Shown here in pieces: positions 1-64,000 of a stretch of 64,000 nucleotides of DNA. Numbering within the stretch: the stretch's first letter is position 1; each line of letters begins with the position of its first letter. The DNA is from Dehalococcoidia bacterium (GTDB taxonomy: Bacteria; Chloroflexota; Dehalococcoidia; UBA2979). The notes below the pieces were generated by a model. The model ran no database searches, was not told the DNA's origin, and worked only from the letters and a program-made list of their open reading frames with translations. Both the position numbers and the translations under genes were made by a program. The stretch spans positions 1,024,001 through 1,088,000 of the forward strand of contig CAXXDN010000002.1 in the NCBI GenBank assembly GCA_963667465.2. The letters are read 5' to 3'.

Positions 1-193
1 CGGGCTCGGCGACGTACGCGCGCTCGGCTCCAGGACCGAGGCCGCGCAGGCGCTGCGCGCCCTGCTGCAGCCCGGCGATGCGCTGCTCGTCAAGGGATCG
101 CGCGCGCTCGCCCTGGAAACGGTCGTCGAGGAACTGGAGGCGTTGCTGGCCGGGGGGCCTGACAGCGCGCCCACGGGGGGAGACGGATCGTGA
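1..193 (+). CDS. murF: 3' end of UDP-MurNAc-tripeptide--D-Ala-D-Ala ligase (partial)
   Basis: Frame 2 reads ...LLQPGDALLVKGSRALALE...* (MurF C-terminal GDxxLVKGSR motif). TGA 191-193 overlaps the mraY GTG. Confidence 0.85.
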   Translation, partial: GLGDVRALGSRTEAAQALRALLQPGDALLVKGSRALALETVVEELEALLAGGPDSAPTGGDGS

Positions 194-1155
194 CGCATGC
201 GCTGCTCTCGGGTGCGGCGGCCTTCGCCGTCGCCCTGCTCGCCGGCCGGCCCTTCGTGCACTGGATTCGCGGGCAGCGGCTGGGCAAGGCGATCTCCGAG
301 GACGGGCCTTCCTCGCACAACATCAAGGCCGGCACGCCGACGATGGGCGGGCTGCTGATCTTCGGCGCCGTCGCGGTCGTGACGATCCCGACGAACCTCC
401 TCGAGCGGCTCAGCATCCTGCTCCCGCTCGGTGTCGTGCTCTCCGGGATGATCGTCGGAGCCATCGACGACCTCGGGACCCTCACGGAGCGGTTCAGGCA
501 GCGCGTCGCGCTGAGCTGGCGGCTGAAGTTTCTCTACCAGCTCGCGCTCTCGGCGATCGTCGCGGGGGTGCTCTACTTCGCCCTCGAGGTGCAGAGCATC
601 AACATCCCCTGGGTTGGCCAGTTCGAGATCGGCCTGTTCTACATCCCGATCGCGATCGGCACCGTGATCGCCACGACCACGGCGGTCTCGATCACCGACG
701 GACTGGACGGCCTGCTGGGTGGCACCGCCGCGATCGCGTTCGGCGCCTACGGCGTGATCGCGTTCATCCAGGGACAGCTCTTTCTCGCCAACTTCTCGTT
801 CACGGTGGCGGGTGCATTGCTCGGATTCCTCTGGTTCAACGCGCATCCCGCGGCGCTGTTCATGGGCGACACGGGTGCGCTGCCCCTCGGCGCCGCGCTG
901 GCCACGGTGGCGCTGATGACCGGGCACTGGCTGCTGCTGCCCATCATCGGAATCGTCTACGTGATCGAGGCCGGATCGACGCTGATGCAGATCGCCTATT
1001 TCAAGACCACCGGCGGCCGGCGGTTCTTCTGCATGACGCCGTTCCACCACCATCTGGAGCTGATCGGCTGGAGCGAACCGCAGGTGGTGATGCGTCTCTG
1101 GCTGTTCGGAATGACGGGCGCGATGGTCGGAATCGCGCTTGCACTTGCAGTTTGA
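190..1155 (+). CDS. mraY: Phospho-N-acetylmuramoyl-pentapeptide transferase
   Basis: KAGTPTMGG, TDGLDGL, FMGDTG and PFHHHLE motifs; multiple TM segments; dcw position. Confidence 0.97.
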   Translation: MTHALLSGAAAFAVALLAGRPFVHWIRGQRLGKAISEDGPSSHNIKAGTPTMGGLLIFGAVAVVTIPTNLLERLSILLPLGVVLSGMIVGAIDDLGTLTERFRQRVALSWRLKFLYQLALSAIVAGVLYFALEVQSINIPWVGQFEIGLFYIPIAIGTVIATTTAVSITDGLDGLLGGTAAIAFGAYGVIAFIQGQLFLANFSFTVAGALLGFLWFNAHPAALFMGDTGALPLGAALATVALMTGHWLLLPIIGIVYVIEAGSTLMQIAYFKTTGGRRFFCMTPFHHHLELIGWSEPQVVMRLWLFGMTGAMVGIALALAV

Positions 1156-1164
1156 TGTATCTTC

Positions 1165-2574
1165 GTGGATAAACAAAAAGGCGAAGGCGCTATCGCACGT
1201 GCTCAGAATTTGGGGGGAGCCCGCGTGACAGTCGTAGGGCTCGGCATCGAGGGTATCGATCTCACCCGCTTTCTCGCGGCCGAAGGCGCGCGCGTCACCG
1301 TCTCCGACAACCGCACCCGCGAGGAGCTGAGCGAGCCCCTCGCCGCCATCGCGGATACCCCTGCGACGCTCTCGTTGGGAGCGAATCGCGAGCAGGATCT
1401 GACTGACGCCGACTGCGTTTTCGTCTCCCAGGGCGTGCCGCCCGAGCTGCCCGCGCTGCGCGCGGCGCGGCGTGCGGGCGTACCGATCTCCTCGATGACG
1501 CGCCTCTTCCTGGAACGCTGCCCCGTACCCGTGGCCGGCATCACCGGCTCCTCCGGCAAGACCACAACAACCGCGCTCGTCGGCGAGATGCTCGCCGAGG
1601 CCGGCGAGGACCACGTCGTCGGCGGGAACATCGGCGTCGGGTTGCTGGCGCTGCTCGAACGCATCGGCCCGGAGACGCGCGTGGTCCTCGAGCTCTCCCA
1701 CACACAGCTCGAGTCGATCGACCGGAGCCCGCAGCTGGCCTGCGTCACCAACGTCACGCCCAATCACCTCGATCGCTACTCCTGGTCCTCATACCTCGCG
1801 CTCAAGCGGCGCATCTTCGAGCACCAGAGCGGCGAGGACCTCGCGATCTTCCACATCGACGACGAGGTCGCCGCCGCCTTCGCCGAGGAGGCCCCGGCGC
1901 GCGTTCGCTACACCTCCCTGCTACGCCCGCTGCCCGGAGACGGCGTCACCGTCTCCGGCGGCCTGATCGTGCGCCGCGAGGGCGCACGTGAGACGGAGCT
2001 GATGCGCCGCGACGAGATCCCGCTGCGCGGTGACCACAACACCGCGAACGTGGTCTGCGCGCTCGCCGTCGCCTCGGAGCTTGGCGTCGCCGACGAGCCC
2101 GCCGCCGAGGCGGTGCGCCGCTTCCACGGCGTGCCGCATCGCCTCGAGCCGGTCGCGACCGTGCGCGGCGTGCAGTACGTCAACGACTCGATCGCCACGA
2201 CACCGGAGCGAACGCTCGCCGGGATGCGCACCTGCGAGGAGCCGCTCGTGCTGCTCCTCGGCGGACGCGACAAGCACCTGCCGCTCGGCGAGCTGGCGCG
2301 CGAGGCCGTCGCGCGCTGCCGCGCCGTCGTCGCCTTCGGCGAGGCGGGGCCGGTCTTCGCCGGGGCCGTCGCCGGCGCCCGCGACGGGGAGCGGCCCGTC
2401 GTCGAGCAGGCAGGAAGCATCGAGGAGGCCGTGGCCGCGGCCGCGCGGTTGGCGCGCGCCGGCGACGTCGTGCTCTGCGCCCCGGCGGGCACCTCGTTCG
2501 ACGCGTACCGCAACTTCGAGCAGCGCGGCGCGGCCTTCCGCGACGCCGTCGCAGCACTCGGGGAGAGCCACTGA
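1165..2574 (+). CDS. murD: UDP-MurNAc-L-Ala--D-Glu ligase
   Basis: GITGSSGKTTT, GGNIG, NVTPNHLDRY, PHRLE, NDSIAT, SFDAYRNFEQRG. Confidence 0.96.
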   Translation: MDKQKGEGAIARAQNLGGARVTVVGLGIEGIDLTRFLAAEGARVTVSDNRTREELSEPLAAIADTPATLSLGANREQDLTDADCVFVSQGVPPELPALRAARRAGVPISSMTRLFLERCPVPVAGITGSSGKTTTTALVGEMLAEAGEDHVVGGNIGVGLLALLERIGPETRVVLELSHTQLESIDRSPQLACVTNVTPNHLDRYSWSSYLALKRRIFEHQSGEDLAIFHIDDEVAAAFAEEAPARVRYTSLLRPLPGDGVTVSGGLIVRREGARETELMRRDEIPLRGDHNTANVVCALAVASELGVADEPAAEAVRRFHGVPHRLEPVATVRGVQYVNDSIATTPERTLAGMRTCEEPLVLLLGGRDKHLPLGELAREAVARCRAVVAFGEAGPVFAGAVAGARDGERPVVEQAGSIEEAVAAAARLARAGDVVLCAPAGTSFDAYRNFEQRGAAFRDAVAALGESH

Positions 2575-3782
2575 TGGCGCGCAAGGAATCCGCCGAGGCG
2601 CGGCCGCTGCGGCGTCACGAGCCGGACTGGGTGCTGCTCAGCGTGGCGCTCATGCTCGTCGTGCTCGGGCTGATCGCCGTCTTCTCCTCCTCGTACGCAA
2701 TCGGGGTCGTGAACCACGGCGACGCCAACTTCTTCATCGGGCGTCAGGTGGTCTGGGCCGGAATCGGCCTCATCAGCCTGCTCGCGGCGATGTCGATCAA
2801 CTACCGCTTCCTGATGCGCCTCAGTCCCCTGCTGATGCTGGCTGCCATCGCCGGACTGGTTGCCGTGTTCGTCCCCGCGCTTTCCGTCACCGCCGAAGGG
2901 TCCGCACGCTGGATCAGCATCGGCCCGGTGACGGCACAGCCGAGCGAGTTCGCGAAGCTGGCCGTGATCATCTACCTCGCGGCCTGGCTGGCCGCCAAGG
3001 GCCCGTCGGTGCGCAACTTCGCGCTGGGGGTCGCTCCCTACGTCGGGATGGTGGGACTGGTCACTGCGCTGGTACTGCTGGAGCCGGACCTGGGCACGGC
3101 GACGATGATCGCACTGATCACGGGCACGCTGCTCTTCGTCTCCGGCGCGCGGCTGCTCCACATCGCCGCGCTCGCATTGAGCGCTACCGTGTTCACCGCC
3201 TCGCTCGTGGTCGTCGGCGGCTACGGGGCGGCGCGCATCCTCTCCTTCACATCGGCCGAGTCCGACCCGCAGGGCGCCGGCTTCCAGACGCTGCAGATGC
3301 TGCAGGCGCTCGGCTCCGGCGGCCTGACCGGCCTCGGGCTGGGCGTGTCGCGGCAAAAGTTCTTCTATCTGCCCGCCTCGCACACGGACGGAGTGCTCGC
3401 GATCATCGGCGAGGAGCTCGGCTACATCGGCGTGGTCGTCGTACTGGCGCTGTTCGCGCTGCTGCTCTGGCGCGGGCTGCGCGTCATGCAGCGCGCCGCC
3501 GACCCGTTCGGCTCGCTGCTGGCCGCGGGCGTGCTCGCCTGGATCGCCTTCCAGATGCTGATCAACGTCGGCGGCGTCACGCGCTCGATCCCGCTCACCG
3601 GCATCCCGCTGCCGCTGGTCTCCTACGGCGGCTCCTCGCTGCTGATGACGATGATCGCGATCGGCCTGCTGCTCTCCGTCTCGCGCTACGCCGTCATCGC
3701 GGACCCCGCGCTCGAGCCGCCCACCCGTGGCGTCCTGCGCACTCCCTCGCTGCGCGGCGCCCTGCAGAGGGGCTCGCGATGA
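2574..3782 (+). CDS. ftsW: SEDS-family peptidoglycan polymerase FtsW
   Basis: QPSEFAK, EPDLGT, LPASHTD, GEELG, PLTGIPLPLVSYGGSS; lies between murD and murG. Confidence 0.95.
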   Translation: MARKESAEARPLRRHEPDWVLLSVALMLVVLGLIAVFSSSYAIGVVNHGDANFFIGRQVVWAGIGLISLLAAMSINYRFLMRLSPLLMLAAIAGLVAVFVPALSVTAEGSARWISIGPVTAQPSEFAKLAVIIYLAAWLAAKGPSVRNFALGVAPYVGMVGLVTALVLLEPDLGTATMIALITGTLLFVSGARLLHIAALALSATVFTASLVVVGGYGAARILSFTSAESDPQGAGFQTLQMLQALGSGGLTGLGLGVSRQKFFYLPASHTDGVLAIIGEELGYIGVVVVLALFALLLWRGLRVMQRAADPFGSLLAAGVLAWIAFQMLINVGGVTRSIPLTGIPLPLVSYGGSSLLMTMIAIGLLLSVSRYAVIADPALEPPTRGVLRTPSLRGALQRGSR

Positions 3783-4855
3783 AGTACGGACTCGCGGGCG
3801 GCGGAACCGGCGGGCACACCTACCCCGCCGTCGCGGTGGCCGAGCGGCTGCGCGATCGCGCGGACGTGGAGCTCGTCTACTACGGCACGCCCAACGGTCC
3901 CGAACGCGCCGTCGCCGAGGCCGAGGGCTTCGCCTACCGGCCCGTGCCCGCCTCGCCGCTCCGCTCACGCTCGCCCGCTCGCGTGGCCCGCGGAGTGATC
4001 AACCTCCTCCGCGGCTCGCGCGAGGCCCGGCGCTGGCTCGCCCGCGACGCGCCCGGCGCCGTCTTCGCCACCGGTGGCTACGCCGCTGCCCCGATCGGCC
4101 GCGCCGCGCGCCGCGAGGGAATCCCGCTCCTGCTCTTCCTGCCCGACGTCCGGCCCGGCTGGGCGATCCGCTCGATGCGCGGCCAGGCGCAGGCCGTGGC
4201 CTGCTCCGTGCCCGATTCGCTCGGCTACCTGCCAGCCGACCGCTCGGTCGTGACCGGCTACCCGACGCGCCGACAGTTCCGCACCGCCTCGCGCGAGGCC
4301 GGAACACGCCACTTCGGCCTCGATCCCGCGCGCCTGACGCTGCTGGTGACCGGCGGTTCACTGGGCGCGCACCACATCAACCTCGTGATCGCCCGCAGCC
4401 TGCAACTCCTGCTTGAGCAGGCGCAGATCATCCACATCGCGGGACGCTCCGAGGAGGCCTGGCTGGCTCGCGAGCGCGAGCGCCTGCCGACCTGGCTGCA
4501 GGAGCGCTATGCGCTGCACGCCTACACGGAGGAGATGGCGCTGGCGATGGCCGCCGCCGACCTCGCCGTCACGCGCGCCGGCGCCTCGACGCTGGGAGAG
4601 CTGCCGGCGGCGGGCCTTCCGGCGATCGTCATCCCCGGCGAGTTCTCCGACCAGCACGACAACGCGAGCTACCTCGAGCGGCACGGCGCCGCCCTCACGC
4701 TCTCCGGCGACGACGTCGAGGACCTCCCGAACGAGATTCTGCGACTGATCGAGAACGACGCGGCCCGCGAGCGGATGGCGCTCGCGATGCGCGAGCTGGA
4801 CCGGCCCGACGCGGCCGAGCAGCTGGCGAGGATGCTCGAAGGGCTGGCCGCGTGA
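3779..4855 (+). CDS. murG: Lipid II GlcNAc transferase MurG
   Basis: True start ATG 3779 (ATGA overlap with ftsW) inside the listed 2030..4855 ORF; GGGTGGH, TGGY, GGSLGA, RAGASTLGE. Confidence 0.95.
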   Translation: MKYGLAGGGTGGHTYPAVAVAERLRDRADVELVYYGTPNGPERAVAEAEGFAYRPVPASPLRSRSPARVARGVINLLRGSREARRWLARDAPGAVFATGGYAAAPIGRAARREGIPLLLFLPDVRPGWAIRSMRGQAQAVACSVPDSLGYLPADRSVVTGYPTRRQFRTASREAGTRHFGLDPARLTLLVTGGSLGAHHINLVIARSLQLLLEQAQIIHIAGRSEEAWLARERERLPTWLQERYALHAYTEEMALAMAAADLAVTRAGASTLGELPAAGLPAIVIPGEFSDQHDNASYLERHGAALTLSGDDVEDLPNEILRLIENDAARERMALAMRELDRPDAAEQLARMLEGLAA

Positions 4856-6267
4856 TGGCGAGCCTGCTGGACGCCCGTCCGCGCAGCGGCGCGATCCCGA
4901 GGCGCGTCCACCTCATCGGGGCGGGCGGCGTGCACCTCTCCGCGATCGGGCAGATCCTGCTCGCCCGCGGGCACATCGTCACCGGCTCCGACCTCGCGCG
5001 GTCGGAGTACAGCGAGCGGCTGCAGGGCGCCGGCGCGACCGTCTACCACGGCCATGCGCCCTCCAACCTCGGCCGCGCCGAGATCGTCGTCGCCACCGCC
5101 GCCGCCTCCAGCGACAACCCGGAGTTGGAGGCCGCGCGCGAACGAGGCGTCCAGGTGCTCTCGCGCGCGGAGATGGTGCAGTGGCTGCTCGCCGGCCGGC
5201 GTGTGCTCGCCGTCGCCGGGAGCCACGGCAAGACCACGGGCACCGCCCTGCTGGCACAGCTGGCGGTCAACGGCGGACTCGACCCGCTCGTGCTGCTCGG
5301 CGGCGACTCGCCCGGCCTCGGCGGCAACGCCCGCGACGGCGCGGGCGAGCACGCCATCGTCGAGGCCGACGAGTACGCCGAGGCCTTCCTTGAGTACGAG
5401 CCGGAGATCGCGATCATCAACAACGTAGAGGCGGACCACCTCGACTACTACGGCAGCGAGGCGCGGCTGCGAGCGGCCTTCGCGGCCTTCGCGGAGCGCG
5501 TGCTGCCGGACGGCCTGCTGCTCGTCGGCGCGGACTCCGAGGCGGCCGACGAGATCGGCCGCGCCCGTCGCGCCGCCGCCGCGCGCGTCGAGCGCTTCGG
5601 CTTCGCCCAGGATTCCGAATGGCGCGCCGGGCAGTTGCGCGTCAACGACCGCGGCGGACTCGACGCGACCGTATCGCTCGAGGGCGTCCAGCTCGGGCGC
5701 CTCTCGCTGCGCGTGCCGGGCCGGCACAACGTGCTCAACGCGCTCGCCGCGCTCGCCGCCGCGATGCGCGCCGGTGTCGACTTCAAGCGCGCGGCGCAGG
5801 CGGCCTCGGAGTTCAGCGGCACGCGGCGGCGCTTCGAGCTGCACGGCGAGAGCGGCGGCGTGACGCTCGTCGACGACTACGCACACCACCCGAGCGAGGT
5901 CCGCGCGACGCTGGCCGCCGCACGCCTGCGCTACCCGGGACGCCGCCTCGTCGGCTGCTTCCAGCCACACACCTACTCGCGCTCCGCCTACCTGCTGGAG
6001 GGCTTCCGCGACTGCTTCGAGGGCCTCGACGCGCTCTTCATCGCGCCCACCTACGCGGCGCGCGAAGAGCCCGACCGGGGGCTCGACGGGGCCGGCCTCG
6101 CGGCGCAGATCACGAGACCGCATGCCCATTATGTCGCAACTCTCGAAGACGGCGCCTCGCAGATTGCGGACGCGCTCGGGCCGGGCGACGTCTTCATGAC
6201 CATCGGCGCGGGCGACATCGACTCGCTGCTGCCGCTGCTGCGCGCGCGGCTGGAGGCGCAACCGTGA
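4852..6267 (+). CDS. murC: UDP-MurNAc--L-Ala ligase
   Basis: HLIGAGG, AGSHGKTT, VEADE, DHLDYY, RRFE, DDYAHHPSE, FQPHTYSR. Confidence 0.96.
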   Translation: MMASLLDARPRSGAIPRRVHLIGAGGVHLSAIGQILLARGHIVTGSDLARSEYSERLQGAGATVYHGHAPSNLGRAEIVVATAAASSDNPELEAARERGVQVLSRAEMVQWLLAGRRVLAVAGSHGKTTGTALLAQLAVNGGLDPLVLLGGDSPGLGGNARDGAGEHAIVEADEYAEAFLEYEPEIAIINNVEADHLDYYGSEARLRAAFAAFAERVLPDGLLLVGADSEAADEIGRARRAAAARVERFGFAQDSEWRAGQLRVNDRGGLDATVSLEGVQLGRLSLRVPGRHNVLNALAALAAAMRAGVDFKRAAQAASEFSGTRRRFELHGESGGVTLVDDYAHHPSEVRATLAAARLRYPGRRLVGCFQPHTYSRSAYLLEGFRDCFEGLDALFIAPTYAAREEPDRGLDGAGLAAQITRPHAHYVATLEDGASQIADALGPGDVFMTIGAGDIDSLLPLLRARLEAQP

Positions 6268-7349
6268 GCGCGCGGCAGCGCCTGGGCGTGCTCTTCGGCG
6301 GGCAGTCGCCGGAGCACGAGATCTCCGTGATCTCGGCGCGCTCGATCATGCGCGAGGCAGACCGCGAGCGCTTCGCGATCGTCCCGCTCGGCATCACCCG
6401 CGGCGGCGAGTGGCTGACCGAGCAGGAGACGCGCGTGCGCCTCGCGCGCTGCGAGGCGGACGGCACGAACTGGCTCGGCGAGGAGCCCGGGCCCGGTCTG
6501 CTCGCGAGCGCCGAGGCGGTGGCCGACCTCGCGAGCGTCGACATCGTGTTCCCGATCGTGCACGGCCGCAACGGCGAGGACGGCACACTGCAGGGGCTGC
6601 TTGAGCTGAGCGACACGCCCTACGTCGGCGCCGGCGTGGCGGGCAGCGCAGTGGGCATGGACAAGTCGCTGATGCGCGCGCAGTTCGCCGCCCACGGCGT
6701 ACCGCAGCCGGGCTACGTGCAGCTGCGCGACCTGGAGCTCACCGAACTCTGCAGCGAGCCCGCGCCGCGCGAGGCGCTCGCCGAGCTCGAGCGGGACATC
6801 GGCTATCCCTGCTTCGTGAAGCCGGCGAACGGCGGCTCCTCGATCGGCGTGAGCCGCGCCCAATCCCGCGAGGACCTGGGCGAGGCGTTGCGCGAGGCTG
6901 CGCGCTACGACCGCAAGGTGCTGGTCGAGGAGGGCATCGCCGGGCGCGAGATCGAGTGCGCCGTGCTCGGCAACGCCGAGCCGCAGGCGTCGCCCCTGGG
7001 CGAGATCCGCCCCCGCGGGGAGTTCTACGACTTCGAAGCGAAGTACCGCGATGCGGGAGCAGAGCTGCTCGTGCCCGCACCGCTCGGCGAAGACCTCGCC
7101 GAGCGTATCCGGCAGACCGCGCTCGATGCGTACCGCGCGCTCGACCTCGCGGGCTTCTCGCGCGTCGACTTCCTCGTGCGCGAGCCGGACGGCATCCACG
7201 TGCTGGAGGTCAACACGTTGCCCGGCTTCACGCCGATCTCGATGTTCCCGCGGCTCTGGCAGGAGGCCGGCCTCTCCTACGGCGACTTGATCACGCGACT
7301 CGTCGACCTTGGCATCGAACGTCACGAGGAGGCGCGCGCCTATGCCTAG
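6264..7349 (+). CDS. ddl: D-alanine--D-alanine ligase
   Basis: GTG 6264 overlaps the murC stop; FGGQSPEHEIS, HGRNGEDG, KPANGGSSIG, FYDFEAKY, EVNTLPG. Confidence 0.95.
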   Translation: MSARQRLGVLFGGQSPEHEISVISARSIMREADRERFAIVPLGITRGGEWLTEQETRVRLARCEADGTNWLGEEPGPGLLASAEAVADLASVDIVFPIVHGRNGEDGTLQGLLELSDTPYVGAGVAGSAVGMDKSLMRAQFAAHGVPQPGYVQLRDLELTELCSEPAPREALAELERDIGYPCFVKPANGGSSIGVSRAQSREDLGEALREAARYDRKVLVEEGIAGREIECAVLGNAEPQASPLGEIRPRGEFYDFEAKYRDAGAELLVPAPLGEDLAERIRQTALDAYRALDLAGFSRVDFLVREPDGIHVLEVNTLPGFTPISMFPRLWQEAGLSYGDLITRLVDLGIERHEEARAYA

Positions 7350-8193
7350 CCTCCGCCTGCCGCAGTTGCGCTGGCAGCGCCGGCGAGGCCGCCGCTCACG
7401 CGCCGCCGCGCGGCCGGGCCGCTATGAGCTCGGGCGCGCCGCGCCGCCTCGCCCGAAGCGACGGCTGCTGCCACGCCTGCCCTGGCGGCGGCTCGCGCTC
7501 ACGGCGCTCGCCATCGCGGTCCTCGGCGGCCTCGGCTACGGCGGGTTCTGGCTCGTCGACGGGCCCGCGCTGCGCGTGCAGCAGATCACGATCGAGGGCG
7601 CGGAGGTCGCCGACCCGCTTGCGATCGCCCGCAGCGCGGACATCGACAAGCGATCGCTGCTCACGCTCGACACAACCACGATCGCGGACCGCATCACCGG
7701 GGGCGTACCCGCGGTCCAGAGCGCCACGGTGCGCCGTGAATGGCCGCAGGGCGTCAGGATCAGCGTCAGCGAGCACGCCGGCTGGGGTTACTGGCAATCG
7801 GGCGGTCGCCGCGTCGTGATCGACGCTTCCGGCCTCGTGATCCCCGCCGGGCGGCCCCCGCCCGAGGGCGCGGTGACGATCTTCGAGATCGGCGCGACGC
7901 GGCCCCTCGAACCGTGGGGCGTCGCCGAGCCCGACACGCTCACCGCCGTCAAGCAGCTGATCGAGGACGCCCGGTCGCAGCGGCTCGGCGTCGCGATTCA
8001 GCGCTTCGAGCTCCACTCCGACCGGGGGCTCGTCGTACGCATCGCGGACGGCCCGGACGCGATCTTTGGCGACTGGCGCAACTACAGCTTCAAGGTTGCA
8101 GCCTGGGGCGCGTTGCTCAACCGACTCGAGCGCGAGCCGCTCGAGATCAACGAGATCGATTTGCGGTTCGGGGCAAAGTTGGTGGTGCGCTGA
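7342..8193 (+). CDS. ftsQ: Cell division protein FtsQ/DivIB
   Basis: Arg-rich N-terminus, one TM helix, POTRA-like segment (VRREWPQGVRISVSE), C-terminal IDLRF; lies between ddl and ftsA. Confidence 0.85.
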   Translation: MPSLRLPQLRWQRRRGRRSRAAARPGRYELGRAAPPRPKRRLLPRLPWRRLALTALAIAVLGGLGYGGFWLVDGPALRVQQITIEGAEVADPLAIARSADIDKRSLLTLDTTTIADRITGGVPAVQSATVRREWPQGVRISVSEHAGWGYWQSGGRRVVIDASGLVIPAGRPPPEGAVTIFEIGATRPLEPWGVAEPDTLTAVKQLIEDARSQRLGVAIQRFELHSDRGLVVRIADGPDAIFGDWRNYSFKVAAWGALLNRLEREPLEINEIDLRFGAKLVVR

Positions 8194-9431
8194 TGGCTCA
8201 ACCAACGTTCGCCGCAATCGACATCGGCAGCACGAAGATCTGCACGGTGGTGGCGGAGGTCATCAACGGCAGCGAGATCCGCATCCTCGGCGTGGGCGTC
8301 GGACCGTCGCAGGGGATCACGCGCGGCATGGTGGACAACATCCACGCCGCGATGGAGGCGATCTCGTCCTCCGTGCAGCGCGCCGAGCGCGCGGCCGGGG
8401 TGCGCATCCTCTCCGCCCACGTCGGCTTCACCGGGCCGCACGTCTCCTCGATGGGCTCGCGCGGCATCGTCGCGATCAGCGACCCACGGCAGCCGATCAG
8501 CGAGAGCGACACGGACCGGGCGCTGGAGAGCGCGCGCATCGTCAACATCCCCAACAACCGCGAGGTGGTCCACGTGGTGCCCCGCTACTACGTGGTGGAC
8601 GGGCAGGACCACGTCACGAACGCGCTCGGCATGTTCGGCTCCAGGCTGGACATGGAGACGCACGTCGTGACCGCCGGAAGCTCCGCCGTCCAGAACATCC
8701 TGCGTTGCGTCGAGGGCGCCGGCGTCCACGTCGACTCGCTGATCGTGGGGCCGCTTGCAGCGGCCGAGGCAGCGGCCGAGCGCGAGGAGCTGGAGCACGG
8801 CGCGGTGCTCATCGACATCGGCGGGGGCGCCACGGACATCGCCGTCTTCGTGCGCGGCACACTGGTGCACACGGCCGTCCTGCCGGTCGGCGGCGCGCAG
8901 ATGACGGGCGACCTCGTGGTCGCGCTGCGCGTGCCGCAACCGGCCGCCGAGCAGGCCAAGATCGCGCACGGCCACGCACTCGCCTCGCTCGTCGACGAAT
9001 ACGACCACGTCGAGATCGACGCCTTCGGCGCCGAGGGCCGCAAGGAGATCCCCAAGCGCTTCATCGCCCAGGTCCTGCAAGCGCGCTGCGAGGAGCTGCT
9101 GGAGATGGTGCGTGCCGAGGTGCGGCGCGGCGCGCAGACCGAGCTGCTCGCCGCCGGCGCGGTGCTGACCGGTGGCGGGGCCTCGGTGCGCGGCCTCGAC
9201 CTGCTCGCCGAGGAAGTGCTCGAGCTGCCCGCGCGCATCGGCCGGCCGCGCCACCTGGCCGGGCTCTCCGACCTGCTGAACGACCCCGCCTATTCGACCT
9301 CGGTCGGCCTGCTGCGCTGGGCGCTGCGCGAGCAGGAAATTATGTTGCGCCCCGCTCCGCGCCGCCGCCGCGGCATCGGCGGCCTGTTCCGGAAGGTCGC
9401 GCAGTTGATGCGCGTCGTGCTCCCCCAGTGA
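8193..9431 (+). CDS. ftsA: Cell division protein FtsA
   Basis: ATG 8193 (TGATG overlap); IDIGSTKI, IDIGGGATD, VLTGGGA, C-terminal amphipathic helix. Confidence 0.96.
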   Translation: MAQPTFAAIDIGSTKICTVVAEVINGSEIRILGVGVGPSQGITRGMVDNIHAAMEAISSSVQRAERAAGVRILSAHVGFTGPHVSSMGSRGIVAISDPRQPISESDTDRALESARIVNIPNNREVVHVVPRYYVVDGQDHVTNALGMFGSRLDMETHVVTAGSSAVQNILRCVEGAGVHVDSLIVGPLAAAEAAAEREELEHGAVLIDIGGGATDIAVFVRGTLVHTAVLPVGGAQMTGDLVVALRVPQPAAEQAKIAHGHALASLVDEYDHVEIDAFGAEGRKEIPKRFIAQVLQARCEELLEMVRAEVRRGAQTELLAAGAVLTGGGASVRGLDLLAEEVLELPARIGRPRHLAGLSDLLNDPAYSTSVGLLRWALREQEIMLRPAPRRRRGIGGLFRKVAQLMRVVLPQ

Positions 9432-9461
9432 TGACTCCCCCAGGAAGCCTTGGAGGCAGCG

Positions 9462-11204
9462 ATGACGAACCTCGCACATGAACCAGGCAGCCGGCCCGCC
9501 GAGCCACCCGGCGCCGCCGCGACGGGTTCCGGCGACGCGGCGCCGCTGTTCGACTACCTCGAGGCGGCCCGCGCGGAGGCGCGCTCGCTTGCGGAAGCCA
9601 ACCCCGCCCCGCTCGACCTGAGCGCCGAGCCGCTGTCCGCCGACGCGCACTCCGAGTTCGACGTCGCGGCCCCGGACACGCCTCAGGCCGAAGCCACGGC
9701 GCCGATGGAGGCGCAGGCCACGATGCCTGTCGAGGCGGCGGCCGAACCCGGCGCCGAGGTCCAGGAAGAGCCAGCTCCGGCGCAGGCCGGGGCGGCCCTC
9801 GATCCGGCGGCGGAAGCCAAGGCCGAAGCGCCGCCCGAGCCGCCCGAGGAGGTCGAGGCGCTCGCCGAACCTCCAGCCGAGGCCGCGGCACCGGCAGAAG
9901 CGACCGTCGAGGCAGCGACCGAAGCCCCGGCGGAGGCGGCGGCCCAAGCGCCCGCCGAGCCGGCTGCGGCGGAAGCCGAGGCGCCTCCCGAGGACACAGC
10001 CCGGAGCACCACGCCCCGGAGCAGAGCAACACGAGCACGCAAGGGATCGCGGGCAGCCCGCCAGACACAGCCCCGCAGCAGTTCCACAGGCCCACGGAAG
10101 GAGTCCGCCATGCAGAGGAACTACGACACGCTCCCGCCGATCAAGGTCGTCGGAGTCGGGGGAGGCGGCTCGAACGCCGTCAACCGCATGATTCCGGACC
10201 GCCTGCCTGGCGTGCAGTACGTGGCGCTGAACACGGACATGCAAGCCCTCGAGAACTGCGAGGCCGAACTCAAGGTTCGCCTCGGCGACCGCATCACGAA
10301 GGGTCTCGGCGCGGGCTCCGACCCGCTGCGCGGCCACCGCGCCGCCGAGGAGTCGCGCGAGTCGATCATCGAGGCGCTGCAGGGCGCGGAGATGGTCTTC
10401 GTGACGGCCTGCCTCGGAGGCGGCACAGGTACCGGGGCGGCGCCGATCGTCGCCGAGGCCGCCCGCGAGATCGGAGCGCTCACCATCGGCGTGGTCACCA
10501 AGCCTTTCGCCTTCGAGGGATCGAAGCGACGCCAGCAGGCCGAAGAGGGCGTGCGCGACCTCCAGGACAAGGTCGACACGCTGATCGTGATCCCGAACGA
10601 CCGCCTGCTGCAGGTCTGCGACGAGGCCGTGCCGATGACGGAGGCGTTCCGCAAGGCGGACGACGTGCTGCGCCAGGGCATCGAGGGCATCAGCCAGCTG
10701 ATCACCGTGCCGGGCATTGTGAACCTCGACTTCGCGGACGTGCGCCGCGTCATGTCGGACGCGGGTCCCGCGCTGATGGCGATTGGCTCCGGTCAGGGCG
10801 AGCAGCGAGCCGTCGAGGCCGCCCGCCGCGCGATCGCCAGCCCGCTGCTGGAGGTCGACATCACCGGGGCGACCGGCGTGATCTTCAACGTCACTGGCCC
10901 CTCGAACCTCTCACTGCAGGAGCTCAACACCGCCGCGCGGGCCATCGCCGAGGTCGTCGACCCGGAGGCGGAGATCATCTTCGGCGCTGCGATCGACGAG
11001 GGGCTCGAGGACGAGGTGCGAATCACGGTCGTGGCGACGGGCTTCTCCGGGATGCGCCAGTCTCTCGCCGGGTTCGTCGAGACAGGGATCGAGATCGACG
11101 TGCCGCCGCGCGCGGAGCCGGTCGCCGACACCTCGCAGCTGCCCGACGCGCTGACGGACTCCGACCTGCCGGCGTTTCTGAGGAGGACCTTCCCGAAGCG
11201 TTAG
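9462..11204 (+). CDS. ftsZ: Cell division protein FtsZ; canonical domain starts at ATG 10110, preceded in frame by a 216-aa low-complexity extension
   Basis: [32 protein letters not shown]-terminal [13 protein letters not shown] precedes ATG 9462 and AAGGAG precedes ATG 10110. Confidence 0.95.
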
Positions 11205-11276
11205 GTCAGGTGCGGCGGCTCGGCGCGATCCGCTGTCGAGCGCACTTGTCCACAGTCCGTAACAAATCGTTGGCAA

Positions 11277-11303
11277 GAGGGGTGGCCCGGCGGGTCGCCC
11301 CTC
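11277..11303 (+). terminator. GC-rich hairpin downstream of ftsZ (possible terminator or processing stem)
   Basis: GAGGGGTGGCCC-GGC-GGGTCGCCCCTC gives a 12-bp stem with two G-U pairs; no U-tract. Confidence 0.35.
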
Positions 11304-11485
11304 CTGCGACTGCCGGGTGCGCCGGGCGCCCGGCGCCCCGTTCGAGCGATCAACAACGGGCTTGCGGTGGCCAGTGGACACGTTCGCCACAGTCTGTGGA
11401 CTGCCGCCGTTGTCGCCTCGGCGCCCCCGGTGCTGTACTCCCCAGACCCGGAATTCTCCCACTGCTCCCCAAGGAGCCAGCATTG

Positions 11486-12019
11486 ATGACCTGCCCGAGC
11501 TGCGGCCACCGTTCCACGACCGTCGTCGAGTCACAGCAGAACGGTACGGGCGTGAGACGCAGCCGCCGCTGCGAGGACTGCAACGCCCTCTTCAGCACCT
11601 ACGAGCAGCCCGAGGCGACCCGCGTGTTGGTCCGGAAGCGTGACGGGCGCCGCGAGCACTTCCAGCGCGAGAAGCTGCTCACCAGCCTCCGCCTCTCCGC
11701 CCGCAAACGTGATCTCACCGCCGCCGCCATCGAGGCGGTCGTCGAGGACATCGAGCGGCGCATCGCCGCGTCCGACTCGACCGAGGTGCCGAGCCGCGTG
11801 ATCGGCGAGATGGCGATCGCGCACTTGCGCACCCTCGACCCGATCGCCTACATCCGCTTCGCCTCGGCCTATCGCCAGTTCGTTTCCCTGGACGACATGT
11901 TCGACGAGCTGGAGCGGCTGGAGTACAGCGCGATGCCCCCGGCCGCGCAGCCCTCGCTGTTCGACGAGCAGCTGCCGCACGCTCCTCGCCACATCGCCAG
12001 CGCTCCCTCGCTGCGCTGA
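11486..12019 (+). CDS. nrdR: Transcriptional repressor NrdR
   Basis: AAGGAG SD; CPSC..RRSRRCEDC zinc ribbon, ATP-cone (RKRDGRRE..FQREKL), AYIRFASAY. Confidence 0.95.
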   Translation: MTCPSCGHRSTTVVESQQNGTGVRRSRRCEDCNALFSTYEQPEATRVLVRKRDGRREHFQREKLLTSLRLSARKRDLTAAAIEAVVEDIERRIAASDSTEVPSRVIGEMAIAHLRTLDPIAYIRFASAYRQFVSLDDMFDELERLEYSAMPPAAQPSLFDEQLPHAPRHIASAPSLR

Positions 12020-12138
12020 GACCGCCCTGCCCGCCGCCTTCCCGGAGACGCGCCCTCGCGAGGCGCCCGCACGCCCACGACACCCCCGGGAAGGGGTACG
12101 ATCGATCGAGGCAGCGGGTGAAGCGCTTGCGCGATGAG

Positions 12139-12152
12139 CGCACGTATGTTCT
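12139..12152. promoter_or_regulatory. LexA-like (GAAC-N4-GTTC type) operator
   Basis: CGCACGTATGTTCT matches CGAACRNRYGTTCG at 12/14 positions, 42 nt upstream of the nrdJ ATG. Confidence 0.45.
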
Positions 12153-12194
12153 TATAGGCGCGCACGCTCCCCGTGGCGGAAGGGACAGCGGCTC

Positions 12195-13982
12195 ATGGTC
12201 GCCCCCACTGCGCCCCGCTCCCGGTCGATCGCGCTCTCCTCGAACGCGCGCACCGTGCTGGAGCGCCGCTACCTGCTGCGCGACGCCTCCGGCGCCGTCA
12301 CCGAGACGCCGGAGCAACTCTTCGCTCGCGTCGCGGCGGCGATCGCAGCCGTCGAGCCGACGGCCGAGCTGCGTGAGGCCTGGGCGCCGCGCTTCCTCGA
12401 GGCGATGTCGTCGCTGCGTTTCCTGCCCAACTCGCCGACGCTGATGAACGCCGGCACCGGCCGCGGCACACTCGCTGCCTGCTTCGTACTACCGGTCGAG
12501 GACACGCTCGAATCCATTATGTCGACCGCCAGGGCGACCGCTCTCGTGCAGAAGTACGGAGGCGGCACCGGCTTCGACTTCTCGCGCCTGCGCGGCGAGG
12601 GGGAATCGATCGCCAGTACGCACGGGGCCGCCTGCGGTCCCGTCTCCGTGCTCCGTCACTACGACGACGTCTCCCGGCTCGTCACGCAGGGTGGCAAACG
12701 CGACGGCGCGAACATGGGCATCCTGCGCATCGACCACCCCGACGTGCGCGCCTTCCTCCACGCCAAGGACGACGGCGTCAGCGCGCAGCGCTTCAACATC
12801 TCTCTCGCCGTGACGGATGCCTTCCTTGAAGCCGCCGCCGAGGGCGCTCCCTTCACTCTCGCCGATCCGCGCGACGGCAGCCCGCGCGGCCGCGTGGACG
12901 CGGCGGAGCTGCTGGACGAGGCGGCGCGATCGGCCTGGCTCAACGGCGACCCCGGCATGGTCTTCATCGACACGATCAACCGCGCCAACCCCACGCCGCG
13001 GATCGGCGCGATCGAGGCCACGAACCCCTGCGGCGAGGTGCCGCTGCTGCCCTGGGAGGCCTGCACGCTCGGCTCGATCAACGTCTCCGCCTTCCGGGAC
13101 GAGGCAGCGGACGACCTCGATTGGGCGGCGCTGCGCGAGACCGTGGCGCTGGCCGTGCGCTTCCTCGACAACGTGATCGACGCCAGCCCGTTCCCGCTCG
13201 AGGAGATCCGCGAGGCGGTGCGCGGCAACCGCAAGATCGGGCTCGGCGTGATGGGCTTCGCCGACCTGCTGATCGCCTCGGGCGTGCCGTACGACTCTTC
13301 CGAGGCGCTCGACCTCGCGGAGCGGCTGATGAGCGAGATCGCCACTGCGTCGAACGATGCATCGGCAGTGCTCGGCGCAGAGAAGGGCGCCTTCCCGAAC
13401 TGGGAGCGATCGGTCTACGCGGGCAGGAAGCCCTACCGCAACGCGACGCGCACCTGCGTCGCGCCGACCGGCACGATCGCGATCATCGCGGGCGCGTCCT
13501 CGGGCATCGAGCCGCTCTACTCGCTCGCCCACATGCGGCGGATGGGCGACGGGACGGTGCTGCCCGAGGTCTCGGCCGCCTTCGAGCGGGCCGCCCGCGA
13601 CGGGGGCTTCCACTCGCCCGGGCTCTTCGCGGAGCTCGCGGCGGGGGGCAGCCTCCAGGACCACCTCGAGCTGCCGGAGGAGGCGCGCCGGCGCTTCGCG
13701 ACCGCGCACGAGATCGGCTGGGAGCAGCACGTGCGGATGCAGGCCGCCTTCCAGCGTCACACCGACCTCGCGGTTTCGAAGACGGTCAACCTGCCGCACG
13801 ACGCGACCGTCGAGGACGTGCGCTCGGCGCTGCTGCTGGCGCACGAGCTCGGCTGCAAGGGAATCACCGTCTACCGCGATGGCTCGCGCGCGCAGCAGGT
13901 GCTGGCGCACGCCCCTGCGGACAATCCCGGCGAGGCGGCCAACGGCCAGTGCTGCCCGGAGTGTGGGCTCCCGTCGGTCTGA
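12195..13982 (+). CDS. nrdJ: Adenosylcobalamin-dependent (class II) ribonucleotide reductase
   Basis: FLPNSPTLMNAG, ACFV, GGGTG, QGGKRDGANMG, ATNPCGEVPL, APTGT, SKTVN, KGITVYRDGSR; no adjacent beta subunit. Confidence 0.9.
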   Translation: MVAPTAPRSRSIALSSNARTVLERRYLLRDASGAVTETPEQLFARVAAAIAAVEPTAELREAWAPRFLEAMSSLRFLPNSPTLMNAGTGRGTLAACFVLPVEDTLESIMSTARATALVQKYGGGTGFDFSRLRGEGESIASTHGAACGPVSVLRHYDDVSRLVTQGGKRDGANMGILRIDHPDVRAFLHAKDDGVSAQRFNISLAVTDAFLEAAAEGAPFTLADPRDGSPRGRVDAAELLDEAARSAWLNGDPGMVFIDTINRANPTPRIGAIEATNPCGEVPLLPWEACTLGSINVSAFRDEAADDLDWAALRETVALAVRFLDNVIDASPFPLEEIREAVRGNRKIGLGVMGFADLLIASGVPYDSSEALDLAERLMSEIATASNDASAVLGAEKGAFPNWERSVYAGRKPYRNATRTCVAPTGTIAIIAGASSGIEPLYSLAHMRRMGDGTVLPEVSAAFERAARDGGFHSPGLFAELAAGGSLQDHLELPEEARRRFATAHEIGWEQHVRMQAAFQRHTDLAVSKTVNLPHDATVEDVRSALLLAHELGCKGITVYRDGSRAQQVLAHAPADNPGEAANGQCCPECGLPSV

Positions 13983-13997
13983 GTGCGACGGGCGGCG

Positions 13998-14444
13998 TTA
14001 CCCGCCCGCCCAGGAAAGCACCTGCTCCGGCGTAATCGAAACCACCACGCGGCCCTCCTCGCGGAGGTTGCGCAGCAAGTCCTCATCGCTCAGTTCCGCA
14101 TCGCCGAAGTCGCGCCGGTACTTCGCGTAGAGCCGCGCGCGCAGCCCAAGCAGCGAGGTGTCGTCGTCGAGGATCTCCGCCTGCCCGGAGACGACGACCG
14201 TGCGGTAGGTACGTGCATCGTCGACGACGAGCGTGACGCTCGAGGCCTCCTGCAGCAGCCGGTACTTCACGCGCCGGCGCGTGATCGAGATCTGGAAGCG
14301 GCCCTCGGAGTAGTCGAACCAGACGGGTGTGGCGTGCGGCGCCGCCTGACCCTCGCCCTCGTCTGCTCCGCGCGGGATGCAGAGGATCGCGTTATGCGGC
14401 TCGGCGAGGAAGTCATCGAACTCGGGGGGTACGCGCTCCGCCAC
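13998..14444 (-). CDS. Pyridoxamine 5'-phosphate oxidase-like (PPOX class, probably F420-dependent) oxidoreductase
   Basis: GTG 14444 after GGGAG; PHATPVWF, RVKYR, VTLVVDD..YRTVVVSG, RVVVSITPE..LSW. Confidence 0.75.
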   Translation of the reverse strand: MAERVPPEFDDFLAEPHNAILCIPRGADEGEGQAAPHATPVWFDYSEGRFQISITRRRVKYRLLQEASSVTLVVDDARTYRTVVVSGQAEILDDDTSLLGLRARLYAKYRRDFGDAELSDEDLLRNLREEGRVVVSITPEQVLSWAGG

Positions 14445-14454
14445 GACTCGCTCC

Positions 14455-15675
14455 CTAGCCGCGCGGCAGCCCGAGGCCGCGCGTCGCGATGATGTTGCGC
14501 TGGATCTCGGAAGTGCCGCCGCCGATCGTCGTCGCGATCGCACCGAGGTAGCCGCGCGACCACTTCGCGCGCAGCACGGTGCGCTCGTCGTCACTGTCCC
14601 AGAGCGGCGCATAGAGGCCGAGCGTCTTCAGCGCTGTTCGCGCGATCGCCTGCACGAGTTGGTCCGTGAACAGTTTCTGCATCGAGGCTTCGTAGTTGGG
14701 CACGTCGTCGCGCAGCTGCATCGAGATCACGCGGTACGAGAACAGCCGCGCGACGTTCGATTCGGTCCAGCGGTCGGCGATCTCGCCGCGCAGCGTCGGG
14801 CTGCGCTGCGGGTCGACGCGCGGCGCGGGCTGATCCTTCTCTTCCTCGATCAGCTCGAACAGGTCGCCCAGCGTCTGCAGCATCGTGAGCGCCGAGCCAA
14901 TCGAGGAGCGCTCGAAGTCGAGGTGCGTCGCGCCGACGTACCAGCCGCGGTTGATCTCGCCCACCGCCTGGTCGACGGGGACGCGCACGTCCTCGAAGAA
15001 GACCTCGTTGAACTCGTTGCGGCCGTTGATCTGCTCCAGCGGGCGGATGGTGATGCCCGGCGTGTCCATCTCCAGCAGCAGGTAGGTGATGCCGCGGTGC
15101 TTCGGCGCGTCGGGGTCCGTGCGGAACAGGCCGAACATCCAGTCCGCGTCCCGCGCGTTCGAGGTCCAGATCTTCTGCCCGTTAAGCACGAAGTCATCGC
15201 CGTCACGGTCGGCGCGCGTGCGCAGCGAGGCGAGGTCCGAGCCGGAGCCCGGCTCCGAGTAGCCCTGCGCCCACTTGTCCTTGCCCTCGACGAAGCCGGG
15301 CAGGAAGCGCTGCTTCAGCGCGTCGCTGGCGTGCACCATGATCGTCGAGCCGACGTCGAGGACGCCTGCCCGCGGAGCGCGGTACTCGGCCAGCACCTCG
15401 TTGAGGATGAACTGCTGGTCCACCGGCAGCCCGGCGCCGCCGTACTGCTTCGGCCAGGCGGGGGCCGCCCAGCCGCGCTTGATCAGTGCGTCGCGGAAGT
15501 CATCCACGGCGCGGTCGTGTTCCTTCGGGTCCGGCCAGGTCGGGGCGGAGCCCGGCCCGCCGAGCGCGCTGTACCTGGCGTCGTCACGCAGCTTCGCCGG
15601 CAATGCCTCCTCGACGAAGGCGGCGACCACCTGCCGCCACTCGGCCTGCTCGGGTGTGTCGGAGAAATCGACCAT
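14455..15675 (-). CDS. Acyl-CoA dehydrogenase (FadE26/FadE17-like)
   Basis: WPKQYGG, QGYSEPGSGSDLASL, NGQKIWTS, LDFER, GGGTSEIQRN. Confidence 0.92.
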   Translation of the reverse strand: MVDFSDTPEQAEWRQVVAAFVEEALPAKLRDDARYSALGGPGSAPTWPDPKEHDRAVDDFRDALIKRGWAAPAWPKQYGGAGLPVDQQFILNEVLAEYRAPRAGVLDVGSTIMVHASDALKQRFLPGFVEGKDKWAQGYSEPGSGSDLASLRTRADRDGDDFVLNGQKIWTSNARDADWMFGLFRTDPDAPKHRGITYLLLEMDTPGITIRPLEQINGRNEFNEVFFEDVRVPVDQAVGEINRGWYVGATHLDFERSSIGSALTMLQTLGDLFELIEEEKDQPAPRVDPQRSPTLRGEIADRWTESNVARLFSYRVISMQLRDDVPNYEASMQKLFTDQLVQAIARTALKTLGLYAPLWDSDDERTVLRAKWSRGYLGAIATTIGGGTSEIQRNIIATRGLGLPRG

Positions 15676-15705
15676 GCCGTCCGTCCCGTCGCTCCATCGC
15701 CGCCC

Positions 15706-16608
15706 TCAGAGGCGCGCAATGATCTCCTGCTGATAGCGATCGATACCCGATCGTAGCTCCTCAATGTCCGAGCTCGCCCCGCTTTCGCGCGAGGAAACGA
15801 TCAGCCGCGAGGCGCCCAGCTCCATGTAGCTGCGCACGAGGCCGAGGTCGAGGCTGCGCGCGGCGTCCCAGCTCCCCGGCCAGACGCTGATCTCGACCTG
15901 CTCCGGGTCGCGCCCGGCCTCGCGGGCCGCGTCACGCAGATCCTCGAGCCGCGCCGCGAGGTCGCCGGGCGAAATCACGAAGGGGAAGAAGCCGTCGCCG
16001 CGTCGCCCGGCGCGGCGGGCGGCGAACTCGCTGCTGCCGCCGATGTGGATTGGGATGCCCCCGGCCCGCGCCGGCTTGGTGTCGTTTTGTACGCGCTCGA
16101 ACTGGATATGGCGCCCATCGTAACTCGCGGGGCCGGGCGCCCAGAGCGCGCGCATCGCCTCGATCGTCTCGTCAAGCCGACGGCCGCGGTCACGGTACGG
16201 CACGCCGATCGCTTCGTACTCCTCCTTCTGCCAGCCGAGGCCGACGCCGAGCAGCAGCCGGCCGCCGGAGAGCGCGTCGAGCGTCGCCGCGCGCTTCGCG
16301 AGGATTGCAGCACTGTGCTGCGAGGCGACGACCACGGCGGTGCCGACGCGCAGCGTGCTGCTGTTGGCAGCCACCCAGGAGAGCCACTCCAGCGGGTCCG
16401 GCATCACCGTGTCCGGGGTGGGCCCCCCGGGGATGCGCCCGTCGTCCGAGTAGGGATAGAGCGGCTCGTAGTCCTCGGCGATGATCACGTGCTCGACGGC
16501 CCACACAGACTCTACGCCCTGCTCCTCGAGCATCGCGGCGAGGCTCGCGACCCACTCGCCCGAGGTGATGTGCGGGCGCTGGAACGGCGGCAGGAAGCCG
16601 AGTTTCAC
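15706..16608 (-). CDS. LLM-class (luciferase-like), probably F420-dependent oxidoreductase
   Basis: SVWAVEHV, DPLEWL, ATLDALSGGRLLLGVGLGW, PIHIGG. Confidence 0.88.
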   Translation of the reverse strand: MKLGFLPPFQRPHITSGEWVASLAAMLEEQGVESVWAVEHVIIAEDYEPLYPYSDDGRIPGGPTPDTVMPDPLEWLSWVAANSSTLRVGTAVVVASQHSAAILAKRAATLDALSGGRLLLGVGLGWQKEEYEAIGVPYRDRGRRLDETIEAMRALWAPGPASYDGRHIQFERVQNDTKPARAGGIPIHIGGSSEFAARRAGRRGDGFFPFVISPGDLAARLEDLRDAAREAGRDPEQVEISVWPGSWDAARSLDLGLVRSYMELGASRLIVSSRESGASSDIEELRSGIDRYQQEIIARL

Positions 16609-17843
16609 GCGGGCGCAGCTTCGGGCACGTGCGGGGTCTCGAGGAACTTCGTGCTGAGCGGTGCGCCGACCTCGAACGGATCCCTCAGTCCCAGTTCGTC
16701 GCCGATCTCACGCAGGGCAGGCAGTACGTCGGAGCCCATCAACTCGATGCAGCGCTTCGAGTCCTCGTGGCTGACCTTGCCGTCGTTGCCCCAGAGGGCG
16801 AGGATGCCCGGCCGCGTCTCCTCGAGCAGCACGCGCAGCCGCTCGACCACCTGGTCGGGCGTGCCAGCAACGATCTGCAGGTGCTCGAGTTGCTGCTCGA
16901 AAGGCATCGCCTGCGGGGCGTCGGCACGGTTGTTGATGCGCTTCAGGGTCGGCTCGCGGTTGGCGGGGGAGCCGTAGCCCGTGGGCGAGGACCAGACGGG
17001 GTGGCCGAGGCCGGTGAACTCGCCCTGCATCCACATGTACTCGCGGGCGTTGGCGATCGCCTTTTCTTCAGTGTCCTGGACGTGCACGCGCAGCAGGTAG
17101 CCGCGGTGCTCCGGGCCGGACTCGTAGCCGACCTCGTTCGCGGACTTCTCGTAAAGTTCCCAGATCTGCTTGGTCATCTCGATCGTGGTGTTGAGGCAGA
17201 CGTAGGGGTAGCGCTGCTGCGCGCACCAGACGATCGTCTCCGGACTGGCCACGCCGGGCACCCAGATGCGCGGGTGCGGCTTCTGCAGCGGGACCGCCCA
17301 CGGATTGACGACGCGGAACTCGTAGTTGTCGCCCTCCCAGCGCCACGGGCCGGGCTCCGTCCAGGCCTTCACCAACAGGTCGTGCGCCTCGTAGAAGCGC
17401 TCGCGGTTGAAGGCGGGGTTGACGTTGTTGGCGTACTGCTCGGTGCCGGCCCCGCGCACGATCCCGGCCACCAGGCGGCCCTTCGAGATCATATCGACCA
17501 TCGCCAGCGATTCCGCTGCCTGCAGCGGGTTCTCGAGCGTCGGCAGCGGAGTGCCGAGGAGCACGATCTTCACCCGCTCGGTCGCCGCGGCGAGCACGCT
17601 GGCCCAGACGGTGATCTGCGCCTGCATGCAGAACGGCGCGTCGTGGTGCTCGTTGAGCATGATCCCGTCGAAGCCCACCTCCTCGGCGAGCTTGTATTCG
17701 ATCAACCGCTCGTTGTAGAGGCGGCTGCCGGCGACGGCGTCGAAGTGCTTGTTGGAGAAGAGCAGCGCCGTTGTGCCGTCCTCCCCGACGGCGTCTTCCG
17801 GATAGGTCGACATCGGCTGCTCGGTGAAGTACATCAGGTGCAT
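16605..17843 (-). CDS. LLM-class flavin-dependent monooxygenase
   Basis: GFDGIMLNEHH, DMISKGRLVAGIVRG, PLQKPHPRIW. Confidence 0.88.
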   Translation of the reverse strand: MHLMYFTEQPMSTYPEDAVGEDGTTALLFSNKHFDAVAGSRLYNERLIEYKLAEEVGFDGIMLNEHHDAPFCMQAQITVWASVLAAATERVKIVLLGTPLPTLENPLQAAESLAMVDMISKGRLVAGIVRGAGTEQYANNVNPAFNRERFYEAHDLLVKAWTEPGPWRWEGDNYEFRVVNPWAVPLQKPHPRIWVPGVASPETIVWCAQQRYPYVCLNTTIEMTKQIWELYEKSANEVGYESGPEHRGYLLRVHVQDTEEKAIANAREYMWMQGEFTGLGHPVWSSPTGYGSPANREPTLKRINNRADAPQAMPFEQQLEHLQIVAGTPDQVVERLRVLLEETRPGILALWGNDGKVSHEDSKRCIELMGSDVLPALREIGDELGLRDPFEVGAPLSTKFLETPHVPEAAPA

Positions 17844-17878
17844 CGGCTACCTCGTTTCGCGTCGTGCCGTTCCGTCCG

Positions 17879-18565
17879 TCACGCCTCTTCCGTCCAGCCG
17901 AGGATCGAGGAAGCGGCGGGGCAGTACACGTGCGCCAGCACCGGACTCACGATCCGCTGCGGGCGCTCCATGTCGAACCAGCCGTCCACCACGCCCCAGT
18001 GGTACGGGCTCACCATGTAGTCGACGGTCAGGCCGTCGACGGTCTGGTACTCCTGCTCCCAGACGTGCGTCCATTGCGTGTGCTGCAGCGCCGGATCGGT
18101 CCGGCTGCACGCCCAGTTGCGGATCGTGGCGATGTAGCGAGGCATGCTCATCAGCTCGCGCTCGAAGCGCGCCAGCGCTTCCGCCTCCGCACCGTCCTCC
18201 ACCCGCAGGAACAGCGTCCGCTTCACGAAGTCGCGGATGCCGGGTTCCGGAAGCTCACCATACTGCGGCGCGAAGCGCACCGCGTCGATCTGCGCAATCA
18301 CTGCCCGCGGCCCCTCGGCCTCGAAGTACGGCGCCAGCGCCGGCGAGGCCGCGACCAGCGCCGTCGCGTCGCCCTCAGGCGCCTCGTCGAAGAGCAGGTC
18401 CCACGTGTAGTCGCCCCCGCCGACGCTGCCCTCGATGTGCCGCCCGAGGTGGCCGCGCCGCGCGCCCAGCAGCTCGTGGGCCCCGGCCAGTGCGGCCTCG
18501 AACGCCTCGAGGGCCGCGCCGTTCGCGCCCTTGCGCAGGTGCAGCATGGCGACCTGGCGGATCAT
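17879..18565 (-). CDS. Dabb-family (stress-responsive dimeric alpha/beta barrel) protein, two domains
   Basis: MIRQVAMLHL and WTHVWEQEY..YMVSPYH patterns; ATG 18565 overlaps the upstream stop. Confidence 0.65.
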   Translation of the reverse strand: MIRQVAMLHLRKGANGAALEAFEAALAGAHELLGARRGHLGRHIEGSVGGGDYTWDLLFDEAPEGDATALVAASPALAPYFEAEGPRAVIAQIDAVRFAPQYGELPEPGIRDFVKRTLFLRVEDGAEAEALARFERELMSMPRYIATIRNWACSRTDPALQHTQWTHVWEQEYQTVDGLTVDYMVSPYHWGVVDGWFDMERPQRIVSPVLAHVYCPAASSILGWTEEA

Positions 18566-18903
18566 GGCGCCTCCAGTTCGGCCGCTGCGAGGAAGAGGCG
18601 CTCGCGCGAGACGGCCAGCTCCGCGCTGTCCTCCCACCACGCCGCCGCGCCCTGCTCGCGCGACTGCCGGCGCATCGCCCAGAACTCCGGGAACGACCAC
18701 AGCAGGTAGAGGTCGTTGCTCTCGTCCTGCAGCTCGAGTGGCGGCTCGATCCAGGAGCCGACGAGCGTCATCCCGCGCTCGAGCGCCAACGGCAGGTACT
18801 CCCGGGCGACCCGCTCGCGGTACTCGCCCAGGCAGCCCGGCTGCACGGTCACGCGGTCGAGGATGTAACCGCTGGTGATGCCTCCGCCCGCATCGCTGGT
18901 CAT
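18562..18903 (-). CDS. NIPSNAP-like small alpha/beta barrel protein
   Basis: DRVTVQPG..EY..YLPLALERGMTLVGSW..LYLLW; ATG 18903 coupled to the upstream stop. Confidence 0.6.
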   Translation of the reverse strand: MTSDAGGGITSGYILDRVTVQPGCLGEYRERVAREYLPLALERGMTLVGSWIEPPLELQDESNDLYLLWSFPEFWAMRRQSREQGAAAWWEDSAELAVSRERLFLAAAELEAP

Positions 18904-20129
18904 ACGGTGATCCCCTGCTCGGTCAGATCGGCGAGCTCCTCGGCGCTGAGGCCGAGCAGGCCGCACAGCACTTCCTCGGTATGCTCGCCGAGCAGCGGCG
19001 AGACGCCGTACTCGACGTCCGGGATCGCGCTGAAGCGGCCGGGCAGGCCGGCGAGGCGGCGCTTCCCTACCTCCGGGTGCACGGTCTCCACGAACGCGCC
19101 GAGCGCGTTGAGTTGCGGATCATCGAGCGTCTCGAACGTGTCGAGGACTGGCGCGGACGGGACGGCGTACGCCTGGAGTTGCTCGGCCGCCTCGTAATGG
19201 CTGCGCCCGCGCGTCCAGGCGGTGAGTCGCTCGTCGATCTCGTCGTGGTGCTCGGTCCGGCCCTCGTGCGTAGCGAAGCGCGGATCGGCCGCCCACCCGG
19301 GGCTGCCGAGCGCCTCGCCGAGGGCGCGCCACTGTTCGTCGCCCTCGACGGAGATGGCGACCCACCGGTCGTCGCCGGTGGAGCGGTAGACGCCTCTCGG
19401 CGCGAAGTGCGGGTGGCGATTACCGCGCCGCGGCGTCTCGCGCCCGTTCATCGTGTAGTCCAGCACCGCCTCCGGGATCGTCGAGGTCACCGTCTCGGCC
19501 ATCGCGATCTCGATCCATTGCCCCTCGCCGGTGCGGTTGCGGTGATGCAGGGCCGCGAGGACTGAGAACGCCATGTGAATGCCGATCATGAAGTCGGGAT
19601 AGTCGCGGCCCAGGCCCGTCGGCATGCCACCCTCGTAGCCGGTGATGTAGGGCAGACCGGCGTAGGCCTGCGTGTTCGGCCCGAAGCCGGTGGCGTCCTT
19701 GTCCGGGCCGTCCTGACCGAGCGGGGAGCCGGAGAGCATGATGATGTCCGGCTTGACCTTCCGTAGTGCCTCGTAGCCCAGCCCCATCCGCTCCATCACG
19801 CCGGCGGCGAAGTTCTCCGTCACGATGTCGCTCTGCCGCACCATGTCCATGACGAGCTCGATGCCGCGCGGCTGCGTCAGATCGATGGTGACGCAGCGCT
19901 TTCCGAAGTTGACGCCGTTGTACATCGAGGCGCGGTTGATGCCGTTGATGCCATCGGCGCCATTGCGCAACCCGCCCATGCGCGTGATGTCCGGGCGCAC
20001 GGTCGACTCCACCCGGATCACGTCCGCGCCGAACGTCGCAAGCCACGAGGTGGCGTGCGGCACTGCCAGCACCCAGCCGATGTCCGTGATGCGGACGCCA
20101 TCAAGCGGCGCGTGCTGCCCGGCGCTCAT
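18900..20129 (-). CDS. Family III (CaiB/BaiF) CoA-transferase
   Basis: PLDGVRITD, FGADVIRVE, NFGKRCVTIDL, ENF, DYPD (catalytic Asp position), PLLGEHT. Confidence 0.92.
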   Translation of the reverse strand: MSAGQHAPLDGVRITDIGWVLAVPHATSWLATFGADVIRVESTVRPDITRMGGLRNGADGINGINRASMYNGVNFGKRCVTIDLTQPRGIELVMDMVRQSDIVTENFAAGVMERMGLGYEALRKVKPDIIMLSGSPLGQDGPDKDATGFGPNTQAYAGLPYITGYEGGMPTGLGRDYPDFMIGIHMAFSVLAALHHRNRTGEGQWIEIAMAETVTSTIPEAVLDYTMNGRETPRRGNRHPHFAPRGVYRSTGDDRWVAISVEGDEQWRALGEALGSPGWAADPRFATHEGRTEHHDEIDERLTAWTRGRSHYEAAEQLQAYAVPSAPVLDTFETLDDPQLNALGAFVETVHPEVGKRRLAGLPGRFSAIPDVEYGVSPLLGEHTEEVLCGLLGLSAEELADLTEQGITV

Positions 20130-21289
20130 CGCGGCGCCTCCAGCACCTCGTCGTTGTGCGCGCCCAGCCGCGGGGCGGGTTCGCGCACCGTCGCCGGCGT
20201 CGCCGAGTAGCGCGCAGGCGGCCCGGGCTGCGTGAGCACTCCCACATCGGGATGTTCGACCTCGACGAAGAACTCGCGATGCTGGTACTGGCGCGACTCG
20301 ATCAGTTCCTGCATCGAGTTCACGGGGAAGCAGGGGATGCCGGTGTCCCTCGCCAGTTCGTAGATGTCCATCTTCTGCTGCGTGAGCAGCCACTCCACGG
20401 TCAACTGCTCCAGCACATCGTTGTTCGCGTGGCGGCCCTCCGCGGTGTCGAAGGCCTCGCTCATCGCCCAGGCGGGCTTGCCGGCCAACTCCCTGAACGT
20501 GGCCCACCAGTGGTCCGCGATGAACGGCGAGAAGGAGATGTAGCCGTCCTCGCAGGGCAGCACCCAGGAATAGCCGTGCTTGATACGCGGCGGGGCCAGC
20601 TCAGGCGTGTACGAGGCGGCCGAGTAGTCGTTGCGCAGCATCGCGTTCACTGCCTCGAAGCGCGAGATGTCGACGAGTTGACCCTCGCCGACGGCCTTGC
20701 GGTGGAAGACGGCCAGCATCGTCATCGCCGCCGCCGTCGCGCCGGAGAGGTAGTCGGTCTGGTAGCCGCCGCCGGCGAGTGGCGGCTGCGCCTCGAGGTC
20801 GGTGACCTGTCCGTAGGGCGTTTGGAAGCCGAGCCCGCTCATCATGTAGGCCGTGAAGTCCGTCGCGACCCAGTCCCGACAGGGCCCGACAAGCCCGAAC
20901 GGCGTGATCGCCGTCATGATCAACTGGTCGTTGAGCGGCTGCAGCTCCTCGTAGCTGAGCGCGAACTCCTCGAGTTCCTTCGCCGCCAGATCGATCACGA
21001 GGATGTCGACCTGGCCTATCAGCCGCCGCAGCAGCCCGCGCGACGCCTCGTCGCCAACGTCGAGCGTGACGCTGCGCTTGTTGTGGTTGAGGTAGATGAA
21101 CTGGCCGCTGCGCTCCGGGTGCGCCTCGTCGCCGGGGAAGGGGCCGTGGCGGCGCGAGCGGTCGCCCTCGGGCGGCTCGATCTTGATCACGTCCGCTCCG
21201 AGGTCGGCGAGCAGCTTGCCGCAGAACGGCCCGGCGACGCCCTGCGCCACCTCGAGCACGGAGAGGTCGGACAGCGCGCCGTCGCTCAT
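20126..21289 (-). CDS. Family III (CaiB/BaiF) CoA-transferase
   Basis: LADLGADVIKIEPPEGD, NHNKRSVTLD, APRLGAHN. Confidence 0.92.
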   Translation of the reverse strand: MSDGALSDLSVLEVAQGVAGPFCGKLLADLGADVIKIEPPEGDRSRRHGPFPGDEAHPERSGQFIYLNHNKRSVTLDVGDEASRGLLRRLIGQVDILVIDLAAKELEEFALSYEELQPLNDQLIMTAITPFGLVGPCRDWVATDFTAYMMSGLGFQTPYGQVTDLEAQPPLAGGGYQTDYLSGATAAAMTMLAVFHRKAVGEGQLVDISRFEAVNAMLRNDYSAASYTPELAPPRIKHGYSWVLPCEDGYISFSPFIADHWWATFRELAGKPAWAMSEAFDTAEGRHANNDVLEQLTVEWLLTQQKMDIYELARDTGIPCFPVNSMQELIESRQYQHREFFVEVEHPDVGVLTQPGPPARYSATPATVREPAPRLGAHNDEVLEAPR

Positions 21290-21490
21290 GCTCCCCCCGC
21301 TCCGTCGGTGTCTGACGGACACCGCGCAGCCCCATCACGCGCCCGCAGGGTACTCCGTTGCGGCGAGCCGTGGCGCCCTCGAGCCGCACGATCCCGGGCA
21401 AGCACGTTTCGCTATACTCGCCGCCCAGCGCGAACATCCACCCGCCGGGCCCGGACGGCCCGACAGCAGTGCGACGAAGGGGGCTGACGC

Positions 21491-21988
21491 ATGAGCGACG
21501 AGCCTATGGTCCCGCCCGAGGCGACAGCGATGATCGGCCAGGAGACCCGGCGCGGCACCGGCGTCGTCTACCAGAAGGAGGCCCAGCGCTGGGCCGCCGC
21601 CGTGGGCGACCTGAATCCGCGCTACTTCGACGCGGAGGCGGCCGCGGCGGAGGGCTTCAGCGACACGCCGATCCCGCCGCTGTTCGTCTCGCAGGTGATG
21701 CAGGGCGTCACGATCCGCGACGGCCTGCGCCACGACGGCATCCCCGGGGGCGGCGGCGGCGGCATCCCGCTCAACAACGCCCCACGCCGGATGGCCGGCG
21801 GCGAGGAGTACGAGTTCATCGCGCCGATCTATCCCGGCGACACCCTCACCGCCGTCACGCACGTCGCCAACATCGAGGAGAAGACGGGCCGATCCGGCCG
21901 CTTCGTGCTGATGACGAGTGAGACCACCTACACGAACCAGCACGGCGAGGTCGTCGTGCGCTCGCGCATGTCCACGATCGCGAACTGA
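21491..21988 (+). CDS. MaoC/FAS1-like hotdog dehydratase domain protein
   Basis: AAAVGDLNPRYFD..A...GF..PPLF, GGEEYEFIAPIYPGDTL, EKTGRSG. Confidence 0.85.
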   Translation: MSDEPMVPPEATAMIGQETRRGTGVVYQKEAQRWAAAVGDLNPRYFDAEAAAAEGFSDTPIPPLFVSQVMQGVTIRDGLRHDGIPGGGGGGIPLNNAPRRMAGGEEYEFIAPIYPGDTLTAVTHVANIEEKTGRSGRFVLMTSETTYTNQHGEVVVRSRMSTIAN

Positions 21989-22001
21989 CGGAGCGAAGAC
22001 G

Positions 22002-22436
22002 ATGGCAGACCAGATCTACTTCGAGGACGTGAACGTCGGCGACGAGCTGCCGGAGGTGGTGGAGACCGTTGACGAGGTGCAGATGTTCTTCTTCAGCGCC
22101 GCCACCAACAACGGCCACCGCATCCACTACGACGCGCCCTACACCACGGAGGTCGAGGACCGCCCGAACATCCTCGTGCATGGCCCGCTGCAGGCAGCGC
22201 TGCTGGCGAAGATGGTGACCGACTGGCACGGGCCGGCCGGCCACCTCAAGCGCTTCCGCATCCAGAACCGCGGCAACGCCTTCCCGCACGAGAACCTGTA
22301 TTACGGCGGCACGATCACCGACAAGCGCGAGGAGGACGGCGAGGCGCTGGTCGACCTCGACGTGTACGAGCGCAACGAGGGCGGCGACGTGCTGGTGCCC
22401 GGCGCCGCCACGGTGAGCCTGCCGCGCCGCTCCTGA
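22002..22436 (+). CDS. MaoC-family (R)-hydratase
   Basis: YFEDVNVGDELP, NGHRIHYD, VHGPL. Confidence 0.85.
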   Translation: MADQIYFEDVNVGDELPEVVETVDEVQMFFFSAATNNGHRIHYDAPYTTEVEDRPNILVHGPLQAALLAKMVTDWHGPAGHLKRFRIQNRGNAFPHENLYYGGTITDKREEDGEALVDLDVYERNEGGDVLVPGAATVSLPRRS

Positions 22437-22479
22437 GGCGCCCGGAGGCCCGACCGCCGACACCCGAAGGGGGTGAGCC

Positions 22480-23673
22480 ATGGGACTGAGAGGCGACGCA
22501 GCGATCGTCGGCATCGCCGAGTGGAAGCCGGAGCGCCGGCCGACCCGCGAGCCGATGTTCTCGTTCGAGCAGTACGCCGAGCTGGCGAAGGAGGCGCTCG
22601 ACGACGCCGGCATTGGCGTGAAGGAGGTCAACGGCCTCTGCACCACCGGCGTGCGCGAGTCCTCGATGTTCGCGCCGGCCACGCTCTCCGAGTACATGGG
22701 GATGCCGGTCAACCTGGCCGAGCACGTCGACCTCGGTGGTGCCAGCTCGGCGGGGATGATCTGGCGGGCGGCCGCGGCGATCGAGCTGGGGCTCTGTGAC
22801 GTGGTGGTGTGCGCGACGCCCTCGGGGCCGACACCGCAGCCGCCGGGCGGGCCGGTCAATCCCGGCTACCTCGGCGCCTCGAGCGGAGCCTTCGGCTCGC
22901 CGCAGGCGGAGTTCGATATCCCCTACGGCAACCTGGCGCAGAACTGCGGCTACGCGCAGATCGCGCAGCGCTACGCCGCCGAGTTCGGCTACGACGAACG
23001 CGCGCTGGCGAAGATCGCGGTCGACCAGCGCACCAACGCCTGCGCCTACCCGCCCGCCTTCTTCCACGGCCAGCCGATCACGGTCGACGACGTGCTGAAC
23101 AGCCCGATCATCGCGGACCCGCTGCACCTGCTGGAGATCGTGATGCCGTGCAGCGGCGGGGCAGCCGTGATCCTCGCCAGCCGCGAGCGGGCGCTGCGCA
23201 GCAACCACCGGCCCGCCTTCCTCACCGGCTTCGGCGAGCACCTGGCGTTCAAGACGCCGAGCTACGCCGCGGACCTGGTGCGCACGCCGATGAAGCCCGC
23301 CGCCGACAAGGCGTTCGAGATGGCCGCTGTGGCGCGCTCGGAGATCGACGCGGCCCAGCTCTACGACTGCTACACGATCACCGTGCTGCTGGCGTTGGAG
23401 GACATGGGCTTCTGCGAGAAGGGCGAGGGCGCGCGCTTCGTCAACGAGCACGACCTGACCTACGCGGGAGACTTCCCGCTCAACACCAACGGCGGCCAGC
23501 TCTCCTTCGGCCAGCCCGGCATGAGCGGCGGGATGTCGCACGTCACCGAGGGCGCGCGCCAGATCATGGGCCGCGGCGACGCGAACCAGCTCGAGAGCTG
23601 CGACACGGTCCTGGTCCTCAACAACGGCGGGATCATGAGCGAACAGGTCGCGCTGATCCTGAGAGGGGAGTAG
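22480..23673 (+). CDS. Thiolase-family (SCP2/Ltp-type) protein
   Basis: AAIVGIAE, DLGGAS, QLYDCYT, PLNTNGGQLS; followed by a DUF35 gene. Confidence 0.88.
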   Translation: MGLRGDAAIVGIAEWKPERRPTREPMFSFEQYAELAKEALDDAGIGVKEVNGLCTTGVRESSMFAPATLSEYMGMPVNLAEHVDLGGASSAGMIWRAAAAIELGLCDVVVCATPSGPTPQPPGGPVNPGYLGASSGAFGSPQAEFDIPYGNLAQNCGYAQIAQRYAAEFGYDERALAKIAVDQRTNACAYPPAFFHGQPITVDDVLNSPIIADPLHLLEIVMPCSGGAAVILASRERALRSNHRPAFLTGFGEHLAFKTPSYAADLVRTPMKPAADKAFEMAAVARSEIDAAQLYDCYTITVLLALEDMGFCEKGEGARFVNEHDLTYAGDFPLNTNGGQLSFGQPGMSGGMSHVTEGARQIMGRGDANQLESCDTVLVLNNGGIMSEQVALILRGE

Positions 23674-23677
23674 CGCT

Positions 23678-24073
23678 GTGGAGAAGCCAGTCCCGGTCCC
23701 GACCCCGCAGACCCAGCCCTTCTGGGACGCCCTCGCCGAGGGCCGCGTCGAGCTCCAGCACTGCGGGAGCTGCGAGCAGTACATCTACTACCCGCGCACC
23801 CACTGCCCCGGCTGCCTGACCCGCGACCTCGAGTGGCGCGAGCTGTCGGGCAACGGCGTCGTGCATACCTACACGGTCGCGCGGCGTCCCACGGCGCCGC
23901 CGTGGTCGGAGGACGTGCCGCAGCTGATCGCCGTCGTCGAACTGGACGAGGGTCCGCGCCTGACGACGGAGCTCGTCAACGTCGAGCCGGACGCAATCGA
24001 GGTGGGGCTGCGCGTGCAGCCGGTCTTCCGGGCCGTCGGTGAGGCAACGCTGCTGCTCTACGAGCCCGCCTGA
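23678..24073 (+). CDS. Zn-ribbon/OB-fold (DUF35) protein
   Basis: PFW..CGSC..YPR.HCPGC, SGNGVVHTYT, VELDEGPRL. Confidence 0.9.
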   Translation: MEKPVPVPTPQTQPFWDALAEGRVELQHCGSCEQYIYYPRTHCPGCLTRDLEWRELSGNGVVHTYTVARRPTAPPWSEDVPQLIAVVELDEGPRLTTELVNVEPDAIEVGLRVQPVFRAVGEATLLLYEPA

Positions 24074-24088
24074 CGGCGCCGCCCGCCG

Positions 24089-26557
24089 CTACTCCGGCAA
24101 CGGCTTCGGCTCCTCCGAGGCGGCGACGCGCGCGCGCCGCAGCTCCACGATGCCCTCGGCGCTGTAGCCGAGCTCGGCGAGGATCGCGTCGGTGTGCTGG
24201 CCCGCGAGCACACCGGGGCCGTAGCGCCCGGGCGTACGCGAGAACGTGACGGTAGGCCCCCAGCGCTGGTAGCGGCCGAAGCCGGCGTGCTCCACCTCGG
24301 GGGCGAAGCCGTTGGCGCGCATGTGCTCGTCGTCCCGGAGGAACTCACCGGGCGGCACGTCGGCTCGCACGCACGGAGCGCCGGCCGCGATCAGCTCGCG
24401 CTCCCACTCGTCCGCCCCGCACGCGCCGAACGCCTCGCCCAGCGCGGAAGCGAGCGCCTCCGCCTCACGCCCGCGGTCCTCGGGCGTGGCGAAACGCGCA
24501 TCCGCCGCGAGGTCGGGGCCGCCGAGCCGCGACAGCGCCGCGGCGAGCGCAACCCACTCGCGCTCGTGCGAGATCTCGAGGTAGACCCAGCCTTCGGCCG
24601 TCTCGTAGAGGCGGCGCAGCGGGGTCGGGCCGTACAGCTCCGGGTCGGCCTGCGCGCGCGGCGGCTTGCCCTCGTAGGAGAGGAAGTCGTCGCTGTTCGC
24701 GTAGGCGTTGGCCCCGAGCATGCTGAGGTCGATGCGCTGCCCGCGCCCGCTGCGGCGGCGCGCGTAGAGGCCGAGCAGCGCCGACGAGGTGAGCGCAACC
24801 GAGGTGTTGGGGTCCGGGTTCGCCTCATTGGAGACGTAGAGCCAGCGCGAGGCCTCGCGGATCTCATCGAGGTCGTCGCAGTCCGTGGGCGGCATGCCGG
24901 AGCCAGCCTGGTGCAGCGCGCCGCCCATCGCCGCGCCGGGGATCGGGTGGGCGGCGGGGCGGCTCGCGCTCGGGCCGTCCGGCCCGTAGCCGGTGGCGGC
25001 GATGTACACCAGCTCCGGCCGCAGCGCGCTCAATTCGTCGTAGCCGATGCCGAGTCGTTCCGCGACGCCGGGGCGGTAGTTGTGGACCAGCACGTCGGCG
25101 TTGCGCACGAGGCGGTGCGCGATCTCCTGGCCTCCGGCCGTCTTGAGGTCCAGGCAGATACTCTCCTTGCCCGCCGTCGTCTTCGCCGAGCCGATGTACT
25201 GGCCGAAGCCCTGTCCCATGTAGCGGTACGGATCGCCCTCAAGCGGCTCGATCTTGATCACGCGCGCACCGAGGTCGGCGAGCAGCGAGGCGCCCAGCGG
25301 CGCCGCGATCACCGTCGCGAACTCCAGCACCGTGACGCCATCGAGGACGTGCGCGGGCGCGTCCAGCGCGAACGGGGGCGCCTGCGCCCGCCGGGGTGCG
25401 CGCCGCCCGTTGCGCGCCGCGAACAGCTGCGCCTGGTGCGCGCCCGGGTCGGCGGAAGGCGCGCCGGTCCGGCCGGGCGTCTCCCGCAGCTGCGCCAGCG
25501 GTCCCAGTTGCACGAGCCGGCCGAGGCGCGGGTGCTCGCCCTCGCTCACCTCGCCGTTGGCGCGCAGGTCGATGTTGTCGAGCGCCTCCTGCGCGGTTTC
25601 GAACGGTTCGGACGCGACATTGCCGTCGGCGCGGAAGATCTCCATCCACTCGCCGGAGGGCCGCTCGCGGATGCGTTCGAGGATCACGCCGCGCAGTGCC
25701 TCGCGGTCCTCGATGGTCTCCGTGTTCGGCGCGAGCGCGAAGCGCGGATCGCTGTAGATGTGCGAGAGGTCGGCGGCGGCGATCATCGCGTGGAAGAGGT
25801 GTTCCATCAGGTTCGCGAACTGGATCCAGCGCCCGTCCGAGGCCAGCGCCGGCAGGTACTGCAGCGTGATCCGGCCCGCCGCCGCCGACTGCCTGATGTC
25901 GACCTCGAACTCGGACGGGAAGCGCCGGGCGAGCTGCGTGCGCAGCAGGCTGTGCGTGTCGAAGGGGAACAGCCCCTGCAGCAGGCTGGTCTCGACGAGC
26001 TGTCCCCGCCCCGTCCGGTCGCGCACGAGCAGCGCCGCGAGGATGCCCGACAGCGCCGACTGCATCGCGCCGTGCGTCCCGACGGGCACGGCGGCGTAGG
26101 CGGGCCCCGGGCGCTGCGGCAGCCCGGCGAAGAGCTGCATGCGCCCGCTCTTGGCCGCCACCAGCCCCTCCGTCGCCGGGTAGTGCGCGTAGGGGCCGCG
26201 CGGTCCCCAGCCCGTGATCGAGCAGTAGACGAGCCCGGGGTTCAGCGCCTCGAGCGTGTGGTAGTCCGCCCCCAGCCTCGCCGCCTTGCCCGGTGCATAC
26301 GAGGCGACGACGACGTCCGCGTCCGCGACGAGGCCATGGAGGCGGCCTCGATCCTCGGGACGCACGAGGTCAAGCACGACGCTGCGCTTGCCGCGCAGCC
26401 ACATCGGCGCGGCGGCGGCGCCGCGGTGCGGGTCGCCGCCTGGCGGCTCGACCTTGAGGACGTCAGCGCCGAAGTCGGCGAGCACCATCGAGGCCAGCCC
26501 GCCGGCGAGCCCGCTGCTGAGATCGACGACGAGCAGGTCGTCGCAGGGGCCGCTCAC
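24089..26557 (-). CDS. Fused double family III CoA-transferase
   Basis: Two CaiB units (LADFGADVLKVEPPGGD and LADLGARVIKIEP) in 822 aa. Confidence 0.9.
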   Translation of the reverse strand: MSGPCDDLLVVDLSSGLAGGLASMVLADFGADVLKVEPPGGDPHRGAAAAPMWLRGKRSVVLDLVRPEDRGRLHGLVADADVVVASYAPGKAARLGADYHTLEALNPGLVYCSITGWGPRGPYAHYPATEGLVAAKSGRMQLFAGLPQRPGPAYAAVPVGTHGAMQSALSGILAALLVRDRTGRGQLVETSLLQGLFPFDTHSLLRTQLARRFPSEFEVDIRQSAAAGRITLQYLPALASDGRWIQFANLMEHLFHAMIAAADLSHIYSDPRFALAPNTETIEDREALRGVILERIRERPSGEWMEIFRADGNVASEPFETAQEALDNIDLRANGEVSEGEHPRLGRLVQLGPLAQLRETPGRTGAPSADPGAHQAQLFAARNGRRAPRRAQAPPFALDAPAHVLDGVTVLEFATVIAAPLGASLLADLGARVIKIEPLEGDPYRYMGQGFGQYIGSAKTTAGKESICLDLKTAGGQEIAHRLVRNADVLVHNYRPGVAERLGIGYDELSALRPELVYIAATGYGPDGPSASRPAAHPIPGAAMGGALHQAGSGMPPTDCDDLDEIREASRWLYVSNEANPDPNTSVALTSSALLGLYARRRSGRGQRIDLSMLGANAYANSDDFLSYEGKPPRAQADPELYGPTPLRRLYETAEGWVYLEISHEREWVALAAALSRLGGPDLAADARFATPEDRGREAEALASALGEAFGACGADEWERELIAAGAPCVRADVPPGEFLRDDEHMRANGFAPEVEHAGFGRYQRWGPTVTFSRTPGRYGPGVLAGQHTDAILAELGYSAEGIVELRRARVAASEEPKPLPE

Positions 26558-26597
26558 GCGGCCCCCGGCGATGGCGTATCGGGCACGCTCCAGACGC

Positions 26598-28388
26598 CTA
26601 CTTGGCGATCCAGAGGTAGTCCCGTCCGCGCTGGCCGGGCTCGAACGTGCCCTCGAGGCCGTAGACGTCCTCGAAGCCGCGCATCCGCTCGGACCAGTAG
26701 TTGATCTGCAGGTACACGTAGATCTGGACGATCGGCATGTGCTCCTGGATCAGCAGATCCTGGACCTGCTTGATCGTCTCGCCCCGCTCCTCGATGTCGA
26801 ACTGCATCGAAGCCTGGTCGATCAGCGAGTCGATCGTCGGATCGGCGAAGTTGCCGTAGTTGCGCGAGCCCTCCGAGTGGTACTGCGAGTGCAACTCCAG
26901 CACGGCGTCCGGCTGTCCGAGGATGGTGTAGCAGACGGCCTGCCAGCCCTCGCGGGAGTTCTGCCGCTTGCTGAACGCCGCGATGTCCGTCGGGAGGTCC
27001 AGCTCGACGTTCATGTCCGGCCAGACGGTCTTCCAGGCATCGATCGCGCGCGTGCTCGAGTCGTACCAGTTCGTGGTCGGCGCTGGCACGCCGAGCAGCA
27101 GCTTCCACTCGAACTCGCCGTTGGGGAACCCGGCGGCCGACATCAGCTGCATCGCCTCCTGGATGTCGGCTTCCTTCGTATTCGGATTCCAGCCCGGCAT
27201 CTGGGCGATCTCGTCGGACTTGTAGGCCTCGCCGTAGCCCGATGCGAGCGGGCCGGTGAAGCGCCAGGCGTTGCCGTAGTAGCTGTCGCCGGCCTCCTTG
27301 TAGTTCGGCACACGCTGCAGGGCGAGCCGCACGCGGGCGTCGTCGAACGGCTTCTCCCTGGTGTTAAAGCGCCAGTGCGGCCACAGCACGGACTCCGGCA
27401 TCACGAAGCGCTGGCCCTGGCCGCCCAGCTTGTCCAGCGTCTCCTGCTCCACCCGGTTCGGGCCGGAGAAAAAGTCCACCGAGCCCTGCGTGAACGCGGC
27501 CATCAGCGCCGTCTTGTCCGCGAGGAACACGAACTCGACACCATCGAGGAGCGGCAACGGGGACTTCCACCAGTCCGGGTTGCGGCTCATCTTGACTGTC
27601 ACTTCGTTCTCGTACTCGTCGACGATGAACGGGCCAGAGCCAACCGCCGTGACCGGGTCGTTGAAGTCGCCGCCCGAGGCGAGGAACTCCTTGGGCACCA
27701 TCGAGTTGCGGCCGTCCGTGAGGCCCCACAGGAAGCTGCCGCGCGGCCGGTCGAACGTCACGCTCAGCGTGGAGGCGTCGACGGCCGTGACATCCTCCAT
27801 ACCCGCCACGGTGCCGCGGCGCTGGTAGCGGCCGATCTCGGTCTCCTCCGCGTCCGCATAGCGGCCGGCGATGCGCTCGAAGTTGTAGACGATGTCCTCG
27901 GCGTCCACGGCGCGACCGTTGATCGGCGCCTTGTTCTGCCAGACCGCGCCTTCGCGCACGTTCATCGTCATCGAGACGCCGTCCGGCGCGACCTCCCAGT
28001 CCTGGATGAGCTCGCCGACAACCTCGGAGGCGTTGCGGTTGCGCCGCACCGCGTGGTCGCCGATGAACTGCCAGAGGAACCAGCCCGTGGAGGTGGACTG
28101 GTGGGGGTCGACGGCGCCGGCCAGGGACGACGTCCTCGTGTACCTGAAGACGCCGCCGCGCCGTGCATCCGGCGTCGGAGTTGGCTCGGGCGTCGCGGTG
28201 GCAGGAGCGGCGGTGGGGGCCGGGGTCGCCGGCGCCGGGGTGGCCGGCGCCTCCTCGTCGTCGTCGCCGCAGCCGATCAGCGCCGCAGCCGCAAGGCCCG
28301 CGCCACCGAGCGCCGCCCCTCGCAGCAGCGTGCGCCGCGACGTGCGTACATGCAGCATCCGCAGAAAGTCTGAGTCGTTGGTCGCCAT
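26598..28388 (-). CDS. ABC transporter substrate-binding protein (family 5), Tat-exported lipoprotein
   Basis: SRRTLL Tat motif and LIGC lipobox, Pro/Ala/Thr linker, GSGPF, PFDDARVRLAL. Confidence 0.88.
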   Translation of the reverse strand: MATNDSDFLRMLHVRTSRRTLLRGAALGGAGLAAAALIGCGDDDEEAPATPAPATPAPTAAPATATPEPTPTPDARRGGVFRYTRTSSLAGAVDPHQSTSTGWFLWQFIGDHAVRRNRNASEVVGELIQDWEVAPDGVSMTMNVREGAVWQNKAPINGRAVDAEDIVYNFERIAGRYADAEETEIGRYQRRGTVAGMEDVTAVDASTLSVTFDRPRGSFLWGLTDGRNSMVPKEFLASGGDFNDPVTAVGSGPFIVDEYENEVTVKMSRNPDWWKSPLPLLDGVEFVFLADKTALMAAFTQGSVDFFSGPNRVEQETLDKLGGQGQRFVMPESVLWPHWRFNTREKPFDDARVRLALQRVPNYKEAGDSYYGNAWRFTGPLASGYGEAYKSDEIAQMPGWNPNTKEADIQEAMQLMSAAGFPNGEFEWKLLLGVPAPTTNWYDSSTRAIDAWKTVWPDMNVELDLPTDIAAFSKRQNSREGWQAVCYTILGQPDAVLELHSQYHSEGSRNYGNFADPTIDSLIDQASMQFDIEERGETIKQVQDLLIQEHMPIVQIYVYLQINYWSERMRGFEDVYGLEGTFEPGQRGRDYLWIAK

Positions 28389-28528
28389 GAGCACCCTCCG
28401 TACCGGCCGGATGCCCGCCGTGCCCCGCGCGCGGACAAGGGCTGCCAGCCTGACCTGCCCGGTCCTCACACGCCTGCCACACGCCTCGTTGTTCCGCGGC
28501 GCCGGACCAGGCAGCACTACGCCCTCGA

Positions 28529-28542
28529 TAACGAAAGCGTTA
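28529..28542. promoter_or_regulatory. Palindromic operator TAACG-N4-CGTTA
   Basis: Perfect 5-bp arms just downstream of a minus-strand TGcTAGCAT extended -10 (28551-28559) serving the binding-protein gene. Confidence 0.4.
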
Positions 28543-28572
28543 GTCCGGCGATGCTAGCAGAGCGGCGGAGGC

Positions 28573-28962
28573 CTATCCACCTGTGAAGGCTCGGCTGTCC
28601 TCGGGAGGCGTCCCCGAATGCACGAGACCGACGAGGTCGCCCTCGAGGTCCCGGAACTGGGCCAGGGTCACCATCCCGGGGACCGTCGTGACGCCCATCA
28701 CGGTCTCGCCGCCGAGCGAATCGATCCGGTCGAGCGCCGCTCGCATGTCGTCGACCGTGGTCGTAGAACGTCACGCAGGGCTGCCCGCCCCCTCCATCGC
28801 CCCGCCGACGCCGACGCCGATGCCCTCGTCCTGCGCCTCGACGAGGCCGTAGGCCAGCGGGTTGTTCGCGTTGACGTCCCAGTCGAAGGCGTCACGGTAG
28901 ACCTGCTGGATCGCCGCGCCGTCCCTGCCGGCGACCTCGAAGTGGACCAGCGGGTTCGGCAT
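28573..28962 (-). pseudogene. VOC/glyoxalase-family gene disrupted by an in-frame TGA or two compensating frameshifts
   Basis: MPNPLVHFEV...; TGA at 28771-28773; the same frame resumes TVDDMRAALDRIDSLGG..FRDLEGDLVGL; the expected PCVTFY segment lies in a shifted frame. Confidence 0.75.
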
Positions 28963-29069
28963 TCGCATTCCTCTCGACGTTGTTGCCCGCAGCGGCGGAT
29001 CCGCCGCCGCTCCTATCATCAGACACGCACGCCGCCCGGCTTCCGGCCGGTGACGCTCATGGAGGAGCG

Positions 29070-29804
29070 ATGCTGCAAGCCCGCAGCGACCGCGGACTGC
29101 TGCGCGAGCGCAACGAGGACGCCGCCGCCGCGCTGGCGCTGCCCGACGGCTCGCTGCTGCTGGCCGTCGCCGACGGCCTTGGTGGCCACGCGGGCGGCGC
29201 GGTCGCCTCGCGGACCGCGCTCGATGCGCTGGTCGAGCGGCTGCGCGCACGGCCGCCGTCCGACCCGGCCGCCGGCCTGCGTGCCGCCTTCGAGGAAGCG
29301 AACCATGCGGTGCGGGACCGGCAGCAGGGAGCGCACGCGCGGATGTGCACGACGCTCGTCGCCGCGCTCGTCCGCGGCTCCCGCGCCTGGACGGCGAACG
29401 TCGGCGACAGCCGCGCCTACCTCGTGCCGCTCGCCGGCGGAGCGGCGCTGCGGCTCACCGAGGACCACTCCTGGGTCGAGGAGCAGGTCCGCGCCGGGCT
29501 GCTCGAACCGGACGACCCGCTGACCGCGCTCAACCGCTACGTCATCACGCGAGCGATCGGCCTCCGCGAGGAGGCCGGGACGGACGTGACGGGCCCGATC
29601 GCCCTGCCCGACCGCTGCGTGTTGCTGCTGAGCAGCGATGGCCTGTACGGCGTGCTCGACAACGAGGAGATCGGCCGCGTCGTGGCCGAGTCAGCCGACG
29701 ACTACGCCTCGGAGCTGATCGACGCCGTGCTCGAGCGCGGCGCACCGGACAACGTCGCCGTCGCGCTCTACGTCCACGAGGTCAGCGGCAAGGCCGGCCC
29801 GTAG
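29070..29804 (+). CDS. PP2C-family Ser/Thr protein phosphatase
   Basis: SDRGLLRERNED, VADGLGGH, NVGDSRAY, EDHS, SDGL, DNV; GGAGG SD. Confidence 0.92.
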   Translation: MLQARSDRGLLRERNEDAAAALALPDGSLLLAVADGLGGHAGGAVASRTALDALVERLRARPPSDPAAGLRAAFEEANHAVRDRQQGAHARMCTTLVAALVRGSRAWTANVGDSRAYLVPLAGGAALRLTEDHSWVEEQVRAGLLEPDDPLTALNRYVITRAIGLREEAGTDVTGPIALPDRCVLLLSSDGLYGVLDNEEIGRVVAESADDYASELIDAVLERGAPDNVAVALYVHEVSGKAGP

Positions 29805-29818
29805 CCCTCGCGCCGTGC

Positions 29819-30622
29819 TCAGCGAGGGTCGTGGCGGTTGGGGCTGCTGATGTGCACGCCGCCGTCCACGGGGATCGCGACGCCGGTGACGTAGCGCGCC
29901 TCATCCGAGGCGAGGTAGACGGCGCACCAGGCGGTGTCCCAGCCGCTCCCCTCCCTGCCCAGCGGCGACGCACGGCGGCGGCGATCGCGCAGCTCCTCGC
30001 TCATCCCGCGCGACCAGACGGAGGGCGTGTACATCGGCCCGACGATGATGCAGTTGGCGCGAATGCCCTGCTCCGCGTGGTCCATCGCCAACCCGGCCGT
30101 GAGCGTGATCAGCGCGCCCTTCGCCGTCGAGTACGACGTGAGGTGCACCGGCCGGATCGCCGAGAGCGACGAGGTGACGTTGATCGCGCCGCCGCCGCCC
30201 TCGGCCATCACGGGGATCGCCGCCTTGCTGGCCAGCATCGTGCTCGTGAGGTTGGCGCGGATCACCTGCTCCCAGAACTCCTCGTCGATATCGATGATCG
30301 TGCCCGGGCCGCTCATCCCGGCGTTGTTGTGGAGGATGTCGAGCTTGCCCCAGCGCTCCACCGCCTCGCCGACCATGGACTGGCAGTCCTCGCTGCGCGT
30401 CACATCGCCGAGGAACATCGCGGCCTCGCCGCCCTCCGCCTCGATCGCCTCGAGGGTCGGCAGGGTGCGCTCCCGGCTGCGGCCGACGAGCAGCACCTTC
30501 GCACCCTCGCGCGCGAACAGGATCGCCGTCGCGCGCCCGTTGCCGATGCCCTCGGTCACCGATCCCGCACCCGTGACGATCGCGACCTTGCCGGCGAGCC
30601 GGCCTGCCCGTTCCTCGGTCAT
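29819..30622 (-). CDS. Short-chain dehydrogenase/reductase
   Basis: VTGAGS..GIG, NNAG, YSTAK. Confidence 0.92.
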   Translation of the reverse strand: MTEERAGRLAGKVAIVTGAGSVTEGIGNGRATAILFAREGAKVLLVGRSRERTLPTLEAIEAEGGEAAMFLGDVTRSEDCQSMVGEAVERWGKLDILHNNAGMSGPGTIIDIDEEFWEQVIRANLTSTMLASKAAIPVMAEGGGGAINVTSSLSAIRPVHLTSYSTAKGALITLTAGLAMDHAEQGIRANCIIVGPMYTPSVWSRGMSEELRDRRRRASPLGREGSGWDTAWCAVYLASDEARYVTGVAIPVDGGVHISSPNRHDPR

Positions 30623-30768
30623 TCAGCGCTCCTCTCGCAGCCTCGGCGCGGTCTTGCCTGCCGGGCGTGACTCTCGCGGGGATACTACCGACACGCGCTC
30701 ATTCGCGCGCCGGACGGCGTATGCTGGCGACCGCTGGGCATATAACGGACGCGCTCAGCGGAGGCGCC

Positions 30769-31719
30769 GTGCGCAACTACATCGTCGCCCGCCTGCTCGC
30801 GATCATCCCCACGACGATGGTCCTGATCCTCTTCGTCGTCGTCCTGATCCGCCTGCTGCCCGGCGACGCGATCGACGTACTGCTCGAGGAACAGGTGCGC
30901 CTCGACGACGTCTCGCGCGGGGAGCTGGAGGCGCGGCTCGGCCTCGACAAGTCGCTGCCCGAGGAGTTCGTGCGCTACACGCTGGGCACGCTGCGCGGCG
31001 ATCTGGGCAACTCGATCTTCACGGAGGAGCCGGTCACAGGCCTGATCCGGCAGCGGATCGGCGTGACCCTGACGATGGGCGTGATGGCCCTCGTCATCGG
31101 CGCCACGACCGGCGTGGTGATCGGCATCATCTCGGCGGTCAGGCGCAACAGCCTGCTGGACTACGTTCTGCGCAGCGTCTCGATTGCCGGATTGAGCATT
31201 CCCAACTTCGCGATCGCCACGGCGGTGATCGTCTTCCCGACGATCTGGTGGAAGTGGTCGCCGCCGGTGATCTACACGCCGCCCGGCGACGGGATCTGGC
31301 CCTACACGGCCCAGTTCTTCACGCCGGCCATCATCCTCGGCCTGTCCCTCAGCGCCTCGCTGATGCGCCTGACGCGCACGATGATGCTCGAGGTGCTGCG
31401 GCAGGACTACATCACCACCGCCCGCTCGAAGGGCCTGCACGAGGGGAAGGTGGTGCTGCGGCACGCCCTGCGCAACGCGCTGATCCCCGTCGTCTCGCTG
31501 CTCGGCATCCAGGTGGCGTTCCTGCTCTCCGGCACCGTGATCCTCGAGAGCATCTTCTCGCTGCCCGGGCTGGGGCGGACGCTAATCGGCTCGCTGTCGG
31601 CCCGCGACTACCCGGTCGTGCAGGGGCTGACCGTGGTCTCCGGGCTGCTCGTGATCATGGTGAACCTGATGGTCGACTTCTCATACGGCGTGCTCGACCC
31701 GCGCACGAGGACGGAGTAG
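30769..31719 (+). CDS. ABC permease (DppB/OppB-like)
   Basis: LLPGD, GDLGNS, DYITTARSKGL, RHALRNAL; GTG after GGAGG. Confidence 0.92.
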   Translation: MRNYIVARLLAIIPTTMVLILFVVVLIRLLPGDAIDVLLEEQVRLDDVSRGELEARLGLDKSLPEEFVRYTLGTLRGDLGNSIFTEEPVTGLIRQRIGVTLTMGVMALVIGATTGVVIGIISAVRRNSLLDYVLRSVSIAGLSIPNFAIATAVIVFPTIWWKWSPPVIYTPPGDGIWPYTAQFFTPAIILGLSLSASLMRLTRTMMLEVLRQDYITTARSKGLHEGKVVLRHALRNALIPVVSLLGIQVAFLLSGTVILESIFSLPGLGRTLIGSLSARDYPVVQGLTVVSGLLVIMVNLMVDFSYGVLDPRTRTE

Positions 31720-31725
31720 GCGACG

Positions 31726-32625
31726 ATGGCCGTGGCCGACGACGCGATGCTCGTTCCGCAGGAGCGATCCCTCGCAGCGCGCTGGGGCACGACCCTCGTG
31801 CGCTTTTCGAGGCGTCAGCCGATCGGCGCGTTCTCGGCGGCTGTGCTTGTGCTGCTGGTGTTCGTTGCGGTCTTCGCCGATGTGATCGCGCCCTACTCGC
31901 CGACCCGCAACAACGTCGGGGAGAGCCTGATCAACCCCTCGACCGACCACTTCTTCGGCACGGACCAGTTCGGACGCGACCTGTTCAGCCGCGTCATCCA
32001 CGGCGCGAGGATCTCGCTCTACGTCGGCCTCGGCGCGACGTTCGGGGCGGCGGCGTTCGCGACGATTCTCGGCGCGGTGAGCGGCTACGTGGGCGGGGTC
32101 TTCGACTACATCGCGCAGCGCTTCGTCGACGCCTCGCAGGCGCTGCCGCCGCTGGTGATGCTGATCGCCATCCTCGTCGTGTTGGAGCCGAGCGTGACGA
32201 ACGTGATCATCGCGCTCGCCGCCCGCGGCTCACTCTCGCTCTCGCGCGTGGTGCGAGGCGCGGTGATCGGCATCCGCGCCTTCCCCTTCATCGACGCCGC
32301 CCGCGCGATGGGCGCCTCGACGCCGCGCATCCTGCTGCGCCACATCCTGCCCAACATCCTGCCGGTGGTCGTCGTGCTGATGTCGACCTCGATCGGCGGC
32401 TACATCGTGGCCGAGGCGTCGCTCAGCTTCCTCGGCTTCGGCGTGCCGCCGCCGACGCCGAGCTGGGGCGGGATCATGAGCGCCGAGGGGCGGCTCTACA
32501 TGATCGTCCAGCCCTGGATCCTCGTCTTCCCCACGATCGCGCTCAGCCTCGTGGTCTACGTGATGAACATGTTCGGCGACGCCTTGCGCGACGAGCTGGA
32601 CCCGCGCCTGCGCGGCAGCCGCTAG
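31726..32625 (+). CDS. ABC permease (DppC/OppC-like)
   Basis: HFFGTDQFGRDLFSR, AARAMGA, RHILPN, LSFLGFG. Confidence 0.92.
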   Translation: MAVADDAMLVPQERSLAARWGTTLVRFSRRQPIGAFSAAVLVLLVFVAVFADVIAPYSPTRNNVGESLINPSTDHFFGTDQFGRDLFSRVIHGARISLYVGLGATFGAAAFATILGAVSGYVGGVFDYIAQRFVDASQALPPLVMLIAILVVLEPSVTNVIIALAARGSLSLSRVVRGAVIGIRAFPFIDAARAMGASTPRILLRHILPNILPVVVVLMSTSIGGYIVAEASLSFLGFGVPPPTPSWGGIMSAEGRLYMIVQPWILVFPTIALSLVVYVMNMFGDALRDELDPRLRGSR

Positions 32626-32659
32626 ACCGGGGGCGCCCGGCTCCGCGAGCGTCGACCCC

Positions 32660-33580
32660 CTACCCCGCGCCGCTGTGCGGCTTCGGCAGGTTGGCGCCGA
32701 GCGTGCCCGGCATCACCTTGATCAGCTCGTCCACTGACCACTTCCCGTCGCTGTAGATCGACTTCGCCGGGGACGGCATCGAGTTCACCGAGATCAGCCC
32801 CGGCCGCCCGGCGTTGAACCACTGGCCGGTGATGTAGCCAGCCTCCTCGGTCGCGAGGTAGGCGGCGATCGGCGCGACGTGCTCGGGCCGCGATGTCGTT
32901 TCGGTCCCCGCGTCCCGCTGCTCCAGCACGGGGCTCAGCGGGCGGCCCGAGAGCTGCGCGTAGGTCTCCTCGGTCATCCTCGTGTAGGCGCTGGGCCCGA
33001 TGCAGTTGGCCGTGACGTTGTACCTGGCCAGCTCGATCGCGAGGCTGAGGGCGAAGCCGTAGATGCCCGCCTTCGCGGCTGTGTAGTTCGTCCCGCCCAT
33101 CGTGCCGATCCAGACGCCGCCGGAGCTGCAGAGGATGATCCGCCCCCACCGCTGCTCGCGCATGATCACCGAGGCCGGCTGCACGACGTTGAAGGCGCCG
33201 TAGAGGTGCACCTTGATGACCGCGTCCCACTGCTCCGGGCTGAGGTTGAAGATCATCTTCGGCTGCCGGTTGCCCGCGAAGTGCACGACCGTGTGCAGCC
33301 CGCCGAACTCCTCGAGCGCCGTGTCGATGATGCTGCGACCGCCCTCGACGGTGGCGACGCTCGCGTAGTTCGCCACCGCCCGCCCGCCGCCGGCGCGGAT
33401 CTCCTCGACAACGCTGTCCGCCGGTTCGCTGGAGGCCTCGCTCACACCGTCGCTGAGGCCGCCGAAGTCGTTGACGACGACGCTTGCCCCCTCGGCGCCG
33501 AGCTCCAGCGCGACCGCCCGTCCAACTCCCCGTCCGGCCCCCGTCACCACCGCGACCTTGCCCTCGAGATTCGAGCCCAT
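32660..33580 (-). CDS. Short-chain dehydrogenase/reductase (HSD17B4-like subgroup)
   Basis: TGAGRGVG, VVVND, NYTAAK. Confidence 0.9.
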   Translation of the reverse strand: MGSNLEGKVAVVTGAGRGVGRAVALELGAEGASVVVNDFGGLSDGVSEASSEPADSVVEEIRAGGGRAVANYASVATVEGGRSIIDTALEEFGGLHTVVHFAGNRQPKMIFNLSPEQWDAVIKVHLYGAFNVVQPASVIMREQRWGRIILCSSGGVWIGTMGGTNYTAAKAGIYGFALSLAIELARYNVTANCIGPSAYTRMTEETYAQLSGRPLSPVLEQRDAGTETTSRPEHVAPIAAYLATEEAGYITGQWFNAGRPGLISVNSMPSPAKSIYSDGKWSVDELIKVMPGTLGANLPKPHSGAG

Positions 33581-33740
33581 CTCCGCACCCCCTACCGGCG
33601 CGGCGCCCGCCGCGCCGTCACACTCGTTATAGCGCCCGATTCCAGGGATCGCGCAACCGACGCGCAGTTCACACCGCTGCTCCGAGGGGTAGGATGCGCC
33701 GTGGCGCGAGGGACCCCCTCGCAAATGACGGAGGTACGCG

Positions 33741-34685
33741 ATGCCGCTCGATCCACAGATGCAGGAGCTGCTCGAGCTGACGGCCGAGTTCCGCGCCGTC
33801 CCCAACCACCAGAAGACGGCCCGGCAGGCGCGCGCCGATACCCTCGAGCGTACGGCGGCGATGGCCGCGCTGGGAGACGGTCCGGAGCCGATCGCCAGCG
33901 TCGAGGATCGCGTCATCCCCGGCCCCGGCGGCGACATTCCGATCCGCATCTACACGCCTGACAGTCCGTCCGGCGGAGCCATCCTCTACTTCCACGGCGG
34001 CGGCTGGGTGATCTGCAACCTCGACACCCACGACGCGCCCGCGCGCGCCCTCGCGAAGCTCAGCGGCGCGACGCTGATCTCCGTCGACTACCGGCTCGCG
34101 CCCGAGGCGAAGTACCCCGCGGCTGCCGACGACTGCTACGCCGCCACGCAGTGGGTGAGCGAGCACGGTGGGGACCTGGGCATCGACCCATCGAGGATCG
34201 CCGTCTCCGGCGACAGCGCGGGCGGCAACCTCGCGGCGGTCGTCGCGCAGCTGGCGCGCGATCGAGGTGGTCCTGCAATCGCCTTCCAGGCGCTCATCTA
34301 CCCCGTAACCGACCTCGACTTCACGACCCGGTCATACGCCGAGCACGGCAGCAGCGGCGATCTGCTGTCGACCGCGGACATGAGGTGGTACTGGGATCAC
34401 TACCTGGAGTCGCCGGAGCAGGCGCAGGAGCAGTACGCCGCGCCGCTGCGGGCGGACGACCTCGGTGGCCTGCCTCCCGCCCTCGTGATCACCGCCGAGT
34501 ACGACGTGCTGTGCGACGAGGGCGAGGCCTACGCCCGCCGCCTCTGGGCGGCGGGGGTGCCGACCAGGCTCACGCGCTACGACGGCGTCATCCACGGCTT
34601 CTTCAACATGGCCCCGGTGCTCGACAAGGCCACGGCCGCGCAGCAGCAGGCAGGCAGCGCGATCCGCGCCGCCCTCGAGGCTTAG
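33741..34685 (+). CDS. HSL-family esterase/lipase
   Basis: HGGG oxyanion motif, GDSAGG nucleophile, D and HGF of the triad. Confidence 0.93.
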   Translation: MPLDPQMQELLELTAEFRAVPNHQKTARQARADTLERTAAMAALGDGPEPIASVEDRVIPGPGGDIPIRIYTPDSPSGGAILYFHGGGWVICNLDTHDAPARALAKLSGATLISVDYRLAPEAKYPAAADDCYAATQWVSEHGGDLGIDPSRIAVSGDSAGGNLAAVVAQLARDRGGPAIAFQALIYPVTDLDFTTRSYAEHGSSGDLLSTADMRWYWDHYLESPEQAQEQYAAPLRADDLGGLPPALVITAEYDVLCDEGEAYARRLWAAGVPTRLTRYDGVIHGFFNMAPVLDKATAAQQQAGSAIRAALEA

Positions 34686-34694
34686 CCGCGCCCG

Positions 34695-35279
34695 CTACTC
34701 GACGCGGATCGAGGCGCTGGTGATCTCCAGCGGCTCGCTCGTCGCCCCACTCTGCGATCCGCGCGCCTCGAGGGCCTGGAGCGTCTCCATGCCATCGACG
34801 ACCTCGCCGAAGATCGTGTGGTTGCCATCGAGCCAGGGCGTGGGGACGAAGGTCAGGAAGAACTGGCTGCCGTCCGTGTTCGGTCCGGCGTTGGCCATAC
34901 TGAGCAGGCCGGGCCGGTCGTGGCGAGCACCACCGTTGAACTCGCCCGCGTACTGGTAGCCAGGGCCGCCGGTGCCGGTGCCGAGCGGGCAGCCACCCTG
35001 GGCCATGAACTGCGTGATCACGCGGTGGAAGCTGAGCCCGTCGTAGAAGCCAAGCCGCGTGAGGTAGATCGTGCTGACCACGTGCAGCGGCGCGCTGTCC
35101 GGCATGAGCCGCACGCTCAGCGAGCCGACGTTCGTCTCGAGGTCCCAGAAGTACGAGCTCCTCTTGTCGAAGCCGACCTGCGGCGGGCGGTCGAGCTGCG
35201 TCCGCCAGCGCGGGTTCGAGCGATCGACGGACTGCCCGGCAATGAACTCGTCGATGGCGTCAAGGGCGGACTCGGCCAC
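34695..35279 (-). CDS. Cyclophilin-type peptidyl-prolyl isomerase
   Basis: [42 protein letters not shown]. Confidence 0.93.
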
Positions 35280-35565
35280 TCGCTGCTCCTCTCGGCTGCC
35301 TCCCGCGCGAGCGCGCGGGCGAGGCACTGCCCGAACTTTGGACCTGTCATGCCAGCATACGGAATGGCACAAGCAGGGTACACGCCTTGACCGCGAGGGG
35401 CCTCGGAGAGGGGCGCAGCCCGCCTCCCCTGCCCACACCGCCAGCAAGGGACGCCGTCACGAGGAGCTCGCCGCTGCATGCGCTCCACCGCGCGCTTCGC
35501 GCTATCATCGGCCCCGGCGGCCGCACAGCACGGGTTCCGGCCACTCGATCGCAAGGAGCGCCAGG

Positions 35566-36924
35566 ATGAGCCTCACCGAACACGTCGTCCGCTTCATCAC
35601 CGAGACCCCGGCCGAATCGGTCCCTCCCGAAGCGATCACGGCCGCCAAGCGCGCCCTGCTCGACACCACCGGCGTCGCACTCGCCGGCGTGCCCGAGGAC
35701 GGCCCGACGATCGTCCGTGACATGGTCTCCGGGCACGGGCCGGGGCCCGTCTCCATCCTCGGCTCGGACCAGCGCGCGCAGCTGCTCGACGCCGCGCTGG
35801 CGAACGGGACCGCCGCGCACGCGCTCGACTACGACGACACGACCCTGCCGCTGCACGGCCACCCCTCGGCGCCCCTGCTGCCCGCCGTCTTCGCCCTCGC
35901 CGAGGAGCGCGGCCGCAGCGGCGCCGCGCTGCTCGATGCGTTCGTGATCGGCTTCGAGGTGGAGGCGCGCCTCGGGCACGCCGTCGACCCCTCGCACTAC
36001 CGCCTCGGCTGGCACGCGACGGCGACCGCGGGGACGATGGGCGCCGCCGCGGCAGGCGCCCGCCTCGTCGGGCTCGACGCCGAGCGCACCAGGCACGCGC
36101 TCGGCATCGCGCTCTCGCTCGCCGGGGGCAGCCGCGCCAACTTCGGCTCAATGACGAAGCCGCTGCACGTCGGCAACGCTGCCCGCGGCGGCCTGCAGGC
36201 CGTGCTGCTCGCCGAGCGCGGCTTCACCGCCGCCGAGGAGTCGATCGGCGGCCCGCTGGGCTTCCTCGATCTCTTCGCGGCCGAGGGCGAGGAGGCGCCC
36301 GAACGCGTCGAGGCGCTCGGCGAGGGCTGGGGCATCGTCGAGCCCGGGATCAACGTGAAGCGCTACCCCTGCTGCTACGGCACGGCCCGCGCCGCCGACT
36401 GCCTGTTCGCCCTCATCGGGGAGCACGACCTGCAGCCGGAGCAGGTCGAGCGCATCGATGTGCGCGTGGAGCCGGGCGGGCTCGCGGCCCTGATTCACCC
36501 GCACCCGCAGGACGGCCTGCAGGGCAAGTTCAGCATGCAGTACGTGCTCGCCGCCATCCTCCTCGACCGCGAGCTGCGGCTCGCCACCTTCGAGGACGGC
36601 GCGGTGGCGCGCCCGGAGGCGCAGCAGCTCATTCAGCGAATCCACACCAGCGAGAGCGCCACGCCGCCCGAGTTCGCCGGCGCGCCGAAGTTCGCGCACG
36701 TCGGCGTCACGCTTGCGGGCGGCGGGAACGTCGTGCACGCCGTCGACGAGGCGGCCGGTTCGGCGGACCACCCGCTGAGCTGGGACGAGCTGACCGACAA
36801 GTACCGCGACACCGCCGGCCGCGTGCTCGATCACGACGCGATCGAGCGCGGCATCGAGGCGTTCGCAACGCTCGACACGGCGCGCAGCGTCGATGCGCTG
36901 ATCGCCGACCTCTGCCCGGCCTGA
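35566..36924 (+). CDS. MmgE/PrpD family protein
   Basis: NGTAAHALDYDD, HPS, GWHAT, KPLHVG, KRYPCC, KFS. Confidence 0.9.
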   Translation: MSLTEHVVRFITETPAESVPPEAITAAKRALLDTTGVALAGVPEDGPTIVRDMVSGHGPGPVSILGSDQRAQLLDAALANGTAAHALDYDDTTLPLHGHPSAPLLPAVFALAEERGRSGAALLDAFVIGFEVEARLGHAVDPSHYRLGWHATATAGTMGAAAAGARLVGLDAERTRHALGIALSLAGGSRANFGSMTKPLHVGNAARGGLQAVLLAERGFTAAEESIGGPLGFLDLFAAEGEEAPERVEALGEGWGIVEPGINVKRYPCCYGTARAADCLFALIGEHDLQPEQVERIDVRVEPGGLAALIHPHPQDGLQGKFSMQYVLAAILLDRELRLATFEDGAVARPEAQQLIQRIHTSESATPPEFAGAPKFAHVGVTLAGGGNVVHAVDEAAGSADHPLSWDELTDKYRDTAGRVLDHDAIERGIEAFATLDTARSVDALIADLCPA

Positions 36925-36973
36925 GCCGGGCGCGAAGCAACGAGGCGAACAAGCAACAGGACTGGGGGGTTCG

Positions 36974-37732
36974 ATGTACCGCACGGACATGTACGAGGGG
37001 ATGCTCGCCGAGACCGTCACGGTCACGGGGCATAACGGTGACGAGATCGGCGCGTACTTCGCGCGCCCGCTGGGCGAGGGGCCATTCCCCGGCGTGGTGC
37101 TGATCCACCACCTGCCCGGCTGGGACGAGTTCTACCGCGAGACCACACGCCGCTTCGCGCACCACGGCTACGCCGCGATCTCGCCCAACCTCTACCACCG
37201 CGAGGGCCACGGCACCCCCGAGGACGTCGCCGCGATGGTCCGCGCCGACGGCGGCGTGCCCGACGCGCAGGTTGTCGGCGACGTGGTCGCCAGCGCCCGC
37301 CTCCTGCGAGGGCTGCCGACCTCCAACGGGAAGGTCGGCCTGATCGGCACCTGCTCCGGCGGGCGGCACACCGTCCTCGTGGCCTCGCGCTCCACGGAGT
37401 TCGATGCGGCGGTCGACTGCTGGGGCGGGCGCGTCGTGATGCCCGAGGACGAGCTGACCGAGAAGCTGCCGGTCGCGCCGATCGACTACACGGCGGACCT
37501 TGCTGCGCCGCTGCTCGGCCTCTTCGGCGCGGACGACCAGAGCCCTTCACCGGAACAGGTCGCGCAGCACGAGCAGGCGCTGCAGGAGCACGGCAAGGAA
37601 TTCGAGTTCCACATGTACGAGGGCGCCGGGCACGGCTTCTTCTACTGGAACCGCCCCGCCTACCGGATCGACCAGGCGATGGACGGCTGGGACAAGATCC
37701 GGGACTTCTTCGGCCGCCACCTCAACTCGTAG
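36974..37732 (+). CDS. Dienelactone hydrolase family protein
   Basis: GTCSGG nucleophile motif, GADD, GAGHGF. Confidence 0.9.
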   Translation: MYRTDMYEGMLAETVTVTGHNGDEIGAYFARPLGEGPFPGVVLIHHLPGWDEFYRETTRRFAHHGYAAISPNLYHREGHGTPEDVAAMVRADGGVPDAQVVGDVVASARLLRGLPTSNGKVGLIGTCSGGRHTVLVASRSTEFDAAVDCWGGRVVMPEDELTEKLPVAPIDYTADLAAPLLGLFGADDQSPSPEQVAQHEQALQEHGKEFEFHMYEGAGHGFFYWNRPAYRIDQAMDGWDKIRDFFGRHLNS

Positions 37733-37754
37733 GCACCTCGCAAGGAGCAGGCAG

Positions 37755-38021
37755 ATGTGCACGATGATCGCCGAGATCGCCACGATCGAGGGCAGCGGGA
37801 AGGGCGCGCGCGGCTGGATCCCGATCGACCGCGCGAACGTGACCTACGACCACCCCTTCCAGCTCGCCGTTGAGCACTCCCTCAACATCGACTTCGTTAA
37901 CGCCGCCGCGGGGCCCGACTCGCGCATTGCGGTCGAACTCCACCCCTCGTCCGCCCGCGCACTCGTGCGCGCCATCGAGGAAGCCCTCGCGCGGGGCGCC
38001 GCCCAGACCGGCGAGGTGTAG
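37755..38021 (+). CDS. Small conserved hypothetical protein (resembles DUF6295)
   Basis: AAGGAG SD; MCT..GSGKG..GW..YDHP..EH.LNIDF..RIAVEL pattern (family name from recall). Confidence 0.65.
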   Translation: MCTMIAEIATIEGSGKGARGWIPIDRANVTYDHPFQLAVEHSLNIDFVNAAAGPDSRIAVELHPSSARALVRAIEEALARGAAQTGEV

Positions 38022-38046
38022 CGAGGACGAGTTCGGGAGGCCGCGC

Positions 38047-38814
38047 GTGGGCTTCATCCACGATCGCCTGTCGATGAGCGGGCGCGTCGCCGTCGTCACC
38101 GGCGGCGGGCGCAACCTCGGGCGTGGCATGGCCCTTGGCCTCGCCGACGCCGGCGCTGCCGTCGTGGTCGCCGAGCTCGACGAGGAGACCGGCCCTGCGA
38201 TGGAGCGCGAGCTGCGCGAGGCCGGCCACGAGGCATTGTGGCTGCGCACCAACGTCCGCGACTCCGCGTCCATCGACGCCCTCGTGGCGGGCACGGTCGA
38301 GCGCTTCGGGCGGGTCGACGTGATGGTGGCGAACGCGGGCGGGATGTTCATGGCGCCGGCGCTCGACATCTCGCGCAACGGCTTCGAGGCGGTGCTGGAC
38401 CTCAACCTCACCGGCGCCTGGCTCTGCGCGAGCGCCGCGGCGAAGGCGATGATCGAGGGCGGCCACGGCGGCAGCATCGTCACCGTCTCCTCGATGAACG
38501 CGATCGCCGGGGCGCTGTACGGGGCGCACTACGGCGCGGCGAAGGCGGGCATCCTCGGACTCACGCGATCGCTGGCGGCCGAATGGGCGGAGCACGAGAT
38601 CCGCGTCAACGCGGTCGCGCCCGGCGGCCGCCGCCGCCTCGCGAGAGAGCAGACGCCGACCCCGCTCACGGGCGGCGGCAGCCCCGAGTACGTCGAGAAC
38701 GTCGCGGCCGCCGTCGTCTACCTCGCCTCGGATCTCTCGACGTGGGTGACAGGTCACACGCTCGTCGTCGACGACGGCGGCACCAGCACGCACGCCCCGC
38801 CACGGGACGCGTAG
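38047..38814 (+). CDS. Short-chain dehydrogenase/reductase
   Basis: TGGGRNLG, ANAG, YGAAK; GGGAGG SD before GTG. Confidence 0.9.
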   Translation: MGFIHDRLSMSGRVAVVTGGGRNLGRGMALGLADAGAAVVVAELDEETGPAMERELREAGHEALWLRTNVRDSASIDALVAGTVERFGRVDVMVANAGGMFMAPALDISRNGFEAVLDLNLTGAWLCASAAAKAMIEGGHGGSIVTVSSMNAIAGALYGAHYGAAKAGILGLTRSLAAEWAEHEIRVNAVAPGGRRRLAREQTPTPLTGGGSPEYVENVAAAVVYLASDLSTWVTGHTLVVDDGGTSTHAPPRDA

Positions 38815-38820
38815 CGACGC

Positions 38821-39345
38821 TCAGAACGGCGGCGCGAAGCCGGCCTTGCCCTCGCCCAACTCCGGCAGCCGCTCCCGCAGCACCTCGCGGACGCGCCCGT
38901 AGTGATCGAGGTAGCGAGGCTGGAACGAGGCGACGTCGCAGCCGAGCTTCTCCGCCATCAGCGTAACCGCGCCCTCGCGCGTGGAGGCGACGAACCTGCC
39001 GCGCCCGAAGTGGAACGGCTGCGCGATGAAGCGCTCGGCGCCTGTCGCCAGCAGGCTGTCGGCGAACGCCTCGGCGTCGCTGACCAGCAGCAGCGGCGTC
39101 AGCGTGATGCAGGCGTCGACGCCCGCCTCGCGGACCTCGGTGATGGCGCGCAGCCGCTGCGCGTTCGAGGGGCACGAGGGCTCGAACGTGCGGCGCACGT
39201 CCTCGTCGTCGGTGGTGACGGTCATGTTGACGCGCACCCGGCCACCCTGCTCCTCGATCCTCTGGAACAGATCGAAGTCGCGGACCACATCGGGCTTGAG
39301 TATGTCGCCGCTTCGGTCGTGCTCAGCTAACGAGTTGTCACCCAT
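38821..39345 (-). pseudogene. C-terminal fragment of an SplB/spore-photoproduct-lyase-like radical SAM protein
   Basis: PDVVRD..L, MTVTTD..VRR.FEP..P...RL..AG..TPLL; no CxxxCxxC N-terminus and no room for one upstream. Confidence 0.6.
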
Positions 39346-39368
39346 CCGTTAAGCCCGCCACAGGGCGT

Positions 39369-39489
39369 GTAGCGCACGACGGCACTCAGCGCCCGCGGCG
39401 CCATGGAGCCCGAGACACGACCGAACCGGTGTGGTCCGCCTCGGGTAGCGCACCGCGCCCCCGCCGGCGCCGCCTCAGCGCCCGCGGCG
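39369..39489. repeat. Short direct duplication of the prenyltransferase 3' end
   Basis: CTCAGCGCCCGCGGCG at 39385-39400 and 39474-39489; GTAGCGCAC at 39369-39377 and 39445-39453. Confidence 0.6.
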
Positions 39490-40260
39490 GCGCTGGCGGC
39501 GGCCGTAGGAGCGGATCGCGCGCAGGAAGTCGATGCGCCGGAAGGCCGGCCAGAAGGCGTCGCAGAAGTAGTACTCGCTGTAGGCGCTCTGCCAGAGCAT
39601 GAAACCCGACATCCGCAGTTCCCCGGACGTGCGAATCACGAGGTCCGGGTCCGGCACGTCCGGGGCGTAGAGGTAGCGGCCGATCTCGTCCGCATCGAGG
39701 CCGCCCGCGATGCCCTCGAGGGAATCGCCGCGCCGCACGCGGTCGGCGATCATCCGGCGCACCGCGTCCACAATCTCGTCGCGCCCGCCGTAGCCGATGG
39801 CGACGAGCAGGTCGCCGTCCTCGTTGCCGGCGGTGATGCGTTCCACCCGCTCGATGGCCGCGACGGTCGACTCGGGGAGCAGGTCGCGGCTGCCGACGGC
39901 GCGGATGCGCCGCGACAGCGCGGAACGGCGCTGCTGCTCGGCGAGCGCCTCGACGCGCTCCTCGACGATCTCGAAGATCGCGTCGAGCTCGTCCCGGGGG
40001 CGCTCGAAGTTCTCCGTCGAGAGCACCCAGAGCGTGACGACGGGGATGCGCAACTCGTCGCACCAGCCGATCAGCCGCGCGGCCTTTTCGGCGCCCTCGC
40101 GGTGGCCGTCGCCGACCCTCGCGAGGCCCGAGGTGTGGGCGAAGCGGCGGTTGCCGTCCGGCAGCACCCCGACGTGCTGCGGGATTGCGCCGCGGCGCAC
40201 GTCCGCCTCCAGCCGCCGCTCATAGAAGCCGTACACGAGCCGGTTGAGCAGTTGCAGCAT
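39475..40260 (-). CDS. cis-Prenyltransferase (UppS family, probably short-chain Rv1086-like)
   Basis: HVGVLPDGNRR, STENFER, YGGRDE, PDLVIRTSGELRMSGF, WPAF. Confidence 0.9.
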   Translation of the reverse strand: MLQLLNRLVYGFYERRLEADVRRGAIPQHVGVLPDGNRRFAHTSGLARVGDGHREGAEKAARLIGWCDELRIPVVTLWVLSTENFERPRDELDAIFEIVEERVEALAEQQRRSALSRRIRAVGSRDLLPESTVAAIERVERITAGNEDGDLLVAIGYGGRDEIVDAVRRMIADRVRRGDSLEGIAGGLDADEIGRYLYAPDVPDPDLVIRTSGELRMSGFMLWQSAYSEYYFCDAFWPAFRRIDFLRAIRSYGRRQRRRGR

Positions 40261-40317
40261 GTGTCCTCCCGACTACCTGACGCCGGGAGAGGCCGCGCGG
40301 TTCCCGCGAGTGGGGCG

Positions 40318-41085
40318 TTACTCCTCGAACGCCTGCTCCGCGCGCAGGGCCGACTCGCGCAGCCGGTCCGCCTCCGCGGCCGCCGCGAGGCCGGAGTCGT
40401 AGCCGAGGTCGAGCGAGTCGCGGGTGAGGCGCGCGGCGGCGCCGGGCGCACGGGCTGCGTCGTGGGCGAGTGCGATCGCCGCCTCGCGCAGCCGCTCGCG
40501 CGGGTGGACCGCGACGACGAGACCCATCTCCAGCGCCTCCCGGGCACGAACGCGGCGGCCGGTGATCGCCATGTTGAGCGCGTGGCCACGCCCCACGAAG
40601 CGCGCGAGGCGCAGCGTCCCGCCGTAGGCGGGCAGGATGTCGAGCCGCACCTGCGGCAGCGAGAAGACGGCGTCCTCGCCCGCGACCGCGAAGCTGCAGC
40701 AGACCGGGATCAGGCAGCCGATGCCGATCGCGTAGCCGTTCACGGCGGCGATCAGCGGCTTCGGGTAGCGGCTCAGCGTGTCGAAGACCGGATGCCCCGC
40801 CTCGTCGATGTCGCGGCGCTTCCAGGCGGGGCGCGTCGCCATCCCCGAGTGGTCGGTCGGTGCATCGTCGCCGCGGCCCTTGAGGTTCGCCCCGGCGCAG
40901 AAGGCGCGGCCCTCGCCGGTGAGCACGACCGCTCGCACGCCTTCGTCGACGCGCAGCGCCTCGAGGGCCTCGAGCATCGGCTCGCTGAGGTCGCTGCCCC
41001 AGGCGTTGAGTCGCTCGGGACGGTTGAAGGAGAGCAGCGCGACGGGTCCGTCGCGCTGCACCAGCACCGGGTCGGGGCCGCTCAC
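40318..41085 (-). CDS. Crotonase (enoyl-CoA hydratase/isomerase) family protein
   Basis: NRPERLNA, AFCAGANL, KPLIAAVNG. Confidence 0.88.
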   Translation of the reverse strand: MSGPDPVLVQRDGPVALLSFNRPERLNAWGSDLSEPMLEALEALRVDEGVRAVVLTGEGRAFCAGANLKGRGDDAPTDHSGMATRPAWKRRDIDEAGHPVFDTLSRYPKPLIAAVNGYAIGIGCLIPVCCSFAVAGEDAVFSLPQVRLDILPAYGGTLRLARFVGRGHALNMAITGRRVRAREALEMGLVVAVHPRERLREAAIALAHDAARAPGAAARLTRDSLDLGYDSGLAAAAEADRLRESALRAEQAFEE

Positions 41086-41089
41086 GGCG

Positions 41090-41935
41090 TCAGCCGTCGA
41101 TGTAGCGGGGCTGGCGCTTCTCGGAGAAGGCCTTGGCGCCCTCGATCGTGTCCTGCATGCCCTCGACCGTGACATCGAGGGCGACGCCGAACTGCTTGGC
41201 CGCCTCCGGCTGGAGGTAGAAGCCGCGATAGATCGCCTGTTTGAAGTTACGGACCGACTGCGGGGCCATGCTGATGGCGCGGCGCGCGTACTCCAGCGCC
41301 GTCTCCATCAGCTCCTCACCCGGCACGACACGCTGCACCCAGCCCGCCTCGTAGGCGCGCTGCGCCGTCCACTCGGTGTCGCCCCAGAGCGCGAGCTCGA
41401 GGGCGTTGCCGAGGCTGATCTGGCGCGCCAGCGGGGCCATCCAGCTCGCACCCTTGCGCCCGAAGCGCGCGGACGAGACGGAGACCTTGGCGTCCTCGGC
41501 GGCGATCCGGATGTCGCACTGCATCGCGAGCATGAAGCCGCCCGCGTAGGCCGGGCCGTTTATCGCCCCGATCAGCGGCTTCCAGAGACCGAGGTCTTCC
41601 GAGAGCGGGTCGATGCTGTAATTCGAGGGGATGTGTGGGCCCTCGATCTCGCCTCGCTCGATCGCCCGCAGGCGTTCCGCGGACTCCTTGAGGTCGCGGC
41701 CCGAGCAGAACCCGCGCCCGGCGCCGGTGAGGATCGCGACCCGCCCACGCTTGTCGTCGCGGAACGTCTCCATGGTCCTGCGCAGCGTGTGCATCATGTC
41801 GAAGGTGATCGCGTTCAGCCGCTCCGGACGGTTCAGCGTGATCACGTAGACCTGCCCGTCCTCGACGATCTCGACGAGCAGCGGGGACTCGGGGTCCGTG
41901 ATCGCGGCGGGGTGGGACTCGGCGGTCGATGTCAC
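41090..41935 (-). CDS. Crotonase family protein
   Basis: LNRPERLNA, FCSGRDL, KPLIGAING, FSEKRQP; GAAGGAGG SD. Confidence 0.88.
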   Translation of the reverse strand: MTSTAESHPAAITDPESPLLVEIVEDGQVYVITLNRPERLNAITFDMMHTLRRTMETFRDDKRGRVAILTGAGRGFCSGRDLKESAERLRAIERGEIEGPHIPSNYSIDPLSEDLGLWKPLIGAINGPAYAGGFMLAMQCDIRIAAEDAKVSVSSARFGRKGASWMAPLARQISLGNALELALWGDTEWTAQRAYEAGWVQRVVPGEELMETALEYARRAISMAPQSVRNFKQAIYRGFYLQPEAAKQFGVALDVTVEGMQDTIEGAKAFSEKRQPRYIDG

Positions 41936-42074
41936 GGCGGCCTCCTTCGGTGCGTCCGGGCGTCGGCTGGACAGCCCGCGCACGAGTATGCCACCGAGCG
42001 CGGTACTGGGGGCAGGCGCGGCCCCGCGCACCTGTATCATCGCGCCGCACGACGAGGGCGGCCGGGGGAAGCGG

Positions 42075-42458
42075 ATGGCCTACGCGACGATACTGACCGA
42101 GACGCGCGACCGCGTCCGCTATGTCACGCTCAACCGGAGCGCTGTGCCCGCCGATCAGCTCGCCGACGAGGTGCACCACCTCGCCTCGCGGGTCGCGATG
42201 ATCCCGCATGACCTGCTCGCGGCGAACAAGGGGATTGTCAACAAGGCGATCGAGTTGATGGGCCGCACGATGCTGCAGGAGGCGGCGCGCGAGACGGACG
42301 CGATCGCGCACCGCAACAGGGCAGCCAGCGAGTTCGCGCGGAGCGGCCGCGAGCAGGGGCTCCGGGCCGCCCTCGCCTGGCGCGACGATCGGTTCGCACG
42401 ATCGGTTCGCAGAGTAGGCCCCGATCCAAACGAGGGGGCCCGAACGAGGGGGACATGA
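42075..42458 (+). pseudogene. Crotonase gene with a large in-frame internal deletion
   Basis: N-terminal MAYATIL..VRYVTLNR joined directly to the C-terminal AVPADQL..ANK..VN..ELMG..EQGLRAAL..RD part; catalytic core absent. Confidence 0.7.
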
Positions 42459-43288
42459 TGCGATTCGGCTTTGCACTGCCCAACCACTGGGGCGTCGAGG
42501 ATCCTGAGGACCTGCTGGACCTCGCCCAGCGGGCGGAGGCGGCAGGGTTCGCCTCGGTCTGGGTCGCGCACCACATCCTCAACGCCGGCTATGTCGGCAA
42601 GCGGCTGGGGCTGAAGCCGTACTGGGACGCGCTCACGGTGCTCTCCTGGGTCGCGGCGCGCACCGAGCGCGTACGGCTCGGCACCAGCGTGCTGGTGCTG
42701 CCCTACCTGCACCCGATGCCACTCGCCAAGCAACTCGCGACCATCGACGTGCTCTCGGGCGGACGCCTCGACCTCGGCGTCGGCGTGGGCGCGATGCCCG
42801 AGGAGAACGAGGCGCTGGGCATCGACTACCACGCGCGCGGCGCCGTCGCCGACGAGTCCATCGATGTGCTGAAGGCGCTCTGGGCGGACGGGTCCGCCTC
42901 GTACGCCGGGACGCACTACGCCTTTGCGGACGCCGTCTCCTCGCCGAAGCCGCTGCAGCGCCCGCACCCGCCGCTGCTGATCGGCGGCAACGGCATCCCG
43001 GCCCTGCGCCGTGTGGCGCGTTGCGGCGACGGCTGGCACCCCTTCCTGCTCGGTCCCGAGGAGCTGAAACAGCGCCTCCCGCGCCTCGAGGAAGAGCTGG
43101 CGAAGGTCGGCCGCAGCCGCGAGGAGATCAGCGTCTCGCTGCGCGTCGACATCGACGCCGTTCCGACGCGCGAGGCAGCCGAGGTTTACGCGGCGCTCGG
43201 CATCGACGAGCTGGTGATCTCCCTCAACAGCGGGGATGCCGACGCGCAGCGCCGCCGACTCGACGAGTCCGCCGCCGAGCTGCTCTGA
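42455..43288 (+). CDS. LLM-class, probably F420-dependent oxidoreductase
   Basis: GFASVWVAHH, ATIDVLSGGRL, PKPLQRPHPPLLIGG. Confidence 0.88.
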   Translation: MMRFGFALPNHWGVEDPEDLLDLAQRAEAAGFASVWVAHHILNAGYVGKRLGLKPYWDALTVLSWVAARTERVRLGTSVLVLPYLHPMPLAKQLATIDVLSGGRLDLGVGVGAMPEENEALGIDYHARGAVADESIDVLKALWADGSASYAGTHYAFADAVSSPKPLQRPHPPLLIGGNGIPALRRVARCGDGWHPFLLGPEELKQRLPRLEEELAKVGRSREEISVSLRVDIDAVPTREAAEVYAALGIDELVISLNSGDADAQRRRLDESAAELL

Positions 43289-43310
43289 CGGCGGGACGCC
43301 TCGGAAGACC

Positions 43311-44180
43311 CTACTCGCCGGCCGCCGCCGCCTCGAACCAGGCGCGCGCCTCGCGGATCACGGTCTGCGGCTGGTCGTGGTGGACCCAGTGCGCGGCGTC
43401 CGGCACGAGGATCGAGCGGCCGTTCGGGAAGAGGCTGACCTGGTCCTGCATGCGCCGCCGTCCGCCCGAGTCCTCGCCGACGATCAGCAGCAGCGGGCAA
43501 CTGATCGCGGCGGTAAAGCGCTTCATCTCCTCGGCGCTCACGTCGTCGCGGCGCACGCCGGGGCGCGCCCAGTTGTCGAACTTCCACTGGTAGCCGCCAT
43601 CGACGGCCACGGCCGCGTGGCTCGCGAGGTCCAGCGCGTGCTCCGGCGAGAGTCGCGGATTGTTCTCGCGCATCCGGCTCGCCGCCTCCTCAAGGTCCGC
43701 GTAGACACGAGGCCTGCGCCCGGCGAGGGCGGTCCTCGCCTCCGCCATCGAGCGCAGGACCTCCGGCGCGAACGGCTTCGGATCGCCGTGACTCGGTTCC
43801 AGCGGGCCCTCGATGGAGACGATCGCCCGGAAGCGCTCCGGGAATGCGCCGGCGGCGAGGTAGCCGATGCGGCCTCCGTAGGAGTGGCCGAGCAGGAAGA
43901 CCGGCGGCCCCGCCAGCTCGGCGAGTGCGAGCAGGTCGATGACGTTCTGGCGGATCGCGTACTCGCCGCCGACCTCCGGCTGCGAGTCGCCGTGGCCGCG
44001 CAGGTCGAGCGCGAGCACGCGGTAGGCGTCCTCGAATCCCTCGGCGATACGGTCCCAGCTGCGGGCGGTGTCGCGGCCGCCGTGGTGCAGCAGCAGCGGC
44101 GGATTCGCCGGGTCGCCCCACTCCCAGCAGGAGAGTTGCAGCCGCTGGGACTCGAAGAAGTGCTGTCGCGGCTCGCTCAT
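43311..44180 (-). CDS. Alpha/beta hydrolase
   Basis: HHGG, DLRGHGDS, GHSYGG, HWVHHD. Confidence 0.9.
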   Translation of the reverse strand: MSEPRQHFFESQRLQLSCWEWGDPANPPLLLHHGGRDTARSWDRIAEGFEDAYRVLALDLRGHGDSQPEVGGEYAIRQNVIDLLALAELAGPPVFLLGHSYGGRIGYLAAGAFPERFRAIVSIEGPLEPSHGDPKPFAPEVLRSMAEARTALAGRRPRVYADLEEAASRMRENNPRLSPEHALDLASHAAVAVDGGYQWKFDNWARPGVRRDDVSAEEMKRFTAAISCPLLLIVGEDSGGRRRMQDQVSLFPNGRSILVPDAAHWVHHDQPQTVIREARAWFEAAAAGE

Positions 44181-44197
44181 CGGGGCGCTCCTGCCCG

Positions 44198-44422
44198 CTA
44201 CGGGATCTCGATGCTGACGAGCGGGTCGCGCTCGTCGACGAACGAGTTGACCTCGACGTGCATCGCCGTCACGCGTCCGTCGTGCCCGGACGGCACCGGC
44301 GTGAGCACCTTCATCGACTCGATCGTCACGAGGTCCTGACCGGCGGTGACTTCGGCCCCCGTCTCGACGTGCAGTTCGGCGACCCGTCCGGGCCAGGGGC
44401 TGAGGACTTGGACGACGGGCAT
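44198..44422 (-). CDS. Stand-alone biotinyl/lipoyl carrier protein
   Basis: SPWPG..V..G..V..GQ.L..IESMKV..V....G.V; 74 aa. Confidence 0.85.
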   Translation of the reverse strand: MPVVQVLSPWPGRVAELHVETGAEVTAGQDLVTIESMKVLTPVPSGHDGRVTAMHVEVNSFVDERDPLVSIEIP

Positions 44423-44510
44423 GGCGGCTCCCTCGCGGCGCGCGCCGCAGCGTAGCGCATGCGCGCGCAGGCGGCAGCCAGCGGTCCGTGCGAGGCCGGC
44501 AGCGGGGAGT

Positions 44511-44585
44511 GCTCGACAGTGTTCGGCTCGACACTGTTCGGCTCGGCACTGTTCGGCTCGACAGTGTTCGGCTCGACAGTGTGCG
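44511..44585. repeat. Tandem repeat, 5 x 15 bp
   Basis: Consensus GCTCGACAGTGTTCG with 0-2 substitutions per unit, in the divergent intergenic region. Confidence 0.95.
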
Positions 44586-44753
44586 GGAGGGTGTTACCCT
44601 GTGCGCGGCGTCCGGATGGCGCCGCTCAGCAATCGCTCCGTGGACGGCACCTTCCCTGGTTGTAACGGTTCCCTGGTAGTAGCTGAGATTCAGGAAGACG
44701 TGTCCGCACGGGCACGAGCGAGTGTCGGCGTGGCCGGCGAGGGGTGAAGGTTC

Positions 44754-45188
44754 TTGTCGCAGCGGATTTATGTGGGCAATCTCCCGTACGAAGCCAGAGA
44801 GTCGGATGTAGAAGAGCTCTTCTCCGAACATGGCGAGGTCATTTCAGTAGCACTCCCGACCGACCGGGAAACCGGCCGCGCACGCGGCTTTGGCTTCGTC
44901 GAGATGCCGGATGAAGATGCGACGAAGGCCATCTCGGCCCTCGACGGCGCCACCTTCCAGGGCCGCCGTCTCAACGTCGACGCCGCGCGGCCGCGTGGCA
45001 GCGGCGGCGGGGGCGGTGGCGGCTACGGCGGCGGCGGCGGTGGTGGCGGCGGCTACGGCGGCGGCGGTGGTGGCGGTGGCTACCGCGGCGGCGGTGGTGG
45101 CGGCGGCTACGGCGGCGGCGGTGGCGGTGGCGGTGGCTACCGCGGCGGCGGTGGCGGCGGCGGCGGCCGCGGTTACGACCGCCGCTAG
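44754..45188 (+). CDS. RRM RNA-binding protein with Gly/Tyr/Arg-rich tail
   Basis: TTG start; RNP2 IYVGNL, RNP1 RGFGFVEM, (G)nY/(G)nYR repeats. Confidence 0.95.
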   Translation: MSQRIYVGNLPYEARESDVEELFSEHGEVISVALPTDRETGRARGFGFVEMPDEDATKAISALDGATFQGRRLNVDAARPRGSGGGGGGGYGGGGGGGGGYGGGGGGGGYRGGGGGGGYGGGGGGGGGYRGGGGGGGGRGYDRR

Positions 45189-45239
45189 CAGGACCACGCC
45201 GGTCCCGGTGATCCCGCCCGGGGCGGAGACGCGGGCACG

Positions 45240-46019
45240 ATGATGCTCGAAGACAAGATCGTCATCGTTTCAGGCATCGGCCCCGGCATGGGCCGCGATA
45301 TCTCGCTCGCCTGTGCGCGCGACGGCGCCGACATCGTGCTGGCCGCGCGCACCGAGGCGACACTCGAGGCCGTCGCGACAGAGGTGCAGGCGCTCGGCCG
45401 GCGCACGCTCTGCGTCCCGACCAACATCACCGACGCTGATCAGTGCCACAGTCTCGTCGAGCGCACGCTCGAGGAGTTCGGGCGTATCGACGTGCTCGTC
45501 AACAACGCCGCCACCGGCGGCCATGACGTCGAGCTCGCCGTGGCGACCGAGCGGCAGGTCCAGCACGCGATCCGCATCAACCTCGGCGGCACGCTGAACG
45601 TGACGCAAGCCGTCATCCCGGCGCTGCGCGAGAACGGCGGCGGCTCGATCGTGATCACCGGCACGCTCTCGATGCGTCGCATCCAGCGTGGCCGCGGCAC
45701 CTACGCCGCGTCCAAGGCCGCGCTGCTGACGGCCGCCCAGACACTCGCCATCGAGCTCGGCGAGGACAACATCCGCGTCAACACCGTCGTGCCCAGCTAC
45801 ATCATGGGCGACGCGCTGCGGTACTGGTTCAACCAGCTGGCCGAGGAGCGCGGCGTCGACTACCAGACAATCCACGACGAGCGGGCGGCCGAGTCCGCCC
45901 TCAACCGCATCGCCACCTCCGCCGAGATCGCCGAGGCGGTCGTCTTCTTTGCCTCGGACCGTTCGAGGGCGATCACCGGGCAGTCGCTCGACGTGAACTG
46001 CGGCTCGTTCTTCGTCTGA
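45240..46019 (+). CDS. Short-chain dehydrogenase/reductase
   Basis: SGIGPGMG, NNA, YAASK. Confidence 0.9.
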   Translation: MMLEDKIVIVSGIGPGMGRDISLACARDGADIVLAARTEATLEAVATEVQALGRRTLCVPTNITDADQCHSLVERTLEEFGRIDVLVNNAATGGHDVELAVATERQVQHAIRINLGGTLNVTQAVIPALRENGGGSIVITGTLSMRRIQRGRGTYAASKAALLTAAQTLAIELGEDNIRVNTVVPSYIMGDALRYWFNQLAEERGVDYQTIHDERAAESALNRIATSAEIAEAVVFFASDRSRAITGQSLDVNCGSFFV

Positions 46020-46076
46020 TCCGTTTGTGTGGCGCGCTCCCGAGCCTCATAGTGATGGTGCGGTGAGAGTGAACGC

Positions 46077-47015
46077 ATGGCGCTGATCGAGACAGCAGGC
46101 CTCACCAAGCGCTACTCCTCCGTCACCGCCCTCGCCGGACTCTCGCTCGAGGTGGAGCCCGGCATCGTCGGCCTGGTCGGGCCGAACGGCGCCGGCAAGA
46201 GCACCCTCATCAAGATCCTGCTCGGCCTCGTCGACGCCACCTCCGGCAGCGCCGAAGTGCTCGGCCTCGACGCAGCGCGCGAGGGGCTGAAGGTCCGCGA
46301 GCGCGTCGGCTACATGCCGGAGCACGACTGCCTGCCGCCCGACCAGTCCGCGACGAACTTCGTGATTCACATGGCGCGGATGAGCGGCATCCCGCCCTCG
46401 CACGCTCGCGAGCGCGCCGCCGAGGTACTGCGCCACGTCGGGCTGTTCGAGGAGCGCTACCGCCACATCGGCGGCTACTCGACCGGCATGAAGCAGCGCG
46501 TCAAGCTCGCGCAGGCGCTCGTCCACGACCCGGAGCTGCTCTTCCTCGATGAGCCGACGAACGGCCTGGACCCGCAGGGCCGCGACGAGATGCTCGACCT
46601 CGTAGCGCGCACGGGCAACGAGTTCGGGATCTCGATCATCATGTCCTCCCACCTGCTCAGCGAGATCGAGCGCGTCTGCGAGGGCCTGATCGTGATCGAG
46701 AGCGGCGCGCTGATGCGCACGGGCCGCATCGCCGAGCTCACCGACGAGACCGCCGTACTCGCGGTCGAAGTCGAGTGGGACGCCGATCGCCTCGCGGAGG
46801 TGCTCACGGACCGCGGCCTTGAGGCGCAGGCGCTCGGCCGCATGGTCGAGGTCGCCTCTGTGGGCGGCGCGGACGGCGTGCATGACACGATCCTCGACGC
46901 CGTCGTGACGCTGGACCTGCCGCTCGTGCGGCTCGAGCAGCGCCGCCGCTCGCTGGAGGATCTGTTCCAGCCCACAACCGAGCCTGCCGCGGACCCGCCC
47001 GGTGACGACGCCTGA
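46077..47015 (+). CDS. ABC exporter ATP-binding protein
   Basis: GPNGAGKST, YSTGMKQR, LDEP, SH. Confidence 0.93.
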   Translation: MALIETAGLTKRYSSVTALAGLSLEVEPGIVGLVGPNGAGKSTLIKILLGLVDATSGSAEVLGLDAAREGLKVRERVGYMPEHDCLPPDQSATNFVIHMARMSGIPPSHARERAAEVLRHVGLFEERYRHIGGYSTGMKQRVKLAQALVHDPELLFLDEPTNGLDPQGRDEMLDLVARTGNEFGISIIMSSHLLSEIERVCEGLIVIESGALMRTGRIAELTDETAVLAVEVEWDADRLAEVLTDRGLEAQALGRMVEVASVGGADGVHDTILDAVVTLDLPLVRLEQRRRSLEDLFQPTTEPAADPPGDDA

Positions 47016-47921
47016 GCCCGCGCCGAGCGGCGCAATCTACGACCTCGGCTACCAGGGCTACGAGGGCCCCCGGCTCGGACGCCGCTACGCACTCTGGTCG
47101 CTCTACGTGCTGAGCGTGCGCAATGCCTTCGGCATCGGGCGCGGCGCGCTGCCGAAGGTGCTTGCCTTCGGGCTGGTCGTGCTCGCGTTCACGCCGGCGG
47201 TGGTGACGCTCATTGTTGGCGCCATCGTGCCGGCCGATGACTTCGAGGTCTTCGCGCCGCGAGACTACTACGCGCTGATCCGGTTCATCCTCGTGATCTT
47301 CGTCGCGGCGATCGCCTCCGACCTCGTCGGGAACGACCGGCGTTCCCGCACGCTCGCGCTCTACTTCTCGCGCCCGATCGAACGCGACGACTACGCGCTG
47401 GCGAAGATCGCGGCGCTCTCCAGCAGCCTGCTCGCGCTGACCGTGCTGCCGCAGGTGGTGATGTTCGCCGGCAACGCGGTCGGCGCGGCGAACGGCCTCG
47501 ACTGGATGCGCGACAACGCCGACGACATCCCGCGGTTCGTCGCGAGCGGGCTGATCCTCTGCGTCACGTTCGGCGCGCTGGGGATCCTGGTCGCCTCCTA
47601 CGCCGAACGCCGCGCCTTCGCGCTGATCAGCGTGGTCGCGATCTTCTTCGTCTCCCTCACGGTCGTCGGCATCATCATCTCGGAGATCGACAACGATCAG
47701 CTGCGCTGGGCGCTCTTCCTCAGCCCGTTGCACGTGGTGGGCGGTTCCACCTCCTACATCTTCGACGCCCTCCCGCAGGTTCACGAGTTATCCAGATCAG
47801 GCGATCCCGAGGACCAGATCGCCTGGGCGGACTTCCCGGGCTACATCTGGCCGCTTGTCTCCCTCGCCTGGGCCGCCATCGCCTCGGCGATCGTTGTCCA
47901 CCGCTTCCGGGGGTCGATCTG

Positions 47922-47922
<1 letters not shown>
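47002..47922 (+). CDS. ABC-2-type permease
   Basis: IYDLGY, LYFSRP...Y..AK, multiple TM helices. Confidence 0.85.
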
Positions 47923-48850
<928 letters not shown>

Positions 48851-48854
<4 letters not shown>

Positions 48855-49579
48855 CGCGCACCCTGCTCACGCTGACGGCGCACCAGTTGCTCGGGCGGCG
48901 GCGAGCGATCCTGATCGCGCTCCTGGCGCTCCTCCCGATCGGCATCGCGCTGCTCTACCGCCTCGCGGGCGGCGACGGCAACGCCGACGACTTCGCCGTG
49001 AGCATGGTGGACGGCTTCGTGTTCACGCTGGTGTTGCCGATCGGCGCGCTGATCTTCGGGACCGCCGCGCTCGGCTCCGAGGTCGAGGACGGAACGATCG
49101 TCTACCTGCTGGCGAAACCCGTGGCGCGCTGGCGGATCGTGCTCGCGAAGGCTGTCGTCGCCTCGGTCGCGACGATCCTGCTCACCGTTCCCGCGGCGCT
49201 GATCACGGTGCTGATCGCGCTCGAAGGGTTCGACCAGGAGTCCCTCTGGTGGGGCGCCACGATCGCCACCATCGCCGGCAGCATCGCCTACAGCACGCTC
49301 TTCGTGGGCCTCAGCACGATCACCGGCCGCGCACTGATCATCGGCCTCGTATACGTCTTCGTCTGGGAGGCATTCATCACAAACCTGTTCGAGGGCACGC
49401 GCTGGATCAGCGTCCGCGAGTACGTCATCGGCATCGCCGACGCAGCCACCACGGCGGAGGCGGTCAGCGCGCGCCTCGAGGGCTCCGAGGCCCTGATCGC
49501 CTCACTGGTCGTCGTCGCCCTCTCGCTCGCCGCCGGCGTGCACTTCCTCCGACGCTTCGAGATCGGCGAGCAGTCCTAG
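48851..49579 (+). CDS. ABC-2-type permease
   Basis: EVEDGTIVYLLAKP, multiple TM helices. Confidence 0.85.
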
Positions 49580-49581
49580 CG

Positions 49582-49611
49582 TTGTATGCAGTGATGCATC
49601 ACTGGTATGAT
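49582..49611 (+). promoter_or_regulatory. Sigma70-type promoter with palindromic operator of the TA operon
   Basis: TTGTAT (49582-87), 18 nt, TATGAT (49606-11) with extended TG; perfect palindrome CAGTGATGCATCACTG at 49589-49604. Confidence 0.75.
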
Positions 49612-49618
49612 CCTCATC

Positions 49619-49876
49619 ATGAGGACGACCATCTCGCTCGACGACCAACTGGCCAAGCAGGTGCGGCGTGAGGCTGCGGCGCAGGGCCGCAGCGTGAGCG
49701 CCTTCATCGCCGGAGTGCTGAGCGACGCCCTGAAGCGGCGGGAGCCGCCGGAGGCGCCGCCCTTCCGGCTCCTGACCGTGCGCGGCTCCCGACCGCGCCC
49801 CGGCTTCGACCTCGATCGTCCCCGCGATCTCGACACCGAAGAGGACGAGTGGACGTTCACCCGCGTCCGCCGCTAA
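49619..49876 (+). CDS. vapB: RHH/CopG-type antitoxin (VapB-like)
   Basis: MRTTISLDDQL..RSVSAFI; directly upstream of a PIN toxin. Confidence 0.8.
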   Translation: MRTTISLDDQLAKQVRREAAAQGRSVSAFIAGVLSDALKRREPPEAPPFRLLTVRGSRPRPGFDLDRPRDLDTEEDEWTFTRVRR

Positions 49877-49882
49877 TCCCGG

Positions 49883-50320
49883 ATGCTCTTGCCTGACGTC
49901 AACGTCCTCATCTACGCCCACATCGAGGACTCCACGCCCGATCACCTCGAGTATGCCGAGTGGCTCACCCGGCTGGCGACGGGGCCAGAGCCCTTCGCTC
50001 TTTCCCTGCTCGTCCTCGTGGGCTTCGTGCGGGTGGCGACGAACCAGCGCATCTTCGACACGCCGTCGACGCTCGATCAGTCGTTCGCGTTCGTCGCCTC
50101 GCTGACAGCGCGTCCCACCGCACGGGTGGTCGGTCCGGGCCCTGACCATCCGGCGATCTTCGAGCGGCTGTGCCGCGAGGCCGGGGCCACCGGGAAGCTG
50201 GTCGCCGATGCCCAGCATGCTGCCGTCGCGATCGAGCACGGCTGCACGCTCGTCTCGGCCGACTCGGACTTCAGCCGCTTCCCCTCGCTCCGCTGGCAGC
50301 ACCCGCTGCGCCCCGCCTGA
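49883..50320 (+). CDS. vapC: PIN-domain toxin VapC
   Basis: LPDVNVLIYAH, DAQHAA.AIEHG, SADSDFSRF. Confidence 0.9.
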   Translation: MLLPDVNVLIYAHIEDSTPDHLEYAEWLTRLATGPEPFALSLLVLVGFVRVATNQRIFDTPSTLDQSFAFVASLTARPTARVVGPGPDHPAIFERLCREAGATGKLVADAQHAAVAIEHGCTLVSADSDFSRFPSLRWQHPLRPA

Positions 50321-50358
50321 GGACCGGCCGCGCCCGCGAGGCTGCCAGCCCTCTGGCG

Positions 50359-51708
50359 CTACCCGGCCCCGCGCGCCACCCGCTCGCGGAAGTCATCGTC
50401 GACACGGAGTACCGAGCCGAGCTCGATGTATGGCTCCAGTCGCATCGTAATGGCGTCGCGCGCGAAGTCGTTGTCGAGGGCGACCGGGTGGCCAACGACG
50501 GTTCCCGCCTCGCGCAGCTCCGCGATCTCTTCGTCGCTCGCGCCGAGTTCGCGCAGCAGTTCGTCGGTGTGCTCGCCGAGATGCGCGGCACGGCCTGTTG
50601 CTCCGAACGACTCGCCGTCGATGTGCGGCGAGAAGTAGCGCTGCACGGGCACCTCGCCCCAGCCGGTGAGCTCCAGCTGGTCCCAGAACCCACGCGCCGC
50701 CAGCTGCGGGTCGGCGAGCACCTCGGGTGCCTGCAGCACCGCGCCGGCCGCGACACCGGCCGCCTGCAGCAGGTCTGCTACCTCGAACTTGTCGCGCGAG
50801 GACGTCCAGGCGGCGATCAGCTCGTCGAGCGCGTCGTGGTTCGCCCAGCGCGCGTCGGCGCTCGCGAAGCGCGGATCCTCGCGCCACCCGGCGCTGCCGA
50901 GGACGCCGCAGAGGGCGATCCACTGGGCCTCGTCGCGCGCGGAGATGGCGACGTAGTTGTCGTCGCCCGCGCAGGGGTAGGCGCCGCGCACCATGCCGGG
51001 GCGCCGGTTGCCGTCGCCGCCCACCTTGACGCGCCCGTTCAGCAGGTAGTCGGCGAGATGCCTTCCGAGCGTCGGGATCGTCGCCTCCTGCATCGAGATG
51101 TCGACGTACTGGCCGCGGCCGCTGCGCTGGCGGTAGATCAGCGCAGTGATCACGGCGGCGCAGGCCTGCAGCCCGGCGTAGTGGTCCACCCAGGTCTGTC
51201 CGGTCTTCAGCGGATCGTCGTCGGGGTACCCGGTCACGGCGACTGCGCCGGCGGAGGGCTCCATGCTCATTCCCACCGCCTTGCGGTGGGCGAGCGGGCC
51301 CTCCTGCCCGTAGCCGCTCATCGAGACGTAGACGAGGCGCGGGAAGCGCTCCCTGAGATCCTCGTAGCCGAGGTCCATGCGCCGGATCGCGCCCGGCGTG
51401 AAGTTCTCCGCGAGGATGTCGGCGTCCTCAAGCAGTTGCATGAGGATCTCGCGGCCCTGCTCGCTGCGCAGGTCCAGCTGCATCGCGCGCTTGCCCGCGT
51501 TACGGGCGGCGAAGTACTGCGAGCGGTTGTTCCAGAAGTCGCCGCTCGCGTTGTTGCCCGCGAGGAAGCCCGAACGCACCTGGTCCGGCGTATCCGTCCG
51601 CTCGATCTTGATCACGTTCGCGCCGAGGTCGTTCAGGATCCTCGTCATCATCGGGCCAATCCAGACCTGCGTGAGGTCGACGACCTTGAGACCTTCGAAG
51701 AAGCGCAT
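50359..51708 (-). CDS. Family III CoA-transferase
   Basis: GLKVVDLTQVWIGP, NAGKR, ENFTPG, TWVD. Confidence 0.92.
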   Translation of the reverse strand: MRFFEGLKVVDLTQVWIGPMMTRILNDLGANVIKIERTDTPDQVRSGFLAGNNASGDFWNNRSQYFAARNAGKRAMQLDLRSEQGREILMQLLEDADILAENFTPGAIRRMDLGYEDLRERFPRLVYVSMSGYGQEGPLAHRKAVGMSMEPSAGAVAVTGYPDDDPLKTGQTWVDHYAGLQACAAVITALIYRQRSGRGQYVDISMQEATIPTLGRHLADYLLNGRVKVGGDGNRRPGMVRGAYPCAGDDNYVAISARDEAQWIALCGVLGSAGWREDPRFASADARWANHDALDELIAAWTSSRDKFEVADLLQAAGVAAGAVLQAPEVLADPQLAARGFWDQLELTGWGEVPVQRYFSPHIDGESFGATGRAAHLGEHTDELLRELGASDEEIAELREAGTVVGHPVALDNDFARDAITMRLEPYIELGSVLRVDDDFRERVARGAG

Positions 51709-51710
51709 GG

Positions 51711-52898
51711 CTACACCTCCTCTCGCCACAGCAGCGCGGCGGCCGGACCGTCGAGCCCCAGCAGCTCCGCCGTCCCCTCGCCGAGGTCCGGCGGAGGTGC
51801 GACGCGCAGCGGAGTCTCGGAGAAGCGCACGGTCGGCCCCGGAACGATCCCGCCGTCGGGCAGGGTCTCCCAGTAGTCGCGCTCCGCGAGGTGCGGATCA
51901 TTGACGAGATCCTCGGTGGTCGCGACGTCGGCGAAGGCCAGCCCGACCTCGTCGGAGCGCTGGAGCACCTCGGCCTTGGTGTGCGACTTCATCCAGGGAC
52001 CGACGATCTCGTCGAACTCCTGCCAGTTGAGCAGGCGATCCTGTCCGTTCGCGACGATCGGGTTCGTCGCCTGTTCGGGTTCCTCGATCAGCTCGGCGAT
52101 CATCCCGCCGACATCGAAGCCCGCGAGGACGAAGGCGACGTAGCCATCCTTCACCGGCAGCGAGTCCGAGGGGTAGATGATCAGCACGCGCGAGTAGTAG
52201 CGGCGGCGGATCGCGCCCGTCCCGATGTAGACCGGCAGGTTGTGGTCGTCCGCAGCCGAGAGGGCTTCGTGCATGGAGACGTCGACGAAGTGGTGCTCGA
52301 CGCCCGCCTCCTTGTCGGCGAGTGCGGCGAGGCCGGCGATCCAGCCCATCGCGGCCGCGTAGTACTCGGCGACCTCGACGCCCGAGGCCATCGGCTCGCG
52401 GTCCGGCTTGCCGCTGACGTAGGACATGCCCGCGGCGCCCTCGATGATCAGGCTGTCCGCCTTGCGGTCGGCGTAGGGTCCGGTCCGCCCGAAGGGGCTG
52501 ATCGATACGTAGATCGTGTCCGGGAACAACTCGGCCATCGCCTCGCTGTCGGCGAGCGGAAGCGGCGAGGCGGCGGGCGTCTGCCAGTTCGCGATCACGA
52601 GCTGGCTCGTGGCGACGAGCTTGCCCGCGAAGCGCGCGCCGGCCTCGCTGGTGATGTCGAGCGCGACGCTGCGCTTGCCGCCGTTGAGCAGGCGGTGCAG
52701 CCCGCCGCCGTCGAGGGCAAAATCGTCTCCGGGGAAGGGTCCGGCGCGGCGAATGGCGTCGCCGCCGGGCGGCTCGATGCGGATCACTTCCGCGCCGGAC
52801 TGTGCGAGCAGAAGCCCAGTGTACGCGACCGCGCCGCCGCTCGCGATCTCGACGACGCGGATGCCCTCGAGCGCTCCGGGGGTGGGCTCGTCCGTCAT
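51711..52898 (-). CDS. Family III CoA-transferase (degenerate subunit)
   Basis: ALEGIRVVE, GAEVIRIEPPGGD, NGGKRSVALD; EVAE at the catalytic Asp position. Confidence 0.88.
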   Translation of the reverse strand: MTDEPTPGALEGIRVVEIASGGAVAYTGLLLAQSGAEVIRIEPPGGDAIRRAGPFPGDDFALDGGGLHRLLNGGKRSVALDITSEAGARFAGKLVATSQLVIANWQTPAASPLPLADSEAMAELFPDTIYVSISPFGRTGPYADRKADSLIIEGAAGMSYVSGKPDREPMASGVEVAEYYAAAMGWIAGLAALADKEAGVEHHFVDVSMHEALSAADDHNLPVYIGTGAIRRRYYSRVLIIYPSDSLPVKDGYVAFVLAGFDVGGMIAELIEEPEQATNPIVANGQDRLLNWQEFDEIVGPWMKSHTKAEVLQRSDEVGLAFADVATTEDLVNDPHLAERDYWETLPDGGIVPGPTVRFSETPLRVAPPPDLGEGTAELLGLDGPAAALLWREEV

Positions 52899-52901
52899 CG
52901 C

Positions 52902-53990
52902 TTACGCGTCCTCGTCGAACATCAGGACGCTGCGGGCCACCTCGCCCGCCTTCATCGCCCGGAACGCCTCGTTGATGTCCTCGAGCTCTCCGCGGCGCGT
53001 GATCATCTCGTCCAGCAGCAGCCGGCCCTGCAGGTACCAGTCGACGTAGCGAGGCATGTCGATGCGGAAGCGGTTGGAGCCCATGCTCGAGCCCTGCAGC
53101 GTCTTGCCGCCGAGCAGGCTCGGGCCGTCGATCTCCACCTTCGTACCCTGCGGGATCATCCCGATCACGGTGGCGGTGCCGCCGCGGCGGATCGACTCGT
53201 AACACTGCTCGGCGGCGGCCTTGAGGCCGATCGCCTCGAAGGTGTAGTCGACGCCGCCGGGGACGATGCCCTTGATCGCCTCCACCGGGTCGCGCGAGGA
53301 GGCGTCGACGGAGTGCGTCGCGCCCAGCTCCCGCGCGGTCGCCAGCTTCGACTCGTGGACATCGACGGCGATGATCGTGCGGGCTCCGCCGATGCGCGCG
53401 CCCTGGATCGCCGCCAGACCGACGCCGCCGGCGCCGAAGACCGCCACCGTGGACCCGACCTCGATGGCCGCGGTGTTCAGGACCGCGCCGAGGCCGGTCG
53501 TGACGCCGCAGCCGATCAGGGCCATGCGGTCGATCCCGATGTCCTGTTCGACCTTCACGAGGGCGTTCTGGTGGACCAGCATTCGCTCCGCGTAGGTGGC
53601 GAGGCCCGCCATTTGCGTGAGGCGGCCACCCTTCCAGCTCAGCGCCGGCTCCTCGTCGGGACCGCGCAGCGGGCGTTGCATGCAGAGGAACGGCTCACCG
53701 CCCAGGCAGCGATCACAGTTCCCGCAGAAGATCGAGAGGCAGGCGATGACGCGGTCGCCGGGGGCGAACATCGTGACGTCGTCTCCGACCGCCTCGACGA
53801 CGCCTGCTCCTTCGTGGCCGAGGACGGCCGGCGTGACCATCGAGTAGAAGCCATCGACGAAGTGCAGGTCCGAGTGACAGACGCCGCTCGCGCCGGTGCG
53901 AACGACGACTTCGTTACCGCGCGGCTCGTCGATATCGATGTCTTCGACGGTGAGCGCATCGTTGGGGGCGTGGAATACGGCGGCTCGCAT
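52902..53990 (-). CDS. Zn-dependent alcohol dehydrogenase (copy 1)
   Basis: GVCHSD, GHEGAG, CGNCDRC..C, GCGVTTG, GAGGVG. Confidence 0.93.
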   Translation of the reverse strand: MRAAVFHAPNDALTVEDIDIDEPRGNEVVVRTGASGVCHSDLHFVDGFYSMVTPAVLGHEGAGVVEAVGDDVTMFAPGDRVIACLSIFCGNCDRCLGGEPFLCMQRPLRGPDEEPALSWKGGRLTQMAGLATYAERMLVHQNALVKVEQDIGIDRMALIGCGVTTGLGAVLNTAAIEVGSTVAVFGAGGVGLAAIQGARIGGARTIIAVDVHESKLATARELGATHSVDASSRDPVEAIKGIVPGGVDYTFEAIGLKAAAEQCYESIRRGGTATVIGMIPQGTKVEIDGPSLLGGKTLQGSSMGSNRFRIDMPRYVDWYLQGRLLLDEMITRRGELEDINEAFRAMKAGEVARSVLMFDEDA

Positions 53991-54133
53991 CGCTGGCTCT
54001 CCTTGCTGGCGTTGCGTTCGGCGGGCGGCCCAGCGGACTGCGCCGCCCGCGACGCAGTGTGGCCATGCCGCGATGTGCTGTCCAGCCCGCGCGACGGCTC
54101 GCGCCGCTTGCCGAGGTGGAAGCGTCGGCTCGC

Positions 54134-55222
54134 CTACGCGTCCTCGTCGAACATCAGGACACTGCGGGCCACCTCGCCCGCCTTCATCGCCCGGAACGCC
54201 TCGTTGATGTCCTCGAGCTCTCCGCGGCGCGTGATCATCTCGTCCAGCAGCAGCCGGCCCTGCAGGTACCAGTCGATGTAGCGAGGCATGTCGATGCGGA
54301 AGCGGTTGGAGCCCATGAACGAGCCCTGGAACGTCTTGCCGCCGAGCAGACTGGGACCGTCGATCTCCACCTTCACGCCCTGCGGGATCATCCCGATGAT
54401 CGTCGCGGTGCCGCCGCGCCGGATCGCCTCGTAACACTGCTCGGCGGCGGCCTTGAGGCCGATCGCCTCGAAGGTGTAGTCGACGCCGCCGGGGACGATG
54501 CCCTTGATCGCCTCCACCGGGTCGCGCGAGGAGGCGTCGACCGAGTGCGTCGCGCCCAGCTCCCGCGCGGTCGCCAGCTTCGACTCGTGGACATCGACGG
54601 CGATGATCGTGCGGGCTCCGCCAATGCGCGCGCCCTGGATTGCCGCCAGGCCGACGCCGCCGGCGCCGAAGACCGCAACCGTCGAGCCGACTTCCATGCC
54701 GGCGGTGTTGAGCACGGCGCCCAGCCCGGTCGTGACGCCGCAGCCGATCAGCGCGGCGCGGTCGACCTCAATGTCTTGCTCGATCTTCACGAGGGCGTTC
54801 TGGTGGACCAACATCTTCTCCGCGTAGGTGGCGAGGCCCGCCATCTGCGTGAGGCCGCCGCCCTTCCAGCTCAGCGCCGGTTCGTCGCCACGGCGGCGCA
54901 TCGGGTTCTGCATGCAGAGGAACGGCTCGCCGCTGAGACAGCGGTCGCAGTTCCCACAGAAGATCGAGAGGCAGGAGATGACGCGGTCGCCCGGGGCGAA
55001 CATCGTCACATCCTCGCCGACCGCCTCGACGACCCCGGCGCCCTCGTGGCCGAGCACGGCCGGCGTGGCCATCGCGTAGAGGCCCTCGGCGAAGTGCAGG
55101 TCGGAGTGACAGACGCCGCTCGCTCCCGTGCGGACGACGACCTCGTTGCCGCGCGGCTCGTCGAGGTCGATGTCCTCGATGGTCAGCGCGTCATTGGGGG
55201 CGTGGAAGACGGCAGCTCGCAT
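54134..55222 (-). CDS. Zn-dependent alcohol dehydrogenase (copy 2)
   Basis: Same motifs and same length (362 aa) as copy 1. Confidence 0.93.
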   Translation of the reverse strand: MRAAVFHAPNDALTIEDIDLDEPRGNEVVVRTGASGVCHSDLHFAEGLYAMATPAVLGHEGAGVVEAVGEDVTMFAPGDRVISCLSIFCGNCDRCLSGEPFLCMQNPMRRRGDEPALSWKGGGLTQMAGLATYAEKMLVHQNALVKIEQDIEVDRAALIGCGVTTGLGAVLNTAGMEVGSTVAVFGAGGVGLAAIQGARIGGARTIIAVDVHESKLATARELGATHSVDASSRDPVEAIKGIVPGGVDYTFEAIGLKAAAEQCYEAIRRGGTATIIGMIPQGVKVEIDGPSLLGGKTFQGSFMGSNRFRIDMPRYIDWYLQGRLLLDEMITRRGELEDINEAFRAMKAGEVARSVLMFDEDA

Positions 55223-55343
55223 GGCAACTCTCCCTGCAGGCGTCGGAATTCGCGGGCGGCATTCGGGCGTGTCGCCCGCGACGCAGTGTGGCGATGCCGC
55301 CGTGCGCCGTCCAGCCCGCCAGCTCGACGGGGCCGGAGCCGCG

Positions 55344-57479
55344 CTACGCGCCGCCCTCGTCCAGCTGCGCGACCAGCTCTCCGACGCTGCGCGCCGGGAG
55401 CGCGCACACGAAGTCCTCGCAGACGTAGGCGGCGGCCTCGCCCGGCGCGACCGCGCGGCCCTCGAGGACCGGGAGCCCGTCCTCGCCGGCCGCGGGCGCA
55501 AGCAGGGTCGTGGGCAGGAAGCGTCCGGCCAGCTCGCGCTCGAACGGCGACCGCGCCTCGGGGTCGCCCACGACCGCGATCTCGCGCGGCGGCGCGACCA
55601 GCAGCTCGACGACCTGCAGCAGGCTGCCGAAGCCGCCCGCGCCCTCCGCCAGCTTCGCGCTCACCTGCGCGACCACCTCGCGCGCCACGTCCTCCCACTC
55701 GGGCCGCCCGAAGTAGCGGCCGAGCCAGAACGCGAGGAGCGCGGCCGCGCCGTTGCCGCTCGGCGTCGCGGCGTCATAGAACGGCTGCTGGCGCAGGATC
55801 AGGCGCTCGGCGTCCTCCGGCGATTCGAAGAAGCCACCTTCCGTGTCGCGGAAGCGCTCGACAATCTCCTCGAAGAGTGCAGCGGCCCAGTGCAGGTGGT
55901 CGAGGTCGCCCGTGGCGCGGTAGAGCTCGATCAGGCCGAGGCCGTAGCAGGCGTAGTCGTCGAGCAGCCCGTCGATCTTCGCGACGCCGTCCTTCCAGCT
56001 ATGCAGCAACCGCCCGCCGCCGCCAGCGGCAGCCGCCTGCCACATCGAGCCCCGCACGAACTCCGCGTTGCGGCGCGCAACTTCCACGTAGTGAGAATCG
56101 CCAAGCACTCGTCCGGCCTCGGCGAAAGCCGCCAGCGCGAGCCCGTTCCACGAGGTCAGTACCTTGTCGTCGAGGCCGGGCCAGAGGCGCCGCTCCCGCT
56201 CGGCCCGTAGTGCGGTGCGCCAGCCGGCGAGGCGCGCCTCCAGCTCCGCCTCGTCCACTCCGAAATCGCGCGCGATCTCGCCGAGTGGTCGGTAGCGGCT
56301 CAGCACATTGCGCCGCCCAAACTCCGCGTGGTGCGGATCCTCGAAGTTGCCGCCCTCGGTCACTCCGTACACCGCGCCGCAGATTCGCGCGTCCTCCTCA
56401 CCGAGGACGGCGTGCAGCTCCTCCCGCGTCCAGACGAAGAACTTGCCCTCGATGCCCTCGCTGTCGGCGTCCTGGGCGCTGTAGAAGCCGCCTTCGCCAT
56501 CGAGCATCTCGCGCTCGAGGTAGCCGAGCGTCTCGCGCACGATCCGCTCGAAGGCCGGATCGCCGCCGAACTGGTGGCCGTGGAGGTAGACGCGGGCAAG
56601 CTGCGCGTTGTCGTAGAGCATCTTCTCGAAGTGCGGAACCAGCCACTGCCGATCGACGCTGTAGCGCGCGAAGCCGCCACCGAGCTGGTCATACATCCCG
56701 CCGGCGGCCATCGCCCGCAGGGTCGAGAGCGCCATGCGCCCCGCCGTACCCGCTGCGCCGCCCTCCGCTCGCCGGCGTGCCTCGTGCATCAGCAGGAATT
56801 CAAGGCCACCGGGGTTGGGGAACTTGGGCGCATGCCCGAAGCCCCCCCACTCCTCATCGAAGCCTCGCCACAGCGCTTCGAGTGCCTCCGCGGTCAGTCC
56901 GGCGCTCGCCGCGGCCGGGCCGTCCTCGCTCTCGTACTGGCGGGCGACGGCGGTTTGCAGCCGCTCCGTGATGTCCTGCGCCGAGTCAAGCACGCGACTG
57001 CGGTCGTCACGCCAAAGGTCGCGCAGCGCGGTCAGCACGCGCGGGAAGCCGGGCCGGCCGTGGCCGTCCTCGGGAGGGAAGTAGGTCCCGGCGTAGAACG
57101 GCTTGCCCTCCGGAGTGAGGAAGACGGTCATCGGCCAGCCGCCGGACCCTGTCAGCGCCTGCGTCGCAGTCATGTAGACGTTGTCGACGTCCGGGCGCTC
57201 CTCGCGATCGACCTTCACGTTGACGAACGCCTCGTTCATCAGCGCCGCGATCGTCTCGTCCTCGAACGACTCGTGCGCCATGACGTGGCACCAGTGGCAC
57301 GAGGAGTAGCCGACCGAGAGCAGCAGCGGCTTGTCCTCGGCGCGGGCGCGCTCGAAGGCCTCCTCGCCCCACGGGTACCAGTCGACCGGGTTAGCGGCGT
57401 GCTGCAGCAGGTAGGGGCTGGTCTCGCCGGAGAGCCGGTTGCGGTGGCCGGGGGCGTCCGTCTCGCTACCGTCCGTCAC
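55344..57479 (-). CDS. Thioredoxin-domain protein of the YyaL/DUF255 (SSP411) family
   Basis: [53 protein letters not shown]. Confidence 0.93.
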
Positions 57480-57748
57480 GGGCGCTCGCGCGGCTCGTCC
57501 CGCGCCTCGCAGTCCTGATCACCCGCCTCGCACGCCTGTCCCGTCGCCTCCCGCGCGACGCCCTCGAGGGCGTTCGCGAGCGCGGACCCCAGCCCGCCGG
57601 CGGCGCCCAGCGCCGAGCCCGCCGCGCCGCCTGCCGCCTCTCCGGCGCCACCAACGGCGCCACCAACGGCGCCGAGGAACGGCGACCGCGGCCGCGGCTT
57701 TGGGTCCGGCTCGCCCGGCTGATCGGGCCGCGCTGTGGGCTCGGGCAT
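57476..57748 (-). CDS. Small Gly/Ala-rich hypothetical protein
   Basis: GGAG SD before ATG 57748; 90 aa; stop overlaps the YyaL-family GTG (GTGA). Confidence 0.6.
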
Positions 57749-57825
57749 GGTGATCGCTCCACTCGGCGGGACCGCCGGATCATGCACTACGTGAGACGCA
57801 GGGTAGCGCAAAGTGCCCAAAACGA

Positions 57826-57906
57826 ACGTAACAACGCGTTCCACTATACGTAACGACTGATTGAACGGTTTAGCACTTGACAGGCGGGATCCGCGATCTC
57901 TAGCGT
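57826..57906 (+). promoter_or_regulatory. Sigma70-type promoter with upstream direct repeat
   Basis: TTGACA (57877-82), 18 nt, TAGCGT (57901-06); ACGTAACRAC at 57826 and 57848. Confidence 0.6.
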
Positions 57907-57974
57907 CCGCCCAAGTTGGTACGCACAGAAGCGCCAGAATGTACGTACCACGAGAGGGAGAGGGGATTGTTGGA

Positions 57975-58289
57975 ATGACGTGGGCAGAACGAGTAGGTGA
58001 CCTCGCGACGAATGTCGCACTAGTCGCGATCAACTTCGCGAGGATCTTCACGCTGGCCGCCAGCATTCTCGCCACCAAGGTCGACGACCTGGTGACGAGC
58101 CTGGGTGAGCGCAGCGAGAACGGCCTGGCTCGCACCGACACGGCAGCCGGCACGTGGGTTCGCCTGCCCGCTGCCGTGCTCTGGGGTCTCGCGGCGATCA
58201 GTCTTCGCCTGGTTTCGATCGTGACCGTGTTCGTACGGCAGTTGACGGGCGCGGCGGACGACTTCTTCCGCACGCTGGCCGAAGGTTAG
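57975..58289 (+). CDS. Hypothetical 104-aa hydrophobic/amphipathic helical protein
   Basis: Purine-rich leader (GAGAGGGAGAGGGG) before ATG; promoter upstream; no family recognised. Confidence 0.75.
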   Translation: MTWAERVGDLATNVALVAINFARIFTLAASILATKVDDLVTSLGERSENGLARTDTAAGTWVRLPAAVLWGLAAISLRLVSIVTVFVRQLTGAADDFFRTLAEG

Positions 58290-58366
58290 GCCTTGGCGAA
58301 CTGAGCCGGCCGCTCGCCGAGCGAGCAGCCGCGAACTAACGAGAGACGCGAGCAAGGTACTCGAGA

Positions 58367-58726
58367 GTGTTGAACGCGCTCGTGGCGAGCTCCTGGGCGG
58401 ACAACCTCCGGGAAATCCTGGAGGATGTCCGCCGGGTGCTCGTGTTCGCCTTGCTCACCGTGAGCGGAATCTGGCACGCCTTCGCCCTCGCGCTTGACGG
58501 CCTCGCACGGGGCCTCGATGGCGAGTGGCGGCAGGCGGCGGACCGGACGGGTATTGATGCCTGGTGGCCCTTCCGGATGGGTCTGCGCGCGGTCGCGTGG
58601 CTGCACGGAGTTGTAGCCTCGGGGGCCGCCGCGCTGAGCCGCCTCAGCGCCGCACATTTGCGGCTGGCAGGAAACATCGACGAGCGCCTGCTGCGCTCCC
58701 TGGGCGAGACGACCGCGCCTGCCTGA
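58367..58726 (+). CDS. Hypothetical ~119-aa amphipathic helical protein
   Basis: Fills the gap in the same orientation with GC3-rich codons; patchy similarity to the preceding ORF; start uncertain. Confidence 0.65.
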   Translation: MLNALVASSWADNLREILEDVRRVLVFALLTVSGIWHAFALALDGLARGLDGEWRQAADRTGIDAWWPFRMGLRAVAWLHGVVASGAAALSRLSAAHLRLAGNIDERLLRSLGETTAPA

Positions 58727-58790
58727 CCCGCCCGCCGGCGACAACATTCCGCATCCGCGACCCCCGCGGATGCTCGTTCGTGTGTGCCCT

Positions 58791-58838
58791 CGACTGTGAG
58801 ATCGGGCGACTGTGAGATCGGGCGACTGTGAGATCGGG
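58791..58838. repeat. Tandem repeat, 3 x 16 bp perfect
   Basis: CGACTGTGAGATCGGG at 58791, 58807 and 58823. Confidence 0.97.
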
Positions 58839-59279
58839 CTAGATCATCCGGCGCAGGCCGGAGATCACTCCACGCGCATCGTCCAGCAGGCTGCGCCGCC
58901 GCGAGGGCGCCTGCGGGCGCGCACCGGCACGCCTCGGCGCGCGAGCCCCGGCGGGCGGAGCCGCCGCAGGGGGCTGGGGCGGTGTGTCCGGCTGCTCCGC
59001 TGCGTCGGCGGCGGGAGCGCCGGTGGCCGCCTCCGGCGCCGGGAGCTGCAGCAGCGCATGCACCTGGAGCTGCGCGTTTCCGAGCAGCCGCCGCAACTCC
59101 GCGCGCTCCGTCGCCGCCTCGCGCTGCTCCTCGGCGGCCACGTCAAGCTGACGCTCGAGGCGCTCGACAGAGGCCCGCAGCGTGTCGGCACGTGCATGGA
59201 CCGAGGCCAGCAACTGGTCCCGATGCTCCAGTTCCAGTCGCAGGCGGGCGTTCTCCGCCGCTGCCTGGTCGTCGGTCAT
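58839..59279 (-). CDS. Hypothetical coiled-coil protein with Pro/Ala linker and C-terminal amphipathic helix
   Basis: CAGGAGG SD; heptad-like segment to ELRRLLGNAQ, LPAP linker, SLLDDARGVISGLRRMI. Confidence 0.7.
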   Translation of the reverse strand: MTDDQAAAENARLRLELEHRDQLLASVHARADTLRASVERLERQLDVAAEEQREAATERAELRRLLGNAQLQVHALLQLPAPEAATGAPAADAAEQPDTPPQPPAAAPPAGARAPRRAGARPQAPSRRRSLLDDARGVISGLRRMI

Positions 59280-59429
59280 CCGGTCGCCTCCTGAACCCGC
59301 CAGCTCCGGCAGTCTAGCGTCGCGCCGGGGCGTTGCGTCCAACGCGGGTGCGACACGTCCGATCGCCGCGCCCGCGGCGGCGGCGTGCGGCTATGATTGG
59401 CGCGACGGCACGAGCACGTCGAGAGGGAC

Positions 59430-60692
59430 ATGATGGACTGGAGCGACACGCCGGAACAGGCGGAGTTCAGGGAATACGTCCGCGGCTTCTTCGCGGACAA
59501 GCTGCCCGAGCGCTATCGCAACGCGCCGCACGCCGAGTTCCACAACGTCCGCGCCGTCAACGGCGAGGAGATCATTCTCAACTCCGCAAGCTGGACCGGC
59601 GACCGGCTCTCCGAGGATCCGGAGATCCACCAGGCCGCCGAGGACTGGGGCGCCGCACTCAGCGCCGAGGGCTACGTCGCCCCGGCCTGGCCGAAGGAAC
59701 TCGGCGGCGCCGGCTTCAGCACCCGCGAGCAGTTCATCTTCCACGAGGAGCGTGAGAAGGCCGGGGCGCCTCGCGCCGGCGGGACCGGCGCGATGTTCCT
59801 CGGCTCCGTGCTGATGGTGCACGGCAACGAGGAACAACGCGCGCGCTACATGCCCGCGATCGCCCGCGGCGAGATCGAGTGGGCACAGGGCTACTCGGAG
59901 CCGGGTGCGGGCTCGGACCTCGCCTCGCTGAGCCTGAGGGCGGAACGCGACGGCGACGAGTACGTGCTCAACGGCCAGAAGATCTGGTCCACGCCGCAGA
60001 CTTCGGATGCCATCTACTGCCTCGTGCGGACGGACCCCGACGCGCCGAAGCATCGAGGCATCTCGTTCCTGATGGTGGACAGCCTGACCGCGCCCGGGAT
60101 CGTGATGAAGCCGCTGCTCAACGCCTGCTTCGACCACGGCCGCTTCGGCGAGACCTTCTTCGACAACGTGCGCGTACCCGCGGCGAACCTGATCGGCGAG
60201 GAGAACCGCGGCTGGTACGTCGCGATGACGCTGATGGACTTCGACCGCGCCTCGATCTCCGGCACCGGCGAGGACCGGCGCACGATCCACAAGCTGATCG
60301 ACTACTCGCACAGCGCCGAGGGCCGGACGCGCACCCGCATCGCCGATCTGCCCTCCGTGCGCGCCGAGGTCGCCGACCGCATGATCGAGACCGAGGTCGG
60401 GCACAACCTCTCGTACCGCCTCGCCTGGATGCAGTCGTCCGGGCTGATCCCCAACTACGAGGCCTCGATGGGCAAGGTGTTCTCCACCGAGCTGCACCAG
60501 CGCGTGGCCCGCACCGGCGCGAAGGCGCTGGGGCTCTACACCAACATCTGGCCCGGCGATTCGCTGGCGCCCATCGAGGGCGAGTTCTCCGACCGCTACG
60601 TGCGGATGATCCCGGACTCGATTGCCGGTGGCACCTCGGAGATCCAGCGCAACGTGATCGCCACGCGCGGCCTCGGCCTGCCCCGCAGCTAG
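59430..60692 (+). CDS. Acyl-CoA dehydrogenase family protein
   Basis: WPKELGG, QGYSEPGAGSDLASL, NGQKIW, AGGTSEIQRN. Confidence 0.92.
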   Translation: MMDWSDTPEQAEFREYVRGFFADKLPERYRNAPHAEFHNVRAVNGEEIILNSASWTGDRLSEDPEIHQAAEDWGAALSAEGYVAPAWPKELGGAGFSTREQFIFHEEREKAGAPRAGGTGAMFLGSVLMVHGNEEQRARYMPAIARGEIEWAQGYSEPGAGSDLASLSLRAERDGDEYVLNGQKIWSTPQTSDAIYCLVRTDPDAPKHRGISFLMVDSLTAPGIVMKPLLNACFDHGRFGETFFDNVRVPAANLIGEENRGWYVAMTLMDFDRASISGTGEDRRTIHKLIDYSHSAEGRTRTRIADLPSVRAEVADRMIETEVGHNLSYRLAWMQSSGLIPNYEASMGKVFSTELHQRVARTGAKALGLYTNIWPGDSLAPIEGEFSDRYVRMIPDSIAGGTSEIQRNVIATRGLGLPRS

Positions 60693-60699
60693 CGGCGTC

Positions 60700-61878
60700 A
60701 TGCAGATCGACATCTTCAGCGAGATGCAGCGTCCCCGCGAGCTGTGGGACGACGACGCCTACGAGCACACCCTGATCGAGGAGACGCTGGAACAGGCGCA
60801 GCTCGCCGACGAGCTCGGCTACGGCTGCTGGTGGCAGGTGGAGCACCACGGCGCGGTCGAGTTCAGCTACAGCTCCGCGCCCGAGCTGATGCTGACCGCG
60901 ATCGCTCGTGGCACGGAGCGGTTACGCGTCGGCCACTCCGCAGTACTCTCGCCGCACCGCTTCAACCACCCGATCCGAGTCGCCGAGCGCGCCGCCTTCC
61001 TTGATCACCTCAGCGAGGGCCGCCTCGAGCTCGGCCTCGCGCGCTCCACAGTCAAGGAGTGGCGCGCCTTCAACATCGACGGCGACGAGACGCGCGATCA
61101 GATGCAGCAGGCGTTCGAACTGATCCCGCAGCTCTGGACGCAGGACGCCGTGGACTGGGACAGCGAAGACTTCGCGATCCACGACTTCACGCTCACGCCC
61201 AAGCCTCTGCAGAAGCCCCACCCGCCGCTCTGGCAGGCCTGCTCCGGCCCGATCTCGTTCGAGCAGGCCGGCCGCAACGGCGTCGGCGCGCTCGCCAACA
61301 CGCTCTGGCGCTCGCTTGACCAGGTCGAGGAGATCGTCGAGTCCTACAAGCGCGGCATCGCCCAGTGCGAACGACCTGTCGGCGAATTCATCAACGACCA
61401 GATCGCATTCTTCACCTTCGTACACTGCGTCGAGGACGGCGACGCCAGACTGAGCAGCGCCGCCGCGGGCGCGGCCGCGTGGTACACCAACACCGCGCTC
61501 ACCTTCTTCGAGGCCCGTGAGTCTTTCCTGCGCCGCGCGCGCGAGATCGAGGCCGCGCGGGACGAGGCCGGAAGCGACCTCACCGGCCGCTTCCTCGAGG
61601 ACGAGGACGCCGAGTCGACGAAGGCGCAGCTGATCCATGCGCGGATCATGAACGGCGAGGCCGTCGCCGACGAAGAGGTCTTCGAGGTGCTGAGCGAGCA
61701 GCAGTCGCTCGTCGTCGGAGACCAGCAGGCCTGCCTCGAGAAGATGAAGCGCTACGAGGAGGTCGGGATCGACCGCCTGATGAGCTTCCACCAGGTCGGC
61801 AAGCTGCGTCACGAGGAGGTGACGCGCAGCATCCGGCTGATCGGCGAGCTGATCCCGGAGTTTCACGCCACGGAGTGA
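60700..61878 (+). CDS. LLM-class flavin-dependent monooxygenase
   Basis: ADELGY..W.VEHH, SAPE, LDHLSEGRLELG, PKPLQKPHPPLW. Confidence 0.88.
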   Translation: MQIDIFSEMQRPRELWDDDAYEHTLIEETLEQAQLADELGYGCWWQVEHHGAVEFSYSSAPELMLTAIARGTERLRVGHSAVLSPHRFNHPIRVAERAAFLDHLSEGRLELGLARSTVKEWRAFNIDGDETRDQMQQAFELIPQLWTQDAVDWDSEDFAIHDFTLTPKPLQKPHPPLWQACSGPISFEQAGRNGVGALANTLWRSLDQVEEIVESYKRGIAQCERPVGEFINDQIAFFTFVHCVEDGDARLSSAAAGAAAWYTNTALTFFEARESFLRRAREIEAARDEAGSDLTGRFLEDEDAESTKAQLIHARIMNGEAVADEEVFEVLSEQQSLVVGDQQACLEKMKRYEEVGIDRLMSFHQVGKLRHEEVTRSIRLIGELIPEFHATE

Positions 61879-61976
61879 CAACGGACGGGCCGCGCCGCCA
61901 TTGACGCCTGCCGGGCGAGCGTCGAGGCTGCGCCCCCGGCAACCAACAGCGAGAAGAGCGGCGAAGGGAGCGGTCG

Positions 61977-63128
61977 ATGACAGCAGCCGCGCCGCGCGCC
62001 CTCGAAGGCGTGCGCATCATCGAGATCGCGGCGGGTCTCCCCGTCGCCTACGCGGGCAAACTGCTCGCGCAGGGCGGCGCCGAGGTGATCCGCATCGAGC
62101 CCCCCGAGGGCGACCCAATCCGCCTCGGTGGCCCCTTCCCCGGCGACGAGCCGGACATCGACGGCGGTGGCCGTCACGCCTTCTTCAACGGCGGCAAGCG
62201 CAGCGTCGCGCTCGACGTGAACAGCGAGGGCGGCGCGGCCGTCAGCGCGGACCTGATCGCGAGCGCCGACGTGCTGCTCACCTCCTGGAAGACCCCCGCG
62301 CAGCTCCCGCTCGACGATGTCGACGCGATGCGCGAGCGCTTCCCGGACACGCTCTACGTCTCGATCAGCCCCTTCGGGCGCAGCGGCCCGTACGCCAACT
62401 TCGACGGCGATAGCCACGTCATCGAGGCGCTCGCCGGCTTCTCCTACGTCACCGGCTACCCGGACCGTGAGCCGGTCAGCCTCGGCGTCGACACCGCCGA
62501 GTTCCTCGGCGGACTGTACGGCTGGGTCACGACGCTCACGCTGCTCAACGCCCGGGCTCACGGCGAGCAGCACCACCACGCCGACATCTCGAGCTACGAG
62601 ACCGCCGCCCTCACCGACGACCACAACCTCGCCGTCTACCACGGGATGGGCCTGCTGCGGCGGCGCTTCTACTCGCGCGTGCTCGGCGCCTACCCGTCCG
62701 ACATCATGCGCTGCCGCGATGGCTTCGTTTCGGTCGTCCCGGGAGCGCCGGACTTCGCCACCTCGCTCGGCCTGCTGATCGACCGCCCCGAAATGATCGA
62801 CGACCCGCTGCTGCAACTGCCGAAGGAGCGCGTGGTGCGCTGGCAGGACTTCGACGCGCTGATGGAGCCCTGGCTGATGGAGCACGACGCGGCGGAGATC
62901 GTGCAGAAGGCGCAGGAACTGCGCCTCGCCTTCGCCTTCGTACCCGATGTCGCCGACCTCGCTGCCGACGAGCACCTCGCCGCCCGCGGCTTCTTCGAGG
63001 GCCCCGGCGGCGAGCCGGCCGTCGGCCCGCCCGTCGGGCTCTCCGAGACTCCGTTGCGCCCCGGCGCGCCACCCGCCCTCGGCGAGGCGAACGACGAACT
63101 CGCCGCCTCGAACGGAGGTGCAGCATGA
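61977..63128 (+). CDS. Family III CoA-transferase (degenerate subunit)
   Basis: Close paralogue of 51711-52898; DTAE at the catalytic Asp position. Confidence 0.88.
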   Translation: MTAAAPRALEGVRIIEIAAGLPVAYAGKLLAQGGAEVIRIEPPEGDPIRLGGPFPGDEPDIDGGGRHAFFNGGKRSVALDVNSEGGAAVSADLIASADVLLTSWKTPAQLPLDDVDAMRERFPDTLYVSISPFGRSGPYANFDGDSHVIEALAGFSYVTGYPDREPVSLGVDTAEFLGGLYGWVTTLTLLNARAHGEQHHHADISSYETAALTDDHNLAVYHGMGLLRRRFYSRVLGAYPSDIMRCRDGFVSVVPGAPDFATSLGLLIDRPEMIDDPLLQLPKERVVRWQDFDALMEPWLMEHDAAEIVQKAQELRLAFAFVPDVADLAADEHLAARGFFEGPGGEPAVGPPVGLSETPLRPGAPPALGEANDELAASNGGAA

Positions 63129-64000
63129 AGCCGTTCGAAGGCCTCCGTGTCATCGACCTCTCGCAGGTCTGGGCAGGCCCCGTGGCCGCGCGGGTGCTCG
63201 CCGACCTCGGCGCGGACGTGATCAAGGTCGAGCGCCCGACGGTGCCGGACCGCATCCGCACGGCCTACATCGCGCAGAACGACACGACCGGCAACTACTG
63301 GGAGCGCGCGCCCTACTACACCGTGCGCAACGTCTCCAAACGCGGCCTCGCGCTCGACCTCGGCAGCGACGAGGGCATCGCGATCCTGCACGGGCTGCTG
63401 GAGGATGCGGACGTGCTGATCGAGAGCTACACGCCGCGCGTGCTGGAGAACTTCGGACTCTCCTGGAACGATCTCAAGGACCGCTACCCGCGCCTGATCA
63501 TGATGTCGCTCTGCGGCTACGGGCAGACCGGCCCGCGCCGCAACAGCCCCGCCTTCGGCATGGGCATGGAGCCGGCCTCGGGCATCGCCTCGGTCAGTGG
63601 CTACGAGGGCGAACCGCCGCTCAAGAGCGGCAACACCTGGGTCGACCCGTTCGCGGGCATCCACGGCCTCGGCGGCCTGCTGACCGCGCTCTACCACCGC
63701 GAGCGCAGCGGACGCGGCCAGCAGATCGACGTCTCGATGCAGGAGGGGCTGCTGCAGCTGCTGGGCCCGCACTTCCACGACTACTGGATGAACGACCGCC
63801 TGCACCCCGGCAGCGGCAACCGCCGCGAAGGCCTCGTGCGCGGCATCTACCCAACCGCCGGCGAGGACGCCTGGATCGCGATCAGCGTCCGCGACGACGA
63901 CGAGTGGGCCGCCCTCGCACGCACCACGGGCAACGAGGCCTGGCTGGACGACGCCCGCCTCGCAACGATGGCCGGGCGCCACGAGCACCACGACGAGATC
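63125..64000 (+). CDS. Family III CoA-transferase (partial, runs off window)
   Basis: ATG 63125 overlaps the upstream stop; MKPFEGLRVIDLSQVWAGP..LADLGADVIKVE..TWVDPFAG; paralogue of 50359-51708. Confidence 0.9.
   Translation, partial: MKPFEGLRVIDLSQVWAGPVAARVLADLGADVIKVERPTVPDRIRTAYIAQNDTTGNYWERAPYYTVRNVSKRGLALDLGSDEGIAILHGLLEDADVLIESYTPRVLENFGLSWNDLKDRYPRLIMMSLCGYGQTGPRRNSPAFGMGMEPASGIASVSGYEGEPPLKSGNTWVDPFAGIHGLGGLLTALYHRERSGRGQQIDVSMQEGLLQLLGPHFHDYWMNDRLHPGSGNRREGLVRGIYPTAGEDAWIAISVRDDDEWAALARTTGNEAWLDDARLATMAGRHEHHDEI

Follow-up and report, generated by a model that had tools for sequence, protein, structure and literature searches.

The ftsZ locus

The 64,000-nucleotide stretch analyzed here (the window) holds a dcw cluster in which mraY, murD, ftsW, murG, murC, ddl, and ftsQ can be recognized from their open reading frame (ORF) translations and ftsA and ftsZ are confirmed by Pfam. 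There is one copy of ftsZ, placed after ftsQ-ftsA, and downstream of the cluster come nrdR and then ribonucleotide reductase. The FtsA protein has an intact C-terminal amphipathic membrane helix, with a hydrophobic moment of 0.77. The closest named relatives of the armed protein are from Dehalococcoidia/Chloroflexota MAGs, and an HGW-Chloroflexi-9 record aligns over query residues 16 to 573. According to PMC10608941, the GTDB lineage UBA2979 is "Ca. Bathosphaeria," and basal Dehalococcoidia retain dcw genes that Dehalococcoidales and SAR202 lost.

The ftsZ frame extends well upstream of its canonical start (Table 1). An earlier note on this DNA had described two ATG codons joined by an open frame, each with its own ribosome-binding site, and this is what the locus contains: an N-terminal arm of 216 codons without a stop, with the GGAGG and AAGGAG elements both present. 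The helix-like motif that it pointed out is located at residues 28 to 43, and the acidic Ala/Pro/Glu tract is also real, the 216-aa arm being 59% A+P+E with a net charge of -24. An Arg/Ser/Thr-rich stretch (residues 179 to 216) closes the arm. Could a stop codon have been lost in assembly? This is excluded because the same 580-aa protein is encoded in another assembly by a second, strain-level sequence (P0026). Neither an internal sigma-70 promoter nor a terminator was found at positions 8000 to 11600, where the chance expectation is near zero, and Rfam gave no match at the locus.

Table 1. Features of the ftsA-ftsZ region (positions in the window)
Feature	Position	Strand	Basis or remark
ftsA	8193..9431	+	upstream of ftsZ in the dcw cluster; Pfam FtsA, E=7e-45
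Shine-Dalgarno of start 1 (GGAGG)	9452..9456	+	5 nt before ATG 9462
Long FtsZ, 580 aa, start 1	9462..11204	+	ORF without a stop between ATG 9462 and ATG 10110
Motif 1, predicted helix, residues 29-45	9546..9596	+	alignment A1, synonymous codon variation, AlphaFold
Motif 2, LDL(S/T)A(E/D)P...SE(F/Y)(D/E), residues 51-67	9612..9662	+	family alignment
Acidic Ala/Pro/Glu linker, predicted disordered	9663..9995	+	length and sequence free
A-rich, basic segment before start 2	9996..10109	+	codon usage, family charge profile
Shine-Dalgarno of start 2 (AAGGAG)	10098..10103	+	6 nt before ATG 10110
Short, canonical FtsZ, 364 aa, start 2	10110..11204	+	Pfam, structure match

The core that follows the arm is, by prediction, an intact FtsZ. 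It scores 153 bits against Pfam PF00091 (Tubulin; cutoff, 33) and 114 bits against PF12327 (FtsZ_C; cutoff, 27), and its AlphaFold model is normal, with 300 residues aligned to Bacillus subtilis FtsZ (2vam) at a Z score of 38.2 and an rmsd of 2.3. The GGGTGTG loop, NLDFAD, and the C-terminal DLPAFLRR peptide all lie within the core, and the features by which FtsZ is recognized, the GGGTG(S/T)G loop, the T7 loop, and the conserved C-terminal peptide, are invariant in alignment A1. The N-terminal peptide of the short form sits at its usual place, a model helix at 218 to 223 aligning with Methanocaldococcus jannaschii residues near 28 to 36. Armed cores share about 20 family-specific invariant residues; a search for core residues that covary with loss of motif 2 was confounded by descent. 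Separately, the genomes of several Dehalococcoidia families each contain two to five FtsZ matches.

Two observations were made downstream. The gap between ftsZ and nrdR (11205-11485) contains two similar words, CCACAGTCCGTAAC near 11250 and CCACAGTCTGTGGAC near 11387, as well as GC-rich stretches that resemble hairpins; together these are possible regulator sites, without an Rfam match. The product of nrdR itself (11486-12019; loci L001-L168) ends in a tail in which Q-x-x-L-F (QPSLF, QPRLF, QAKLF) is conserved in nearly all loci listed; the tail in other families reads QLxL. The Q-x-x-L-F sequence resembles the sliding-clamp-binding motif, which is unusual for the repressor NrdR.

Conservation of the arm

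Is the arm a genuine coding sequence? An FtsZ match was found in 91 of 99 family genomes, and upstream DNA was taken for 81, which with record L105 makes 82 rows; excluded were one genome with a contig that starts at the second ATG, three whose genes are 5' partial, and six of the eight members of one divergent genus. Seven rows end at a contig edge before motif 1, leaving 75 that are complete. In 73 of these no stop or frameshift separates the first start from the core; the other two are L017 (a TAA) and L048 (a frameshift). An open frame and a conserved LFDYL-type motif are what the earlier note proposed to look for in relatives. Counted over 73 rows (those in which motif 1 is in frame and both starts could be assigned, a set without L048 and L089), the arm frame has 1 stop in 14,282 codons, whereas the other two frames have 249 and 281. 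The arms are 73 to 339 aa long, with a median of 196 (72 measured among 73 open arms). Indels keep the frame as well, 67 of 84 being multiples of 3 in 14 pairwise DNA alignments; the family genomes are related, so none of these counts are independent. The open frames, stop counts, and frame-keeping indels strongly support a coding arm: it is almost certainly real, conserved, and coding, and, as judged from these comparisons, it is under coding selection.

In database searches the motifs turned up only in such arms: an FtsZ domain is present in all 38 long hits of one set and in 22 of 23 in another, whose remaining member is a partial sequence that runs into FtsZ. Profile A2 returned 22 and 23 hits, all with the family motifs; the set of 22, drawn from 1.84 billion representatives, consists of arms of this kind, fragments of them, or fusions. 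The hosts of armed FtsZ are Dehalococcoidia.

Some records deserve separate mention. L105 is an armed FtsZ of the Dehalococcoidia family on a contig filed under Streptomyces and is likely misbinned. The contig of L025/L090 begins at start 2 and has a frameshifted core; it was left out as a probable assembly error. L088 and L089, from a single genus, have very divergent FtsZ (about 46% identity) and FtsA; in their arm, NYL[QE]D replaces motif 1, and the C-terminal DLPxFL peptide is not recognizable. L081 and L085, from AT-rich small genomes, have a 141- to 145-aa Asn/Asp/Glu arm with only an (L/F)FDLF motif.

Two motifs and a free linker

Within the arm, conservation is concentrated in two places. 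Motif 1 is LFDYLxxAR, in which L29, F30, Y32, and L33 are invariant and D31 and A36 are at least 90% conserved (alignment A1, 60 proteins). The earlier note had singled out this motif but overlooked a second one at residues 51 to 67, where D52, L53, S64, and E65 are nearly invariant in the 60 aligned proteins. Invariant motif residues use up to six synonymous codons. Both motifs occur in 66 rows, motif 1 alone in 4, and a degenerate form in 3; the SE[FY] part of motif 2 is present in 66 of the 70 loci with a strict motif 1.

What does the arm look like in structural terms? In the full-length AlphaFold model, the linker is disordered, with pLDDT below 50 over most of residues 74 to 217. Residues 31 to 70 reach 69 to 83 in the full-length model and 83 to 90 when the arm is folded alone, and helix 29-45 is present in both models. 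Docking of the motifs on the core, once read from the full-length pLDDT, was dropped, because confidence is equally high without the core. The modeled block at 31 to 70 could be a small unit that folds or associates with itself, or its confidence could simply reflect strong conservation. Foldseek gave no match for the arm fold at E<=0.001, and the best VIA Z score was 2.1; none of this shows a new fold; the arm sequence had no PDB match, no Pfam hit, and no Atlas hit.

The segment just before start 2 is a different matter. The earlier note saw a switch from an acidic to an Arg/Ser/Thr-rich basic stretch and suggested a charge-patterned arm that might affect condensate behavior. The stretch is strongly basic in the window and the acidic part of the arm is general, but basicity is not conserved: over the last 30 codons, the family net charge rises from about -1.5 to near zero, only +0.1 to +0.5 per 10 residues, while A3 goes from 0.1 to 0.2. 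In the window, the segment has a CAI of 0.36, versus 0.69 in the motif region and 0.75 in the core, and an A3 of 0.29, versus 0.04 in the core. Since its codons are A rich, selection for open mRNA fits better than protein function, and the basic segment is probably a side effect of keeping the mRNA around the second start open. The conserved parts of the aligned arms are two short motifs, not a charge pattern, and the condensate idea is unsupported.

A probable second start inside the gene

Start 1 pairs with the 3' end of the genome's own 16S rRNA at -9.3 kcal/mol (family median, -9.0; 80% at or below -6), and start 2 does so at -10.8 kcal/mol; for the comparison of loci, the anti-Shine-Dalgarno sequence of G000 was applied throughout. 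Start 2 was sought as a start 8 to 40 codons before GVGGGG, with a Shine-Dalgarno threshold of -6 kcal/mol. That threshold is reached in 70 of 73 rows, versus 44 of 265 equal linker windows subjected to the same selection. When the nearest ATG is chosen regardless of Shine-Dalgarno strength, it is present in 78 of 82 rows, and 72 of these 78 reach -6. The linker's own purine-rich positions do so in only 18%. The second site is weak in L050 (-3.5) and L085 (-3.9), and L089 has none within 40 codons.

Is this simply a consequence of the amino acids encoded there? Across 81 rows, 51 different tetrapeptides overlie the start 2 Shine-Dalgarno sequence while purines are kept at 98 to 99% at positions -11 to -9; because the peptides vary and the purines persist, selection acts on the RNA. 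The mRNA is also open at both starts, with median folding energies over -20 to +20 of -6.5 at start 1 and -6.1 at start 2, compared with -11.7 at core ATGs (n = 519) and -11.4 at linker ATGs (n = 81). Start 2 thus has the marks of a gene within a gene: it is internal, in frame, and conserved, with its own Shine-Dalgarno sequence and open mRNA.

Two loci in which the arm is interrupted are instructive. L048 (arm region on the minus strand) carries 22 nt that its sister L055 does not have, and this insertion cuts the first frame short at 90 aa, a length that takes in motif 1 but not motif 2. Exactly this 90-aa peptide is encoded on five contigs from three sources (NCBI, Logan, and ENA), and a variant differing at one residue terminates at the identical position; the break is probably natural, although the contigs may share samples and an error in a single base is still conceivable. 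Since the arm frame is broken and the sole ftsZ core is single and intact, FtsZ must start internally here, the candidates being start 2 (-6.9) or an ATG before motif 2 (-9.4, versus -5.4 in the sister). In L017, a TAA lies in the linker; none of the listed contig pieces of four runs bridges it (in the best run, the break is at 2654-2731), and the protein collection searched does not contain the truncated product. The L017 stop is unconfirmed, while L048 shows that the fusion is not strictly required.

Both starts, then, carry the signatures of initiation, and it is likely that both are used and yield two isoforms. The earlier note had proposed as much from the two ribosome-binding sites; conservation, mRNA structure, and a natural split allele have been added to its case.

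Other Dehalococcoidia families and origin of the layout

How widespread is the two-start layout? The 63 loci compared from other Dehalococcoidia families are the closest FtsZ hits and hence a nonrandom sample; in the 57 with a recognizable ftsA end, an in-frame ATG/GTG with a Shine-Dalgarno sequence at least 10 codons before the canonical start occurs in 29, versus 1 and 4 out of frame. By family, these are 9 of 9 in f47, 9 of 16 in f16, 1 of 1 in each of three families, 8 of 16 among unassigned loci, and 0 of 13 across nine families. A single start was found in 18 more distant loci. The upstream peptides in these families are unrelated to the family arm. That of f47 has its own helix-like motif, Q-x-V-M-F-E-x-E, in which Q5, M8, F9, E10, and E12 are invariant in 12, and this lies directly before start 2 or is set off by a Pro/Ala/Glu linker, giving an arm-like architecture. 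Profile comparison did not support homology of motif 1 to the f47 motif (probability, 0.2%), despite a visual L/M-F-D/E likeness. As a side observation, L164, L166, and L170 carry an extension of 17 codons, MELFEALEQ, which varies synonymously and is accompanied by two strong ribosome-binding sites; by eye, it resembles motif 1 more closely than anything else outside the family. Two 100-base stretches at L219 and L220 held nothing relevant.

In a 52-row tree, the 24 armed cores form one clade (100/100) on a long stem (0.65). Two rows from the divergent genus are long branches of unsure place, and the short-arm rows are scattered over an unresolved base. The two-start layout may thus have one origin with losses or several origins. 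In the same tree, the short layout is found in a family grouping with a Tepidiformaceae record. The Tepidiformaceae have cultured members.

What might the arm do?

The explanation that we favor, with moderate confidence, is that a two-start ftsZ supplies a long and a short FtsZ that co-assemble, with the arm serving as a binding module on an acidic tether. The 580-aa and the normal 364-aa proteins would form mixed filaments in which a fraction of the subunits carry a tethered binding unit, the length of the linker making it a long acidic tether. The ratio of the two starts would set the density of decoration, because a ring built solely of subunits with 200-residue acidic arms would probably pack poorly. 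We consider it probable that the two motifs together make up a single small interaction unit and that the linker sets only reach and repulsion. More tentatively, and with less than even confidence, the unit might link or space neighboring protofilaments, either by associating with itself or by way of a divisome partner such as FtsA, a job done elsewhere by SepF or ZapA.

Why a cross-linker or spacer? SepF and ZapA were each found in 0 of 44 Dehalococcoidia genomes (43 of them at least 90% complete; 7 controls were detected in the SepF search), MinC gave no match above the cutoff in the same 44, with one weak hit and its controls detected, and DivIVA was not found in G000. The lack of detectable SepF, ZapA, and MinC in these genomes favors a tethered cross-linking or spacing module, and N-terminal peptides are known to affect how FtsZ bundles, disassembles, and binds partners (PMC6175996; PMC12137876). 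From the undetected accessory proteins, the intact FtsA and C-terminal peptide, and these precedents, we infer the mixed filament. Many armless Dehalococcoidia likewise have no detectable SepF, ZapA, or MinC, so the arm does not track their loss, which weakens any argument that it replaces them. It is a rather doubtful extension that several peptidoglycan-retaining families, apparently repeatedly, use a two-start ftsZ and an optional module as a Z-ring organizer in place of SepF/ZapA/MinC-type factors, the start ratio setting the architecture.

The main rival accepts two isoforms and makes the arm an inhibitor that docks on the core in cis or trans, favoring disassembly or capping, as a stand-in for MinC and an enlarged version of the E. 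coli FtsZ N-terminal disassembly element. The long stem of the armed-core clade, its roughly 20 family-specific residues, and the MinC result all speak for it, but shared descent explains those residues equally well, motif confidence is as high without the core, and the short form retains its own N-terminal peptide at the usual place; we think this reading unlikely. Less probable still is that only the long form is made and that the second ATG and its purine tract are an ancestral-start relic or a pause site. Glu, Gly, Lys, and Arg codons are purine rich anyway, and the poor sites of L050, L085, and L089 would suit it. Against this, the start 2 site persists while the overlying amino acids change (51 in 81), it is as unstructured as start 1, the linker's purine-rich positions seldom match it, and the split allele L048 needs an internal start.

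Could the short FtsZ alone divide the cell, the upstream frame being a regulatory leader or degron that controls the amount of FtsZ, with the fusion inert or rapidly degraded? The fusion is, after all, broken in 2 of 75 loci, and the linker sequence is unconstrained. A free peptide or ribosome traffic alone would let stops accumulate in a linker of 100 to 250 codons, though, and they do not; moreover, indels keep the frame, and the long database hits are FtsZ fusions, so that we give this very little credence. Least credible of all is that motif 1 is an amphipathic helix tethering FtsZ directly to the membrane. A helix containing L, F, Y, and L is predicted for it, and SepF is missing, but its hydrophobic moment is 0.28, versus 0.77 for the FtsA helix, which is unlike a MinD/FtsA-type helix; its surroundings are acidic, identities rather than a pattern are invariant, and an intact FtsA is encoded next door.

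Relation to known systems

The favored reading, an optional binding module on a fraction of FtsZ subunits, has partial parallels elsewhere. Closest at first sight is the cyanobacterial FtsZ N-terminal peptide of Anabaena PCC 7120 (PMC6175996), which is likewise clade specific, conserved, and always attached to FtsZ; it is often misannotated and is needed for normal polymer shape and division. It differs in being 20 to just over 80 aa long, versus 73 to 339 in Dehalococcoidia, and in supporting binding of SepF, which was not found in the 44 Dehalococcoidia genomes; the available parts of that paper describe no conserved second start, which the Dehalococcoidia arm has. The arm profile matched only Dehalococcoidia-type arms and nothing in Pfam, in a comparison set to which the Anabaena peptide itself did not belong. 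Like the cis disassembly element of E. coli FtsZ (N-IDR, residues 1 to 10; PMC12137876), which modulates assembly and is targeted by partners such as ZapA, the arm is a predicted disordered N terminus. The N-IDR, in contrast, has about 10 residues and is present on every subunit, whereas the arm would be an optional addition 150 to 300 residues away. Helix H0/H-1 of M. jannaschii FtsZ also lies N-terminally outside the GTPase core and contacts neighboring subunits (PMC6175996). H0 abuts the core and aligns with model residues 215 to 223, not with motif 1.

Long and short isoforms made by internal initiation are familiar from IF2 and CheA. Vibrio Fha (PMC13389060), Salmonella SpaO (PMC13059759), and AerR (PMC6199135) are further reported cases of one gene with an internal start and two products; in such systems the in-frame start is conserved, and the products have a common C-terminal region and are able to co-assemble. 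The standard protein is the long form in those cases, with a fragment of it as the short form, whereas here the short FtsZ is the complete standard protein. None of these systems is FtsZ.

No bacterial division protein has been studied more than FtsZ, whose long disordered linker is normally C-terminal. In a full-text literature largely composed of papers outside subscription, no paper was found that deals with two starts in ftsZ or with an FtsZ arm in Dehalococcoidia; such long FtsZ sequences could appear, without remark, in the supplementary alignments of PMC9871819 or PMC10608941. If the proposal is true, an optional arm of 70 to 340 residues would be a translational route to a mixed filament, like tubulin isotypes drawn from a single gene. 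For ring organization in bacteria with no detectable SepF, ZapA, or MinC, the arm would offer a defined, purifiable candidate, and the link to Tepidiformaceae would make the question of the isoforms testable in cells.
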